From NCBI RefSeq assembly GCF_030028105.1, contig NC_092390.1, positions 21,624,427-21,688,426 of the forward strand: a DNA stretch of 64,000 bases, given 5' to 3'. This DNA comes from Mobula birostris. Lineage: Eukaryota. A program made the position numbers and the translations under genes. This document shows, piece after piece, positions 1 to 64,000 of this stretch (positions are counted from its first letter, which is position 1; the number at the start of each line of letters is the position of its first letter). The notes under the pieces were generated by a model, which worked only from the letters and a program-made list of their open reading frames with translations, was not told the DNA's origin and did no database searches.

Positions 1-26
1 CAATAAGAAACTTTTTCTCTCTCCCC

Positions 27-275
27 ATTCACTAATTATTCCCTTCCCCATCACACTCCCTCATTATCTCCTCCCCACTCCCTCATTATCTCCTCCCCAC
101 TCCCTCATTATCCCCTCCACACTCCCACATTATTCCCTCCACACTCCCTCACTATCCCCTCCCCACTCCCTCATTATCCCCTCCCACACCACACTCCCAC
201 ATTATTCCCTCCTAACCTTCTCCACTCCACACCCTCCTTCACTCCCTTATTTTCCCTTCCACACCCTCCCTCACT
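27..275. repeat. Degenerate C/T-rich minisatellite (~20-22 bp unit, CCCCTCCACACTCCCTCATTAT-like)
   Basis: Repeated ACTCCCTCATTATC(T/C)CCTCC units are directly visible. Confidence 0.85.
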
Positions 276-1796
276 TCCTCCTTATCAATGAAGAGTAAAA
301 TAAACTTATGATCCCGGTGACATGAAATAAAAGAAAGCAATGCTCCAATTAATAAATAGGCCAGACATCACACTTCGCGCCTGAAAACATTAGTGGGTAA
401 TTGCAGTTCTGTCAAAGTACGGGCGGTTTCATACTGTAGGAGTCTACATGGTGCTTCCAGACAAGGATTCCCCCCTGACAATTTACATAGTGTTCTATTT
501 CTGGTCCCTGTGTATTATTTCAAGTCCTGAGAGGGTACATGGTGATTATATATGTCGAATTCTCCATGGGTATTCACGCTCTAGGACTGACCTTTGTGAT
601 TCCAGCCCATTGCACTTGAACAAAATTCCAGCCTAGGAATTCCTCATCCAGAATCCAGCCATGGAGAAGCATGGAGATGTCAGCTCTAGAATTGGTCTAT
701 ATTCTGCTGTAACCTTTGGCAGCCTTTCTCACTATACACAACTCCAGCACTTTTTGTGTGATCAGCATGTTTAGACCATAAGACTGAGGAGCAGAATTAG
801 GCCATTTGGGCCATTGAGTCTGCTCCTCTAATGCATCATAGCTGATGTATCTCCCTTCCCAACCCCATTCTCCTGCTTTCTCCAAGTAACCTTTGACACT
901 CTGACTAATCAAGAACCTATCAACCTCCACTATAAATATACTCAATGACTTGGCCTCCACTGTCACCTGTGGCAGTGAATTCCACAGGTTCACTACCCTA
1001 TGGTGAAAGAAATTCCTCCTTATTGCTGTTCTAAATGCTGTCCCTCTACTCTGAAACTGTGCCCTCTGGCCCTAGACTCACCCACTATAGGAAACATCCT
1101 CTCTACATCTACCCTATCCAGTCCTTTCAATATTTGATATGTTTCAATGAGATTCCCCCTCATTCTTCTAAAATCCAGCAAGTATAGTTCCTGAGCCATC
1201 AAACGCTCCTCACATGTTAACCTCATTCTCATGAACTTCCTCTGAACCCTGTCCAATGCCAACACATCTCCTCAATACGGGGCCCAAAACTGTTCACAGT
1301 TCTCCAAGTGCCATCTGACTAATGGTTATATCCTTGCTCTTGTATTCTAGTCTTCTCAAAATAAATGCCAATGTTGCATTTGCCTTCCTTACCACTGACT
1401 CAACCTGCAAGTTAACCTTTAGGGAATCCTGCACAAGGACTAATAAGTCCCTTTGCAGATTCTTGAATTTTCTCCCTGGTTAGAAAATAGTCTAAGCCTT
1501 TATTCCTCCTAGAAAAGTGTACAACCATACATTTCCTTACACTACATTGCATCTGACAGTTCATTGTCCATTCTCCCAATTTGCCTTAGTCCTTCTGCAG
1601 ACTCCCTTCTGAAACTCGAAGGAAACAGCATCTACTGATTCTCCTTTGTCTATCCTGCTTGTTATTCTCTCAAAGAATTCCAACAGAGTTGTTAGGCAAG
1701 ATTTCCCGTTAAAGAAATCATGCTGACTTTGGCACATTTTATTGTGTGCCTCCAAGTACCCTGAAACCTCATCCTTAAAAATAGAGCCCAACATCT

Positions 1797-1929
1797 TGGC
1801 ATCAAAGGTTACGGGGAGAAGGCTGGGGAGTGGGGTTGAGGAAGGGAAAAAAAAATCAGCCATGGTTGAATGGTGGAGCAGACTCGATGGGCCAAATGGC
1901 CTAACTCTCCCCCTATGTCTTATGGTCTT
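1797..1929 (+). mobile_element. Short 3'-end CR1 insertion nested in an older CR1
   Basis: CR1 3'UTR GGGCCAAATGGCCTAACTC...TATGTCTTATGGTCTT in the opposite orientation, flanked by ATCTT on both sides. Confidence 0.7.
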
Positions 1930-1965
1930 ATCTTCCCGATTACTAATGTGCGGTTAACTGGCATA

Positions 1966-2264
1966 TTAGATTAGATTATGACAACACTCAGTCCTCTTTT
2001 ATTTAGAAGTGCATACATGCATTAAGAAATGATATAACGTTCCTCCAGAATGATATCACAGAAAACAGGACAAACCAAAGACTAACACTGACAGAACCAC
2101 ATAATTATAACATATAGTTACAGCAGTACAAAACAATATCATAATTTGATAAAGAACAGACCACGGGCACGGTAAAAAAGTCTCAAAGTCCTGAGTCCCC
2201 GATAGCAGGCGACAAAGGGAGAAACTTCCTGCCATAAACCTCCAGGCACCGACAACTGCTGATG
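1966..2264 (-). mobile_element. 5'-truncated copy of the (ATCTA)n-tailed non-autonomous retroposon family (see 24508 and 29608)
   Basis: Matches the 3' ~300 bp of the copies at 24508-25310 and 29608-30304. Confidence 0.8.
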
Positions 2265-3420
2265 TCTATATTTTCCTTTCTTCTGCCTCACTCCCTTCTT
2301 AAAGAGTGGAGTGACATTTGCATTTTCCAATCCTCCAGAACCATCCCAGAATCCAGTAATTCATGAAAGATCATAACTAGTGCTCATCAATCTCTTTAGC
2401 TACCCTTTTTAGAACCCTGAGTTGTAGTCCATTTGGTCCAAGTGATTTATCTACCTTCTGACCTTTCATCTTCCCAAGCACTTTCTCCTTAGAAATAGCA
2501 ATATTACTGACTTACATCACATGACACTCTAAAATTTCTTGCATTCTGCAAGTGTCTTACATACTCATCAAGTTTCACCACTGTTTCTTTGTCCCACATT
2601 ACTAACTCTCGATCGTCATTTTCCAGTGGTCCACTCTCGCCTTTCTTGTACTCTTTGAATATTTGAAAAAAGATTTAGTGTCCTCTTTTATATTATTGGC
2701 TAGCTTCCCTTCATATCCCTTCATTTCTGTCCTTATGGCTTTTTAAATAACCTTCTGTTGGTTTTTAACAGCTTTTCAATCCTCTAAGTTCTCACTAATT
2801 TTTACTATGTTGTGTGCCCTCTCCTTTGCTTTTATACTGTCTTTGGCTTCCCTTGTCATCCACGGTTGCCTTATCCTTCCTTTAGAATACTTCTTCATCT
2901 TTGGGATGTATCAATCCTATGGTTTCTGAATTGCCCCCAGTTATCCCCATTGTTATTCTGCCATCATCCCTGCTGGTGTCCCCTTCCAATCAACTTTGGC
3001 CAGTTCCAATTTCATGCCTCTGTAATTCCCTTTACTCCACTGTAATAATGATACATCTGACTTTATCTTCTCCCACTCAGACTGCCAGGTGACTCCTGCT
3101 CTGGCTGCTCTGGCTTTGTGTCTGAGGACTCACTTTCATTCTAAATGGTCTTTGCATACTTTTATTGTTTACACAATTTATTTTCTTTCTCTGCACATTG
3201 GGTATTTGTCACTTTTTTTATGGGTTCTTTTAGGTTTCTTGTTTTGTAGCTGCATGAAAGAAGCCAAATCTCAAGGTTATATAATGTATATATACTTTGA
3301 TAATAAAATGTATTTTGAACTTTTGAACTATGAATTCTGTTATATATCACTGCTTCCTATGTGTTCCTTACACTCTCTAATCATTTTTGGTTTGTTACAC
3401 AACACCCAATCCAGAATCGA

Positions 3421-4010
3421 TTGTAATATGACCCGGATTGCACCATCCATTGTTAACCAGAACAGTAAGCCCCCAACTCCTTTATGCTTACCGCTCTCAC
3501 TGCACTTCCGGTCAGCCCGAACGGTCTGGAAGCCGTCCATGGAGAAGTTTTGATCGGGTATGTCCTCGTGCAGCCCCGTTCCAGTAAAACACATAACATT
3601 GCACTCCCGAAATGTTCCCTGACGCCTGGTTAGCGCCTTGAACTCGTCCATTTTATTACCCACCGAACTCCTCTTCTCCATAGGTCTCTGTTGTCTCGAC
3701 CCGGTCCTCTTTCCTCGCCTTTGTGATCCCCCTCTGCATCCTCTGTATGTTTTCCTCCAGATTTCAGCCGGGGTGTCTGCCGCTCTGCTCGCTAAACCGG
3801 CCGACATAAGCTCAATCAGCTGGTCCCTGGAATAAACAATGCATCCATGCTTCTGTCCCGCTAATGAGACGTGTCGGGATGTAACTATTTCCAGCACTAA
3901 AAACCCAAATAAAACTCTCTCTACCAGCATGTTAGAGAGGGTGCAGCTTCAATGTGTTACCGTGAAAAAAATACAAAAATAATGTAAGTTAAAAAAGTAA
4001 GAAGAAAAAA
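3421..4010 (-). mobile_element. Rex1/Babar LINE 5' fragment (start of the APE endonuclease)
   Basis: ORF 3340-3930: YSRDQL..., GNKMDEF...RECNVMCFT.T.LHEDIPD...DGFQTVRADR...SGK.KG resembles the Rex1 endonuclease N-terminus. Confidence 0.75.
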
Positions 4011-4014
4011 GTAA

Positions 4015-7000
4015 GAATCCTACAGGCCCAGAGCCATCAAATGCTTTTCATATGACAAGCTGTTCAATCCTGGAATCATTTTTGTGAACCTTCTTTGAAC
4101 CCTCTCCAGTTTTAGTACATCCTTTCAAAGATAAGGGGCCCAAAACTGTTAATAGTATTCCAAGCGAGCCTCATCAGTGCTTTATAGTCTCAATTTTACA
4201 TCCTTGATTCATATTCTAGTCTTCTTAAAATGAATGCTAACATTGCATTTGCCTTCCTAAGCACAGACTGAACCTACAAGTTAACCTTCAGGGAATCCTG
4301 CACAAGGACTCCCAAGTCCCTTTGTGCCTCAGTTTTTTGGTATTTTCTCACCATTTAGAAAACAATCAACCCTTTTATTTCTTCTGCCAAAATGCATGAC
4401 CATACAGTTCCCAACACTGTATTCCATCTGCCATTTCTTTGCCCAGTCTCCTAATCTGTCTAAGTCCTTCTATAGCCTCTCTACTTCCTCAAAACTACCT
4501 GACCCTCCACCTACTTTCATATCATCTGCAAACTTTGTAACAAAGCCATCAATTATATCATTGACAAATAACGTAAAAAGAATTGGTCACAACACACACC
4601 CCTGTGGAACACCACCAGTCACCGGCAGACAACCAGAAAAGGCTCCCTTTCCTCCCATTCTTGTCCTCTTGCCAATCAGCCAATGCTTTATTGATGCTAG
4701 AATCTTCCCTGTAATACCATGGGCTCATAACTTGTTAAGCTGCCTAATGTGTGGCACTTTGTCAAACGCTTTCTGAAAATCCAACGTCAACTGTTTCTCC
4801 ATTGTCTATCCTGTTGGTTATTCCTTCAAAGAATTCCAACAAATCTGTCCGCTAAGATTTTCTCTTGACAAAACCATGCTGATTACAGCTTAATTTGTCA
4901 TGTGCCCCCAAGTACCCTGAGACCTCATCCTTGATAATTGACTCCAACATCTTCCCAGCAACTGAGGTCAGTCTAACAGACCTATTGTTTCCTTTCCTCT
5001 GCCTCTCTTCCATCGTCAAGTGTGGAGTGACATTTGCAATTTTTCAGTCTTCAGGAACCATTACAGAACCTAACGATTCTCAAAAGATTGCCTTCACAAT
5101 CTCTTCAGCCACCTCTTCCAGAACTCTGAGGTGCACACCATCTGGTTCAGGTGCCTTATCTACCTTCAGATCTTTCAGTTTCCCAAGAACCTTGTCTCTA
5201 GTTATGGTGGCTTTGACTTCTCTTGTTAGCCACGGTTGTGTCATCTTTCCTTTAGAATGCTTCTTCCTCTTTGAGATGTATATATCCTGTGCCTTCCGAA
5301 TTGCTTCCAGAAATTCCAGCCATTGCTGTTCTGTCATCATCCTTGCCAGTGTTCTTTTCCAATTAATTCTGGCCGACTCCTCTCTCATGCCTCTGTAATT
5401 CCCTTTATTCCACTGTAATATGATACATCTGACTTTAGCTTCTCCTTCTCAAATTTCAGGGTGAATTCGATCATATTATGATCTCTGGCCCCTGAGGGTT
5501 CTTTTACCTTAAGCTCTCATATTAATTCTGGTTCATTGCACAACACCCAATCCAGAATAGCTGATCCTCTACTGGGCTCAACCATGAGGTGCTCTAAAAG
5601 CCATCTCATTAGCACTTTAGAAATTCCCCTTCCTGGAATCCAGCACCATATGAACATAAGAACAGAAGAAGTAGGAGCAGGAGTAGACCATCTGGACCAA
5701 CGAGCCTGCTCCCCATTCAATATGATCATGGCTGATCTGGCTATGGACTCATCCCCATCCATAACCTTTAATTTTCCCAATCTACCTGTATATTGAAATC
5801 CCCCATGACTATTGTATTATTGTTCTTTTGACATGCATTTTCTATCTCCCATTATAAGTTATAGGTCACATTCTTACTACTGTTTGTGGGTCTCTATACA
5901 ACTCCCATCAGAGTCTTTTTACCCTTGCAGTTCCCTAGCTCTATCTACAATGATTCAACACCTTCTGACACTATGTCACCTCTTTCTAATGATTTGAATT
6001 CATTTTTTACCAACAGAGGAAAGCTGCCCCTCTGTCTTCCTGCCTGTCCTTTCGATACAACGCGTACCCTTCGGACATTAAGCTCCCAGCTATTATCTTC
6101 TTTCAGCTATGATTCAGCGATGACTACAACATCATACCTGCCAATCTGCAACTGTGCTGCAAGTTCATCTACTTTATTCTATATACTGCGCACATTCAAA
6201 TATAACACCTTCAGTCCTGTATTTACCCTTCTTGTTTTTGTTCACCTTTTACTTTGCAACGCATCCTGTTGGCTGCAATTTTGCCCTATCAACAGCCTCT
6301 CCTCACTAGTCATCATCTCTGTGTGTAAACCAGCTACCTCATCTTCAGCACTATCATCTGCTTCTCCTACGATACTTATTGTATTGAAATATACGCAGCT
6401 CAGGACACTAGTCGCACCATGCTCAACCTTTTGATTCCTAACTTTGCCTAAGTTTTCCTAAGTTTCCACGAACTGTTCTGGCATTGGTTCCCATCCCCCC
6501 TGTAACTCTGGTTTAAACCCCACTGTGCAGGAGTAGCAAACCTTCCCACTAGGATCTTAGTACCCCTGCAGTTCAGGTGCAAACTGTCCCTTCTGTGCAG
6601 GTCCCACATTCCCTGGAAGAGATCCCAAAGATCCAAAAATCTTATGCCCTCCCTCCTACACCAACTCCTTAGGCACATATTAAACTCTATAAGGTTCCTA
6701 GTTCTGGCCTCACTAGCACGTGGCATGGGTAGCAATCCTAAGATCACAACCCTGGACGTCCTTGCCCTTTAACTTGGCACCTAACTCCCTATGCAGAACC
6801 TCATCACTTGTCCTACCCATCTCATTGGTATCTACATGGACCATGACTTCTCACTGTTCACCCTCCCACTTAAGAATGCTGAGGACTCGATACGAGATAT
6901 CCCGGACCCTGGCACCCGGGAGGCTGCATACCATCTGGGAATCCCATTCTCACCCACCGAACCTCCTGTCTGTTTCCCTAACTAATGAATTCCCTATCAC

Positions 7001-7100
7001 CACAGCATGTCTCTTCTCCCCCCTTCCCTTCTGAGTCACAGAGACAGACTCAGCACCAGAGACTCATCCACTGTGACTTTCCTTAGATCACCCCCCCAAC
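4015..7100 (-). mobile_element. Degraded CR1 LINE with ORF1 SGNH-esterase remnant plus EN/RT fragments
   Basis: ORF 6448-6747 (LLPMPRASEAR...WCRREGIRFLD.W..F...DSLHLN.RG) is the CR1 ORF1 esterase; AILDWVLCNEP (EN) and KVDKAPEPDGVH (ORF2) also present. Confidence 0.85.
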
Positions 7101-7445
7101 CCCAGTATCCCTGTTGTTGGGGGGGGGGTGGCCACAGGGGTACTCTGCACTGGGGAGAAAACGGAGAGCTATGTCGGAGGTAAGGGTTAGATTGATCTTA
7201 GAGAAAGTTCAAAGGTTAGCAGACATAGTGAGCCAAAGAGCCTGTACTGTGCTGTAGTGTTCTATGTTCTATGCTCTAAATGCCAGATCTCTGCTGAGCT
7301 GTGGAGCCTCCAGGATCTGTCACTTGGCTTGTATGATGGTTGCTGCGAGCTGTGCCAAGCTGCAGTCCAGTTATTTTGGAGTGGGATCAGACTTTCAATT
7401 GACCTGATTGAGAATTTCTGACATGTGCAGTAAATAAGTAAGAAT

Positions 7446-9320
7446 ACATAGAAACATACATAGAAAATAGGTGCAGGAGTAGGCCATTCGGCCCTTCGAG
7501 CCTGCACCGCCATTTATTATGATCATGGCTGATCATCCAACTCAGAACCCCGCCCCAGCCTTCCCTCCATACCCCCTGACCCCCGTAGCCACAAGGGCCA
7601 TATCTAACTCCCTCTTAAATATAGCCAATGAACTGGCCTCAACTGTTTCCTGTGGCAGAGAATTCCACAGATTCACCACTCTCTGTGTGAAGAAGTTTTT
7701 CCTAATCTCGGTCCTAAAAGGCTTCCCCTCTATCCTCAAACTGTGGCCCCTCGTTCTGGACTTCCCCAACATCGGGAACAATCTTCCTGCATCTAGCCTG
7801 TCCAATCCCTTTAGGATCTTATACGTTTCAATCAGATCCCCCCTCAATCTTCTAAATTCCAACGAGTACAAGTCCAGTTCATCCAGTCTTTCTTCATATG
7901 AAAGTCCTGCAATCCCAGGAATCAATCTGGTGAACCTTCTTTGTACTCCCTCTATGGCAAGGATGTCTTTCCTCAGATTAGGGGACCAAAACTGCACACA
8001 ATACTCCAGGTGTGGTCTCACCAAGGCCTTGTACAACTGCAGTAGTACCTCCCTGCTCCAGCACTCGAATCCTTTCGCTATAAATGCCAGCATATCATTC
8101 GCCTTTTTCACCGCCTGCTGTACCTGCATGCCCACTTTCAATGACTGGTGTATAATGACACCCAGGTCTCGTTGCACCTCCCCTTTTCCTAATCGGCCAC
8201 CATTCAGATAATAATCTGTTTTCCTATTTTTGCCACCAAAGTGGATAACTTCACATTTATCCACATTAAATTGCATCTGCCATGAATTTGCCCACTCACC
8301 CAACCTATCCAAGTCACCCTGCATCCTCTTAGCATCCTCCTCACAGCTAACACTGCCACCCAGCTTCGTGTCATCCGCAAACTTGGAGATGCTGCATTTA
8401 ATTCCCTCATCCAAGTCATTAATATATATTGTAAACAACTGAGGTCCCAGCACTGAGCCTTGCGGTACCCCACTAGTCACCGCCTGCCATTCTGAAAAGA
8501 TCCCGTTTATTCCCACTCTTTGCTTCCTGTCTGCTAACCAACTCTCCACCCACACCAATACCTTACCCGCAATACCGTGTGCTTTAAGTTTGCACACTAA
8601 TCTCCTGTGTGGGACCTTGTCAAAAGCCTTCTGAAAATCCAAATATACCACATCCACTGGTTCTCCCCTATCCACTCTACTAGTTACATCCTCAAAAAAT
8701 TGTATGAGATTCGTCAGACATGATTTTCCTTTCACAAATCCATGCTGACTTTGTCCAATCATTTCACCGCTTTCCAAATGTGCTGTTATCACATCCTTGA
8801 TAACTGACTCCAGCAGTTTCCCCACCACCGACGTTAGGCTAACCGGTCTATAATTCCCCGGTTTCTCTCTCCCTCCTTTTTTAAAAAGTGGAGTTACATT
8901 AGCCACCCTCCAATCCTCAGGAACTAGTCCAGAATCTAACGAGTTTTGAAAAATTATCACTAATGCATCCACTATTTCTTGGGCTACTTCCTTAAGCACC
9001 CTGGGATGCAGACCATCTGGCCCTGGGGATTTATCTGCCTTCAATCCCTTCAATTTACCTAACACCACTTCCCTACTAACATGTATTTCGCTCAGTTCCT
9101 CCATCTCACTGGACCCTCTGTCCCCTACTATTTCTGGAAGATTATTTATGTCCTCCTTAGTGAAGACAGAACCAAAGTAATTATTCAATTGGTCTGCCAT
9201 GTCCTTGCTCCCCATAATCAATTCACCTGTTTCTGTCTGCAGGGGACCTACATTTGTCTTTACCAGTCTTTTCCTTTTCACATATCTATAAAAGCTTTTA
9301 CAGTCTGTTTTTATGTTTCC
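7446..9320 (-). mobile_element. Young 5'-truncated CR1 LINE with an uninterrupted RT reading frame
   Basis: No stops from ~9320 to 7542; intact 3'UTR with TATGTTTC-type tail at 7446-7470. Confidence 0.95.
7542..9215 (-). CDS. CR1 ORF2 reverse transcriptase (endonuclease-less, 557 aa from the first in-frame ATG); TE-encoded, expression unknown
   Basis: Motifs KSPGPDG, GNYRPVSLTS, QHGFVKGKSC, YLDFQKAFDKV, SGVPQGSVLGP, FADDTKL, LVRPHLEY, RVVNLWNSLP. Confidence 0.6.
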   Translation of the reverse strand: MGSKDMADQLNNYFGSVFTKEDINNLPEIVGDRGSSEMEELSEIHVSREVVLGKLKGLKADKSPGPDGLHPRVLKEVAQEIVDALVIIFQNSLDSGLVPEDWRVANVTPLFKKGGREKPGNYRPVSLTSVVGKLLESVIKDVITAHLESGEMIGQSQHGFVKGKSCLTNLIQFFEDVTSRVDRGEPVDVVYLDFQKAFDKVPHRRLVCKLKAHGIAGKVLVWVESWLADRKQRVGINGIFSEWQAVTSGVPQGSVLGPQLFTIYINDLDEGIKCSISKFADDTKLGGSVSCEEDAKRMQGDLDRLGEWANSWQMQFNVDKCEVIHFGGKNRKTDYYLNGGRLGKGEVQRDLGVIIHQSLKVGMQVQQAVKKANDMLAFIAKGFECWSREVLLQLYKALVRPHLEYCVQFWSPNLRKDILAIEGVQRRFTRLIPGIAGLSYEERLDELDLYSLEFRRLRGDLIETYKILKGLDRLDAGRLFPMLGKSRTRGHSLRIEGKPFRTEIRKNFFTQRVVNLWNSLPQETVEASSLAIFKRELDMALVATGVRGYGGKAGAGF

Positions 9321-9330
9321 TTTTAAAAAA

Positions 9331-10218
9331 CTTATTTCAGTTACTTTGAATTTCCTTCTGCAGCCTGAGGAAAAGTACACACTCAGGACAACAAATACTT
9401 TTTCGGGTCTTAATTCCTTTATCTGTTTTAGATGTTTAAGTGCCAGTAGAGGGTCGCGGAACAAAACGAACGGATTTACAACCAGTCCTTGCCATTACAA
9501 TCTCAGTTTAACTTTCGATCCACACCCTTGTGTATGAACAGAATTGCGTATTGCAGTATAAAAATACCAGAACTAATACGGTACAAATACGGTAGTGGCA
9601 ATCCTGAAGGAACACAATACAAACAACATTAGAATCCCACCCACCCTGCATCTTATACATAACAGCAAAAAACGTAAGCGAATACATCTCATCTAAGACC
9701 TACACACGTGCTGAACTTCCGAACAGAGATTAAACATTCACGCTACGCGGTTACATGCACAATCAGTCCCAATACAATAAAATTAGACAAAAGGAAAACT
9801 TTGGCACAACTTTTACAAGGTATTGCCTGGTATTTAAATTACAGGAAGACTGACCTACTTGGCTGGTGAGGAACTTTGTATAAGCCACACTACCCAGCGT
9901 CGATTCCTTCACTCGTGGAAATCTAAAGCATTCACATGTAAAACATGTCAAATTACCGATATTCTCGGTCCGCCAACAAGCATAAACGAATTCACATGGA
10001 TAATGTCAATTTATACTCGCCTTTCCACACCATGCCCAGAACACTCTGGGAAGAACCCGATTCCAACGCCTTACCACGTCTTCAGCAGAAAGCAAAATGG
10101 TCTCCCCACTATCCCGCGCATGCGTAATGACATCACCATCTCCCCTTAAAGGCACAGACAACTATTCTAGCATTACCCGGATGGATGCCTAAGTACACTT
10201 TTAACATTACTGAATAAG
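9331..10218 (-). mobile_element. Unclassified CpG-rich LTR-like / promoter-bearing element
   Basis: CpG-rich block with no convincing coding potential. It has imperfect inverted ends (CTTATTTCAGT 9331-9341 / ACTGAATAAG 10209-10218), GCCTTTAAG near the minus-strand 5' end, and NRF1-, CRE- and TATA-like motifs. Confidence 0.45.
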
Positions 10219-11010
10219 ATCCGACGGTCACCTGGTTATACTTAATTGTTTTCTGTTTTTCGTGAAACTGATGTAAAGCTTTGACAGATGTCAAGGCACC
10301 TTTCCCTCAAATCAAACACTGATCTCAGAGAGAACCTCAGGATATCCCCACCATCACCTGGTTGTGGCTCATAAACACCTGGTCAGAACAGCCCATTTTG
10401 TCTTTACATTTCGCCCAGATGAGGAGTGCATGCATGGACCAGGCTTGGGGGTACAGTCAACAAATGGAATTCAACTGGATATGACCCAGTGTGTTTAACT
10501 CTACAAGTGCCCATTCCTGGTCTAGTTACACCTCTGATGGGTGGGTTCAAGTTCATGAAAAATTACAATAATTGTGTGCTTAATAACTCAGCAATACATA
10601 GTATACAATACTTGGCACATCAGTTACAATAATACCCTGAATTGGTCTTCAGATCTAAAGTGTGTAGCAAGAACTGATACCTTTGATGTGGTAAAATGTG
10701 TGGAAATTCACAATCCTAACAGAATAAGCAAGAACTCATGGCATGAGCTACCCAAGATCAGTGCATGTCCTTACCAGGCCAGTTAGGTGCTGGGTAGCTG
10801 GTGTTGCCTTGGCATTTGCCAATTTCAGTTCCATATACTGAAACAGAACATGATCCTGCTATTGTATTCATGCATCATTTAGTTTAATAACACCATCAGC
10901 TTAATGAGGATTGGGAAAGAAGAGAAGAAAATAACCAAGGGATTTAATCTGTTTGTTTAATAAGTGTAACTAACATTAATGAAAATGTAGCTAAATCGAG
11001 TTTTGCCATT

Positions 11011-11058
11011 AATGACGTGGTCAAGTTATTCTTCTGGGTATTTCCAACAATTATAAAA
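11011..11058 (+). promoter_or_regulatory. Putative core promoter of the GPCR gene (CRE-like TGACGTGG; TATAAAA 11052-11058)
   Basis: TATA box lies ~50 bp upstream of the ATG at 11105. Confidence 0.5.
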
Positions 11059-11104
11059 TGGGATCCTTTGCTTGTCAACAAGTTACCTGAGGCTCAAGGA
11101 GAAA

Positions 11105-11174
11105 ATGCATGCACGAGTTACGGGCCTGGTTTTTGCCATTTACTATCCTGTTCTGGCAGCTTTTGGTATTTCAG
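11105..11174 (+). CDS. GPR139-like: GPR139-like GPCR, coding exon 1 (MHARVTGLVFAIYYPVLAAFGIS-G)
   Basis: ATG in AAAATGC context; IYYPVLAA.G TM1 motif typical of chondrichthyan GPR139-like receptors; donor CAG|GTGAGG in phase 1, matching exon 2. Confidence 0.85.
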
Positions 11175-11269
11175 GTGAGGCAATGTACAATGTACAATGA
11201 TTTGAGACACAAGAGATTGAGGGTGCTGGAATGCTTTGAATTTGATTGTGTTCATACTCTTCCCATGTT

Positions 11270-11612
11270 GCTGACCATAGAAATTGTCTTTCTCTTTCTT
11301 GGAGACATATTCAATGGTAAATGTTATCTGTATGGATTTTAGCAAGGCCTTTGACAATGACCGCATCGTAGACTGGCCAGGTTAAGTCCGGTGGAATCCA
11401 GCAAGAACAGGTAATGGGGATTCCAAATTGTCTTAGAGACAGGAAACAGAAGGTGGTGGTTGAAGGTTGTTTCTCAGAATGGAAGCTGGTGATTGGTGGC
11501 GTGCCGCAGAGATGAGTGTTATTGTTATTATTCGTTGTTTATAGAAATAATTTGGATGCAAATGCACAAGGCCTGATCAGTAAGTTTGTAGGTGTCATAA
11601 AATTAGTAGGTG
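11270..11612 (+). mobile_element. Old CR1 RT fragment (continues at ~12672-12845)
   Basis: ATGGATTTTAGCAAGGCCTTTGAC (MDFSKAFD) and AGTAAGTTTG motifs. Confidence 0.65.
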
Positions 11613-11613
11613 T

Positions 11614-12672
11614 TGAATTGAATTGAATTGACTTTATTACTTACATTCTTCATATCCACAAGGAGTAAAAATCTTTACATTACATCTCTATCTAAATGTG
11701 CAATGTGCAATTTATAGTAATTTATAATAAATAGTGTGTACAACAGCACAGTCAGTATAACATAGAAATACAATTGTGTCAGCATGAATTAATCAGTCTG
11801 ATGGCCTGGTGGAAGAAGCTACCCTGGAGCCTGTTGGTCCTGGCTTTTATGCTGCGGTACCGTTTCCTGGATGGTAGCAGCTGGAACAGTTTGTGGTTGG
11901 GTGCCTTTTTCACCACATAGCTGGTATGTACAGACCACGTGAGATTGTCAGTGATGTGTATGCCGAGGAACTTAAAGCTGTTCACCCTCTCAACCCCAGA
12001 TCCATTGATGTCAATTGGGGTTAGCCTGTCTTCATTCCTCCTGTAGTCCACAACCAGCTCCTTTGTTTTTGCAACATTGAGGGAGAGGTTGTTTTCTTGA
12101 CACCACTGTGTCAGGTTGATGACTTCTTCCCTGTAGGCTGCCTCATTATTATTTGAGATTAGGCCTATCAGTGTATTGTCATCAGCAAATTTAATTAGCA
12201 GATTGGAGTTGAGGGTGGCATCACAGTCAAGGTCAGAGGGGCAGAGGTGAGGGAGCCCACTCTTACCACCTGCTGGCAGTCTGACAGGAAGTCCAGGATC
12301 CAGCTACACAAGGCAGGGTGAAGGCCGAGTTCTCTGAGCTTCTTGTCGAGTCTGGAGGGAATTAAGGAGTTGAATGCTAAACTGTAGTCCAAGATCAGCA
12401 TTCTCACATAAGCATCCTTTTTCCCCAGATGTGTAAGGACGGTGTGTAGAGCTGTGGCTATTGCGTCATCTGTCGATCAGTTGTGTCGGTGGGCGAATTG
12501 TAGGGGGTCCAGTGTGGGTGGTAGCATGCTGCAGATGTAGTACTTAACCAGCTTCTCAAAGCATTTGCTTATTATTGAGGTGAGTGAGACAGGACATCAG
12601 TCATTCAGACATGTTACCTTGGTCTTTTGAGGTACAGGAACAATGGCGGATGTTTTGAAGCAGAAGGGCGAC
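11614..12672 (-). mobile_element. Rex1/Babar LINE 3' fragment
   Basis: (ATTCA)n tail; VERVNSFKFLGIHITDNLTWS, MLILDYSLAFNSLIP, LLPSRKRYRSIK. Confidence 0.85.
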
Positions 12673-12845
12673 AGTGAAGAAAATGATCAGGTTCACAAGT
12701 GACTCGATGAGTTAGAGAAGTGGGCCAAAGAATGGCAAATGGATTTCAATAGGTGATGCATTTTGGAAAGTCTTTCCCCATGAATGGCAGAGTACCAGGG
12801 AGTGCAATAGAACAGGGAGACCAAGGAATACGAGTACATAACTGG

Positions 12846-14535
12846 AAATGGAATTGTTTTATTATGATCACATCTCCAAAATACAGTGAAAAGCACTGAT
12901 CAATTCATTACAGAGTGCATTGAGACTGCACATGGTAAAACAATTTCAGAATGCAGAATAAAGAGTAACATCTAGAGAGCTACATAATATGGTCCGAGAT
13001 CATAGCAAGGTAGATTGTGAGGTCAGGAGTCCATCTTTTCTTACTAGGAACGGTAGGGTAGAAGCTGTGCTTCAGCCTAGTGGTACGTGTTGTCAGTCTT
13101 CTGTATCTTCGGTCCAATGGAAGAGGGTATAAGTGAGAATTCCAGGGCTGCGGAGTCTTTGAGTAAGTTGGCTGCTTTACAGGGACACTGAAAAGTATAG
13201 GCGAAGTCCATGGTGGTAATCAAGCAACACACATAAAAGTTGCTAGTGTACACAGCAGGCCAGGCAGCATCTCTAGGAAGAGGTATAGTTGATGTTTCGA
13301 GCCGAGACCCTTCTTCAGGACTAACTGAAAGCTGGTTTCTTGCAGTCACAGGCAGAACAGTTGCCATTCCAAGCGGTGATGCATCCAGATAGACACTTCC
13401 TGAGGGAGGTTGATAAAAATTGGTAAGGGTCAATGACCAGCTCTCCAATTTTGCAGACGTTCGTCAAAAGGTTGTTGTCATGACATCGTGTCGCTAAGCT
13501 CTCCATCTCCTTCCTGTACTCTGACTCATCATTATCTGAGATATGGCCCACTGCAGTGGTATCATTTGCAAAGTTGTTGATGGAGTTTGAGCATAACGGG
13601 GCTATGCCATCATGAATGCACAGGGAGAAGAGTGAGAGACTGAGGACACACCCTTATGGGGCACCAGTGCTGAGAATAATTGTGGTGGAGGTTTTGCTGC
13701 CTATCCTTACTGATTGAGGTCTGTTCGTCAGGAAGGCAAGCATCCACTTGCAGAGGTTGCTTGTTGACTCCAAGTTCTCAGAGTTTGGTGATGAATTTGC
13801 TTGGAATTAGAGTATTGAAGGTGGAGCTGTAGTCAATAAACAATAGTTTAACCAAGGTGTCTACTGGCCAGACGTTCCAGAGTCACAGTAAGTGTAGGGC
13901 CAGGGAGATGGCATCAGTCGCAGACCTGTTTCAGCGATAGGTGAACTGCTGGTTGATCTGCACAAGGTGTAAGGTTACGGGCAGGAACATCATCTGGACC
14001 AGATGTTGCTCATGAGTCCACTCTCCGAAAGCCAGACCTTCCATCTGCAATGGTGGCTATGGATTCAAGTGCATTTGACATAGCAATCCCCTTCTGTTCA
14101 AAATATGCATTAAATTCATCGGGAAGGGACGTTGTGCTTTTGTGCTATTGTCAGTGATGTTGCCAGACTTTGTTTTTGACCCATTATAACATGTAAGCCC
14201 AGCGATAACTGATGGCTGCTTTAGGACTCGATTTTGGAGTAGTATATCTTGGTATCTCTGATAGCTTTACAGAGATCATATCTTGATTTCTTGTAAAGGT
14301 CAGGGTCATCTGATTTGAATGGTGTAGTCCTAAGCTTCAGTAGGGAGTGTATCTTCCAGTACATCGTGGTTTCTAGTTTGGGAACACAATTATCCTCTTT
14401 GGTATACAGCACTCAACACACTTGCTGAAAATCCATGATGGTGGGACATACTCATCTAGACCGTTAGCTGGGTCTTCGAACATGGACCGGTCCACTGACT
14501 CATAGCAGTCATATACAATCAGAAACAAGAGAACA
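12846..14535 (-). mobile_element. Degraded Rex1/Babar LINE
   Basis: ISDNDESEYRKE, FKSDDPDLYKKSRYDL, IVFPN fragments. Confidence 0.75.
13222..13330 (-). mobile_element. Penelope-derived short repeat with hammerhead core
   Basis: Minus strand reads TCCTGAAGAAGGGTCTCGGCTCGAAACATC...GATGCTGCCTGGCCTGCTG; same family as 58514-58905. Confidence 0.75.
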
Positions 14536-14544
14536 TCTGTAATG

Positions 14545-16255
14545 CTTGTTTGTGGTTGGACTACTACACTGCGACGTCTCTTCCAGAGATGCCTACCGTG
14601 AACAAGTTTAAATCTTCCCTTCGACAGGAGTTTAGTGAAACCCTTTCTCACTGCTCCCCCTCTGTGATCTCTGCTGTCCTCTGACACTTCGACCACGTGC
14701 TTACCCAGAACAGCTACCACAGCCACATATCCTTCCTGGAAACATATCTCAGCCACCAGTTTGTACCACATGGCTTACAGATTCGTTTTCAAGCCTCTCA
14801 ATTTGGACCCTCTGAGGACCCCAGGTATTCACATTCAATCGACTGCTTCTTCTAGCATGTTCTACGCACCACGCTTTCCACCATGAGAAGGTACCTAGGG
14901 TCTCTACCCAGTCACCTACACAACTCTGGGATTCTCTCTGCGTTGCCTGCAATGAACTTGTCTATTACTTTATCCTCCACCGGATCCACGCTTTCAGTTG
15001 CTGGTTCTTCAACTTTCTCATGTCCAGCAAGGATCAGCAGATTACCTGTCCACAGACTACAGAGCCTGCTGACTCCAATGCCCACATGCACGGGTGTCTC
15101 CAGATCGCAATCCCTGTTACTGACTTCAACGGTTCTAACAATCCCAAGCAGATACAAGGCCCGGAATCCACCACCACCAATGCGGGTTCCAACGACCTCG
15201 GCCACCTTCAAAGTGCCGATTGTGCAACCTCCAACTCTGACTCCAACCTTCACCATCAACGCTGCCCTCAACCACATCTCTTCTATTTCACACACGTCTC
15301 CCCTCAGCCCATCCTCCCACCACCCCACCAGGGATAGGGGTCTCTTGTCCTCACCTACCACCCCACCAGTCTTTGTGCCCAGTGCATTCTCTGTAACTTC
15401 CACCATTTCCCACCACTAAGCACATCTTTTCCTCCCCCGTACTTTCTGCTTTCCACAGGGATCACTCCCTAAGCGACTCCTTTGTCCGTTCATCCCTTCC
15501 CACTGATCTCCCTCCTGGCATTTATCCTTGCAAACAGAGCAAGTGCTACACCTGTCACGATACCTCCTCCCTTTCTACCATTCAGGGCCACAAACAGTCC
15601 TGCCAGGCCAGGCGACACTTCACCTGTGAGTCTGTTGGGGTCATCTACTGTATCCGGTGCTCCAGGTGTGGCCTCCTGTACATCGGTGAGGCCCGGCATA
15701 GATTAGGAGACTGCTTTGCCAAGCATCTATGCTCTGTGTGCCAGAAAAAAGTGAGATCTCTCAGTGGCCACACACTTTAATTCCACTTCCCATTCCCATT
15801 CCGACATGTCAGTCTACGGCCTCCTCTACTGCCGCGATGAGACTACACTCAGGTTGGAGGAACAACACCTTACATTCTGCCTGGGTAGGCTTCAGCCTGA
15901 TGGCATGAACTTCAATTTCTCGAACTTCCGTAATTGCGCCCTCCCCCTTCACCATTCTCATTCCCGTTTCCCTCTCTCACGTTATCTCTTTACCTGCCCA
16001 TCACCTCCCTCTGGTGCTCCTCCCCCTTTCCTTTCTTCCATGGCCTTCTGTCTTCTCCTGTTAGATTCCCCCTTTTCCAGCACTGTATCTCTTTCACCAA
16101 TCAGCTTCCCAGCTGTTTATTTTATCCCCCCTCCCAGTTTCACCTTTCACCTTGTGTTTCTTCCTCCCCTCCCCCCATTTTTGAACTCTGACGCCTCATC
16201 TTTTTTTCTCCAGTTCTGATGAAGGGTCTTGGCCCAAAACCTTGACTATACCCTT
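14545..16255 (+). mobile_element. Penelope-like element, internally deleted (N-terminus plus GIY-YIG endonuclease, no RT core)
   Basis: HFTCESVGVIYCIRCSRCGLLYIGE (~15617-15690) is a GIY-YIG motif, followed by VATHFN...RLEEQHL..LG.LQPDGMN; pyrimidine-rich 3'UTR and decayed CTGATGA hammerhead core at ~16216. Confidence 0.85.
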
Positions 16256-16259
16256 TACA

Positions 16260-18290
16260 AGATGATCTATTTGTTCAGACCATCACCTGCAGAAATGTGG
16301 CAAGTGTTCAGAGAACATTTGCATGGCGCTCTTCATAGGTAAGTTCCATTGAGGCACGGAAAGGATGGTGGGGTAAAAGAACTATGGTGTACAAAGGACG
16401 TAGAAAATCTAGTTAAGAAAAAAAGAAAAGCTTATGAAAGGTTCAAGAAGCTAGGTAGTGTTAGAACTCAAAAAAATTACAAGGGTGCCAGGAAAGAACT
16501 CCAGAATGAAATTAGGAGAGCCAGAAAGGGCTATGAGAAGGCCTTGGTGAACAGGATTAAGGAAAACCCCAAGGCATTCTCCTAGTCTGTAAAGAGCAAT
16601 AGGATGAGCCATGTGAGAATAGGACCAATCAAGAGCGAGAGTGGAAACGTGTGCATGGAGCCAGAGGAGGTAGCAGAGGTACTTAATGAATACTTTGCTT
16701 CAGTATTTACCAGTGAAGAGGATCTTAATAATTGTGGAGATCACTTACAGCAGACTGAAACACTTGAGTATATAAACATTAAGAAAGAGGATGTGCTGGA
16801 GCTTTTGAAAGTTATTAAGTTAGATAAGTTGCTGGAACTGGACAAGATATATCCCAGGCTACTATGGGAAGCGAGAGATGAGATTGCTAAGCATGATCTT
16901 TGCATCATCAATAAGGACAGGAGAAATACCAGAGGATTGAAAGGTTGCAAACCATTGTTCCCTTGTTCAAAAAAAGGGAGTAGAGATAACCCAGGAAATT
17001 ATAGACCAATGAGTCTTACTTCAGTAGTGGGCAAGTTGTTGCGGAAGGTCCTGAGAGGCAGGATTTCTGAGCATTTGGAGAGACCTAATCTGATTAAGGA
17101 TAGCCAGCATGGCTTTGTCAAGGGCAGGTCACGTCTTACAAGACTGATTGAGGATGTAACAAAAAACACATTGATGAAAGTAGAGCAGTGGATGTATTGT
17201 ATATGGATTTAAGTAAGGCAATTGATAAGGTTCCCCATGCGAGACTCATTCAGAAAGTAAAGAGGCATGGAATCCAAGGAATCTTCGGTTTGTGGATCCA
17301 GAATTGGCTTGCCCACAGGAGGCACAGGGTGGTTGTAGATGGTTCGCATTTTGCATGGAGGACAGTGACCAGTGGTGTTCTGCAGAGATCTGTTCTGGGA
17401 TCCCTCCTCTTTATGATTTTTTAAATAAATGATCTGGATGAGGAAGCAGAAGGGTGGGTTAGTAAGTTTGGTGATGACACAAAAGTTGTGGGTGTTGTGC
17501 ATAGTCTGGAGGGTTGTCAGAGATTACAGCACGACATCGATAGGATGCAGAACTGGGCTGAGAAGTGGCAGATGGAGTTAAGACTCTTGGCAGTGTGGAG
17601 GATCAGTGAGATCTTGGAGTCCAAGTCCACAGGACACTCAAAGCTGCTGTGCAGGTTGACAGTGTTGTTAAGATGGTGTGATGGCCTTCATCAACCTTGA
17701 GATTGAGTTCAAGAACCGTGAGGTAATGTTACAGCTATATAAGACCTTAGTTAGACCCCGCTTGGAGTTCTGGTCACCTCACTAGAGGAAGGATGTGGAT
17801 ACTATAGAAAGAGTGCAGAGGAGATTTACAAGGATGTTGCCTGGGTTGGAGAGCATGCTTTATGAGAATAGATTGAGTGAACTCGGCCTCTTCTCCTTGG
17901 AGCAATGCAGGATGAGGGGTGACCTGATAGAGGTGTATAAGATGATAAGAGGCATTGATTGTGTGGATAGCCAAAGGTTTTTCCCAAGGCTGAAATGGCT
18001 AACGTGAGGGGGCATAGTTTTGAGGTGCTTGGAAGTAGTTACAAGGGGAATGTCAGAGGCAAGTTTTTCACACCGGGAGCGGTGGGTGCGTGGAACGCAC
18101 TGCCAGCGACAGTGGTGGAGGCAGGTACAATAGGGTCTTTTAAGAGACTCTTAGATGGGTACATGGAGCTTAGAAAAATAGAGGGCTATGCGGTAGGGAA
18201 ATTCTAGGCAGTTTCTAGACTAGGTTACATGGTCGACACAACATTGTGGGCCGAAGGGCCTGTAATGTGCTGTAGATTTCTATGTATGAC
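16260..18290 (+). mobile_element. CR1 LINE ORF2 (RT), frameshifted, with 3' tail
   Basis: GNYRPMSLTS, SQHGFVKG, VTSGVLQ.SVLG, ERVQRRFTRMLPG; tail TTCTATGTATG. Confidence 0.92.
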
Positions 18291-20137
18291 TTTCTGTACT
18301 GGATCCTCCCATTTCAGGTTCTGTTTGTATGCGGGGAGAAGTAGCACGCCTGGTGGTCTGACTTAACAAAGTGTTGATGGTGGATGGCTCAGTAGCCATC
18401 TTTGATAATTGGGTAGCAATGGTCAGGTTGTTTGGACCCTGGTGGGACAGGAGACATGCAGGTAGTGTTTGGTGGCACACTCTTTAAGTTGGCCTGATTG
18501 ATGTCAACAGCAATAATGAAAAGGGCCTCAGGTTATCCTGTTGACCACAGTGTAGCGTTTATTAATTGCAGGCTTCACATCACCTGGCGGGAGATGTAAA
18601 CTGCCGTCATGATAGCTAACATCAACTCCTGAGGCAGGCAGTACGGGCAGTACTTCACTGTTAGGCACTGTATTTCAGGCTGGGTGAACAAAATCTTTTC
18701 AGAACACTCACACCTGAGCACTGCAAGATGTTAATCAGGAAGTAGACCCGTCAGAATCAGAATCTTTTGTTATCACTGACGTATGTTGCGATATTTGTTG
18801 TTTTGCGGCAGCTGTCCAGTGCAAGACATAAACACGTTGCTATAAATCACAATTAAAATCAATAAATAGCGTGAAAGAGGAGTAACAAGGTAGTTTTCAT
18901 GTGTTCATGGACGCACTGAACGTAACATTGCTCAAGGTACGGTACATCCAGTAAATGGAGGAGCCCTCAGTTGAATGACACAGTCATGTGAAGCAGGTGT
19001 AAGCCATGGTTCAGTGAGACATTTATAAAGACAAGTCCCTCAGTTCTCTCTGGTAGGTCAGTCTTTCCCTTCGTTCCATCAACTTTGTTCTCAACGGCCC
19101 AGACTTCAGCTACAAGTATGTAGGGCATCCCAGCCCTCTCCTCAGGCTGTATCCAGTCCGTCCTAAGAGTTGTGGAGTGAAGCCACCTGGACTGGACTGG
19201 AATGTGAGTGTCTGCTTAACGTCAGACCTGGAGGGGATTCAGTAGGTCTGTGAAGTTTGCTGTTGCTCCCATACTGAGGAGTGGGCTGTCCCAGCAGGTA
19301 AGTGGGGGATTCAGCATCAGGACTCAGTCCCAGGTGCTCCATAGGGTTGGGCTTCCAATCCGGAGGGACCTCTGCAATGAGCGCCCCCGCGAGTCAGACC
19401 CACGTCGGGTCAGGCCTCAGGAATGAGTCCCTGCTGCCTCCGTGGATCAGGCCGTAATTCATCAAAAGCAGCATCAGATGCATTCAAGGCAGTGAAAAAG
19501 ACATTTAACATACTGTTAAATCGGTAGCAATTTTATTAGTCACTTGAGTATTTGCACTGCCAACTAGGAACTGGTTAGTTGAAGTCGGGTGAGACAAAGC
19601 TGTTGACAAGTCGACCACAACGAAAACAAGTTTGTCAGGTCAGCTAAGAGCATTGTGTCTTCCGAGTACAGGAACCCTGGTATTTGGACTTTGAGTCTTT
19701 AACGTGGTAAGTGCAACCTAGATCATTTTATCTCAATTACTTAAATACTTTAGTGCAGCTATGGTGAGCCAAGTGATAGGTTGCAGCTGTAGATTGCATG
19801 TTGGGCTGGAGGGCCCATTTCTCTGCTGTGACAAGTAGAAATAAATGAATACAATCTCAGAAATATAGATGCACAGTTTGGGAATTAAATGTTAGTGCCA
19901 TGGAATTTTACAACACAGAAGCAGACCATTGAGACCAACGTGTCCATGCCAATCAGAGTGCATTCCTGGGCTAGTTCCATTTGCCTTCCTTTAGTCTATA
20001 TCCCTCCAAATCAGGAGTACCCAGCCTTTTTTATGCCTTGCAGCCTTACCATTAACTGAGGGGACCCTTGCTCTAAATCATTCTTATTAATTAATCTATC
20101 AAAATGTCCTTGAACATTGGTGTTCATCATCAAGTTA

Positions 20138-20285
20138 TAAACACAAGAGATTCTGCAGGTGCCGGAAATCCAGAGTAACACACACAAAATGCTGGAGGGG
20201 TTTGGCCTGAAATATTAACTGTTTATTCCACTCCACAAATGCTGCACGATCTGCTGAATTCCTCCAGCATTTTATGTGTGATGTT
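20138..20285. mobile_element. Penelope-derived short element with inverted arms
   Basis: CACACAAAATGCTGGAGG ... CCTCCAGCATTTTATGTG inverted pair. Confidence 0.65.
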
Positions 20286-20289
20286 CAGC

Positions 20290-21985
20290 ACCAGACTCTG
20301 GCCCTGGAAGTAGTGCCTCCCTTTGCAACTGCGTTTTTAAATTCCTGACCAACAGACTGCAATCAGTAAGCATGGGTAACACCGCCTCAATTACTCCCTG
20401 TACACTCATGACTGGATGGCCAAATTCTTCCCTGACTTCGTCTACACGTTTACAGATGATATCACAATAGTGGGTGGTTTCTCCACTATCACAGTAGTCA
20501 GTGTACAGGAAGGAGATGGAGAGATAGAGTGCTTAGTAACATGGTGCCATACAAACAACCTTTCTCTCAACATCAGCTAAAGAAAAGAGCTGGACATTTA
20601 CTTCAGGAAGAGGGTGTGTGGTGCAAATGCTCCAGTGTCCATCAATGGTTGAGAGAGTTGAGACATCAAGTTCCTGGAGTGAACATCATTAAAAGCCCTG
20701 GGAGTCAATGCCTCCCTCTGCAACTAGGTTCCTGACTTCCTAACCAGCAGACCACAATCAGTAAGTACACCCCCCCCCCCGGGAAACTCTTCTTCAGGAC
20801 TGAAAAGGAAGGAGGAAGATGCCAGAATAAAAAGGTGGGGGGGGGGTAGTGAAGGAGGATAGCGAGAAGGTGATAGGTGAAGCCAGGTGGGTGGGAAAGG
20901 TAAAGGGCTGGAGAAGAAGGAATCTGATAGGAGAGGAGTGTCAATCATAGGAGAAAGGGAAGGGTGGGAAACCCAACACCTCTGTCACAATTATTCTAAA
21001 CACTAGTGTTCCACAAGGTTGCTTCCTCAGCCCCATACTCTACTCCTTGTACTCTCATGAGTACATGGCCGTATTCTGCTCTAACTCCATCTACAAGTTT
21101 GCAGATGAAATCACTGTAGTGGGCTGTATCTCAAATAATGTCACATTGGAGTACAGGAAGGAGATAAGAGAGCTAAATAACATAGTGTCATGACAGCAAA
21201 CTTTCCCTCGGTATTAGCAAAACAAAAAAAAACTGACTTCAGGAAGGGGGAAGGGTGCATTGCATATGCTCCTGTCTACATGAAAGGCATTGAGGTTGAG
21301 AGGATTGAGAGCTTCAGGTTTCTAAATAATCAGCAATAGCCTGTCCTGATCCGACCATCTAGGTGTTATGGCCAATAAAGCTTTTCAATGCCTCTGCTTC
21401 TCTACTTCCTGAGGATGCTAAAGAAATTCAGCATGTCCCCATTGACTCGTACCATTTTTATTGATGCACTGTAGAAAGCATCCTCTCTGGATTAATATTG
21501 CCTTCGTACGGCAACTGCTCTATGCATGACCACAAGAAACTGCAGAGCTGTGGACAGAGCTCAATACATCACAGAAAACAGCCTCCCCTCTGTGGACTCT
21601 GTCTACACTGCTTGTAGCATCGGGAAAACAGCCATCAGTAAATCAGAGACCCCACCGACTCCAGACAATCTCTTCTCCTCTCTCCCATTGGGCAGAGGAT
21701 TCAAAAGCTTGAAAGCATGTATCACCAAACTCAAGGATGGCTTCTACTCTGCTGTTATAAGACTGTTAAATGGTTCCCTAGAATGATAAATTGGACTCTT
21801 GGCCTCATAATCTACCTGGTTATGATCATGCACCCTTATTGTTTACCTGCCCTGCACTTTCACTGTAGCTGTTACACTTTATTTTGCTGTGTTCTACTTC
21901 AATGCACTGTTGTAATGATCCGATCTGTATGGATAGTATGTAAATGAGATTTTCATTGTATCTTGGTACATGTGACAATAATAAA
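20290..21985 (+). mobile_element. Degraded Rex1/Babar RT/3' fragments with a nested Penelope 3' fragment (~20775-20970, minus)
   Basis: CCACAAGG..CTCAGCCCC (PQG..LSP) and AAGTTTGCAGATG (KFAD) motifs; AATAAACCAATTCC tail. Confidence 0.75.
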
Positions 21986-23100
21986 CCAATTCCACTCCCA
22001 TTCCAGGTATTGTATCCGCCTCTACCATTTCCTCTAGCAGCTCATTCCATATACCCATCCCATTGGGTGGAAAACCTACTGCTCAGTTTCTGTTTAAATC
22101 TTTCTAATTTCATCTTAAACCTATGTGCTCTAGTTTTAGACCCCCATACTGTAAATCAAAAAATATAATCAGTTTGGATGGAGTTAAGAAACAGGAAGGT
22201 GCAGAAAGTATTGATAGGGACAGTACTGTATATAGCCTCCAAACAGTACTGGTATTCTAAAACATAGTATAACCAGAAAATCAAAAGTGCACATTATGAA
22301 GTTAACACAACAATTACAGGGGGTGGGGCTTTTGTAGGACAAACAGGGTAAGAGAAGGAGTGAAGATATAGTAAATGGAATATTACCTGGAAATAGTTGC
22401 GGTCATCTACTTCAGTAGAAAAATAGAAAGGCAGACTATGAATGATTGAAAACATAGTTTTCAGGAGGATCTGGAAGTCTTTGTTCATGAATGACTGAAA
22501 GTTAAAAAGTTCAGAATTTTTAAGGCAGATGATATGCTAGTATTTATTGCAAGAGGATTTAAATACAAAAGCAGAGACTTCCTCCTTCAATTATATAGAA
22601 GATTAGTGAGACTGCATCTGAAATATTGTACACAGTCCTAGCCTTCCTTCAGAAGAAAGGATATACATAATCATGAAAGGGGGAATGTAGTGAAGATTTT
22701 TCATCGCTTACAGGGCTGGAGACTTTTGTCATTGATTGAAAGATTAAGTAGATGAGTACATAGAATAGTCACATAAATATGTACAATATTTGTTAGGGGC
22801 TTGTGAGAGTAGATGCAGAGTTGAAAATTCCCTTGGTTAGAACCAAAACAGAGACACTCAAATGTATTTTACTTGTGGCTGAGATATCAATCTAGACTAA
22901 TCCAGCAGCATATTATTCAGGGCAGGGGCATACTATCAAAGTTGGTTATCTAAAGACTTTGTTTGGAATACTGAAACTATTTTAATTTTAGCTTAAATAT
23001 TTCTCATAAATCCAAATTATCCTTCATTGATGAAGGAGCTGCTTCTTCCATATGGTGTCTGCTCAATAATTAAAATGATATCTTTTCCTTTTTTAATCAG

Positions 23101-24008
23101 GTAACTTGGTGACAGTAGTGATTCTGTCCCGAGGAAAGTGTGGTCTTACCCAATGTATCTCTCGGTATTTGCTGGGCATGGCGGTGGCAGATCTCATGTT
23201 CCTTATCATGGCTGTAGTGTTGCACAGGATCAGTATGTTATATTTTCCAGATCTCCTTCTCCACACCACTCTGGTTTGTAGTGCCAGAGTTGTTCTAATT
23301 CTTATTGCCAGGGACAGCTCAGTCTGGCTAACTGTTGCTTTCACCTTTGATCGATTTATAGCTATTTGTTGCTCAAAGCTGAAAACAGAATTTTGCACCG
23401 AACGAATGGCTGCTGTTGTCATAGCAACAGTTTGTGCTGTGAGCTGCATAAAAAATATTCCTTGGTACTTCATATACGAGCCTCTGTATATAATCAACGA
23501 TGTCCCATGGTACTGTAATATTAAGTTAAGCTTTTACACTGATCTTCTATGGGCTATTCTCGAGTGGATTGACCGTATTTTAACTCCCTTTGCTCCCTTC
23601 CTCTTAATGTTAATTCTCAATGGCCTGACCGTCAGACACATTCTTGTGGCCAGTAGAGCTCGCAGGAGGCTCCAAGTCCAGAGTAATGGTGAGAAACAGA
23701 GTGACCCAGAGATGGAGAACAGGAGGAAGTCTATCATTTTGCTCTTTACCATCTCTGGAAGTTTTATCGTATTATGGATGGCCTACTTTTTAAACTTCCT
23801 TAATGTTCGAATTAAGAGTGGAAATTATTCAACGGGCTCTTCAAATGATCCAACATTCCTTTTCCAGGAGATTGGAATAATGCTGCAACTTCTCAGCTGT
23901 TCCACCAATACATGCACTTATGCTGCAACCCAGAGGAAATTTAGAGAGGAATTCATACATGGATTAACGTACCCTTTCAATCTGCTCATTAAAATGGTAA
24001 AGTCATAA
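23101..24008 (+). CDS. GPR139-like: GPR139-like class A GPCR, coding exon 2 (rest of TM1 to C-terminus); full protein 325 aa
   Basis: Polypyrimidine acceptor TTTTAATCAG| at 23100. Motifs GNLVTVVILSRGKCGL, MAVADL (TM2), FTFDRFIAICC (TM3), DPEMENRRKSIILL, FIVLW (TM6), CSTNTCTY (TM7). No internal stops. Confidence 0.93.
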
Positions 24009-24507
24009 AAACAGGTGAATTTGTCATCTATTAGATCCTGGCTTCATTTTATAACCCATCCTCTTCTCTTATTTCTTTTGCTCTAGCATATTAACCAGGA
24101 ATTTGTTGCTGATCATTCTATAAGCTACTCATTCTTGCACAGAATACATTACAGGTAGCTTGTGCTTTAAGTAGCATTGACTTGCATTCTTGAGTCTGTG
24201 AGTCCCTCTTTGGTTACAGGCTCTTTCAAATCACAGTGTCATTGCCTTCAGCCACAGTTGGGAAGAAAGTTTCTGAAATCGATTGCAGATTGAACTCTTC
24301 CACAAAAACATTGAAAATCAGTTGAGTCAGCCAGCAAAGCTCTAACAGCTTTTGAACCTCCCGAGATTCAGGGACAACAAAACTTATTCTAATAGGTGGT
24401 GTCAGTGATTGTTGGCAACGTTCTGTGGGCTGCAGACAATAGTTCTAAATATCCTTTTAAATATACCTTTTTGAATTGTTCGCACTGCAGTTTGCAAAAA
24501 AGCAATG

Positions 24508-25310
24508 TTAGATTATGAGGACACGCAGTCCTCTTTTATTGTCATTTAGTAATGCATGCATTAAGAAATGATACAATATTCCTCCGGTGTGATATCACAG
24601 AAACACAGGACAGACCAAGACGGAAAAACTAACAAAACCACATAATTATAACATATAAGCAACACACATCAAAGTTGCTGGTGAACGCAGCAGGCCAGGC
24701 AGCATCTCTAGGAAGAGGTACAGTCAACGTTTCAGGCCGAGACCCTTCGTCAGGACACCAGTTCACCAGCAACTTTGATGTGTGTTGCTTGAATTTCCAG
24801 CATCTGCAGAATTCCTCGTGTTAGTGTAATTATAACATATAGTTACAACAGTGCAACAATACCATAACTTGATGAAGAACAGGCCATGGCACAGTAAAAA
24901 AGTTCAAAGTCTCTTGAATGTCCCACATCTCACGCAGACGGGAGAAGGAAGAAAATTCTCCTTGCCATGCCCGACCACAGTCCGACTCTGAGTCGTCCGA
25001 AAACTTCGAGTTCCGATCAGCCCTCCGACACCAAGTACCGAGCGCCATCTCTGCCGAACGGTTCGACCTCTGCCTCGGTCACCAGCAGCAGGCAAAGCCG
25101 GGGACTTTAGGGCCTTCCCTCCGGAAGATTCTCGATTGCGCAGTAGCAGCGGCAGCGAACCGGGCATTTCAGAAATTTCTCCAGATGTTCCTTTGTGCTT
25201 TCACGTCTGTCTCCATCAAATCAGAATTGTCCACGGCCCCTATTTAACAGAAAGATATCATTTCACCAGAGAGCTGTGCCCGCTGTGTCGCGCCACCATC
25301 TTCTCCTCCC
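24508..25310 (-). mobile_element. Full-length non-autonomous retroposon (GGGAGGAGAAGATGGTGGCG head, ATCTA tail)
   Basis: Same 5' start and 3' end as the copy at 29608-30304. Confidence 0.8.
24657..24826. mobile_element. Penelope-derived inverted insertion with hammerhead motif and 14-bp TSD
   Basis: Perfect 30-bp inverted arms at 24657-24686 and 24761-24790; TAATTATAACATAT duplicated at 24643-24656 and 24827-24840. Confidence 0.85.
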
Positions 25311-25394
25311 GCCTATGTACTTTTAATTCATCTTAATAATCTACAGATTTCACAATCATCTGAAGGATTCGGTGGACTAGGTAGGTGTGGCACC

Positions 25395-28342
25395 TTTAAG
25401 TGGACGAAGGTTCATTGCCATGGCGGGAAGTGAGGCAGGAGGGGGGACTCCAAGCCCCCTCCAGGCCCCCTCTCCCCAGCATCTTATTGGCAAATGTGTA
25501 GTTGCTGGAGACCAAAATTGTGGACCTGAGCGCAAGATTGCTGTATTGGAGGGAAATGAGAACCTGTTCTATTCTATGCTGGATTGAAACGTGGCTTTCT
25601 CCCAGCACACTAGATACAGTGATCAGACCCAAAGACTTCTCGACTTATGAATAAACTGAACTGCTGATAAGGAAATGGCAAAAGGAGGAGGTGTGTGTTT
25701 CATGATAAACTCTCACTGGTGCCTCGAGTGGCAAATTTGCCACACTTGTGTTTCTCCGACTTGGAACACCTAATGGTCAAATGTCATCTGTTATGTTTAC
25801 CTAAGGAGTTCTCATCTGTGATCTTCACCAGTGTTTACATACCCCTCGTGGCCGATTATAATCAAGCGCTCACGTTACTGCACAATGCCATCTCCAAACA
25901 AGAAATAGTCCTCCCCGATGCATTTCAAAGCATAGTCAGAGACTACAACCAGGCTTGTTTGAAGAAAACACTGCCCAATTACCATCAGCAAATAACCTGT
26001 AGCACCAAAGGTCCCAATGCACCAGACCACTATTATGCTAAGATAAAGAATGCCAACTGTACCGTGCTCAGATCACCTTACATAAAATCTGATCATTTGG
26101 CTGTCCTTCTACCCGCATACAGGCAGAGGCTAAAGAGCAAAGCTCCAGAGATTAGGACAACAAAGAGGTGGATCGAGGGAGGCAAAGGAGTGGCTACAGG
26201 ATTGCTTTGAGTCAGTGGGCTGGGCTGTGTTCAAGAAATCATCTGTGGATTTGAATGAATACATCATGGTTGTCACAGATTTTATTAAAACAGTAAATTT
26301 TATGATTTTATGCCCTCATAAAATCATTCAGTCTTACCCAACCAGAAGCTCTGGATGAACCATGAGATCCATAATCTGCTGAGGGCCAGATCAGAGGCAT
26401 GGAAATCTGGTGACCAAGAAAGTTCAAGAAGTCCAAGTACAATCTCCAGAAAGCTATTTGATGGCGAAATGGTAATTTCAGACCAAAACTGAAACAAAGA
26501 AGCATACTTAATAGCTGTGTGAATACTATCACCTCTTATAAAGCAACATAGATTTATTGTTGATTTAACAAGCAACATAGGAGACAACAGGGCTTTGCAT
26601 CCAGATGAACTCAGTGTCTTCTGTGCTCACTTTGACCGTTAAAACATGGAGGAACTATCAAGAGCTCCCACTTCCCTCAGTGATCATATGATTTCAGTCT
26701 CTGAGACTGACGTGTGAACATCCTTCAGGAGGGTGAACCCAAAAAAAGCATCCAGCCCAGATGGAGTACCTGACCAAGTACTAAAGACCTGTGCTTGTCA
26801 ACTGGCTGGCGTGTTCATTGAGATCTTTAACCTCTTATTTTGGCAGTATGTGGTACCCACCCACTTCAAGCAGGCTTCAATTATACTGGTGTCCAAGAAC
26901 AGCATGGTGACCTGCCTCAATGACTATCACCCAGTAGCACTTAGATCCACAGTGATGAAATGTTTTGAGAGGTTGGTGATGAAACATATCAACTCCTGTC
27001 AGAGAAATGATTTGAGACCAGTCCACTTTGACTACTGGAGCAACATGTCCACAGCAGATGCTATCTCATTGGCTCTTCACTCACCCCTGGAACATCTGGA
27101 CAGCAAAGATGCACACATCAGGGTGCTCCTTATTGACTACATCTCAGCATTCAATATGATCATCCTCTCAAAACTAATCAATAATCTCTAAGACCTTGGC
27201 CTCAATACCTCCATGTGCAATTGGATCCTTGTTTTCCTCACTTGCTGACCCTGGTCAGTTTGGGTTGGCAACAATATCTCCTCCCTGATCTCCATCAGTA
27301 CAGGTGCATCACAAAACTGTGCTCAGTCCCCTGCTCTACTCACTTTACACTTGACTGTGTGGCTAAGCGCAACTCCAATGCCATATAAAATTTTACTGAT
27401 GACACCACTATCATAGGCCGAATCCAAGGTGGTGATGAATCAGCACATAGGAGGGAGATTGAAAATCTGGCTGAGTGATATTGTAACAACAATCTCTTAC
27501 CCAATGTCAGCAAGACCAAGGAACTCATTATAGACTTCAGGAGAAGGAAACCAGAGATCCATGAGCCAGTCTTCATTGGAGGATCAGAGGTGGATAGGGC
27601 TAGCAACTTTAAATTCCTTGGTGCTATTATTTTGGAGGACTTGTCCTGGTAAGTAAGTGCAACTATGAAGAAAGCATGGCAGCAGCTCTACTTCCTTAGG
27701 AGTTTGAAGAGATTTGGCATGACACCTAAAACTTTGACAAAGTTCTATAAATGTGTAGTGGTGAGTATATAGACTGGCTGCATCACAGCCTGTTACAGAA
27801 ACACCAATCCCCTTGAACGGAAAATCCTACAAAAAGTAGTGAAAATGTCTCAGTACGTCACAGGTGAAGCCCTCCAAACCACTGAGCACATCTACATGAA
27901 ACGTTGTCGTAGGAAAGTAGCATCCATCATCAGGGACCTCCACCACCCAGATCATGCTCTCTTCTCACTGCTGCCATCAAGAAAGTGGTACAGGAGCCTC
28001 AGGACTCACACCACCAGATTTAGGAACAGCTTCTACCCCTCAACCATCAGGTTCTTGAACTAATGGGGATAATTTCACCTGCCCCATTATTAGAATGTTT
28101 CCACAATGAATTGACTTACTTCCAAGGACTCTTCTCATGTTCTCAATATTTATTGCTTACTTATTTATTATTATTTCTTCTTTTTGTATTTGCATTTTTC
28201 TGTGTTCTGCACTCTGGTTGAATACCCTGGCTGGGTGGTCTGTCATTGTTTCTGTAATGGTTATTAATCTATAGATTTATTGAGTATGCCTGCAATAAAA
28301 TGAATCTCAGGGTTGTATATGTTGACATATATGTACTTTGAT
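25395..28342 (+). mobile_element. Near full-length degraded Rex1/Babar LINE (EN + RT)
   Basis: EN (SVYIP, DYNQA, SDHLAV), RT (PDGVP, LNDYHPVAL, MKCFERLV, IDYISAFN) and a 3' tail AATAAAATTTACTTGAACTT. Confidence 0.9.
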
Positions 28343-28487
28343 AATAAAATTTACTTGAACTTATTCCTAGGTTCTTGAAGACCATTTAAGCTATTAGCTA
28401 TTTTCGATGTGGAAGCTGAAGGCATAAAAAGGAAAAAAGAGCAATTAAAGTTACTGAAAGTATTCAGTATTTTCAGGCAATGAGTTA

Positions 28488-29245
28488 GAGTCACAGAGTA
28501 GTACAGCATGGAAACAGGCCCTTCAATCTCACTGGTCCATACCAAGCTCAGCATCCTCTCTGCTAGTGCTAGCAGCCCACGTTTCATCCATAATCTTCCA
28601 AGCCTCTCCCCTCCATGTACCTATCCAAATGTTTCTTAGATGTTGCAATTGCAATCATCTCTACCACTTTGTCTGTCAGCTCATTCCAGGTACTCACTAG
28701 TCTGAGTAAAGAAGTTACTTCTCGGGTCTCCTTTAATTCTCTTTCTTTGTTTATCTTGTATCTGAATCCTCTAGTTTTGGATTCCTCAACCCTGGGGAAA
28801 AGACTATGACCATCCACCTTATCATACCTCTCATCACTTTATAAACTCCTATGGAATCACTCCTGATTCTTCTGCATTCCATGGAATAAATATCCATTCT
28901 ACCCATCTTCTCCCTATAACCAAGCATGCTAAACACCACCTTCTCCACCTTGTCTACCTGTGTGGCCACTTTTGATGAACTGTGCACTTGTACTCCCAGG
29001 TCCCTCTGTTCCATAACACTCATCAGTGCCCAGCCACTCACCATATAGGACCTATCCTAATCTGACTGTCCAAGATGAATCACTTCATACTTTCTAAGAT
29101 GAAACTCCTTTGCATTCCTCAGCCAATTTCCCTAACTACTCAACATCTTTTTGTAATTCAGTGTAACCCATTTCACTATCAACAAAACTCCTAACTTAGT
29201 ATTATCAGCAAACTTACTAATTGTGCCATGTACATTCACATCCAA
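28488..29245 (-). mobile_element. Old CR1 3' fragment
   Basis: QRDLGVQVHSS.KV and LFPRVEESKTRG fragments. Confidence 0.75.
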
Positions 29246-29254
29246 GTTATATAT

Positions 29255-29515
29255 CTATTTAGAGATACAGCATGGAATAGGCCCTTCTGGCCCTTCAAGC
29301 TGCTCTGTTGCAGCAATTCCCTGATTTAATCATAGCCCAATTATGGGACAACTTACAATGACCAATTAACCTACTAACTGGTACATCTTTGTACTGTGGA
29401 AAGAAACCGGAACACCCAGAGGAAGCCCACATGTTCCACGAGGAGGACATATGAACTCCTTACAGAGGATGCTGGGATTGAACTCTGAACTCTGGAGTTC
29501 TGTAATGCTATGCCC
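29255..29515 (-). mobile_element. HE1/V-SINE-like SINE
   Basis: Minus strand GTGGGCTTCCTCTGGGTGTTCCGGTTTCTTTCCACA matches the V-domain; CR1-like tail. Confidence 0.75.
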
Positions 29516-29607
29516 ATTTCGATAAATAATGAATAATAGAGGTCTGGGGCATTGCACTCGTCACAGTTGGAGAATTAACCCTCAAGCATCACTTCCAATC
29601 ATTTAGT

Positions 29608-30304
29608 GGGAGGAGAAGATGGTGGCGCGATGCAGCTCACAGTTGGCCACTCCGGTGGTGATGTCTGTTATTTGTCAAGTAGGGTGCCGTGCACAATCCT
29701 GATTCGATGGAGATGGACGTGAGAGCACAGAGGAACATCTGGTGAAACTTCTGAAATGCCTGCTTCGATGCTGCTGCTACTGTGTGGTCCAGAATCTCCA
29801 GAGGAGAAGGCCCTGAGTCCTCGACTTTGCTTGTTGCTCAGCGGCCGGGGAACAGTTGAAGCGCTCGGCAGATGATGGTGCTCGGAGAGGCTGTGTTGGA
29901 GGGGCTGGTCGGAGGCTTGAAGTTTTCAAACAGACTCAGAGTCCGCTGCATTTGGGTGCTTCCAATGGTGCTGCATCGGCAAGTTGGCGGCGCTTGGAGG
30001 TTCATGGCGGGGAGAGTTCCTCCCTTCTGCTGCCTGCGTGAGATGATGAGTCTATCGGGACTTTGAGACTTTTTTTTACCGTGCCCATGGTCTGCTCTTT
30101 ATCAAATTATGGTATTGCTTTGCACTGTTGTAACTTTATGTTATAATTATGTAGTTTTGTCAGTTTTAGTCTTGGTTTGTCCTGTGTTTTCTTGTGATAT
30201 CATTCTGGAGGAACGTTGTATCATTTTTTAATGTATGCATTTCTAAATGACAATAAATGAGGATTGAGTGTCCTCATAATCTAATCTAATCTAGTCTAAT
30301 CTAA
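29608..30304 (+). mobile_element. Full-length non-autonomous retroposon with YY1-like head and (ATCTA)n tail
   Basis: Starts GGGAGGAGAAGATGGTGGCG; ends AATAAA...CTCATAATCTAATCTAATC; three copies in the window. Confidence 0.8.
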
Positions 30305-32823
30305 TTCTGAATCCACCTGCTATCTCCACCTGAATTGTATGGGAAATAACCTTCCAGATCAGCCTACCATGCGGGACTTTGTCAAAAGTCACACTAAAGT
30401 CCATGTAGACAACATCCACTATCTTACCTTTGTCTGTCCTTTGAGTTATCTCTTCAAAAAACTCCAAATATTTCATCAGATATGACCTCTGTGGACAAAG
30501 CAATGCTGACTATTCTTGGTTATGCACTGACTATCCAAATAATTATAAAGACACCAACACTCGCCTTTATTCCTGCTTCCGATAAGGGTAACAATGATGA
30601 ATATGTTTCTATTCTGAGGAAAGTATTGTCATCCTCTGGTGTATCTTTTGGTAAATGGAATACAATGTTGTGACAGATCTCTAGGTCACTATAACAATGG
30701 TGACCAGTTCACTTCATTACAATTTTTGTCCCTCTTTTTTCTATTTAATTCCGTTACGTAGTGCTTGGGACATTCAATTAGATTAGCTGCCACTTCCACC
30801 TTTGACCCCTTTATATCCAGAGGTTGGAGACACCAGAGACTGTCAATACTAGAATCCGGAGCAAAATAGCAAAGCTGTTGGAGAAATTCAATGGGTAGGG
30901 CTGCATCTGTGAAGACAGGGACTGAGAGAAAGGGATGGTATTCTTACTGGGTGGGAAGAGAGGTTGCTAAATTATCTGTGGGAGTCAGTGGGTTTATAGT
31001 AAACGTCAGTGGTTACCTACACCTCTTGTGTTCCTTCCTCTCTCTTCTGATCCACCCAGATTCTCTCAAGCTCCATCCAGCAGCCCACAACACTCCTTGC
31101 CTAGTCAGTCATGATCAAATGGTAGAGTAGACTCGATGGATTGAATGGCCTAATTCTGCTTCTTTGTCTTATTGCTTTATGATCTTTGTTTGCCTCATCC
31201 ACCTGGTCTCATTTACCTATCACTCATACACTCATTAGGTCTCCTCCCTCCTCCTGCAGCTGCTTCCATTTGCCTTCATCCCTCTCTTAAATTCTACATA
31301 TCACCTTCCTTACTTCTGAGATTCCAGCAAAGGCAACCCTGTGTGCCTCCTCTTGTTAATCTACAGCCTCCATTTTCCACTCCCCCATGTTGCTCAATCT
31401 GTCCTCATCTGTTTCTGTGTCTCAACTCCTCTTCTCTCCCTTCCACATCAGGCTCCATCCTATCCATCATCCTCCTCTTCACCTGGTCCCACCTATCACC
31501 TGCCAGCCCCTGCTACACCCCTCCCTCTCACCTCTTCGTTCAGGCTATCTCTCCTGTATGCTCAGTCTGAGTCAAGATGTCTACCTAGAACATCAGCCAT
31601 TATTCTGCCTCCACAGATGCCGTTCAGCTACTGAGTTCGCCAACAGTTTGTTTTTTTTTTGTCGCTTTATAACCGAAGCTTGTTTGAGTAGATTGTCCAT
31701 CATAAGGAGTATTGTGATCTCATTAATTTTCATTTCATTATGCAGGGCTCACCATCACAGCACCGTTGAAGATATGTCAAACAGTTGTCACTAAGTTCTG
31801 ATCTTCACTAACTTACTAGAACATACTTCAGAATATTGTAATGGCTTCATGCAAAATTCCTGGAATTTCTTTTCCAACCCCGATCTTTGACAGTGCTGAA
31901 ACAATCAGTGTTGGCATAGATAATTGAAAGTGTTTGCTTAGTAATCTATCAACAGCATCAGATTTTACATTTTTCATTGCCTGCTGCTTCAATTATTTGC
32001 AGTATAATGCAGACAAACAGATTTTTGGGGATTTCCATGCAACAGCGGGCCCAGCGTTAGTTATTTGATGGTCTGTAGTTGACTGTGCTGAAATGGTGTT
32101 TCCTTTACACTGTCCAGTCATATGTCAAGGGATGAAACTATTCTCCTGAATATGTGATGGGGAGTTTGCATGAACAGACAATGTCAAGCAGAACATAGAG
32201 TATATTTAGACATTTCTTTCATTTGAATGAATAGGAATGGCTGCAAAGGAAAGATTAATTTGTTTTCATTTGATTATGTTCAACCATTTACCTTATTTGG
32301 TTTATTTTTCATAGTTTAGCTTTTGTTAATTTTAGAATGACTCTGTTTTTATCTTAACAGCAGAACTAATTCTTACAAAAAGAATATTTATTTTAATTGA
32401 TGGCATCTTCTTGCAAGAAGGATCCTATAGACAGTGATGAAGCATTGAATCACTGAAATTCTTTATTTAAGAATTAAGCTCAACATGTATAAAGATCACA
32501 AATTTGCTGGTAGTTGTCTGGAGAAATGATTGTGACTGAATATCAAAATAATTACAAATGCTGGACAGCCAAAAAAAAACCCACAGAAAATTCTTGAAGC
32601 ACTCAATCAGATGGCATCTATAAAATGAAGAACAGAATTAATTTTGCAGTTCAACAACCCTGAAACACTAACTCTGTTTCAATCGTCAAGGCTGCAGCCC
32701 AGTCCTCTGAATGCTGTCTGTATCTTGTTTTACGGCGGTTGGCATCCAGCTTAATGGTGCATTACCGCCACCCTCTGCTCCAGAATGTGCACTATACATA
32801 CATTCTAAATCCCTTCACCCAAT

Positions 32824-32839
32824 CACACACACACACACA

Positions 32840-32909
<70 letters not shown>
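32824..32909. repeat. Compound microsatellite (CA)n(TA)n inside the LINE 3'UTR
   Basis: Directly visible. Confidence 0.95.
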
Positions 32910-32911
<2 letters not shown>

Positions 32912-32969
32912 AACCTACACTTCACCCTCCCATCTTTGACCATCCTAGTATCCTATTCCTGTTTATTCG

Positions 32970-34181
32970 TCATATTCTATAAAAAACCCCTGTACCCTTT
33001 AAAAACGCTAAAAATACCCGGACTTGTGCTCTCTCACCCATGCCCAGCAACCCTTTTAATGTGAATTCCTGCATCCCCAACTCCCTTAATTTATTTCTCA
33101 TCATCTCTCTCTGTATCCCATACTTCCTGCAACTCAGAACTACATGTTCTACTGACTCCTCTTCCTGACATTCCTCACACAATCCTGTCTGGTGTTTCCC
33201 TATCATTTTCAATGTTTTGTTTAATGCACAATGCCCCAGCCTTAACCTAGTCCACACAATTTCCTCTCTTCTGTTTCCATTACCTACCCTAGTAACTGCA
33301 ACACTTTTTTGTATTTGATATAAATGCCTCCCTTTCCCCTCCCTGTCCCATCTTTCTTGCCACATTTGGTTGACTTTTTCCCAGATTACACACTTAACCT
33401 CTGCTTTACTGATACTAATGTGCATTTCCACATTTTCTTTCTTTAACACCCTCTTTGCCAACTCATCCACCCTCTCATTCCCCTTCACCCCTACATGTGC
33501 TGGAACCCATAGAAACTTTACCTGACCTCCCTGATTTGCAATTCTTGAAACTAACTGAAGGACTTCATAAAGTACATCTTGCCGACTCTTTGTGTGAAAA
33601 GACCTTAAACTTGCTAGAACTGAGGATGAATCTGAACATATCAATGCTTTGGCTTGTCTGGCTTTCTGCACCCATTGCAACGCAACCAACACTGCCAGCA
33701 TCTCCACTGTAAACACCCCTAACTTATTAGCTGTTCTTCTGCTGATTCCAATTTCTTTTGCTGGTATTACCACCCCAAACCCTGTCTCTCCTGTTTCAGG
33801 TTCCTTCGCACCATCCGTATAAATGTGAGTATAATCACTATACTTTTCCATCACATGACAGTTAAATGCATTTACCAAATCTGTTTTATGTCTTTCTTTC
33901 CTTTTTACCTCTAACAAATGCCAGTCTATGTCAGGCCATACAAGCTTCCATGGAGCTACAACCAGATAAACTACTGAAGGACTTATCCTCAGATCAAATA
34001 CTCCACATTCTTTCGCAATATCATTCCCTACCCGACTTAAGGTATCCCTCTGAAACCTCCCATTTTCCCAGCACTCCTGCAACACTCCTTTAGTAGGGTG
34101 AGAATCATTGTGCCCCTGCAAGTTAGCCCAGTAGTTCGCCATCAGTTGCATCCTTCTTGGTTCCAAAGGCATTATTCCCAT
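32970..34181 (-). CDS. LINE ORF2 C-terminal part: RNase H and CCHC zinc finger (TE-encoded, truncated)
   Basis: IYTDG, E(ML)A, SDS.S, WVPAHVGVKGNERVD RNase H motifs; RLRLGH...CEEC..EESVEH...C. Confidence 0.6.
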   Translation of the reverse strand: MGIMPLEPRRMQLMANYWANLQGHNDSHPTKGVLQECWENGRFQRDTLSRVGNDIAKECGVFDLRISPSVVYLVVAPWKLVWPDIDWHLLEVKRKERHKTDLVNAFNCHVMEKYSDYTHIYTDGAKEPETGETGFGVVIPAKEIGISRRTANKLGVFTVEMLAVLVALQWVQKARQAKALICSDSSSVLASLRSFHTKSRQDVLYEVLQLVSRIANQGGQVKFLWVPAHVGVKGNERVDELAKRVLKKENVEMHISISKAEVKCVIWEKVNQMWQERWDREGKGRHLYQIQKSVAVTRVGNGNRREEIVWTRLRLGHCALNKTLKMIGKHQTGLCEECQEEESVEHVVLSCRKYGIQREMMRNKLRELGMQEFTLKGLLGMGERAQVRVFLAFLKGTGVFYRI

Positions 34182-36469
34182 TTCTACCTGTAGGGCCTCT
34201 GAATGCTACCAGCAGTTTCTGTTTTTATTAATGAAACGATTCACTATAGTTACTATCACATCATCCAATCACTTTAGAGCCATGGGCTTGGTTCACTTAA
34301 CAGGCCAGTTATCCATTTGCAGGCTCTTCAGTAGGATATTCCTGCAGATTGTCTTTAGTCAACAACTGGTGAGCATCTCAAAGCTTGAATATGGAAAGGC
34401 AGCCTGAATTATGATGTGCTATCAAGATTTGAAAAGCTTAACGAGGTCAGTAGATGGTTTGCAATACCATAAAATAAGATCTATGATATTGGGATTAAAG
34501 TAATTTGAATTGGAGTATAATAAAGTTTAGAAATAATTGGATGCCGAAACAGACTTGGAGGTGAATGGATGAGTGCTACAATTCAGTGTTAGAAATTGTA
34601 AATGAAACACTGACCCAAGAAAAGATTCTGTGGTTCCAGAAATAAAGATTGTGCTGTTCTTAGCAAAATCTTTCTGCTTCCACTTGTTTACCGTTTTACA
34701 TACTTGGCATTTTTCTACCACAAAAGGGCAGAACTATTGAAATTCTTGAATTTATTTAATGTTAATCATGGGATTTTATCTTCCGATTATATAGCTGAAT
34801 ATTTTAGTAGTCAGGAAACTGTTCCTCCGCAAAAGTACGGTGCCCAACAATAAAGAGGGAGACAAACAGTTAAAGTTTTTTAATTTATATCTGACATGTT
34901 TTGTAAGAACAGGATTTAGCACCTTCACCATCCGAATTGCTACACCAATAGAGTGGCTAAAGATAACTTCATGCAATGGTAGCTTCAATGATTTTGTGAA
35001 ACTTAAGACCTACTATACATTAGATCAATCAATGTTTGTGCAATTCATAAATTGAGATGATTTGTCCTGTGCTGTCTGGTGTATCAATTAGTGAAAGCAT
35101 TAAATATACCTTGGGTACAGTTTCTTGCCTGGACTCAGTTACATATATTACATATATAATTGCCAAACAAAACAAACTGGAGATCCTGGTAATATGAAAA
35201 TAATATTCAATAGGATATTAAATTTCATTCCTATGACCATTATGTTATTGTACGTGCAATATCAAACCCTGGGAAAGCACATAGTGGTTCCAGATCTGTG
35301 GTGGGACTTATAGTTCAAGGACCTTCCACATTCTTTCCGTAATTGGGAATGTAGTTGGTGGTTTCACTTGTGAGGTTGAATATGGGAACATGGGAATTCG
35401 AGGTCTGGGACTGTCCATGGAGATTCAGGAAAGAGTCACTTGAAAACAGTTCCAGCTCAAGGATTCCACATCCAGATTCCAGTCAGGGGTGTGCATGGAG
35501 ATGTCAGTTCTGAAAATGTCGTTAGACATTCCACCTTTGGGTCAGTATACTAATCTTGGAAATGTGCACTGGAATTCCAGGCTCAGAAGTCCTGATTCAT
35601 TCTGTTTTTGATGACTAGAAATCTTTACTTCCTTTCTCTGCTTATTGATGCTGGACACGTTCAGCAGATTGGTCAGCATTTTTCCATTTTGATTTTATAT
35701 TTCCAGTATCCGCACTGCAATTGTTTTTCAAAATTGCTTGGAGTATGGATGTTTCTAAGAAAGCCTGGATTAAATGGCAAGTAGCATAACTACATAAGAA
35801 ATTGGGCAAGAGTAGACAACATGGAGAAAATGACATAGATCATTCTATTTCGATTTCAGTATTTAAGAGAAATTTGGACGGATGGAAGGGATATGGAGGG
35901 CCATGGTCCAGTTGCAGGCCATTAAGACGAGGCAAATTAATAGTTCAGCACAGGCTACATGGACCAAAAGGGCCTGTTTCTGTGTGGTAGTGCTCTATGG
36001 CTCCACGATCTTTCTCCATAACTCCACTTAATTAATCCCAATGTAACTTGCTTTCCTTGAGTTTACAAGCTGCTAGTCTCCATCTTGAATTTATTTAATG
36101 GCTTGCTGGACTCAGATCTAGAACTGCTAATGGAGGTTTTGGACCTTGCATTTTCTTTGGCAGATCTGGACTTGGAGGTGTCCATAGTCCTGGGACTATA
36201 AGTGGACGTTCAAACCATATGGAAGTGTACTTTCAGATTCCATTCCTGTAACACTACATGTCTTAGCTGATGATCTTAGTTATCTGTTAGCTAAATCAGC
36301 ACGTGAACTTCTTTACAGTGGTTATTGATGGAAAGAACCAAAAGACCTGTATAAAGCACAGGTCTTAGTAGAACATGTGTCAACTTGATAATGGATTGAG
36401 GATAGGTGTAAATAAAAATTAGCTAGTAACATTAAAAAAATTATCCTGGGGAAGTTGAATTGTGATTGT

Positions 36470-36775
36470 TTGTTTATTTACTTAGTGCTTCAGTGTGGAG
36501 TAGGCCCTTCCAGCCCTTTGAGCGGTGCTGCTCCAGCAACCCCTCGCAAATCCAATTAACCCAATCATGGGACAATTTACAATGACCAATTAACCTACTC
36601 GGTACGTCTTTGGTCTCTGGGAGGAAACAGGAGCACTTGAGGAAAGCCGACATCTTCCAAGGGGATGACGTACAGAAGCTCCTTACAGAACAGTGCAAGA
36701 AATGAGCTCCGAACTCCAGAATGCCCCTGGCTGTAAGAGTGTTGTGCTAACCGCTATGCCACTGTAGTGTCCCCA
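36470..36775 (-). mobile_element. HE1/V-SINE-like SINE
   Basis: Similar to 29255-29515; tRNA-like head GGGGACACTACAGTGGCATAGCGGTTAGC on the minus strand. Confidence 0.75.
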
Positions 36776-36959
36776 AATGGTTTGTATGCTGGTAGTACAG
36801 AACAGGCAGTACTTTGAGCCATATCCCATGGGATCCTTGACTTAATGCCTTGACTACCTCATAGGTGGAGGACTAATGTGAAGGCCTTTACTAGCCTTTC
36901 AAGCTGAAACCTTACTGCTGCTTTGACACCTCATCCCATCAGTATAAATAGTACCTTTA

Positions 36960-37445
36960 TAAGATGCATTTCGTTGACTCTTCAGTCAATGCTGGAACAT
37001 CTGGACAGCAAAGGTACTTACATCAAGATGCTCTTTATCGACTACAGCTCAGCATCCAACACCATCATCCCACCAAAAGCAATCAATGAGCTTCAAGACC
37101 TTGGCATCAATATCCTTTTGTGTAATTGGATCCTCTATTTCCCTGCTTGCAGACCCCAGTCAGTTTCGATTGGCAACAACATCTCCTTCACAATCACTAT
37201 CAGCACGGGTGCACCACAGGGCTGTGTGCTTAGCCTGCCCTACTGGCTTTATACTTATGACTGTGTGGCTGAGCACAGCTTCAATGCCATACTCAAGTTT
37301 GCTGATGACACTACTCTTGATGACTGAATCAAAGGTGGTGTTGAATTGGCATTCAAGAGGGAAACTAAAAGTTTGGCTGAGTGGTGCCACAACGAAAACC
37401 TCTCACTCAATGTCAGCAAAACCAAGGAGCTGATTATCGACTCTC
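36960..37445 (+). mobile_element. Rex1/Babar RT fragment
   Basis: [25 protein letters not shown]. Confidence 0.85.
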
Positions 37446-37779
37446 CACTTGATCAACACCTCTTATCATCTTGGTCGCCTCTATCGCCAAACTAATCTAT
37501 GCCCTGCATTTCTGTTTCTCTTTGAGGGTCTATAAGGATTCCTAAAGTAACTTTCCATCCCTGCTTAGTTCCACCTAAACCAATTCTACTTTCTGATTTT
37601 CTTAAACTAAAATACAATGTAATGTGTAAAATGCATTATTTTAAAAAATGAATCTAAACAATATGTTCTGCTTGGAATAATTAGTCTGGAAAACCAGCAA
37701 GCAAATCTGAATTAAATCTGGTTCATTATACATTATACCAAATCTGGTTCATTATTCATTAAACCAAAACCTAATAAGA

Positions 37780-40680
37780 ATTATCTTTTCCCTAATGTGC
37801 TCGATCGCAATCTGCTCTAAGAAGCTGTCTATAAATCCCTTCTATTGGGATCCAGCACCAACCTGATTTTCCCAATCTCCCTGCATATTGAAATCCCCCA
37901 TGACCACTGTAACATTGCCTTTTATATCCCCCATTGTAGTTTGTACCCCATTTCCTGGCACAGCAGGATATAGATAATTGCAGATATGGATGGAGAAATG
38001 GTAGGTGGAATTTTATCTGGACAAGTGTGAATTATTTCATTTTGGGAGATCAAATGTAGAGACAAGATGCAGTTTATGGCAGGACCCTTCATAATTATTG
38101 ATGTGCAAAGTATCTTGGCATCCAAGACCATAGCTCCCCGAAAGTGGCTGCACAAGTTGATAGGTACTGTAAGAGGCTTATGGCAGCACGCTTACCTTTA
38201 TTAGTTAAGACTTTGAGTTCAGGAGTCATGAATTATACTTTATAAAACTCTGGCTAGGCTACAACAGGAACATTGCATACCGTTCTAGCTATTCCATTGT
38301 AAGAAGGATGTGAAGGCTTTGAAGAGAGCAGAAGAGGTTTACCAGTATTATATACTATGAGGAGAGGTTGGACAAACTTGAGATGTTTTCTTTGAAGTTG
38401 TGGAGGCTGAGAGTGGACCTGATAGAAGTCGGTAAGATTATGAGAGACATATATAAAATAATTGTTTTTAAAACCCTCTATAAAGTCACCCCTCAGCCTC
38501 CTATGCTCCAGTGAGAATAATCACAGCCTATTCAATCTCCTTGTAACTAAAACCTTCCATTCCAGGTAGCATCCTGATGTATCTCTTCTGCACTCTTTCT
38601 AGTACTACAACATCCCTTCTGTAGTTTGGTGACCAGAACAGCATGCAGTATTCCAAATGTGGTCTGACCAAATCTTATTACAATATCAGGAGAGCTAACT
38701 ACTACAACCCTATGGCTTTTAGATCCTTTTACTATTTGTCTACATATTCGTTATTCAAACTTCAGCTGACTATTTGGAGGCCTTTAATATAATCATAGAA
38801 TATAGAACAGTACAGCACAGGACACATCCTTCAGCTGACAATGTTATGCCAAAATATTAAACCAATGACTCCTAATTAAACCAATTGCTCTTCCCTGCAC
38901 ATTAACCACATCCTTCTTTCTTTACACAATCAAAGAGTCTCTTAAATACTCCTGTGCTATCAGCCTCTTCCACCATCTTGACATAGCATTCAGGGTCCCG
39001 TGTTTAATATAACTTGCCTTGTGCATTCTATATACTTCTCCTCACCCCCAACATTAGATACATGCCCTCTAGTATTAGACATTCCCATCCTGGGACAAAA
39101 GATTCTGGCCGTCTACTCTACCTGTGCCTCGCATAACTTTATAAACTATTATCTAATCAACCTTTGCCATTCTGAAGGAAACAGCCCCATCATTCAAGAC
39201 CTTGTCAAATGCCTTACTAAAATCCATATATACAACATTGACTGTTCTACCTTTATCAATCAACTTCATCCCCACCCCCGAGAATCTCAGTCAAGTTAGT
39301 AAGACATGACCTGTCCCATAAAAATCTATGCCGACTGCTCCTAATTAGACCTTGCTTCTCCAAGTGCTCATTGTTCACAAACAAACCTTCTCACTGTACC
39401 TCAGCATATGTGACAATAATAAGTCAACTTACCAATTTAAATCCTACCCCTAAGAATCCACTTCATTAGCATTCCTGCCACTAACGTGAGACTCACCGGT
39501 TATATACAGTAATTTCCAGGATCATCCCTATTTTCCTTCTTGAACAAAGGAACAACATTAGCTGAAGTACATATTAGTCCTATGTACTAGTACTTATCGG
39601 CCCTTGGGGACTTTCATGTTAATATTTTTCAAGAGATCTAACACTACCACTTTCCTAATCTCGACATGCACTAGCATTTTGGCATTCTCCACTCTGATCT
39701 CACTCTCCTCTACATCCTTCTCAGAAAACTTGATACTCACTTCTATATCCTCCACTCCAAGCACAAATCTCCTCTTTTAGCCTGGAGAGGTCCTACCTTC
39801 TCTTAGGTTATCCTCTTGCTCTTCATGTATGATATATGCTATAATCCTATGAATAATGTATATTAGGCCATAAGACATAGGAGCAGAATTAGGCCATTTG
39901 GCCCGTCGAGTTTGCTCCGCCATTCAATTATGGCAGATCCTTTTTTTCTCCTCCTCAACCCCAGTTCCCAGCCTTCTTCCCATAACCTTTGATGCCATGT
40001 CCAATCAAGAACCTATCAATCTCTGCCTTAAATACATCCAGCGACCTGGCCTCCACAACTGCATGTGGCAACAAAAAAATCACCACCCCTTGGCTAAAGA
40101 CATTTCTCTGCTTCTCTGTTTTGAAAGGGTGCCTCTTTATCCTGAGGCTGTGCCGTCTTGTTCTAGACTCTCCCACCATGGGAAACATCCTTTCCACATC
40201 TACTCTGTCCAGGCCTTTCAACATTTGAAAGGTTTCAATGAGATCCCCCCCCCCCCCCCATCCTTCTGAATTCCAGTGAGAACAGACCCAGAGCCATCAA
40301 ATGTTCCTCATATGATAACCCTTTCATTCCTGGAATCATCTTTGTGAAACTCCTCTGGACACTCTCCAATGCCTGCACAACTTTTCTAAGATGAGGGTTT
40401 TTAGATTTTTCTAAGAACGTTGATGTATAATCCTATCATAGTGATCACCCTTCTTAATGTTAGGTTTCACCCATATACATTTGCTGATCCCTCCAGGATA
40501 CTCACCTTCAGTACCATTGTAACACTCTCCCAATCAGCAGTGTAACACCTCCTCTCCTTCTGGAAAGCCCCACTGCCCAGCACAGCTGAAAATATTTTAC
40601 CCAGGAATATTGATCTGTCATTCCTGCCTTTCTTCAGCTGTGTTTCTGTGACTGCAGCAATATCACTTTTTCACCCTTAG
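37780..40680. mobile_element. Cluster of old CR1 fragments in both orientations
   Basis: Multiple CR1 3' ends and RT pieces, e.g. 39866-40395 minus (LKGLDRVDVERMFP). Confidence 0.7.
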
Positions 40681-41418
40681 CATCAGGGTGACAGCCCTTC
40701 TTCAGTGCCCAGGAAGCAGAAGGGCCCAGAGGAGATTCATGAGAATGATCCCAGGAATGAAAGGGTGTTTGATGGCTCTGGGCCCGTACTCACTGGAGTT
40801 TAGAAGAATGAGAACCATGGAAACCGACCGAAATGGGCCAAGAAGAGCTTAGATTATTTTTGGTAGCTGCAAATTAATGGTCATAGGATTCTACGTCATG
40901 TTGCTTAGTACTATGAAAGTATGAATGAAAACCTCTCCTAGGCTAATCCCATTGGTCAATGCCCAGGATTCTTGAAATAGTTATGTAGTACATCATTGAT
41001 TTTAACTTGGGACTCCTCCCGCAGGATTCCCTAAAGGTTAACTTGCAGGCTGAGTTGGCGGTAAGGAAGACAAATGCAATGTTAGCATTCATTTCAAGAA
41101 GAAAAGAATATTAAAGACTCAAATATATAATGCTGAGGCTTTATATGGCACAGGTCAGACCACAATTAGAATACTGTGAGCAGTTTTGGGCCCTTTATCT
41201 AAGGAAGTATATGCAAGCATTGAAGAGGGCCCAGAGAAAGTTTATGAGAATGATCCCAGGAATGAAAGGGTTAATGTATGCCAAGTGTTTGACGGCTCTG
41301 GGCCTGTACTCACTGGGGCTTAGAAGGACGAGAATCATAGAAACCTACTGAATATTGAAAGGGCGAGTTAGAGAGGACGTGAAGAGGATGAGTCCAATAC
41401 CAGAGGACATATCCTCAG

Positions 41419-41657
41419 TGTTGTAGATTTGATATTTCAATGATATTTAAGTAAACTTGTGTTTGATTACACATTCTTGTTCATTTAAATAATTAATTAT
41501 GGGTTATAAGTAAAAATACATTAATTGCATCTGTCGTCACGCTACCACATGATATGTGCACACCTCGCTTAAAGTAAACTCAAAGTTAGACTCACATTTC
41601 AGACTCCTATGTCTTCCTTTGAATTGGTTTAATGTTTTGAAGTTACCAAACATAACA
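41419..41657 (+). repeat. 5' LTR
   Basis: TGTTGTAG...CATAACA; direct repeat of 44062-44297. Confidence 0.93.
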
Positions 41658-43061
41658 TTGGCAACAAGGTATTTTTAACACAACTCCGAGATAGCTACTG
41701 ACCTATTCAGAAGGATGGACACGACTGAGTTTAAAAGAAGGCTGTGAATGGAAGGATTCAGGGTTCATAAAGAGTGTGTATCAGGTGAAAATAATCATTA
41801 AAAAAGGCAGAAATGGTTGGATACATTGGAAAGATTGACCAGTTTGATTATACAATGGGTAATTGACTCATGTATACTGAGCTATTGGAACAGTATTCTG
41901 AAGCAAGTGAAGTAGTCAATGAGAAGCAAGTGCCAATGTTGCTGAGTGCATTGGGTTTAAAGGCATACAGTTTGCTTCGATGTTTGACTGCTCCAGCAAA
42001 ACCATCGGAAATGAGCTTTGCTGCTATTGTAAAAGTAATGCAGGAACACTTAGAACATAAAGCCACTGTTGACTGCAGAACATTTCAGGTTTCACAAACA
42101 GAATCAAAATGAAGGGGAACCCATTTCAGCTTATGTGGCTGAATTGAAAAGATTGTCTGAGCATTGTCAGTTCTGTAATGGACTTAATGATGCACTGAGA
42201 GATCGTTAAGTTTGCAGAATCTTAAAAGAAGGCTTTCAAGAATGGCTCCTAACTGAAACACAACTTACATTTAGAAGAGCAGTTGAAATAGCTGTATCAA
42301 TGGAAACAGCAGACAGAGATACAATTGAGTTTCGGTCAGGAATGAAAGTGAACATGAACAAAATTATAGTGTCTAAACAAAAACCAGACTGGTTAAACAA
42401 ATCATCTTACCGTTGTTACAAGGTCTCACGTACGCCTGACCAAAGCAGTTTTAAAGGCAAAACATATAGAAAATGCAACAAAATAGGACACAAATAGAGC
42501 ATGCAGGGCAGACAGAAATAAATGGACTGCACAGGGAAGAGAAAAAGCTAAAAAGTAAAGTTAAAGTTTCAAAAAGATCATTAATCTGCACGCTGTTGGT
42601 GAAAAATTTGATAACGATGAGAGTGACACAGGACTGTGTAGCCATGAGAACTGTTGTGTGAAATTTAATAAATGATAAGCATTACGGCTTACACCAGAAG
42701 TGAATGGTAAATTAATTAAAGTGGAATTGGACACTGGCTCAGCTGTTTCAGTCATTCTACAAAATGAGTTTGAGAGGCATTTCAAAGATATTAAACTGAA
42801 GCCTGCAGATATCCAACTAAGAACTTATACTGGAGAAAAGATGACTTATGTGATAATGACATTTGTAACTGTGAAATACAACAACAAACAAGCCACACTG
42901 AGCTTTAATGTGGTAAAAATAGGAGGACCAGCATTGTGGGGCGTGAATGACTGAAACAACTACAACTTGATGGGAGAGCCATCCATCATTTGTATGCATC
43001 ATCCCCTATAATATAGTCAAATGCAGGTGAATCAATAAAGGTGCTTGATGATGCCACAACT

Positions 43062-43745
43062 GTCCCTATACCAAATACTATGAACCATTGCCCAACAGAG
43101 CACAAACAGAAGTTGGTTCCAACCTCTGTTCTTCTGTTTGAAAACCATATTGGACCATGGAGGGACCATGTTGCTCAAAGGAATCATGAAAGTGTCGAAA
43201 GTAGGGGTCCGACTACAATAGTTTTTGTATACAGCATATCTGAGATATGTTCAGGCAGTTACTTGCAAATTGTGGCTTGGGTTAGCTGGGAGAGAGTTCA
43301 AGGAGCTTCAGGAAAGTTGGAAGCATTTGGCTTCTGTGAAGATAAAGAACAAGAATCTACTCTGTGCATTAAAGTTATTTCATAAACTTCAAATGGGGAA
43401 CAAAAAGTTGCTTGTAAAAGTAGATGCAAAGACCAAAGCCCAGCTGGATAAATGGAAGGTCAAAAAAAAAGGAGTCAATGGAGATATGAAAACAGTGGAT
43501 TTGCCAAATGATATTGTGGATGAGGAAACCAAGAGGAGAGATCAGATCGTAACGGGAACAATAGAAATATTAATATGAGAATACTCCAGTGAACTGAATG
43601 CACTTTCTGAAGTTCAAGATGCACAAACTAGAAGAAAAAGGAGGGAAGAGGTGGACTGAAATAATGTCAATGTGAAAGAGGAGGGACGCAAGTAAAAAAA
43701 GAAAGAGATCAAAGTAAATCTAAAGAAAGAAAAGGGAAAGAAAGG
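43062..43745 (+). pseudogene. RBM25: Processed (intronless) RBM25 fragment, RRM region, with frameshifts and stops
   Basis: Across three frames: LVPT..GPTTIVFV.SISE / DMFRQLLANCGL / SWERVQGASGKLEAFGFCE.KE.ESTL / ALKLFHKLQMGNKKLLVKVDAKTKAQLDKWK.KKK..DEETKRRDQ...IEILI*EYSSELNA. This is colinear with vertebrate RBM25. Confidence 0.9.
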
Positions 43746-44061
43746 TGTCGAGAGCTGTCAGAACCTCTTCCTGCAGCTTCAGAGTCAACACCTACAACCA
43801 CCACGGAGGAGGTCTCACACCTGAGTTTGTTACCACATCCACAGATCTCACCTGTGAAGCAGAATGATCACCAGGAAAGACGTTAACCCACCAGAGCAAG
43901 AAGCCTTCCACAGAGATTAAATATTTATGCCTGAATAGGACAATTTAAAATTTACTATGCCATAGATGTCTGTACATTGTAGTTGTATTATATAATATAC
44001 TGCATATAGATTTGAGAAGCATTCTCTACTAAGTTGGATTTTGTAGCCAAGCAGGGAGAGG

Positions 44062-44297
44062 TGTTGTATATTTGATACTTCAGTAATATTGTATATATAT
44101 TGTTTGATTAGGCATTCTTGTACTTTTAAATAATTAATTACGGGTTATATGTAAAAGTACTTTAATTGCATATGTCATCACGCTACAACATGATATGTTT
44201 AAGCCTCGCCTAAGTAAACTCAAAGTTAGACTCACATTTCGAACTCCTGTGCCTTCCTTTGAATTAGTTTAATATTTTGCAGTTATAAAACATAACA
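44062..44297 (+). repeat. 3' LTR
   Basis: TGTTGTAT...CATAACA, preceded by a polypurine tract. Confidence 0.93.
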
Positions 44298-45519
44298 GTG
44301 AGAATTGAAGGATGTCCCTTTAGAACAGAGATGAGAAATTCCTTTAGCCAATGGGTAGTGAATTTGTGGAGTCCATTGCTACAGATGGCTGTAGATGGAA
44401 AGTCACTGCGCATATTTAAAGCAGAGGTTGATAGTTTCTTAGTTAGTAATGGTGTAAAGGTTACAGGGGGAAGGCAGGGGAAAGGGATCGTGAGGGAAAA
44501 TGGTCAAAGGGCAAAGCAGAATCGATGGGCCAAATAGGCTAATTCATCTTATGGCCTTATGGTCATGAAGTCATGGAAAAACCTATATAAATGCAATTCT
44601 TGCAGCAACTCAATGCATTGAATATAATCAAGATAATGCTAACTACGTCAGAATAGCAAAGCCGGAATCAGTCAACCACATATCTTCTGGTAATTACCTA
44701 TAAAGCACGATGAAGGTTCTTTGAATTCAAACATTAACTCTGCTTCTTCTCGCTGGTGCTGCCTGACCTGCTGAGTGAGACCAGAATTTTGTGTTTTACC
44801 TCAGCAAATTTAAAATTTACTTTCAGGATTCCTAATTTAGTCTATCTCAGGGGCTCCCTGTCACAATGGTCACCTGATGCTTCAAACACTCCATTGTACT
44901 CGTTCCATCCCCATCGGTGTTCTACCTCAATTTGCTCGTTTCACGTACCACGATTCAGCAGCAGGTTGGTAGATCTGATGTGCTTGTTCCATTACCTATT
45001 TCTGTTTTTTATCAAGCATAATACTGGAGTCTAAATTAGTTTTATGACATATGCCAAAGATATTAAACCTGACTCTGATTGTTGTTCTGCTGTCCTTAAT
45101 CGACAACAGACTTCAAACAAAATACTGTCTGAGTACATCCTCTGTTGTTAACTTTGATTTATCTTGAGCTAGATAATCATCATGCTTTGATTCTCGGCTG
45201 TATTGACAAAAATAGCACCTGCTTAACAAATTATAGCATTAAAACAATCTAAGGGCGCATGAGAACACTCTGAAACGTTTCACTATTTATTTCATTTACA
45301 AATTTCTCTCTTGAGAGTGAGTATTTTTATATATTTTCCCCAAGCTATATTCCTGTGTGCAGCATTTATATATTTCATGGGGATTTTGTGTAGTAGTTGC
45401 CTTTATTTGCAGTGTAGTTTGCTTCACCTGATGTACCTGAACCAAATTTATCAGTGCCGTGAGCTGGATTATAAGCAATAAGTTTAGAACTGGAAAAGGA
45501 TCTAGTGCTTTCCTCATAT

Positions 45520-45780
45520 ATGACAAATAAACTCTTCTTGGGCTTCCAGCTCAAGAAGAATTTATTATCAATTTTAATTGACGTTTTGACAAATTATCAA
45601 TTTTAACTGATGTTTTGATGACAAACTCTGCCATCTCCATCAAAGATGATGCCTGGGCATGTCTAGTCCAGTGGTGTATATATACCCCTGTCATCTGTCC
45701 CTCCTGATACTACAGGACTAGACATGCCTAGGCATCATCTCTAATGAAGATGGCAGAGTTTGTCTTCGAAAGGTTGGACA
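45520..45780. mobile_element. Second Penelope-like inverted-repeat element with decayed hammerhead cores
   Basis: ~50-bp inverted arms at ~45620-45670 and ~45716-45766; CTAATGAAGATGGCAGAGTTTGTCTTCGAAA. Confidence 0.65.
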
Positions 45781-46009
45781 CTAGAGGTACTGCTCGTACA
45801 CCCGACAGCTGCTCTGCATGACCTGAATTCAATGTACCACACAATAAAGTATGAGGCAAAATAGTTTCATCATAGTGGTGAAAGAATCAGTGGTGTTAAT
45901 CAATCAGCTTGAAAATACAAATGTACATTATGGGGAAATATTTGGGGTAATAGAAATTTCTGGGGTCGCTCATAGGCATGATGAGCTGTAATAAGGAAAT
46001 TTAAGGATA

Positions 46010-47390
46010 CGAAAAGGACATTCGAGCATAAATCATGGAACATTATAGCAGTGTACAGGACCTTCAGCTCACGACCCTTTAACCTACTCCAGATCGGTCC
46101 AACTCTTCCCCCCACATAACTCTTCATTTTTCTGTCATGTTCATTATATGCCTATCTAAGAGGCTCTTAAAAATCTCCCTAATATATTTGCCTCTACTAC
46201 AACCCTTCGTAGCACGTTCCATGCAATTACCACTCTCGAGGTAAAAAATAAACCCCTCACAAAACCCCTGTACTTTCTTCCAGTCACCTTCAAATTATGT
46301 CCTCTTGTATGAGCCATTTATGCCACGGGAACATGTCTCTGGCTGCTCACTTCAGAGACTTATCATCTCATACACCTCTATCAAGTCACTTTTCTTCCTC
46401 CTTCGCTCCAGAGAGAAAAGTCTTAGCTTGCTCAATCTATGCTCATAAGACATGCTCTCTGATCCAGGCAGCATCTTGGTAAATCTCCTCTGCACCCTCT
46501 CTAAAGCTTTTACATCCTTCCTATAAAGAGGTGACGAGAACAGAACACAAAACCCATAGTCTGGTCTAACTAGAGCTTTATAGAGCTGCAACATCACCTC
46601 ACTCCTCGAACTCAGTATCCCATCCAATGAAGGCCAACACACCATAATAACCCTATCAACATATGCCACAACCTTGAGGGATCATCAGACATGGATCCCA
46701 ACATCCCTCTGATCCTCCACACTGCTAAGAATCCTGCCTTCAACCCTGTTTGCTGCCTTCAACTTCAATCTTCCAAAGTGTATCACTTCACGCTTTTCTG
46801 GGTTGATTTCCATCTGCCACTTCTCAGCTCAGCTCTGCATCTTACCAATGCCCGGTTGTAGCTACTGCTCCAGCGATCTCTTCTCTCACTTCCCACAGCA
46901 ACCTGGGGTACATCATGTTCGGCCTTGGGGGCTTAACAATTTTGATGTTTTTAAGAAGATCCAACACTTCTTCCTTAATCTCCACATTGTCCAGCACACA
47001 GGCCTGTTCTATTTCGACTTCACCCTGATCAAGGTCCTGTTCACTTGTGAATACTGAAGCAAAGTATTCATTTAGGACCTCCCCAACCTCCTCCTCCTCC
47101 AGGCACATGTTGCCTTCTTTATCCTTCAGCAGCCTCACCTTCATTCTTGTCATCCTTCTGTTCTTCACATACGCAGAGAACACCTTGGGGTTCTCCTTAA
47201 TCCTACATGCCAAGGCCTTCTCATGCCCCTTTGAGCTCTCCTAAGTCATTTCTTAAGCTCCTTCCTGGCTACCCTATATTTCTCATGAGCCCCTCCTGCT
47301 TCCTGCTTCTTATATCTAACATATGCTTCCTTCTTCCTCTTGACGAGTTGCCTCATGTGTTTCATCAGCCACGGTTCCTTTTTCCTACCA
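46010..47390 (-). mobile_element. Degraded CR1 LINE
   Basis: RIKENPKVF, VLNEYFASVFT, ERVQRRFTKMLPG. Confidence 0.85.
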
Positions 47391-49692
47391 TGCTACTTAT
47401 GCACAGTAGATTGTTCATAAAGGATATTAAACAATCATATGCCATCTAATTTTAATACATGCCAAGGCCTCAATGACTAATACATCATTCATTAAAAAAA
47501 AACTTAACAACAATGTTGATTTGTAGTCTGTTCAGAAAAGGAGAGAGTGCTCCGGTCCCAAAAGTGTGGGGCAACCTATGGTAGATGTAGCAGCTAGAAA
47601 AATAATAACCTGTCAACACTTACCTTATCACTTTCAGAACCTTGTAGGTCTTGATTTAGCAAGATTACTTGTCATTCTTTTAAGCCCAAAAAGGAGAATC
47701 ATTTTTAATCTCTGCCTACTGGAAAACTATAAACCAGGTGAATCTATTCTACATTGTTTTCATCTCTGTGTCACCTATCAAGATCTTGTGTAATTGTATC
47801 CTGCAGGGGAGATAACTTTGTTATCCTTATTCACTAATTTCTTTTCAATAGAGGTGAATTGCTTCCTTGCTTGGTGTATCTATACATTAATTTTGTACTT
47901 CAAGAACTAGTACAGTATTATCTTTCTGTATACCTACTTTAGCTAATTTCTCATCACTTTCTCCCCAACAGTCCTGTCAAAATGACTGACCTTACATTTC
48001 AAAATCTTATTCTCTTTGCCAATTGAAACATATTTAATTTGAGTATAGCCATTTGATTTTCCTTGTGTAGAAATGGCAGTTTGACTTTAATGCATTTGCC
48101 TATTGTACAATATGCCTTTTATACCCAGATAGTTGGGGAAGCACTGGAAAAACAGCAGGCTTTGCTGGCAACAGTCAAATAGACCCACTAGAATGAGTAA
48201 TGATGCTAACTGTCACAAAAGTTAGCAAAAACAAACAACATATTCACCGAGAGGGGCTTAAATTTCATACTACTTCCTGGAACATTTTAGATCAGGCCCA
48301 AGAGAATTAAAATTGAGAAGTTAGAAACAGCTATGGAAAGTTCGTATCAGAGGTTTCAACAAGGAGAAACCTTCATCTCTTCATAAACACAACAAGGAGA
48401 AATCTCACAGTACTGTTTCTGATTACCTGGCTCACTGCCACCAAGTCATATGATTGAAAGTCCAAAGCTATATTTCTGAACTAGAGAACGACTTGGGCTG
48501 AAGTGTACATGCATCATTACGTGGTACCTTCAGAGCCAATCTTTCAGATTAGTGATTAAACTTTTTTTTTGTTTTACAAAGATGTTACAGTAAATGAAAT
48601 AATATTGGCTGTAGTAAGCTCTAGGTTACTTATACAAGTAGTAAATGTAAGGAGTAAATTTGGGCTCTGTCTGAAGGAAGACTCATAATGGTTTAAGAAA
48701 CGGCAAGGCATAAAAGGCTGTGTGGTAAATTGTGAAAAATGGGATTAGTATACATAGGCCAAAGGAACTATTGCTCTGCTCTATGACTCTGGATACTGTA
48801 TTACTTTACTTATCATTCAGAATAATAACATTCTTACCTCTTCCCCAATGTGGTCAATTCCATGACTGTATAGTTCACACACATGATGTCGTCGAATAAC
48901 ATCTTCATTTACTTGGAGGTTCTGAGACGGCTCTACTGCCACTGAGGGCCAGTCTTGCTCTTCATAAAATTGATGTTCAGCAGCATTCAGTCTTTTGAGG
49001 TTTCACTAGTTCTTGGACTGCAGCACTGACTAACTTCATTAAGAACTGGAATACAATGAATACAGGTTACTGCATGGGAACGTCACTAGATCTGGTGAAA
49101 TGTTGGAAAAGTGGATTTTTTTCAAAAATTGTGATAAATTCAACATTTTACGTGTTGAAAGAGAGGCAACAGGAACATTTGACAGCACAACAGCTGGTTG
49201 AATAAAGCTGCATCTTTTGGAAAGTGTGTTCTATTTTCAGAATACTCTATGGCAAAACAGTAAATCAGATTTGTGCTATGGATTTGGTCTGCTTAATTTA
49301 ACTTGAGAGAGATTTGTATTTGAGCTCTGATCTCCTAAATAAATTTGTTCCCAAGCAACTGCAGAATGAAATATTTTAATTCACCATCTTGTAGAATATA
49401 CAAGCAACAGTTGTACAATCACGTCTTACAATATTTTAATAGTAGTTTCCAATACCTTTTACACTAGTGTTACTGCAATATTTCTACCAACAGATGCAAT
49501 TTATCAATTTCTAATGAACACAAGATTAACGAGCCATCTACACGATCTACAACATCACCAACCTTTCTGTCATCTGTGAACTTACTAACCCACCGTTCCA
49601 CTTCCGCATCAAGTCATTTATAAAAGTCACAAAGAGAAGGGCTCCCAGAACCGATCCGTGTGGAACACCTCTGATCATTACTCTCCAGCCAG

Positions 49693-50248
49693 CAGACCTC
49701 CCACCCTGCAAAAACTCATTTCAGGGAGGTAGCACCATCAATTTGCGGGAGACTCCCAGAACTTCCGGGAGAGGTGGGATGTCTGCAATAGAGTAGCTCC
49801 TTAGCAGCTAGCCAGCTAGTTTAAATAACGTTAGCTATACTAATGAACGAATAACACCTGTTAAACTCACCTCAACATGTCTTTTACAGCCTTAACCCAC
49901 CATGGGCAATAGAAAAGTCACTGTTGCAAACAGTGCAGCGAGCAACACTGCCATTATTTTTGACCCCTATTAGGCAGGGGTACACTTTAGGGTAGTCTGG
50001 GGTGACGTACGTTTTATATTTTCTTTTTTTGGGACACTCTGCCATGGCGCTCGCTCTCTCACTCTCTCTTGTGGACGCTTGCGCGCTCTCGCTCTCACAC
50101 GTGGTCACTCTTGCGCTCCCTCTTGCTTTCTCTCTCTCGCTCTCAAAAAAATTGATTTCCGTGATATTGTATATAATTTGCGGGCATCAGGGAGCCACTA
50201 TTAATATGTGGGAGACTCCCGGAACTTCCAGGAGAGGTGGGATTTCTG
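49693..50248 (-). mobile_element. Non-autonomous hAT-type DNA transposon with a transposase first-exon remnant
   Basis: TIRs CAGACCTCCCACC / GGTGGGATTTCTG; flanks AGCCAG/AGACAG (6-bp TSD, 1 mismatch); MAECPKKRKY...ARCTVCNSDFSIAHGG zinc-finger start. Confidence 0.8.
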
Positions 50249-51592
50249 AGACAGAGTATGCTCCATCTACTAGAACTCTCTGCCTTCAGTGGGCAAGCCA
50301 ATTCTGAATCCGTACAGCTATATTTTCCAGGATCACATGCCTCCTGATTTTCTGACTGAGCCTATTATGGGGAAATTGTCAAGCGTCTTACTAAAATCCA
50401 ATACATCCATTGCTCTGCCTTCATCAATATGTTTTGTTGCTTCCTCAAGTAATTCAATCAGGTTCATGAGGCATGACCTGCCCCTCACAAAATGATGCTG
50501 ACCATCCCAAACTGGACTACGCTTTTCCAAATACTAAGAAGCCTCTCCAATAGTTTACCCAGCATTGATGCAAGATTCATTGGTCTTTAATTGCATAAGA
50601 AACTATAAGCAGAATTAGGCTATTTGGCCCATCAGGTCTGTTGTCATTTAATCATGGCTGATTTATTTTTTCTCTCAGGCCCAGTCTCTTGCCTTCACTC
50701 TGTAAAATTTGATGTCCTTACTAATCAAGAACCTATCAACCTCAACCTTAATTATACCCAATAACTTCCATTGGTAATGTAGACTACCATGACTCTGAAT
50801 CTCTGGTTCAATGGTGAGACTGATGGTGGGGGAGCTGCATTACCTTAGTTCTTGAGCAGACAAGGCCCCCATGCCTTGGATTCACCTGTTGCAGTCACCG
50901 GCAAAGGAGGCACCAGAGCTGGCTGGATAGTGTTGGGTTCCATACTGGGCTAGAGGCTTGCTCCTCCGGTGTTCGGTCCCAGCAAGAGAGCTTTCATCTC
51001 CACCTGCAATTAGATGAAATAAGGAACTGCTGTGGCTTGTTCTTAAAGAAACGTTGCTCCAAGACAATATCAATGCACCATCATCCACGAGTCACGAGTC
51101 ACGACACTCAGGGAGTTGGGCGGTATTTTTATTATCAGTGAATCTCCCATGATTGGAAACATCCTGTCCATGTTCTAGTTCTTTCGATATTTGGTGATGT
51201 CAATGAGATAACCCCTCATTCATCTAAACTCCAGTAAGTACCAGCCCAGAAAAATCAAACATTCGCGTAGGTTAACCCTTTCATTCCCAGGATTATTCTT
51301 GTAAATTTCTTCTGGCTCCTCTCCAACGTCAATACTCAATGGAGTCTGACCAATGCTGTACAAAATTTCAGCATTATGTCCTTGTTTTTATAGTTTGGTC
51401 CTCTCAAAATTAATTTTCTTACTCCCAACTCAGCCTGTAAGTCAACCTTCAGGGAATCCTGCACTGGAACTCCAAAGTCCCTTTGCACCTCTGATTTCTG
51501 AATTTTCCCCTTTGAGAAAATACTCTACACCTTTATTCCTTCTACCACAGTGCACAACCATACACTTCCCTGCACAATATTCCATCTGCCAC

Positions 51593-52231
51593 ACTGCCAC
51601 ATTTGTGTGTCAAATGGTTGTTTTGACGTGCCCAGTGTGGTAGTGTAATGGGCTGTGCTTGTCACTCTTGCTTATAGCTTCCACCACTGGCTATCGGTCT
51701 TGTGAAAAGGTGAGCTGAATGCACAAGTCTCTCCCTGCCAGTACATAGCCTCTCCAACAGCAAACGTCATGTAGCGCCTCCTTGCTGGCAACACATGGAA
51801 ACTGACCTCCTTTCGGACTCAGGCTGAACTACAGAAGATGGGGAGGTGGTCTGGCCCCTGCACACATAGCACACAGGCCTACTGGCATGTGGACACACCC
51901 TGGTGCTCGTGAACTGGGTCCCCAGCTATGGGTAAGTAGCCCCACTGCATTGAGAGCAGCATTGGGAGAAATGAAGGCTACGGGAGTAAACCAAGACAGA
52001 AAATCCAGAGTGGAGCCCCTAAGGTGGCTGAACATCCTTCCAGCAGCTCCTGCAGCCAAGCTGGTGCCAAACATATTGCTTCGCTTTCCTTTAGACTACA
52101 TGAGTGAGGCCAAGAGGGGATCTTGCTGACTGGGCACCCCAGGATCTCCATACCCTCTGCCTAGCTTGTGCCCTGGAGAGGTCACTCCAGTGCTGCACTC
52201 TATTGTCCTTTGAGACAGACGGATGCCATCA
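51593..52231 (-). mobile_element. RTE-derived non-autonomous retroposon
   Basis: Minus-strand start GATGGCATCCGTCTGTCTC and TTTGGCACCAGCTTGGCTGCAGGAG resemble an RTE 5'UTR; ~14-bp TSD ATTCCATCT(GC/AC)(C/T)AC at 51579-51592 and 52232-52245. Confidence 0.6.
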
Positions 52232-52245
52232 ATTCCATCTACTAC

Positions 52246-53210
52246 TTCTTTGCCCATTCTCCTAATCTGTCCCGGTCCTTGCTTCCTTAACACAGCCTGC
52301 CCCTCTATTTACCTTTATATCATCTGCAAACATGATTAATTCTGTCATACAGATCATTGACATATAATGTGAAAAGCAGTGTTTCCAATGCAGAATAGAC
52401 ACTGGCAGCCAACGAGAAAATCCCATCTTAGTTCTCATTCTCTCCGGCTGGCCAATCTTCGATCCACGTTGGTATCTTTCTGTAATGCTCTTGTTTACCA
52501 GCTTCGGCTGTGGCATCTCATCAAAAGCCTTCTGAAAATCTAAGTAAGCAACATCCACTGGCTTCCCTTTGCCTATCCTGCCTGTTACTACCCCAAAGAA
52601 TTCCAATAGATTTGTCAGGCAAGATTTCCCCTGAAGGAAACCATGCAGACTTTGGACTATTTTATTCGGTGCCTCCCTGTAACACGAAATCTCACCCTTA
52701 ATAATGGATTCTAACATCTTGCCTATAAATAGACACATTGAAAACCTACAGCACAATACAGGCCCCTCGGCCCACAAAGCTGTGCCGAACATGTCCCTAC
52801 CTTAGAACTACCGAGGCTTACCCATAGCTCTCTATTTTTCTAAGCTCCATGTACCCCATCCAGGAGACTCTTAAAAGACCCTATCATTTTTGCCTTTACC
52901 ACTGCTGCCGGCAGCCCATTGCACACACTCACCACTCTCTGAGTAAAAAAACTTACCCATGACATCTCCTCTATACCTACTTCCAAACACCTTAAAACTA
53001 TGCCCTCTCATGCTAGCCATTTCAGCCCTGGGAAATAGCCTCTGACTATCCACACGATCAATGCCTCTCATTATCTTGTACACCTCTGTCAGGTCACCTC
53101 TCATCCTCCGTCGCTCCAAGAAGAAAAGGCCGAGTTCACTCAACCTATTCTCATAAGGCATGCTCCCCAATCCAGGCAACATCCTTGTAAATCTCCTCTG
53201 CACCCTTTCT
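52246..53210 (-). mobile_element. CR1 fragments
   Basis: GKSCLTNLLEFF, YLDFQKAFD, ERVQRRFTRMLPG and a 3'UTR. Confidence 0.85.
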
Positions 53211-55303
53211 GCGTTGCCACGCATTCTGACACTGACATAGTATGCCCACAGTGTTCCACAGAACAACACAAGTACCAACAATAACAACACAACAAAACAA
53301 GAAAATAACAGTACAACAAGCCCCTCCCATCCCTCCCACCCACCCACCCACCCATACAGACAGGCTTCCAACCACAGGACAGGCCATCTCCAGGTCTCGA
53401 GCCCTTGTCCCTGGATTCTCGGATTCACAGACAGAGGGCCTCCAACTTTGTACTTCACCCCAGGACATGGATCATGTTGACTTTCAGGCCTTAACTTCTG
53501 AACTTGCATGGTCCTCCAACCCCGTGACCCAGGCCCTCGTGGTTCCTTCGAACCCTTGTGACTCCATTGGGCTTCCACCTCTGGTCTTCAACCTTCAAGC
53601 TTGACTTTCGGCATAGCCCTGTGGACTTCATCAGATCTGTCCTTCGGGCTTCTACATCTGGCCTCCGACCCTGATGACCTGGGGTCACCTACCCTCTTGA
53701 AGTAAGTACTGACTTCAAGCCTGGGACCGGTTTCCAACCTGGGGGATTGCTGGTTTCCTCTGCAGCAGCTGAGATCACTGATGTTCGACCATGCAGCTCA
53801 CCGACCTGAACTCGTACTCCTGCCTAGACTCTTCATTTACTACCCCTGACCTCTAGCCTCCCCTCATTCCTGCCCCTAAACCCTAACCTGACCCCTAACT
53901 CTCCTCTCTGTCCCAAAAACCACCTTTACAAACCTAAAAAAAAGTCTAAACCTGAGTTACAACACCTGAGCAAGTCAAGGGGCTGAATAGACTTTTACTG
54001 CTTTGAAGTTTCATGGGCTTGGTGTGTGTATATGTAGAAATGTTTATTGACCAAGAGATCAGGAGTTTGTATGGGCACAGATAAAAGGTTTTGGGAATTC
54101 ATTTCTGCAAACTGAAATCACGCAATGGTTTTAAGTTACTAACTGAGGTCATATTTCTCATGCGCCTAAGTATTTGTAGAGTCATCAATGCTGAGTTGCT
54201 CTGGGCTATTATTAGGGGCAGCAGGGAATGGAAATGTACCAGGTAGTTTTTCATATTTAACGTTTTAGAGTATTGAAAGTCTTAGAAGATGAACTTTATG
54301 TAGGATAAACTAGGATATGACAGAATAAATTACAGCCTCAAACAGCTGAATATTATTTATTTGTTTCATTAATGTTTCATAAGCACAAACAAAGATGGCA
54401 ATAGGAACAACACAAGAATATCATCAAGAATTTCGCAAACTAAGGAATTTCAAACTGATATGTTGATGATGTGACTATGGAAAATGATTGACACCTATCT
54501 TCATCTCAATTCCCCACTGGAACTGCAGAAGCGTAGTTCATTTGCTTAGGGTCTTGTTACTTTGGAGATGATTGACTAGATAAAGCCTGTCAAATGCAAA
54601 ATCATGGTAGGTAGTATGCAATATATTTTGGAAAATGCCACAATGCACAAGCAATGCTGCTCTAGGAATGAAATTCCAGCGTCCATCTTGAGATATCAAG
54701 GACAAGAAAAATTGATCCTTCAGACTTTCTCCAAATAATTATCAGGAACTACCTGCACTGATAGTTTACTGAGACAAAAACGAATTTTATAGCTTGCTTC
54801 AACCTTGAGATAAATCCTATAAAATAAGTTGGAGCCAGCAGAAGCTAATCACAGGATTCATGCAATCAGGACTACTAAAGAATCTTAAGCAGAATGTGTC
54901 TAGCACTAGGGGTTTTGATAATAATGTGATACAATAGTCCATTAAAATAGTTACGTTTCTAACTAACAGTGTGCTTCAGAGAGTCCCACATCATGCAGGA
55001 AAAATTAGCTCAGCAGGGTGCATGATCTGGTGATATGCTTGGCCATGGCTAAACTGGTAGGCTGTAGAAAAGGAGGGTTATATGAGTTTTATTCTACTGC
55101 AGAGGAACACTGCAAACTGTCCACAGTAATAATGTGAGTAGTTTACTTTAGCCCGTTGAATCATGAGGTAAACTCAATGAACTTGGTTGAGAAAATAAAT
55201 CAGCTAACAGCTGGAACACAGAGCTGGAGACCTTGGATTACCAGAGGTATCAAATGGCTGGCAACATTGAATATCATTTCTGCAAAATGAACTTAAATTT
55301 TAA

Positions 55304-55389
55304 CTCACACATCAAAGTTGCTGGTGAACGCAGCAGGCCAGGCAGCATCTCTAGGAAGAGGTACAGTCGACGTTTCAGGCCGAGACCCG
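55304..55389 (-). mobile_element. Penelope-derived short repeat (truncated within the hammerhead)
   Basis: Near-identical to 24662-24745. Confidence 0.75.
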
Positions 55390-55463
55390 TGCGGTAAAGT
55401 CAAATTGGGTGTTGCACAAATGAATGATATCATTTCTGATCTGTGGTGTATCATGATCATAAA

Positions 55464-55664
55464 AATATGTAAACCACTATGTATATACAAAGCCTCTGTA
55501 CACACTGGAATCAATATGTAAACCACTATGTATATACAAAGCCTCTGTACACACTGGAATCAATATGTAAACCACTATGTATATACAAAGCCTCTGTACA
55601 CACTGGAATCAATATGTAAACCACTATGTATATACAAAGCCTCTGTACACACTGGAATCAATAT
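55464..55664. repeat. Perfect 49-bp tandem repeat, 4.1 copies
   Basis: AATATGTAAACCACTATGTATATACAAAGCCTCTGTACACACTGGAATC x4. Confidence 0.97.
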
Positions 55665-55909
55665 CACGCTACAATTCAATAACATTATGCATTACAAAAG
55701 TACAATTTTCACGTGGATAAGGCCTAGGTGAGTGAGCAACAGGAAGCATGCAAAAAAAGATCACTGGTTACTGTAAATTGTCCATGCTGTACCGCAATCA
55801 ATCAATAGATAAATAAACAAACAAACTGGTAAACTGGAAAGGGTATGGTCCAGAGGAGAGTTCTTGGGTGATGTCTCATTACAGCTTGGATCCCTCATTC
55901 ATCAAGAAG

Positions 55910-56271
55910 TTTCATCAGACCCACCCAGATTGTCCTGGAATATCGGGCCCCACCGTGCACAAGCAGGCTCCTCCCGATCTCCATTTGGCTGCTTTGGATA
56001 GTAGGAGACACTGGCTACTTGTCTTTGACTCATCACCCGCAGTTCATTTTAAACCCAACTCTTATCCATAGTCTTTATTCACCCATTGAGACAGCCAGTT
56101 GCTCCTAGCCTTCAGTTACCTTGTTGCCTTGTATTAAGCATCTGCCCTGTCTTGTTTTGTGGCCCCTCATGGCTTGTTATTTTGCAGTTTTTTTTATTAA
56201 AGTTATTGCTCACAGCTTAATCCTTTCTGCTGCTCCGTGTTTAGGTCAAGCCTCCTCTATGTTTCCTGACA
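55910..56271 (+). mobile_element. Possible solo LTR
   Basis: ATTAAA signal followed by ...CCTGACA end; 5' boundary unclear. Confidence 0.4.
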
Positions 56272-56439
56272 CCTAATGAATTTTAAGGTATTTCGGGTCT
56301 TTAATGCCCCTAATGTATTCTATGGGTATTTCAGGGTATGGTAGGGCAAACTATGTACCCACCGTTCTTTATGTAAAGAACCTGTCTCTGACACCCCTCC
56401 TATACTTCTCTCCAATCACCTTAAAATTATGCCTAATTT

Positions 56440-56744
56440 GGGGCCGGCTGGTGGCGCATTGATATCGGCGCCGGACCCGGGAGCAGAGGTTCTCGGGTTC
56501 GAAACTAGTCGGGTCTGCTCCCGAGTACGCTTTCCATCCGTGCTGGGTTGAATGTCGAGATCGCAACTCGACCTCCTAAAATAAAAGGGAAAAATACTGC
56601 GAAAATGTCTGTGTGAGGAGTGGCGCGCCACACAGTCTATCTCTCACTCCGCGCCTTGTAAAAGCCATGAAAAAGACATCATCATGGACACACGCAGACG
56701 CACGCGCACAGACTCGCAGGCTCGCAGGCACACGCAAAAAAAAA
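56440..56744 (+). mobile_element. Young tRNA-derived SINE with poly(A) and 18-bp TSD
   Basis: A-box-like TGGCGCATTG, B-box GGTTCGAAAC, CpG-rich; TSD TAAAATTATGCCTA(A/C)TTT at 56422-56439 and 56745-56762. Confidence 0.88.
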
Positions 56745-58513
56745 TAAAATTATGCCTACTTTGCAGAACAAATATCAATTCTTGGACAACCAATTCACCT
56801 TTATAAGTTAGCAGAAATCTACATTGGGAAAGATTATAGTTTGGGTTGTGAGCCACTGCACTGTCTGATTTATCCCTCGTTGTCAGTTTTGGAAAAATAT
56901 TTTGTGTGGATTTATCCCATATATTTCATAAAACTGTATTCAACCTGACAAAGAAAGTTATCTAGTAATTAACACCCTAACTATTTAACAATTATGGCAG
57001 CTAAACAGTTCCTCTAACATAATTGAAGATTTCTAAGAATGAAGCCTTAAAATCTTTGGACTGTGAATTGCTTGGTGATCACTACAAAGTAATTAGGAAG
57101 TGTGGGAAATGTGCACAAGGATTGTACAGCGTAAATAGATACCCATTTAATCTCTTTAGAGTGGCCGTTTTGAAGATTGCTATGTTGGCTGTGTCTGAGA
57201 TCAAAGTATGGTGTTTGAAGTATTAGTGCTGAAGTTTTGCCAAGAGATACCTTGACATTTACTAGAGCTACTCAGTAAGGTTCAAACTATTCTGGCAGGG
57301 ACATGGAACCAAAAGATATCAGTGTAGCTCATAAGGACATTGAGACAGACATAGAAGTTCAATTGTGTAAATTCAATATGCAGGGTAGAAAGCAAGGCAG
57401 AAGTCGTATGTTAAAATGCATTTATTTTAATGCAACAATGCTAACAAGCCAGGCAAGTGAACTCAGGCCATGGATAGACATACAATACCGGTGTCATTCA
57501 AGTTCATTGTCATTGTCATTCAATAGTACACATGCGTGCTGGCAAATGAAACAATGTGCCTCTGGATCAAGGTGCACCGCACAGTACATATAACTCACAC
57601 ACATAAAGTAATGTTGCCTCCAACCAATTAACAAACAATAAGGTGCATGTACGATACAAGTTAAATGGCAAACAGTATAATGCCACTTTTGTGCTTTATA
57701 CCTGACAGTTCCTGGATGGTGGCAAGGAGCTCAGAGTCTTATAGCCTAGGGGAAGAAGCTGTTTTCCATTCTAATAGTTCCTGTACTAATGCTATGGAAC
57801 CTCTTGCCTGATTATAGGGGGTCAAAGAGATTCTTCGACAGATGGGACAGATCATTGACAATGGTAAGGGCCCTATGCATGCAGTTCTCTTGATAAGTAC
57901 CTCTAATGGTACTTATCAGTGAGCGACTCTGATGACCCCCGCAGCAGTCTTCACAATCCTTTGTAGGGACTTGTAGTCAGATGCCTTGAAATTCCTGTAC
58001 CAGACGGTGATGCAGCTGGTCGGGACACAGTCGATGTACTGCTGTAAAAATTGATTAAAATGGGGGGGAAGGGAAACCTCAAACTCTCCAGGAAGTGGAG
58101 ATGCTGCTGTGCTTTGTTGATCAAAGAGATGGTGTTGAGGGACCAGGAGAGATTGTCCGTTATGTGCACTCCCAGAAACTTGGTGCTTCTAACTCTCTCC
58201 ACAGAGGAGCTGTGTCTGTGCAGTGAGGAGCGGTCAGCCTACACTTTCCTAAAGTCCACAATCATCACTTTGGTCTTGTCCATGTTGAGACTCAAGTTGT
58301 TGTTCATCATCTGTTTGAACTGGAACTAGTAGGGCAGCCATGAGTCAACAGCGTGAACAGCTGTGGGCTGAGTGTGCAACCCTGGGGAGTGCCGGTGCTC
58401 AGCCTGATAGAGCTAGAGATGTTTCTGCCAACAAGGACTGTCTGTGGCCTTTCTGTCAAGAAGTCCAGGATCTAGGAGAAACATGTTGAGACTCAGCAAG
58501 GACAGTTAACCAA

Positions 58514-58905
58514 ACAACACACAAACAACACCTCCCCCTCGTACCCCATCCATTATTTATTTTTATACACACATTCTTTCTCTCACTTTCCTTTTTCTCC
58601 CTCTGTCCCTCTTGCCCATCCTCTGGGTTCCCCTGCCCGCCTTGGTCTTTCTCCCCGGACCTCCTGTCCCATGATCCTCTTGTATCCCTTTTGCCTATCA
58701 CCTGTCCAGCTCTTGGCTCCATCCCTCCCCCTCCTGTCTTCTCCTATCATTTTGGATCTCCCCTTCCCCCTCCAACTTTCAAATCCCTTACTCACTCTTC
58801 CTTCAGTTAGTCCTGACGAAGGGTCTCGGCCTGAAACGTCGACTGTACCTCTTCCTAGAGATGCTGCCTGGCCTGCTGTGTTCACCAGCAACTTTGATGT
58901 GTGCT
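58514..58905 (+). mobile_element. Penelope 3'/pLTR fragment with 18-bp TSD
   Basis: GCAAGGACAGTTAACCAA duplicated at 58496-58513 and 58906-58923. Confidence 0.85.
58809..58844 (+). ncRNA. Minimal type I hammerhead ribozyme motif
   Basis: AGTC-CTGACGA-A-GGGT(CTCG)GCCT-GAAAC-GTC-GACT: stem I AGTC/GACT, conserved CUGANGA and GAAA boxes, GUC cleavage triplet. Confidence 0.7.
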
Positions 58906-59999
58906 GCAAGGACAGTTAACCAACAGCTTCTGAGGTATGGTCATATTGAACGCCGAGCTGAAGTCAATAAATGGCATTCTGGTACCATTTTCCAGGTGGG
59001 ACAGGATGGAGTAGAGTGCAGAGCATCATCAGGGGACAGATCTGAGCAATAAGCGAACTGGAGAGGGTCCAATGTAGCAGGAAGATGGGATCCATAACCA
59101 GCCACTAGAATCACTTCATTATTGTTGAGGTCAGTTCCACTGAACGGTAGTCATTGAAGCAAGTTGCTGCTGCCCGCTTGGGCATAGGGATGATGATGGC
59201 CACCTTGAAGCCTGAGGAGACTGTGGACTGTTTGAGAGAGAAGTTAAAGACGTCTGCTAGAGCAGTTAACTGGACTGCACAGTCCCTCAGCACCTCAACC
59301 AGGTGCATTATCCGGCCCCACAGTTTTACAAGGGTTGACCCTGGCTGGGGTCTTCCTCACACCAGCTGCAGCCAGGCAGTGTGCCTGCACCGCGGGGAGG
59401 GGGTCCTTCCTTGCCAGCACATCATCCAGTGCATCAAACCAAGGGTAAAAAGGCATTCAGCCTATCAGGAAGAGAAACGTCACGGTCGTTGCTGGGCAGG
59501 GTGAACTTGTTGTCCGTAATGGTCTGAGTGCCCTGCCATAGGTGCCTTGTGTCTCTGGTGTCGCAGAAGTGGCAGTGTATTCTCTGTGAGTAATCCTTCT
59601 GATGGTGTGGCGAAGTGCAGCCTTGCTGTCCTGAGAGCTGTCTCACCCCCGATCTGAAGGCAGCGCCCCAGTCCCTCAGCCATGCTCGAACCTCTGCTGT
59701 CAACCCTGGCTTCTGATTTGTCAATACAGAGATGTGTTTAATAGCAACGACGTCCCCACTGCAGTTCTCTATGTAGCCAGTCACAGATCTCACATATTCA
59801 TTGATGTTAATGTGATGGTCGTAGGTAGCCGCCTCCCTGAACAGGCTCCAGTTCCAGTCCGTGTTTTTAAAACAGTTCTGTACTGGCCAGGTCTTTATCT
59901 TCCTTTGCACTGGTTTGACACGTTTAATCAGTGGGCAGAATGCAGGAAATAGCATAACATATAAGTGGTTAGAGAATCCGATGTGGGCATGAGGACCAG

Positions 60000-62900
60000 C
60001 TTTTGTCATAGAGCTGTTATTACAGGATGGGCAGGACTGGAAGTCAGTGTTCTGGGGTATAGATGCTACAAGCATGATATAGATGGAAATAAGAGAGGAG
60101 TTGGGAATTGAGATATCGAGATCGCAACACTTAGACCAGACCTTCTGGAAAGAATGTCCTGTCAGGCTCTAAGGGGAGATTTTCGAAATAAAAACATGTG
60201 GCCACTTTGATGTGATTGTACTTTAGGCCTTCCAATTGCCAGTGGGAATTAGAGGAACTAGCTACCTCACTGACAGGTGCAGGAATAACAAGGTGGTAAT
60301 GGAGTCATAGGGAGTCCAAGTCATGCTGACCAAGATTCCCATCTAAGCTAGTCCCACCTGCCTGCATTTGGCCTGTATTCCTCAAAACTTTTCCTATATA
60401 AGGACCTTTTAAATGTTGTTCTTGAATATCCAACTCAGACCATAAGACAACATGCATTCACCCTATTTATGCATCTCATAATTTTATACCCCTCCTTCTC
60501 CTACACTTCAGTGAAAGAAGTCCCGACCTGCTCAACTTCTCTCCATAAGTCCCTGAGTCCAATAAGTTCCTTGAATCCTTCCAAATCTCCTCTGTACTCT
60601 TTCTGGTTTAATGACAGCTTTCCTTTAGCAAGATAACTAAAACTGAGCACAATATTCCAGATGTGGTCTCAGAACATCCTGTAAACTTGCAGCATAACAT
60701 CCCAACTTCTAAACTCAGTGCCTTGACTGATGAAGTCCAGAGTGCCAAAGGCCTTTTTCACCACCCTGCCTATCTACAATTCTACTTTCAGGGAACTATA
60801 TACTTGTACTCCTAGGTCCCTGTGTTCCACAACACTCCCCTAGGTCATACTGTTCACTGTGAAAGTCCTACCCTTCCTTTTCTTCCCAATAGCAACACCT
60901 TACACTTATGTGAATGAAACTCCACTTGCCTTTCCTCGACCCACTTACTCAGCTGATCAGGATACCTCTGTAGATCCTGATAACCATCACTTTCAATGAT
61001 CCCACCTATTGTGCTGACTTCAAATCTATTAACTATGCTTTGTACATTCTCATCCAAACTATTGATATAGTTGACAAATAGTCATGGACTAAGCACTGAC
61101 ACCTGGGGAACACCATTAGTTATGGGCTAAAAAACATCCTTCCATCCTCACCCTCTGTTTCCCAGCATCAAGCCAATTCCATATCCAGCTCTTCTGGATC
61201 CTATACAAGCTAACTTTCCATTGCAACCTGCCCGTGGAACTTTATCAAAGGCCTTACTGAAGTCCATATAGATGTGGTAAGCAAATAGGTGATGGATTTA
61301 ACTTGATAGATGTGTGGTGAAGTATTTTGGGAAGGTAAGCCAGTCAGGATATACACAGTGAATGAATTAGCCCTGAACAGTATTGTAGAACAGGGAGATC
61401 TAGTGGTACAAGTACATAGTTTCCTGAAGGTGGCAATACGGGTGGAGAAGAAGGAGCTTGGCATGCCTACCTACATCAGTCGGGGCATTGGAAACAAGGG
61501 TCAGAGGGTTATGTTACAGCTGTACAAGACTTTGGGAATGTACTTGGTGTATTGTGTGGAGTCTGGTCGCCATGTAACAAGAATGATGTGATTAATCTAA
61601 AGAGATTTCAAAAAAAGATTCACTTGTGTAACTGGGACTGAAGAGCTGACATTATAAGGAGAGACTGGATAGACCATGGAGAGAGGGAGGCTGAGGAGTA
61701 AGTTTATAGAGGTTTATAAAATCCTGAGGGACATAGGTAGGGTAGATGGTCATGGTCTTTTCCCAGGGTAAAAGGCAGGACACTTAGACAGGTTCATGAA
61801 TGGGAGAGGTTTAGTGGGCTATGGGTCAAATCTAGGCAACTTGCTTAATTAGGCACTTTGGTCCGTGTGGACAAATTGGATCATAGGCACTGCTTGTATG
61901 ACTCTAAGTGCAGAATGCTCCCAATTTCCAATGCAGCCTTCAGCAGCTAATCAGTGCTAAACATTGTGTGTATTGCCTCAGTGCACATTCAGGGAATCAA
62001 AATTGAACCCTTGTTAAAGGTTGGTTGTGTTGATCACGGATAGGCACCCATTATTTTGAAGGAACCGTTATTCCACAGCCCATGCATGTTGATATGGTCT
62101 GATTAGCAAAGGCAATGTAGTTGATTATTAAAAGGAGATTTTTCTTATCTGAGTTAGTCATTGGCTTACATCCACGTGGCACAAATATTACTTGTCACAT
62201 ATCCACCTACGTCTCAATGTTGTCATGACCTTCTTCATGTGAACATACATTATCTTAGTCACACAGGTTGAGTAACTGGATTGGAACAAGTGATGCCAAA
62301 TGTGATTTTGTGTGTTGCCAACTTAAACATAAATAATGCTATTGAGTTCAGATTACAGCTATCATATACTACTTGTGCAGTGCACCCTCACATTACAGAG
62401 AGGTCATGTTCCTGGATAACCGTCTGTTTCATGATTCTCCATGACACATACCCTTCGAGTTCCATGTTATACTGATAGGTGTATTCCTACAGCAAGCTTT
62501 TCTCTCAACATTTTGTGGGTGTGCAGTCTACAGACAAGGGAATTCTGATTGGATTGTAGGGCGAAGAGAAAGCTGCTGTTTTAATTAACTAGAAATAGAT
62601 GTTACATGATTTGATAAAGTATTAATATGATGGAAGAGATTGCCCTGTCAGCTTTCATAGTGAAAGAAGAGGCATAGAGCATACCTGCCCTCATCAGTCA
62701 GGCACTGAGTATAAAAGTCAGTGAGTTATGTGGTAGCCATAGAGAGCACTGATTAGTCCCATCTGGTCACTACATTACAGGAACCATGTGGGGCTTTGCA
62801 GAAGATGCAGAAATGGTTCACCAGGTTTGAGTTTGAAAGCATTAGCTAGCAGAGGTTAGAGAACTTTTTTTCAGTCGGAGGTTTAAGGACAACCTGTCAG

Positions 62901-63240
62901 GAGTATATAAAATTATAAGAGGCTCAGGTAAGGTAGATAGTCATTTTCCCATCGTGGAAATGTCAAGTACTTCAGGATATAGCCTTTCAGTGAGGGATAA
63001 AGTTTAAAGAAGATATGCAGGGCACGATTTTTACACAGAGTGGTAGATACCTAGAACTTGTTGCCAGAAGAGGCAGATAATGCAGCGATGTTTTAGAGGC
63101 TTTTAGACTGACTCACGGTCATTAGGGAACAGGCCAGGTACAGGCAGATGGGAATAGTTAGATTGCATCGTGGTTGACACAGACATTGTGAGCTGAAGGA
63201 CCTGTTTCGTTACTATAATGCTCTGTGTCTGATGTTCTAA
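60000..63240. mobile_element. Old CR1 fragments in both orientations
   Basis: EQGDLVVQVHSFLKV, MLQLYKTL and CR1 3' tails at ~60305, ~61900 and ~63230. Confidence 0.7.
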
Positions 63241-63249
63241 TTTTTATCT

Positions 63250-64000
63250 CGCAACTGCGGTCAAGAGGTAGAGAAACCAATCAGTAACGTAATCACTGGA
63301 CAAAGTGGTACTGAGCATTGCGGTCCAGTGCAAGATCATAATCTGTAATGGAGAGATTTGCACCGGACACGACTGACAACGAGAACGTATGCTGTGAAGG
63401 GACGAAACGGCGCCGGGAACCACTGTCTGTGAAGCACAAAACTACGCGGTACAGAGCCATGCTGGGCAAAGGCGTCAAGTAAGATGCGTCCTGTACCGGG
63501 GTAGATCCACTTTGGGAATTACAAATGACAAACTGGAAGGCTTTGGGAACTGCTGTCCCCGATGGGGGGTGGCGCCAAGGCTTTGACAGTGCAGTGATGG
63601 TCTGTGCTGTCCCGCGGCTTCTAGTCGACGGACAGTAAAACAAAATGCACCGTGACAGCGTGTCGTGCTGCGGGAGACACATCACCGTGCCTGGGACCGC
63701 AGTCCTTCTAATCGCTGTCAGGAGGGAGCAATGCAAACTTTACCAAGACAGACCCGTGACAGAAACACAGGGACTGTTAGGGCACAGTTCCTCCTGAGGA
63801 GCACGGACTATGTCAGGACAGACAGTGGTATGCTGTTAACGAACTGAGTCCCTTCGGTCTGCTCCACTCTCCCCCCAGCCACCCACTCCACGGGGCTCTG
63901 TGGTATCTTGTTCCTCTGCTCAGCGGATTGTCGGAGGCCAGTGAAGTATCACTCCGCGCCCGAATATAAAAGCTGGCCAACGCGTTGCCATTTGCCGAGT
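63250..64000. promoter_or_regulatory. CpG-rich unique sequence, probable edge of a CpG island
   Basis: Abrupt rise in CpG in non-repetitive-looking DNA; CCAAT near 63277 and TATAAAA near 63965. Confidence 0.45.

Follow-up and report, generated by a model that had tools for sequence, protein, structure and literature searches.

LTR-mediated retroposition, including secondary retroposition, is a described mechanism in animals (Tan et al. 2016, PMC5131818). In the available text of that study, a partial spliced mRNA replaces the internal ORF of an LTR element, donor and element match over a short stretch at each of the two switch points (in flies, a median of 6 bp), and the retrocopies lack a poly(A), retain both LTRs and have passed through further rounds of retroposition. 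The loci are few, with 5/7 retrocopies in zebrafish, 4/10 in chicken, 8 in mouse and 3 in human (PMC5131818). A comparable event is the HERV-K capture of FAM8A1, in which a vertebrate LTR element took up a processed mRNA of its host and the sequences match briefly where they are fused (PMC5131818). The mechanism is known from plants as well: maize Bs1 is a non-autonomous LTR element with captured exons and common switch points (PMC5131818, PMC13317346), and Gypsy and Copia elements have multiplied captured exons in the large genomes of conifers (PMC13477047).

Here we describe a vertebrate element that resembles these systems in the features named. It occupies positions 41419-44297 of the window, the whole 64,000-nucleotide stretch of Mobula birostris DNA analysed, and is a single decayed copy from a large Gypsy LTR family of non-autonomous elements. 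The literature on RBM25-bearing or cartilaginous-fish LTR retrocopies yielded no paper that describes the family; Repbase or Dfam may already catalogue it.

Architecture of the element

The window copy is a Ty3/Gypsy LTR retrotransposon, with direct LTRs, a primer-binding site (PBS), a polypurine tract (PPT) and a target-site duplication (TSD) in the 4-6 bp range; the domain order of this group is seen in its parent copies. A preliminary description made from the sequence had listed LTRs, PBS, gag, protease and PPT, all of which could be located. It had also stated that the pol core is gone, and indeed about 700 bp of RBM25 mRNA stands in for reverse transcriptase (RT), RNase H and integrase. 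The features are as follows.

41414-41418, no strand: left TSD copy CTCAG, within a LINE-like repeat
41419-41657, plus strand: 5' LTR, 239 bp, TG...CA
41659-41669, plus strand: PBS, 9/11 nt complementary to the tRNA-Ser(GCT) 3' end
41813-42680, plus strand: gag with stops and frameshifts (tblastn to P0121 and P0122)
42682-43051, plus strand: aspartic protease and linker, broken; DTG at 42730-42738
43052-43058, plus strand: 5' switch point, 7 nt TGCCACA found both in parent pol and in exon 3 of RBM25, with the frame kept
43052-43061, plus strand: final 10 nt of RBM25 exon 3
43062-43109, plus strand: RBM25 cassette exon, 48 nt
43110-43482, plus strand: RBM25 exons 4, 5 and 6 (RRM domain), spliced; frameshifted in the window copy
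43483-43625, plus strand: most of RBM25 exon 7; end approximate
43626-43734, plus strand: E/R-rich remnants of RBM25 exon 9 and the first part of exon 10, with internal deletions; borders approximate
43735-43743, plus strand: 3' switch point, 9-nt purine run common to RBM25 exon 10 and pol tail, out of frame
43744-44048, plus strand: end of parent-element pol and 3' untranslated part
44049-44061, plus strand: PPT
44062-44297, plus strand: 3' LTR, 236 bp
44298-44302, no strand: right TSD copy GTGAG, 3/5 bases matching the left copy

The two LTRs, both TG...CA, differ by 14%. Both PBS mismatches (2/11) are of the CpG type, and the tRNA genes with a 3' end fitting the PBS are tRNA-Ser(GCT) at 4/4 loci tested. 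Exact matches to the tRNA-Ser(GCT) 3' end were also seen scattered along one contig, C17 (73/85; L176, L177). The gag-protease region matches a fish Gypsy-like protein with E 9e-94. Matches to the polyprotein P0122 end at residue 395, short of RT, and RT, RNase H and integrase, which an autonomous Ty3/Gypsy element carries, are missing from the window copy. Pfam matches its protease weakly, at E 1.9e-4 and short of the cut-off, and its own RRM pieces and gag gave no Pfam match better than E 0.1; RRM_1 was matched in the insert of sister copies. When a 60-aa piece from the window was searched against PDB sequences, weak RRM-type matches alone came back (E >1).

The LINE-like repeat that holds the element continues across the insertion site in repeat copies without it. 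By eye, a perfect 5-bp TSD flanks 3/16 two-LTR copies (L010, L125, L092), which a scripted finder passed over on account of their mutated LTR ends. The absence of a TSD or poly(A) around the RBM25 segment itself, noted in the preliminary description, stands; the whole element, however, has a decayed 5-bp TSD.

Elsewhere in the window, a 303-aa open frame on the plus strand (23097-24008) matches rhodopsin-family GPCRs (7tm_1, E 2.7e-21) and is probably a single-exon receptor gene. Two frames on the minus strand, of 650 aa with a reverse transcriptase match (7542-9494) and of 411 aa with an RNase H match (32970-34205), likely belong to younger retroelements.

A spliced RBM25 fragment

The open frame of a sister copy identifies the insert: the named proteins among its 120 listed matches are RBM25 (best E 2e-61, at most 76% identity), a few of the 120 being unnamed, hypothetical or RRM-only. 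Host RBM25 lies at C1:154.44-154.49 Mb, on a contig other than that of the window. Its AG/GT-bounded exons measure 106, 50, 48, 171, 58, 161, 177, 84, 335 and 115 nt, and the introns between those represented in the insert span 1.7 to 6 kb. The window insert matches these exons in succession at 80-88%, with zero intron sequence. RBM25 is multi-exonic and no intron is kept, so the template was an mRNA, as the preliminary description had argued.

The window insert opens with the end of exon 3, followed by the 48-nt cassette, by exons 4 to 7 and by parts of exons 9 and 10; an internal deletion has removed the end of exon 7 and exon 8. Across the family, the captured span begins in the last part of exon 3 and stops in the first part of exon 10. 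The earlier assignment to RBM25 is thus right in identity, with host-derived sequence starting at 43052 and not at 43062. The K/E/R-rich segment placed after it is present as well and likewise belongs to RBM25, where it corresponds to exons 9-10 that have lost internal parts. At the window locus, neither a poly(A) nor a duplication flanks the insert, and a search of the genome with the RBM25 C-terminus found the host gene only (3 matches among 10 candidates).

The annotated RBM25 of Heptranchias includes the peptide encoded by the 48-nt cassette (host L047:5900-5947), and in another database protein the cassette joins exon 3 to exon 4; as judged from these proteins, it is a genuine exon. The peptide is absent from five further RBM25 proteins viewed, which are in part from bony vertebrates. 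By hand count, the host protein and that of Heptranchias differ at 7 of about 200 residues.

Several observations concern the host gene. An alternative acceptor gives four extra residues in P0139 and P0141; the Mobula genome has a stop codon there. A PWI-domain search matched L031-L033 on C35 and C3, which were rejected as RBM25 candidates, being other PWI-domain genes. Two LTR-only matches to the family (L040:3702-3951 and L043:1316-1558) are found on the strand opposite to host RBM25, at 36 and 64 kb upstream of its start codon, a proximity that is likely due to chance because the family is large.

RT-bearing relatives and the switch points

A search with the post-protease region gave 6,364 candidates, of which 150 were scored and 30 fetched. 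Of these RT-bearing relatives, 28/30 follow the window element to 43058 or nearby and then run into RT; among the extended RT-bearing copies, 7/20 continue to integrase and the tail also seen in the chimera. The parent copies are colinear with P0122, in the domain order protease, RT, RNase H, integrase (PR-RT-RH-IN). K02A2.6-like Gypsy polyproteins, which may be of the Mag clade to judge by the protein names, share with the parent a single gag-pol frame and the PR-RT-RH-IN order, and are 45-59% identical to the element over the protease. They possess RT, RNase H and integrase, whereas the window copy does not.

Comparison of the two forms shows that about 2.5 kb of pol is replaced in the chimera, not split. 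At the 5' junction, TGCCACA (7 nt) is common to the parent and RBM25 exon 3 and the frame is kept, while at the 3' junction nine purines, 7/9 of them kept in the window copy, are common to the parent tail and exon 10 and the frame is lost. At random switch points, matches of at least 7 nt have a chance of 6e-4 and those of at least 9 nt a chance of 6e-5. These two matches back the earlier proposal that the chimera arose by template switching. The family also holds a second non-autonomous derivative of the parent, without host sequence, in three copies (L075, L085, L091); its deletion opens early in integrase, closes at the 3' tail site that the chimera uses too, and carries a 6-nt match.

A large dispersed family

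A 33-nt probe across the 5' junction matched 270 loci at no more than one mismatch (59 exactly); the matching parent probe found 598 loci and reversed controls 0. The preliminary description had considered that the chimera could have been amplified as a family, and the many dispersed loci that share these junctions within LTRs of this element bear it out. By extrapolation, the chimeras likely number 1,200-2,800. The recovery of 7/30 independently chosen copies by the junction probe gives about 1,160, and the Poisson estimate is 2,100. Their share of the family is about 31% by the probes and about 34% by a sample of protease-motif copies, weighted by 487 loci for the common allele and 55 for the derived allele. 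The 60 copies in this sample comprise 30 with RBM25, 26 with pol and 4 with neither, and no other recognisable insert was found among them. The common allele accounts for 8 RBM25, 20 pol and 2 undetermined copies (n=30), the derived allele for 22, 6 and 2 (n=30).

An insert-only search gave 2,812 candidates, of which 40 were scored and 30 fetched. All 30 lie inside the element, with gag-protease flanks and LTR or tail sequence, and no free-standing RBM25 retrocopy occurs among them. In a sample of 90 copies selected by the 5' part of the insert, 79/90 begin at the same first mRNA base. The spliced junctions are present in 84 (exon 3/cassette), 84 (cassette/4), 82 (4/5), 85 (5/6) and 77 (6/7) of the copies and, in the 3' part, in 8 (7/8), 9 (8/9) and 14 (9/10). 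That the copies agree in their junctions points to a single capture, after which the chimera was amplified by means of a helper and underwent internal deletions; these fall at purine-rich repeats. Since the rare exon 8-bearing copies have a parent-like gag-protease and the shorter copies are richer in derived alleles, the sequences point to a single long capture with later deletion. The alternatives named at the outset, a better match than RBM25, retained introns or a single locus with its own TSD and poly(A), are thus at odds with what was found.

Age and distribution

The median divergence between paired LTRs is 0.22 substitutions per site in 14 chimeras (0.16-0.34) and also 0.22 in two parents. 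Pairwise identities for the chimera and parent sets are 0.80, 0.80 and 0.795, i.e. the sets are equally diverged. A tree of 30/52 chimeras and 23 parents is star-like, with a p-AU of 0.97 for one origin, and the free search gave a worse tree than the constrained search; the single origin that we infer from the sequences is neither rejected nor proven by it.

Parts of the element are present in nine organisms; no RNA data set was among those listed as containing it, which says nothing on expression. In organisms B, C and F (four sequencing runs examined, their types partly guessed), contigs extend across the spliced junctions, and in organism B a match of 98% spans the 3' junction and is found in the flank too. 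Given an LTR divergence of 0.22 against a 98% match in B, the family is likely much older than the split from that organism. Contigs from one run, presumed to be RNA, lie on gag and on the insert, and none of those listed crosses a junction.

Proposed origin and mobilisation

Our preferred reading, to which we give a probability of about 0.9, is that the chimera of Gypsy element and spliced RBM25 arose by two template switches and was likely mobilised by the enzymes of its parent. Following the published model (PMC5131818), an RBM25 mRNA would have been packaged with the element RNA in one particle; RT would have jumped to it and then back, yielding a product that retains the LTRs, the primer site and the PPT. 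The enzymes of the RT-bearing parent would have copied this product in trans, after a single capture shortly before the burst. Further switching could have partly deleted the repeats of the E/R region and exchanged gag-protease with helpers.

The copies are 87% identical to host RBM25 (84/90 with enough overlap), and near-fixed differences from the present host gene number 16 synonymous and 1 non-synonymous in 585 nt. The near-fixed synonymous changes come to about 0.12 per synonymous site, in agreement with the roughly 0.10 by which the copies themselves have decayed, so that the host gene would have drifted for as long as the copies have decayed. This fits a capture just before the burst.

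Captured sequence as a probable passenger

The insert's variants look neutral, with 1976 non-synonymous and 677 synonymous changes among the rare ones and 6 and 0 among the common ones. Purifying selection on the captured coding sequence was not detected, the common variants being few and the power low. The best 150 of 5,715 candidates, 62-84% identical to the shark RBM25 piece, include no domesticated or conserved copy, and the top 12 of the scored candidates have pN values of 0.08-0.11, the same as the others. Any hint that the dispersed RRM copies are functional therefore finds no support, and the RBM25 part is likely a passenger.

A variant of this origin holds that the chimera was semi-autonomous and that the capture aided its spread, either through a selected in-frame Gag-protease-RRM fusion or through better expression, packaging or export. 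The 5' junction is in frame, the RRM exons are retained while exons 8-9 are frequently lost, and the chimera came to make up about a third of the family. Moreover, common variants of the chimera gag-protease are enriched for synonymous changes (19:22 vs 1727:492, p 1e-5), and those absent from sampled parents comprise 14 synonymous and 6 non-synonymous changes (n=20), so that Gag and protease may have been produced by the chimera itself. Applied to the parent gag-protease as a positive control, the test gave no signal (22:9, p 0.53), and the control thus failed. However, the insert has no such synonymous excess (6:0, small numbers), and per codon its common variants are only a quarter as many as those of gag-protease (6/195 vs 41/306), as would fit exchange of gag-protease with helper lineages. 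We consider such exchange the likelier cause of the excess, because the derived haplotype also occurs in 6 pol-bearing copies next to the 22 RBM25 copies of 30. No parent copy among 45 profiled carries most of the chimera-enriched alleles. The loss of exons 8-9 is also to be read against deletions at purine-rich repeats and a 90-copy sample chosen by the 5' part. On balance, we regard it as unlikely that the RBM25 piece is other than a passenger. Were it so, a retrotransposon bearing part of a splicing factor would have taken over a third of its own family, and thousands of RBM25-like copies could also feed small RNAs against the host gene.

Other routes to the chimera

Template switching with mobilisation in trans also has to be weighed against a recombination at the DNA level that joined a Gypsy copy to an older retrocopy of RBM25, or against many independent captures. 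Short junction matches are typical of DNA repair too, and the tree does not establish monophyly; but all 30 fetched insert loci lie in the element with no free retrocopy among them, and identical switch points in most copies would be unlikely from separate events. We judge this pair of scenarios very improbable.

Slightly less probable again is a LINE-made processed pseudogene of RBM25 that inserted into a Gypsy element, the composite then being amplified. LINE reverse transcriptases are abundant in the window and the insert is intronless, yet some 2.5 kb of pol was replaced rather than interrupted, the mRNA 3' part, a poly(A) and an own duplication are all absent, sequence common to the parent is found at both insert ends, and the C-terminus search recovers the host gene only. 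This route is largely refuted.

An assembly artefact or segmental duplication, suggested by a few near-identical copies (top pair 98%) and three equal-scoring matches on C35 and C3561, is refuted by copies on more than 25 large contigs that are about 80% alike, with differing flanks and their own target duplications, and by the 98% match across the 3' junction in organism B. The near-identical chimeras L155 and L156, about 100 kb apart on C35, and a third on the small contig C3561 are a recent duplication or an unmerged haplotype.

Comparison with known systems

The family preserves a record of the steps of its making, in the form of both switch points, nested deletions and helper exchange. 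It also preserves an old spliced RBM25 isoform, whose cassette exon was seen only in cartilaginous-fish proteins among those viewed. In practice, copies may be mis-annotated as RBM25 paralogues and the real gene may be repeat-masked, while the insertions could serve as markers for sharks and rays. Whether silencing of a captured fragment spreads to the donor gene becomes testable in an animal.

Set against the available text of the published accounts, the differences are mainly of scale. In the cases of Tan et al., young copies are transcribed (PMC5131818), whereas the RBM25 chimera is known here from genomic sequence; unlike them, it grew from one chimera into a family with subfamilies and likely over a thousand copies. 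The HERV-K/FAM8A1 case is a single one and concerns an endogenous retrovirus (PMC5131818), in contrast to a highly amplified Gypsy element. For conifers, the average of about 39 TEs per donor gene concerns plants and pools all TE classes, the mechanism being unresolved for individual families (PMC13477047). Bs1 has 1-5 copies, three donor genes and a translated chimeric gene (PMC5131818, PMC13317346), whereas the RBM25 chimera draws on a single donor, likely exceeds a thousand copies and shows no conserved product among the sequences seen. An LTR-captured mRNA can thus become a major vertebrate repeat family, hundreds of times above the copy number of Bs1. The mechanism is known; the new point is its scale in a vertebrate, far above that of the published animal cases found.

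Follow-up and report, generated by a model that had tools for sequence, protein, structure and literature searches.

Introduction

The gag-onc elements of acutely transforming retroviruses are replication-defective and helper-dependent, and they carry host coding sequence in frame with their structural genes; in these fusions, the captured domain is intact and under selection. A second kind of capture is represented by the LTR-mediated retrocopies described in the available part of Tan 2016 (PMC5131818), in which a partial mRNA replaces part of the ORFs of an LTR element, microsimilarity is present at both switch points (median 6 bp), and the resulting locus is recopied as a non-autonomous element. 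Maize Bs1, an LTR element with transduced pieces of several host genes, is titled a new chimeric gene in the portions available of PMC7264820 and PMC5131818.

Here, we describe a retroelement found in a 64,000-nucleotide stretch of DNA (hereafter the window, to which all positions refer unless otherwise stated). Positions 41419-44297 represent a decayed non-autonomous Ty3/gypsy LTR element that contains gag and protease and lacks reverse transcriptase (RT), RNaseH, and integrase, its pol core having been swapped for intron-less, spliced RBM25 mRNA (host exons b-j). The element has the features reported in the available part of Tan 2016: an intron-less insert, ORF replacement, microsimilarity at both joins, and recopying. 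However, the retrocopies described there are young and some have several insertion sites, whereas the RBM25 element forms one old family (at least 150 matches scored, and first-look candidates in the thousands) marked by nested deletions and probable gag-PR exchange. Furthermore, the in-frame statement in that part of the paper refers to the parental protein, whereas the RBM25 element is a Gag-PR fusion. In contrast to Bs1, as far as it is described in the sources cited, the element has a single donor gene, and none of its sampled copies is intact or shows selection. It resembles the gag-onc fusions in that host sequence is in frame with a structural ORF (68/70 scorable copies) and in that it behaves like a transducing element dependent on helpers, but it has no env, no evidence of selection on the cargo, and no intact copy among 81.

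The capture mechanism itself is already known from Tan 2016 (PMC5131818). A literature search covering journals outside subscription found no report of an RBM25-carrying retrotransposon, and RBM25 does not occur in the available text of the VGP Phase I preprint (PMC13320880) or in the three supplements searched. We favour, with a probability of about three in four, the reading that a Ty3/gypsy element captured RBM25 mRNA by two RT template switches, the first of which was in frame by chance, and that RBM25 has been a neutral passenger.

Structure of the element

All of the element's features described below are on the plus strand. The 5' LTR (41419-41657; TG...CA) and the 3' LTR (44062-44297), both of ~240 nt, show 84.6% identity to each other across 240 nt, and ~690 nt of foreign sequence is present between them. 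A putative primer-binding site (41658-41669), assigned by its position, adjoins the 5' LTR, and a purine run adjoining the 3' LTR (44051-44061) is the probable polypurine tract. Together with the order of gag then protease, the TG...CA LTRs and this tract are the gypsy hallmarks present in the window copy. The gag region (41813-42612), which contains stops and frameshifts, was identified by tblastn with P0123, a full gypsy polyprotein from the carp Cirrhinus mrigala (matches at 41948-42088 and 42060-42326, 51-74% identity), and its start is similar to P0125. The stop-terminated aspartic protease region (42613-42954), with its DTG at 42730 in frame class 1, shows 50% identity to P0123 residues 130-239 and matches Pfam PF13975 with an E-value of 2e-4, under the family's cut-off. 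It is followed by a PR-RT linker that extends to VLDD (42955-43051); the linker is collinear with that of RT-bearing copies, and three-frame translation shows a frameshift and stops in the window copy. Downstream of the insert, a pol (integrase-end) tail (43744-43934) matches the tails of RT-bearing copies.

P0123 aligns to the window element in gag and protease only, indicating that RT, RNaseH, and integrase are missing from this copy: the residues from ~280 to the tail are absent here and retained by RT-bearing relatives. Since the RT-RNaseH-integrase region is present both in these relatives and in P0123, the element is a non-autonomous derivative. The RT-bearing relatives in genome G000 show 76-84% DNA identity to the chimeric element, and P0123 is collinear with it in gag, protease, and tail, with 48% identity up to the join. 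In both P0123 and the relatives, RT follows VLDDAT, whereas RBM25 takes this place in the chimeric element.

In a check for a target-site duplication, three of the five bases were alike in the flanks of the element (CTCAG and GTGAG). The sequences on both sides (41000-41418 and 44298-44545) apparently belong to a CR1-like LINE fragment into which the element was inserted; contigs of other copies jump from ~41270-41360 to 44301. Elsewhere in the window, we found a tandem array of a 49-nt unit with identical central copies (55415-55708), a MITE-like 63-nt inverted repeat (87% complementary, 33-nt spacer; 45613-45771), and two overlapping ORFs of ~100 aa on opposite strands (49884-50307). The minus-strand ORF has a C-x2-C motif and may represent the remnant of a transposase zinc finger. 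ARAGORN detected no tRNA gene in the window.

The RBM25 insert and its donor gene

The host RBM25 gene (G000:C1:154442830-154493435) was located with the C-terminus of P0007; a PWI family search yielded other PWI genes and not RBM25. A protein search with the insert frame gave 169 matches, and the 120 listed are RBM25 or relatives; a PDB sequence search with the frame of the C-half of the RRM gave no match. An exon-by-exon map showed that the insert of the window copy consists of the last 10 nt of exon b, cassette exon c, exons d, e, and f, most of exon g, and remnants of exons i and j. The part up to exon g that follows the 5' microhomology (43059-43625, with the RRM inside) is 85% identical to the host, and the deleted, K/E/R-rich remnant of exons i and j (43625-43743) ends in the 3' microhomology. 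With three frameshifts and a single stop in its RBM25 segment, in addition to the broken gag, this copy fits its description as decayed in the earlier note. The stop had been ascribed there to a CGA>TGA change; however, the only host-frame stop (host codon 178, position 43576) is not at a host CGA codon.

Exons c-g are contiguous in the insert with the host exon junctions present, and exon h is also kept in three longer copies (L022, L088, and L089). A blast comparison of seven intron flanks with 55 copies detected no intron sequence. Exons joined without introns identify the insert as spliced mRNA, and capture at the DNA level is ruled out. Alternative splicing was also ruled out as the origin of the jump from exon g to exon i, because a GT donor is absent there.

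The 48-nt cassette exon c (VSMLYTMNRCPTEGKQ) is located at G000:C1:154450900-154450947 (L039) in the host and at 43062-43109 in the window. It is also found in Heptranchias P0001/P0121 and in P0122, and is absent from the gar, frog, and bird RBM25 sequences read, a distribution by which the genome is likely that of a cartilaginous fish. An ATG within this exon could serve as the start of a shorter RBM25 isoform. P0001, a Heptranchias RBM25-like protein, was considered as a possible element copy and ruled out, its odd N-terminus being host cassette exon c.

The 5' join

The earlier note had reported an ORF that runs from pol-type residues into RBM25. This ORF was confirmed: a stop-free frame extends over 43017-43385 (first GTG at 43041) and passes from one to the other without a frame change. 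In the window copy, the pol part ends with VLDD, the Ala-Thr codons at 43052-43058 are common to both parents, and RBM25 starts at 43059 with the end of exon b, followed from 43062 by exon c. The stretch VPIPNTMNHCPTEHKQ belongs to host exon c and not to pol. The reading here is VLDDATAVF in RT-bearing copies (e.g. L056 and L073), PATT-VSM in the host, and VLDDATTVSM in chimeric copies; the shared seven nucleotides, TGCCACA, encode identical Ala-Thr codons in both parents. The join itself is thus in frame as stated, but the ORF departs from the RBM25 frame in places, being shifted off and on it by indels at host positions 182 (-10), 199 (-3), 235 (-2), and 317 (-2).

We scored this join in 84 distinct chimeric loci, 14 of which were unscorable. 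Among the remaining 70, the spacing of 9 nt is identical in 66 and the join is in frame in 68. This constancy of spacing indicates a family-wide frame rather than copy-level noise, and the in-frame 5' join is a single inherited event. Several copies are stop-free from protease into RBM25 (e.g. 208 codons in L013). In the window copy, the active-site codon of the protease (42730) belongs to frame class 1, whereas the join belongs to class 0, and stops intervene; the ORF that spans the join is therefore separated from Gag-PR in this copy. Because the join is in frame nearly throughout the family, active masters could have made a Gag-PR-RBM25 protein, and the ancestral chimeric polyprotein envisaged in the earlier note is supported to this extent.

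In five RT-bearing copies, 36-53% of the 7-nt stretches that pol and RBM25 cDNA share by chance, with the junction excluded, were in frame. At such a rate, one in-frame capture requires no selection, and the caveat attached to the original observation, that in-frame junctions can arise by chance, likely applies here.

The 3' join

The second switch is in exon j, at ~8 shared nucleotides (AGAAGAAA in the better-kept copies) that are exact in three of the six RT-bearing tails compared. At the original 3' join, the host frame is out of phase with the pol frame. Between an anchor in exon g and the tail, a full-length insert would span 494 nt; nested deletions have reduced this distance, in most cases to 152 or 44 nt. 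The 3' phase could be scored in 49 of 55 copies: the shifted phase of the original join is retained in 28, 11 are in frame with the pol tail, and 10 are in the third frame. Since the RRM meets the pol tail in its frame in only 11 of the 49, and the two were out of frame when first joined, the single Gag-PR-RBM25-tail frame postulated earlier is unsupported. The reported passage of the K/E/R-rich segment into the pol tail does exist, in that the frame at 43665-43886 reads through this segment into LSEP, but it is not the frame of the RRM (class 0 versus class 1 for the C-half of the RRM in the window copy); this reading arises from a secondary deletion.

Many RT-bearing relatives in G000 also have internal deletions (e.g. 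L055, L057, L062, L074, and L082). Several of these rejoin the tail at AGAAGAAAGG, the same stretch as in the RBM25 capture, which may be a template-switch hotspot.

In the 3' forms that occur most often (full length, 152 nt, and 44 nt), the RRM frame enters one and the same tail frame (28/49). This shared phase, as well as the contrast between a gag that appears selected and RBM25 residues that do not, would fit with the frame being kept at the RNA level, where a translated insert would shorten the 3' UTR and protect the Gag-PR mRNA and the RBM25 residues themselves would be irrelevant. However, only two independent frame-keeping steps are involved, which would be expected by chance in about one case in nine; the purine-rich sequence is poor in stops regardless, and the stop positions in the tail differ between copies. 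We therefore regard protection of the mRNA as unlikely.

Copy number, age, and integrity of the family

Searches of the 4.0-Gb genome gave 3045 candidates at the DNA level, 40 of which were scored, and 5715 at the protein level, 150 of which were scored. Although candidates cannot be equated with copies, these figures suggest a family of roughly a thousand members or more. The 84 chimeric loci, from which four duplicate loci and one near-duplicate (L100) had been left out, are distributed on many contigs, and the element was thus copied on as a non-autonomous one. The copies show 85-91% identity to the host exons, indicating that the family is old. Family-like sequence was found in the runs of all four organisms B, D, G, and I, with contigs across the 5' join in those of organisms G and I. 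Pieces from organism B are 97-98% identical to the 3' part of the window copy and, at this level of identity, likely mark the same insertion.

In the RBM25 part (576 nt), no indel is common to more than two copies and no stop to more than seven of the 55, so that the frame of the masters was likely open. Only L083 (1/55) is free of both stops and frameshifts in the RBM25 part, and it lacks most of the protease. None of 81 copies, a sample that includes the best-scoring loci and represents a small part of the family, has an open frame over protease and RRM.

Selection on the RBM25 part

At the copy level, dN/dS of the RBM25 part is 1.00 (77 copies; 31 of 192 codons masked), and 142 stops were found where 142.4 were expected. 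The value is 1.10 in 22 copies chosen on gag/PR only and 1.05 for the RRM core in unbiased copies. The dN/dS comparison proposed for this segment thus gave a neutral result across copies. A dN/dS of ~1 shows that there was no domestication after insertion and says little about the masters, because it reflects mostly post-insertion decay, which is neutral for any element.

As master-lineage variants, we took non-CpG variants common to at least 20% of copies (intermediate frequency). Silent and replacement variants of this class number 16 and 10 in gag (p = 2e-4 versus 27% silent), 6 and 13 in PR, and 0 and 4 in RBM25; shared silent sites thus amount to 16 in 501 nt of gag versus none in 576 nt of RBM25 (p = 4e-6). 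Had the RRM been under selection along the genealogy of gag, numerous silent variants would be expected in RBM25, whereas none was found; with four sites, brief selection is compatible with the data. Family-wide differences from the host, which are unpolarised, comprise 16 silent and no replacement changes. Host-lineage drift at the copies' rate, which includes some shared variants, predicts 13.8 silent changes (P = 0.31). The 16 differences fit such drift; if some of them arose in the element, they would indicate selection.

Among gag variants that are rare in RT-bearing copies, 7 of 11 are silent (p = 0.012); this excess suggests that the ORF was translated. One possibility is that chimeric masters relied on their own Gag and hence translated the fusion; the other is that the donor subfamily is unsampled. 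A contig (X22 record 22, depth 12) spans the 5' join in a run that is presumed to be RNA, with which DNA may be mixed, and is given no weight either way. No fused PR-RBM25 protein was present among the 120 listed of 169 matches, in a single-match search, or among the best 150 of 2276 matches, of which the one reaching residue 178 is a plain pol fragment.

These results bear on the proposal of the earlier note that the RRM was useful, that is, functional and selected in the masters, for example by binding element RNA for packaging or processing. Such a role would account for the in-frame 5' join without widely shared frameshifts or stops, the 16:0 ratio of family-wide silent to replacement changes, the position of the four shared replacements outside the RRM core, the retention of the RRM while downstream exons were deleted, and the large amplification (3045-5715 first-look candidates). 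However, the fixed silent class is accounted for by host drift, intermediate-frequency silent variants are absent from RBM25, the RRM core evolves at a dN/dS near 1 in unbiased copies, no copy of the 81 is open over PR and RRM, and the protein matches inspected contain no fusion. Neither purifying selection nor an intact copy, as would mark a functional Gag-host fusion, was found, the master-lineage test having low power (four sites). As RBM25 shows no selection in the tests run, a useful RRM is unsupported and, in our view, quite improbable. We are equally sceptical of its broader form, in which an RRM of spliceosomal origin served a gypsy lineage as a C-terminal domain of Gag-protease, so that the lineage outcompeted its helpers for packaging or RT and spread to ~1000 or more copies across several cartilaginous-fish species.

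Probable exchange with helper elements

Shared variants are far fewer in RBM25 (4/576 nt) than in gag-PR (45/900 nt; p = 2e-6), indicating that RBM25 coalesces much later than the gag-PR to which it is fused. When gag-PR sequences from 45 chimeric and 32 RT-bearing copies were placed in a tree, 14 label changes were counted (shuffled mean 24.7), and a single chimeric clade was rejected (AU p = 0.01) in this weakly resolved tree (4/74 branches starred). A variant in exon c is weakly linked to variants in gag-PR (r2 no higher than 0.21). When loci were ranked by similarity in gag, the nearest 29 comprised 10 with RBM25, 12 with RT, and 7 with neither; by protease, the corresponding numbers were 19, 9, and 1. 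In addition, a chimeric copy with an extended C-terminal piece of integrase after RBM25 (L095:2031-2290) is likely a recombinant with a helper. These data are most simply explained by a single capture, after which gag-PR was exchanged with helper elements. Repeated refreshment or re-capture of the RBM25 segment from co-packaged host mRNA at the same microhomology would also yield few shared variants, two of which lie no more than 14 codons from the join, and several distinct 3' forms, but the same 16 silent differences from today's host occur in all 3' structural groups, which confines any re-captures to a short window of time, and a single capture with gag-PR exchange accounts for the contrast equally, making re-capture very improbable.

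We thus return to the capture of RBM25 mRNA as a neutral passenger. Two template switches onto spliced RBM25 mRNA, with loss of RT, RNaseH, and integrase, would have generated the chimera, the first switch falling in frame, likely by chance, at microhomology. The chimeric RNA would then have been copied by the RT and integrase of autonomous relatives, with which the chimeric elements would have recombined in gag-PR, and the 3' part shrank through nested deletions. The masters would have expressed Gag-PR-RBM25 as a single polyprotein, with an RBM25 tail that was presumably tolerated and not used.

Conclusions

The RBM25 family is an unusually large and old vertebrate case of LTR-mediated gene capture. 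Selection on the RRM, if it had occurred, would make the family a case in which a retrotransposon had domesticated an RNA-binding domain of its host, opposite to the direction usually seen; the present data do not show this. One template switch likely left at least 1000 RBM25 pseudo-fragments, which are able to confuse gene annotation. The family also records how a chimera evolves, through nested deletions and the exchange of gag-PR with helper elements.
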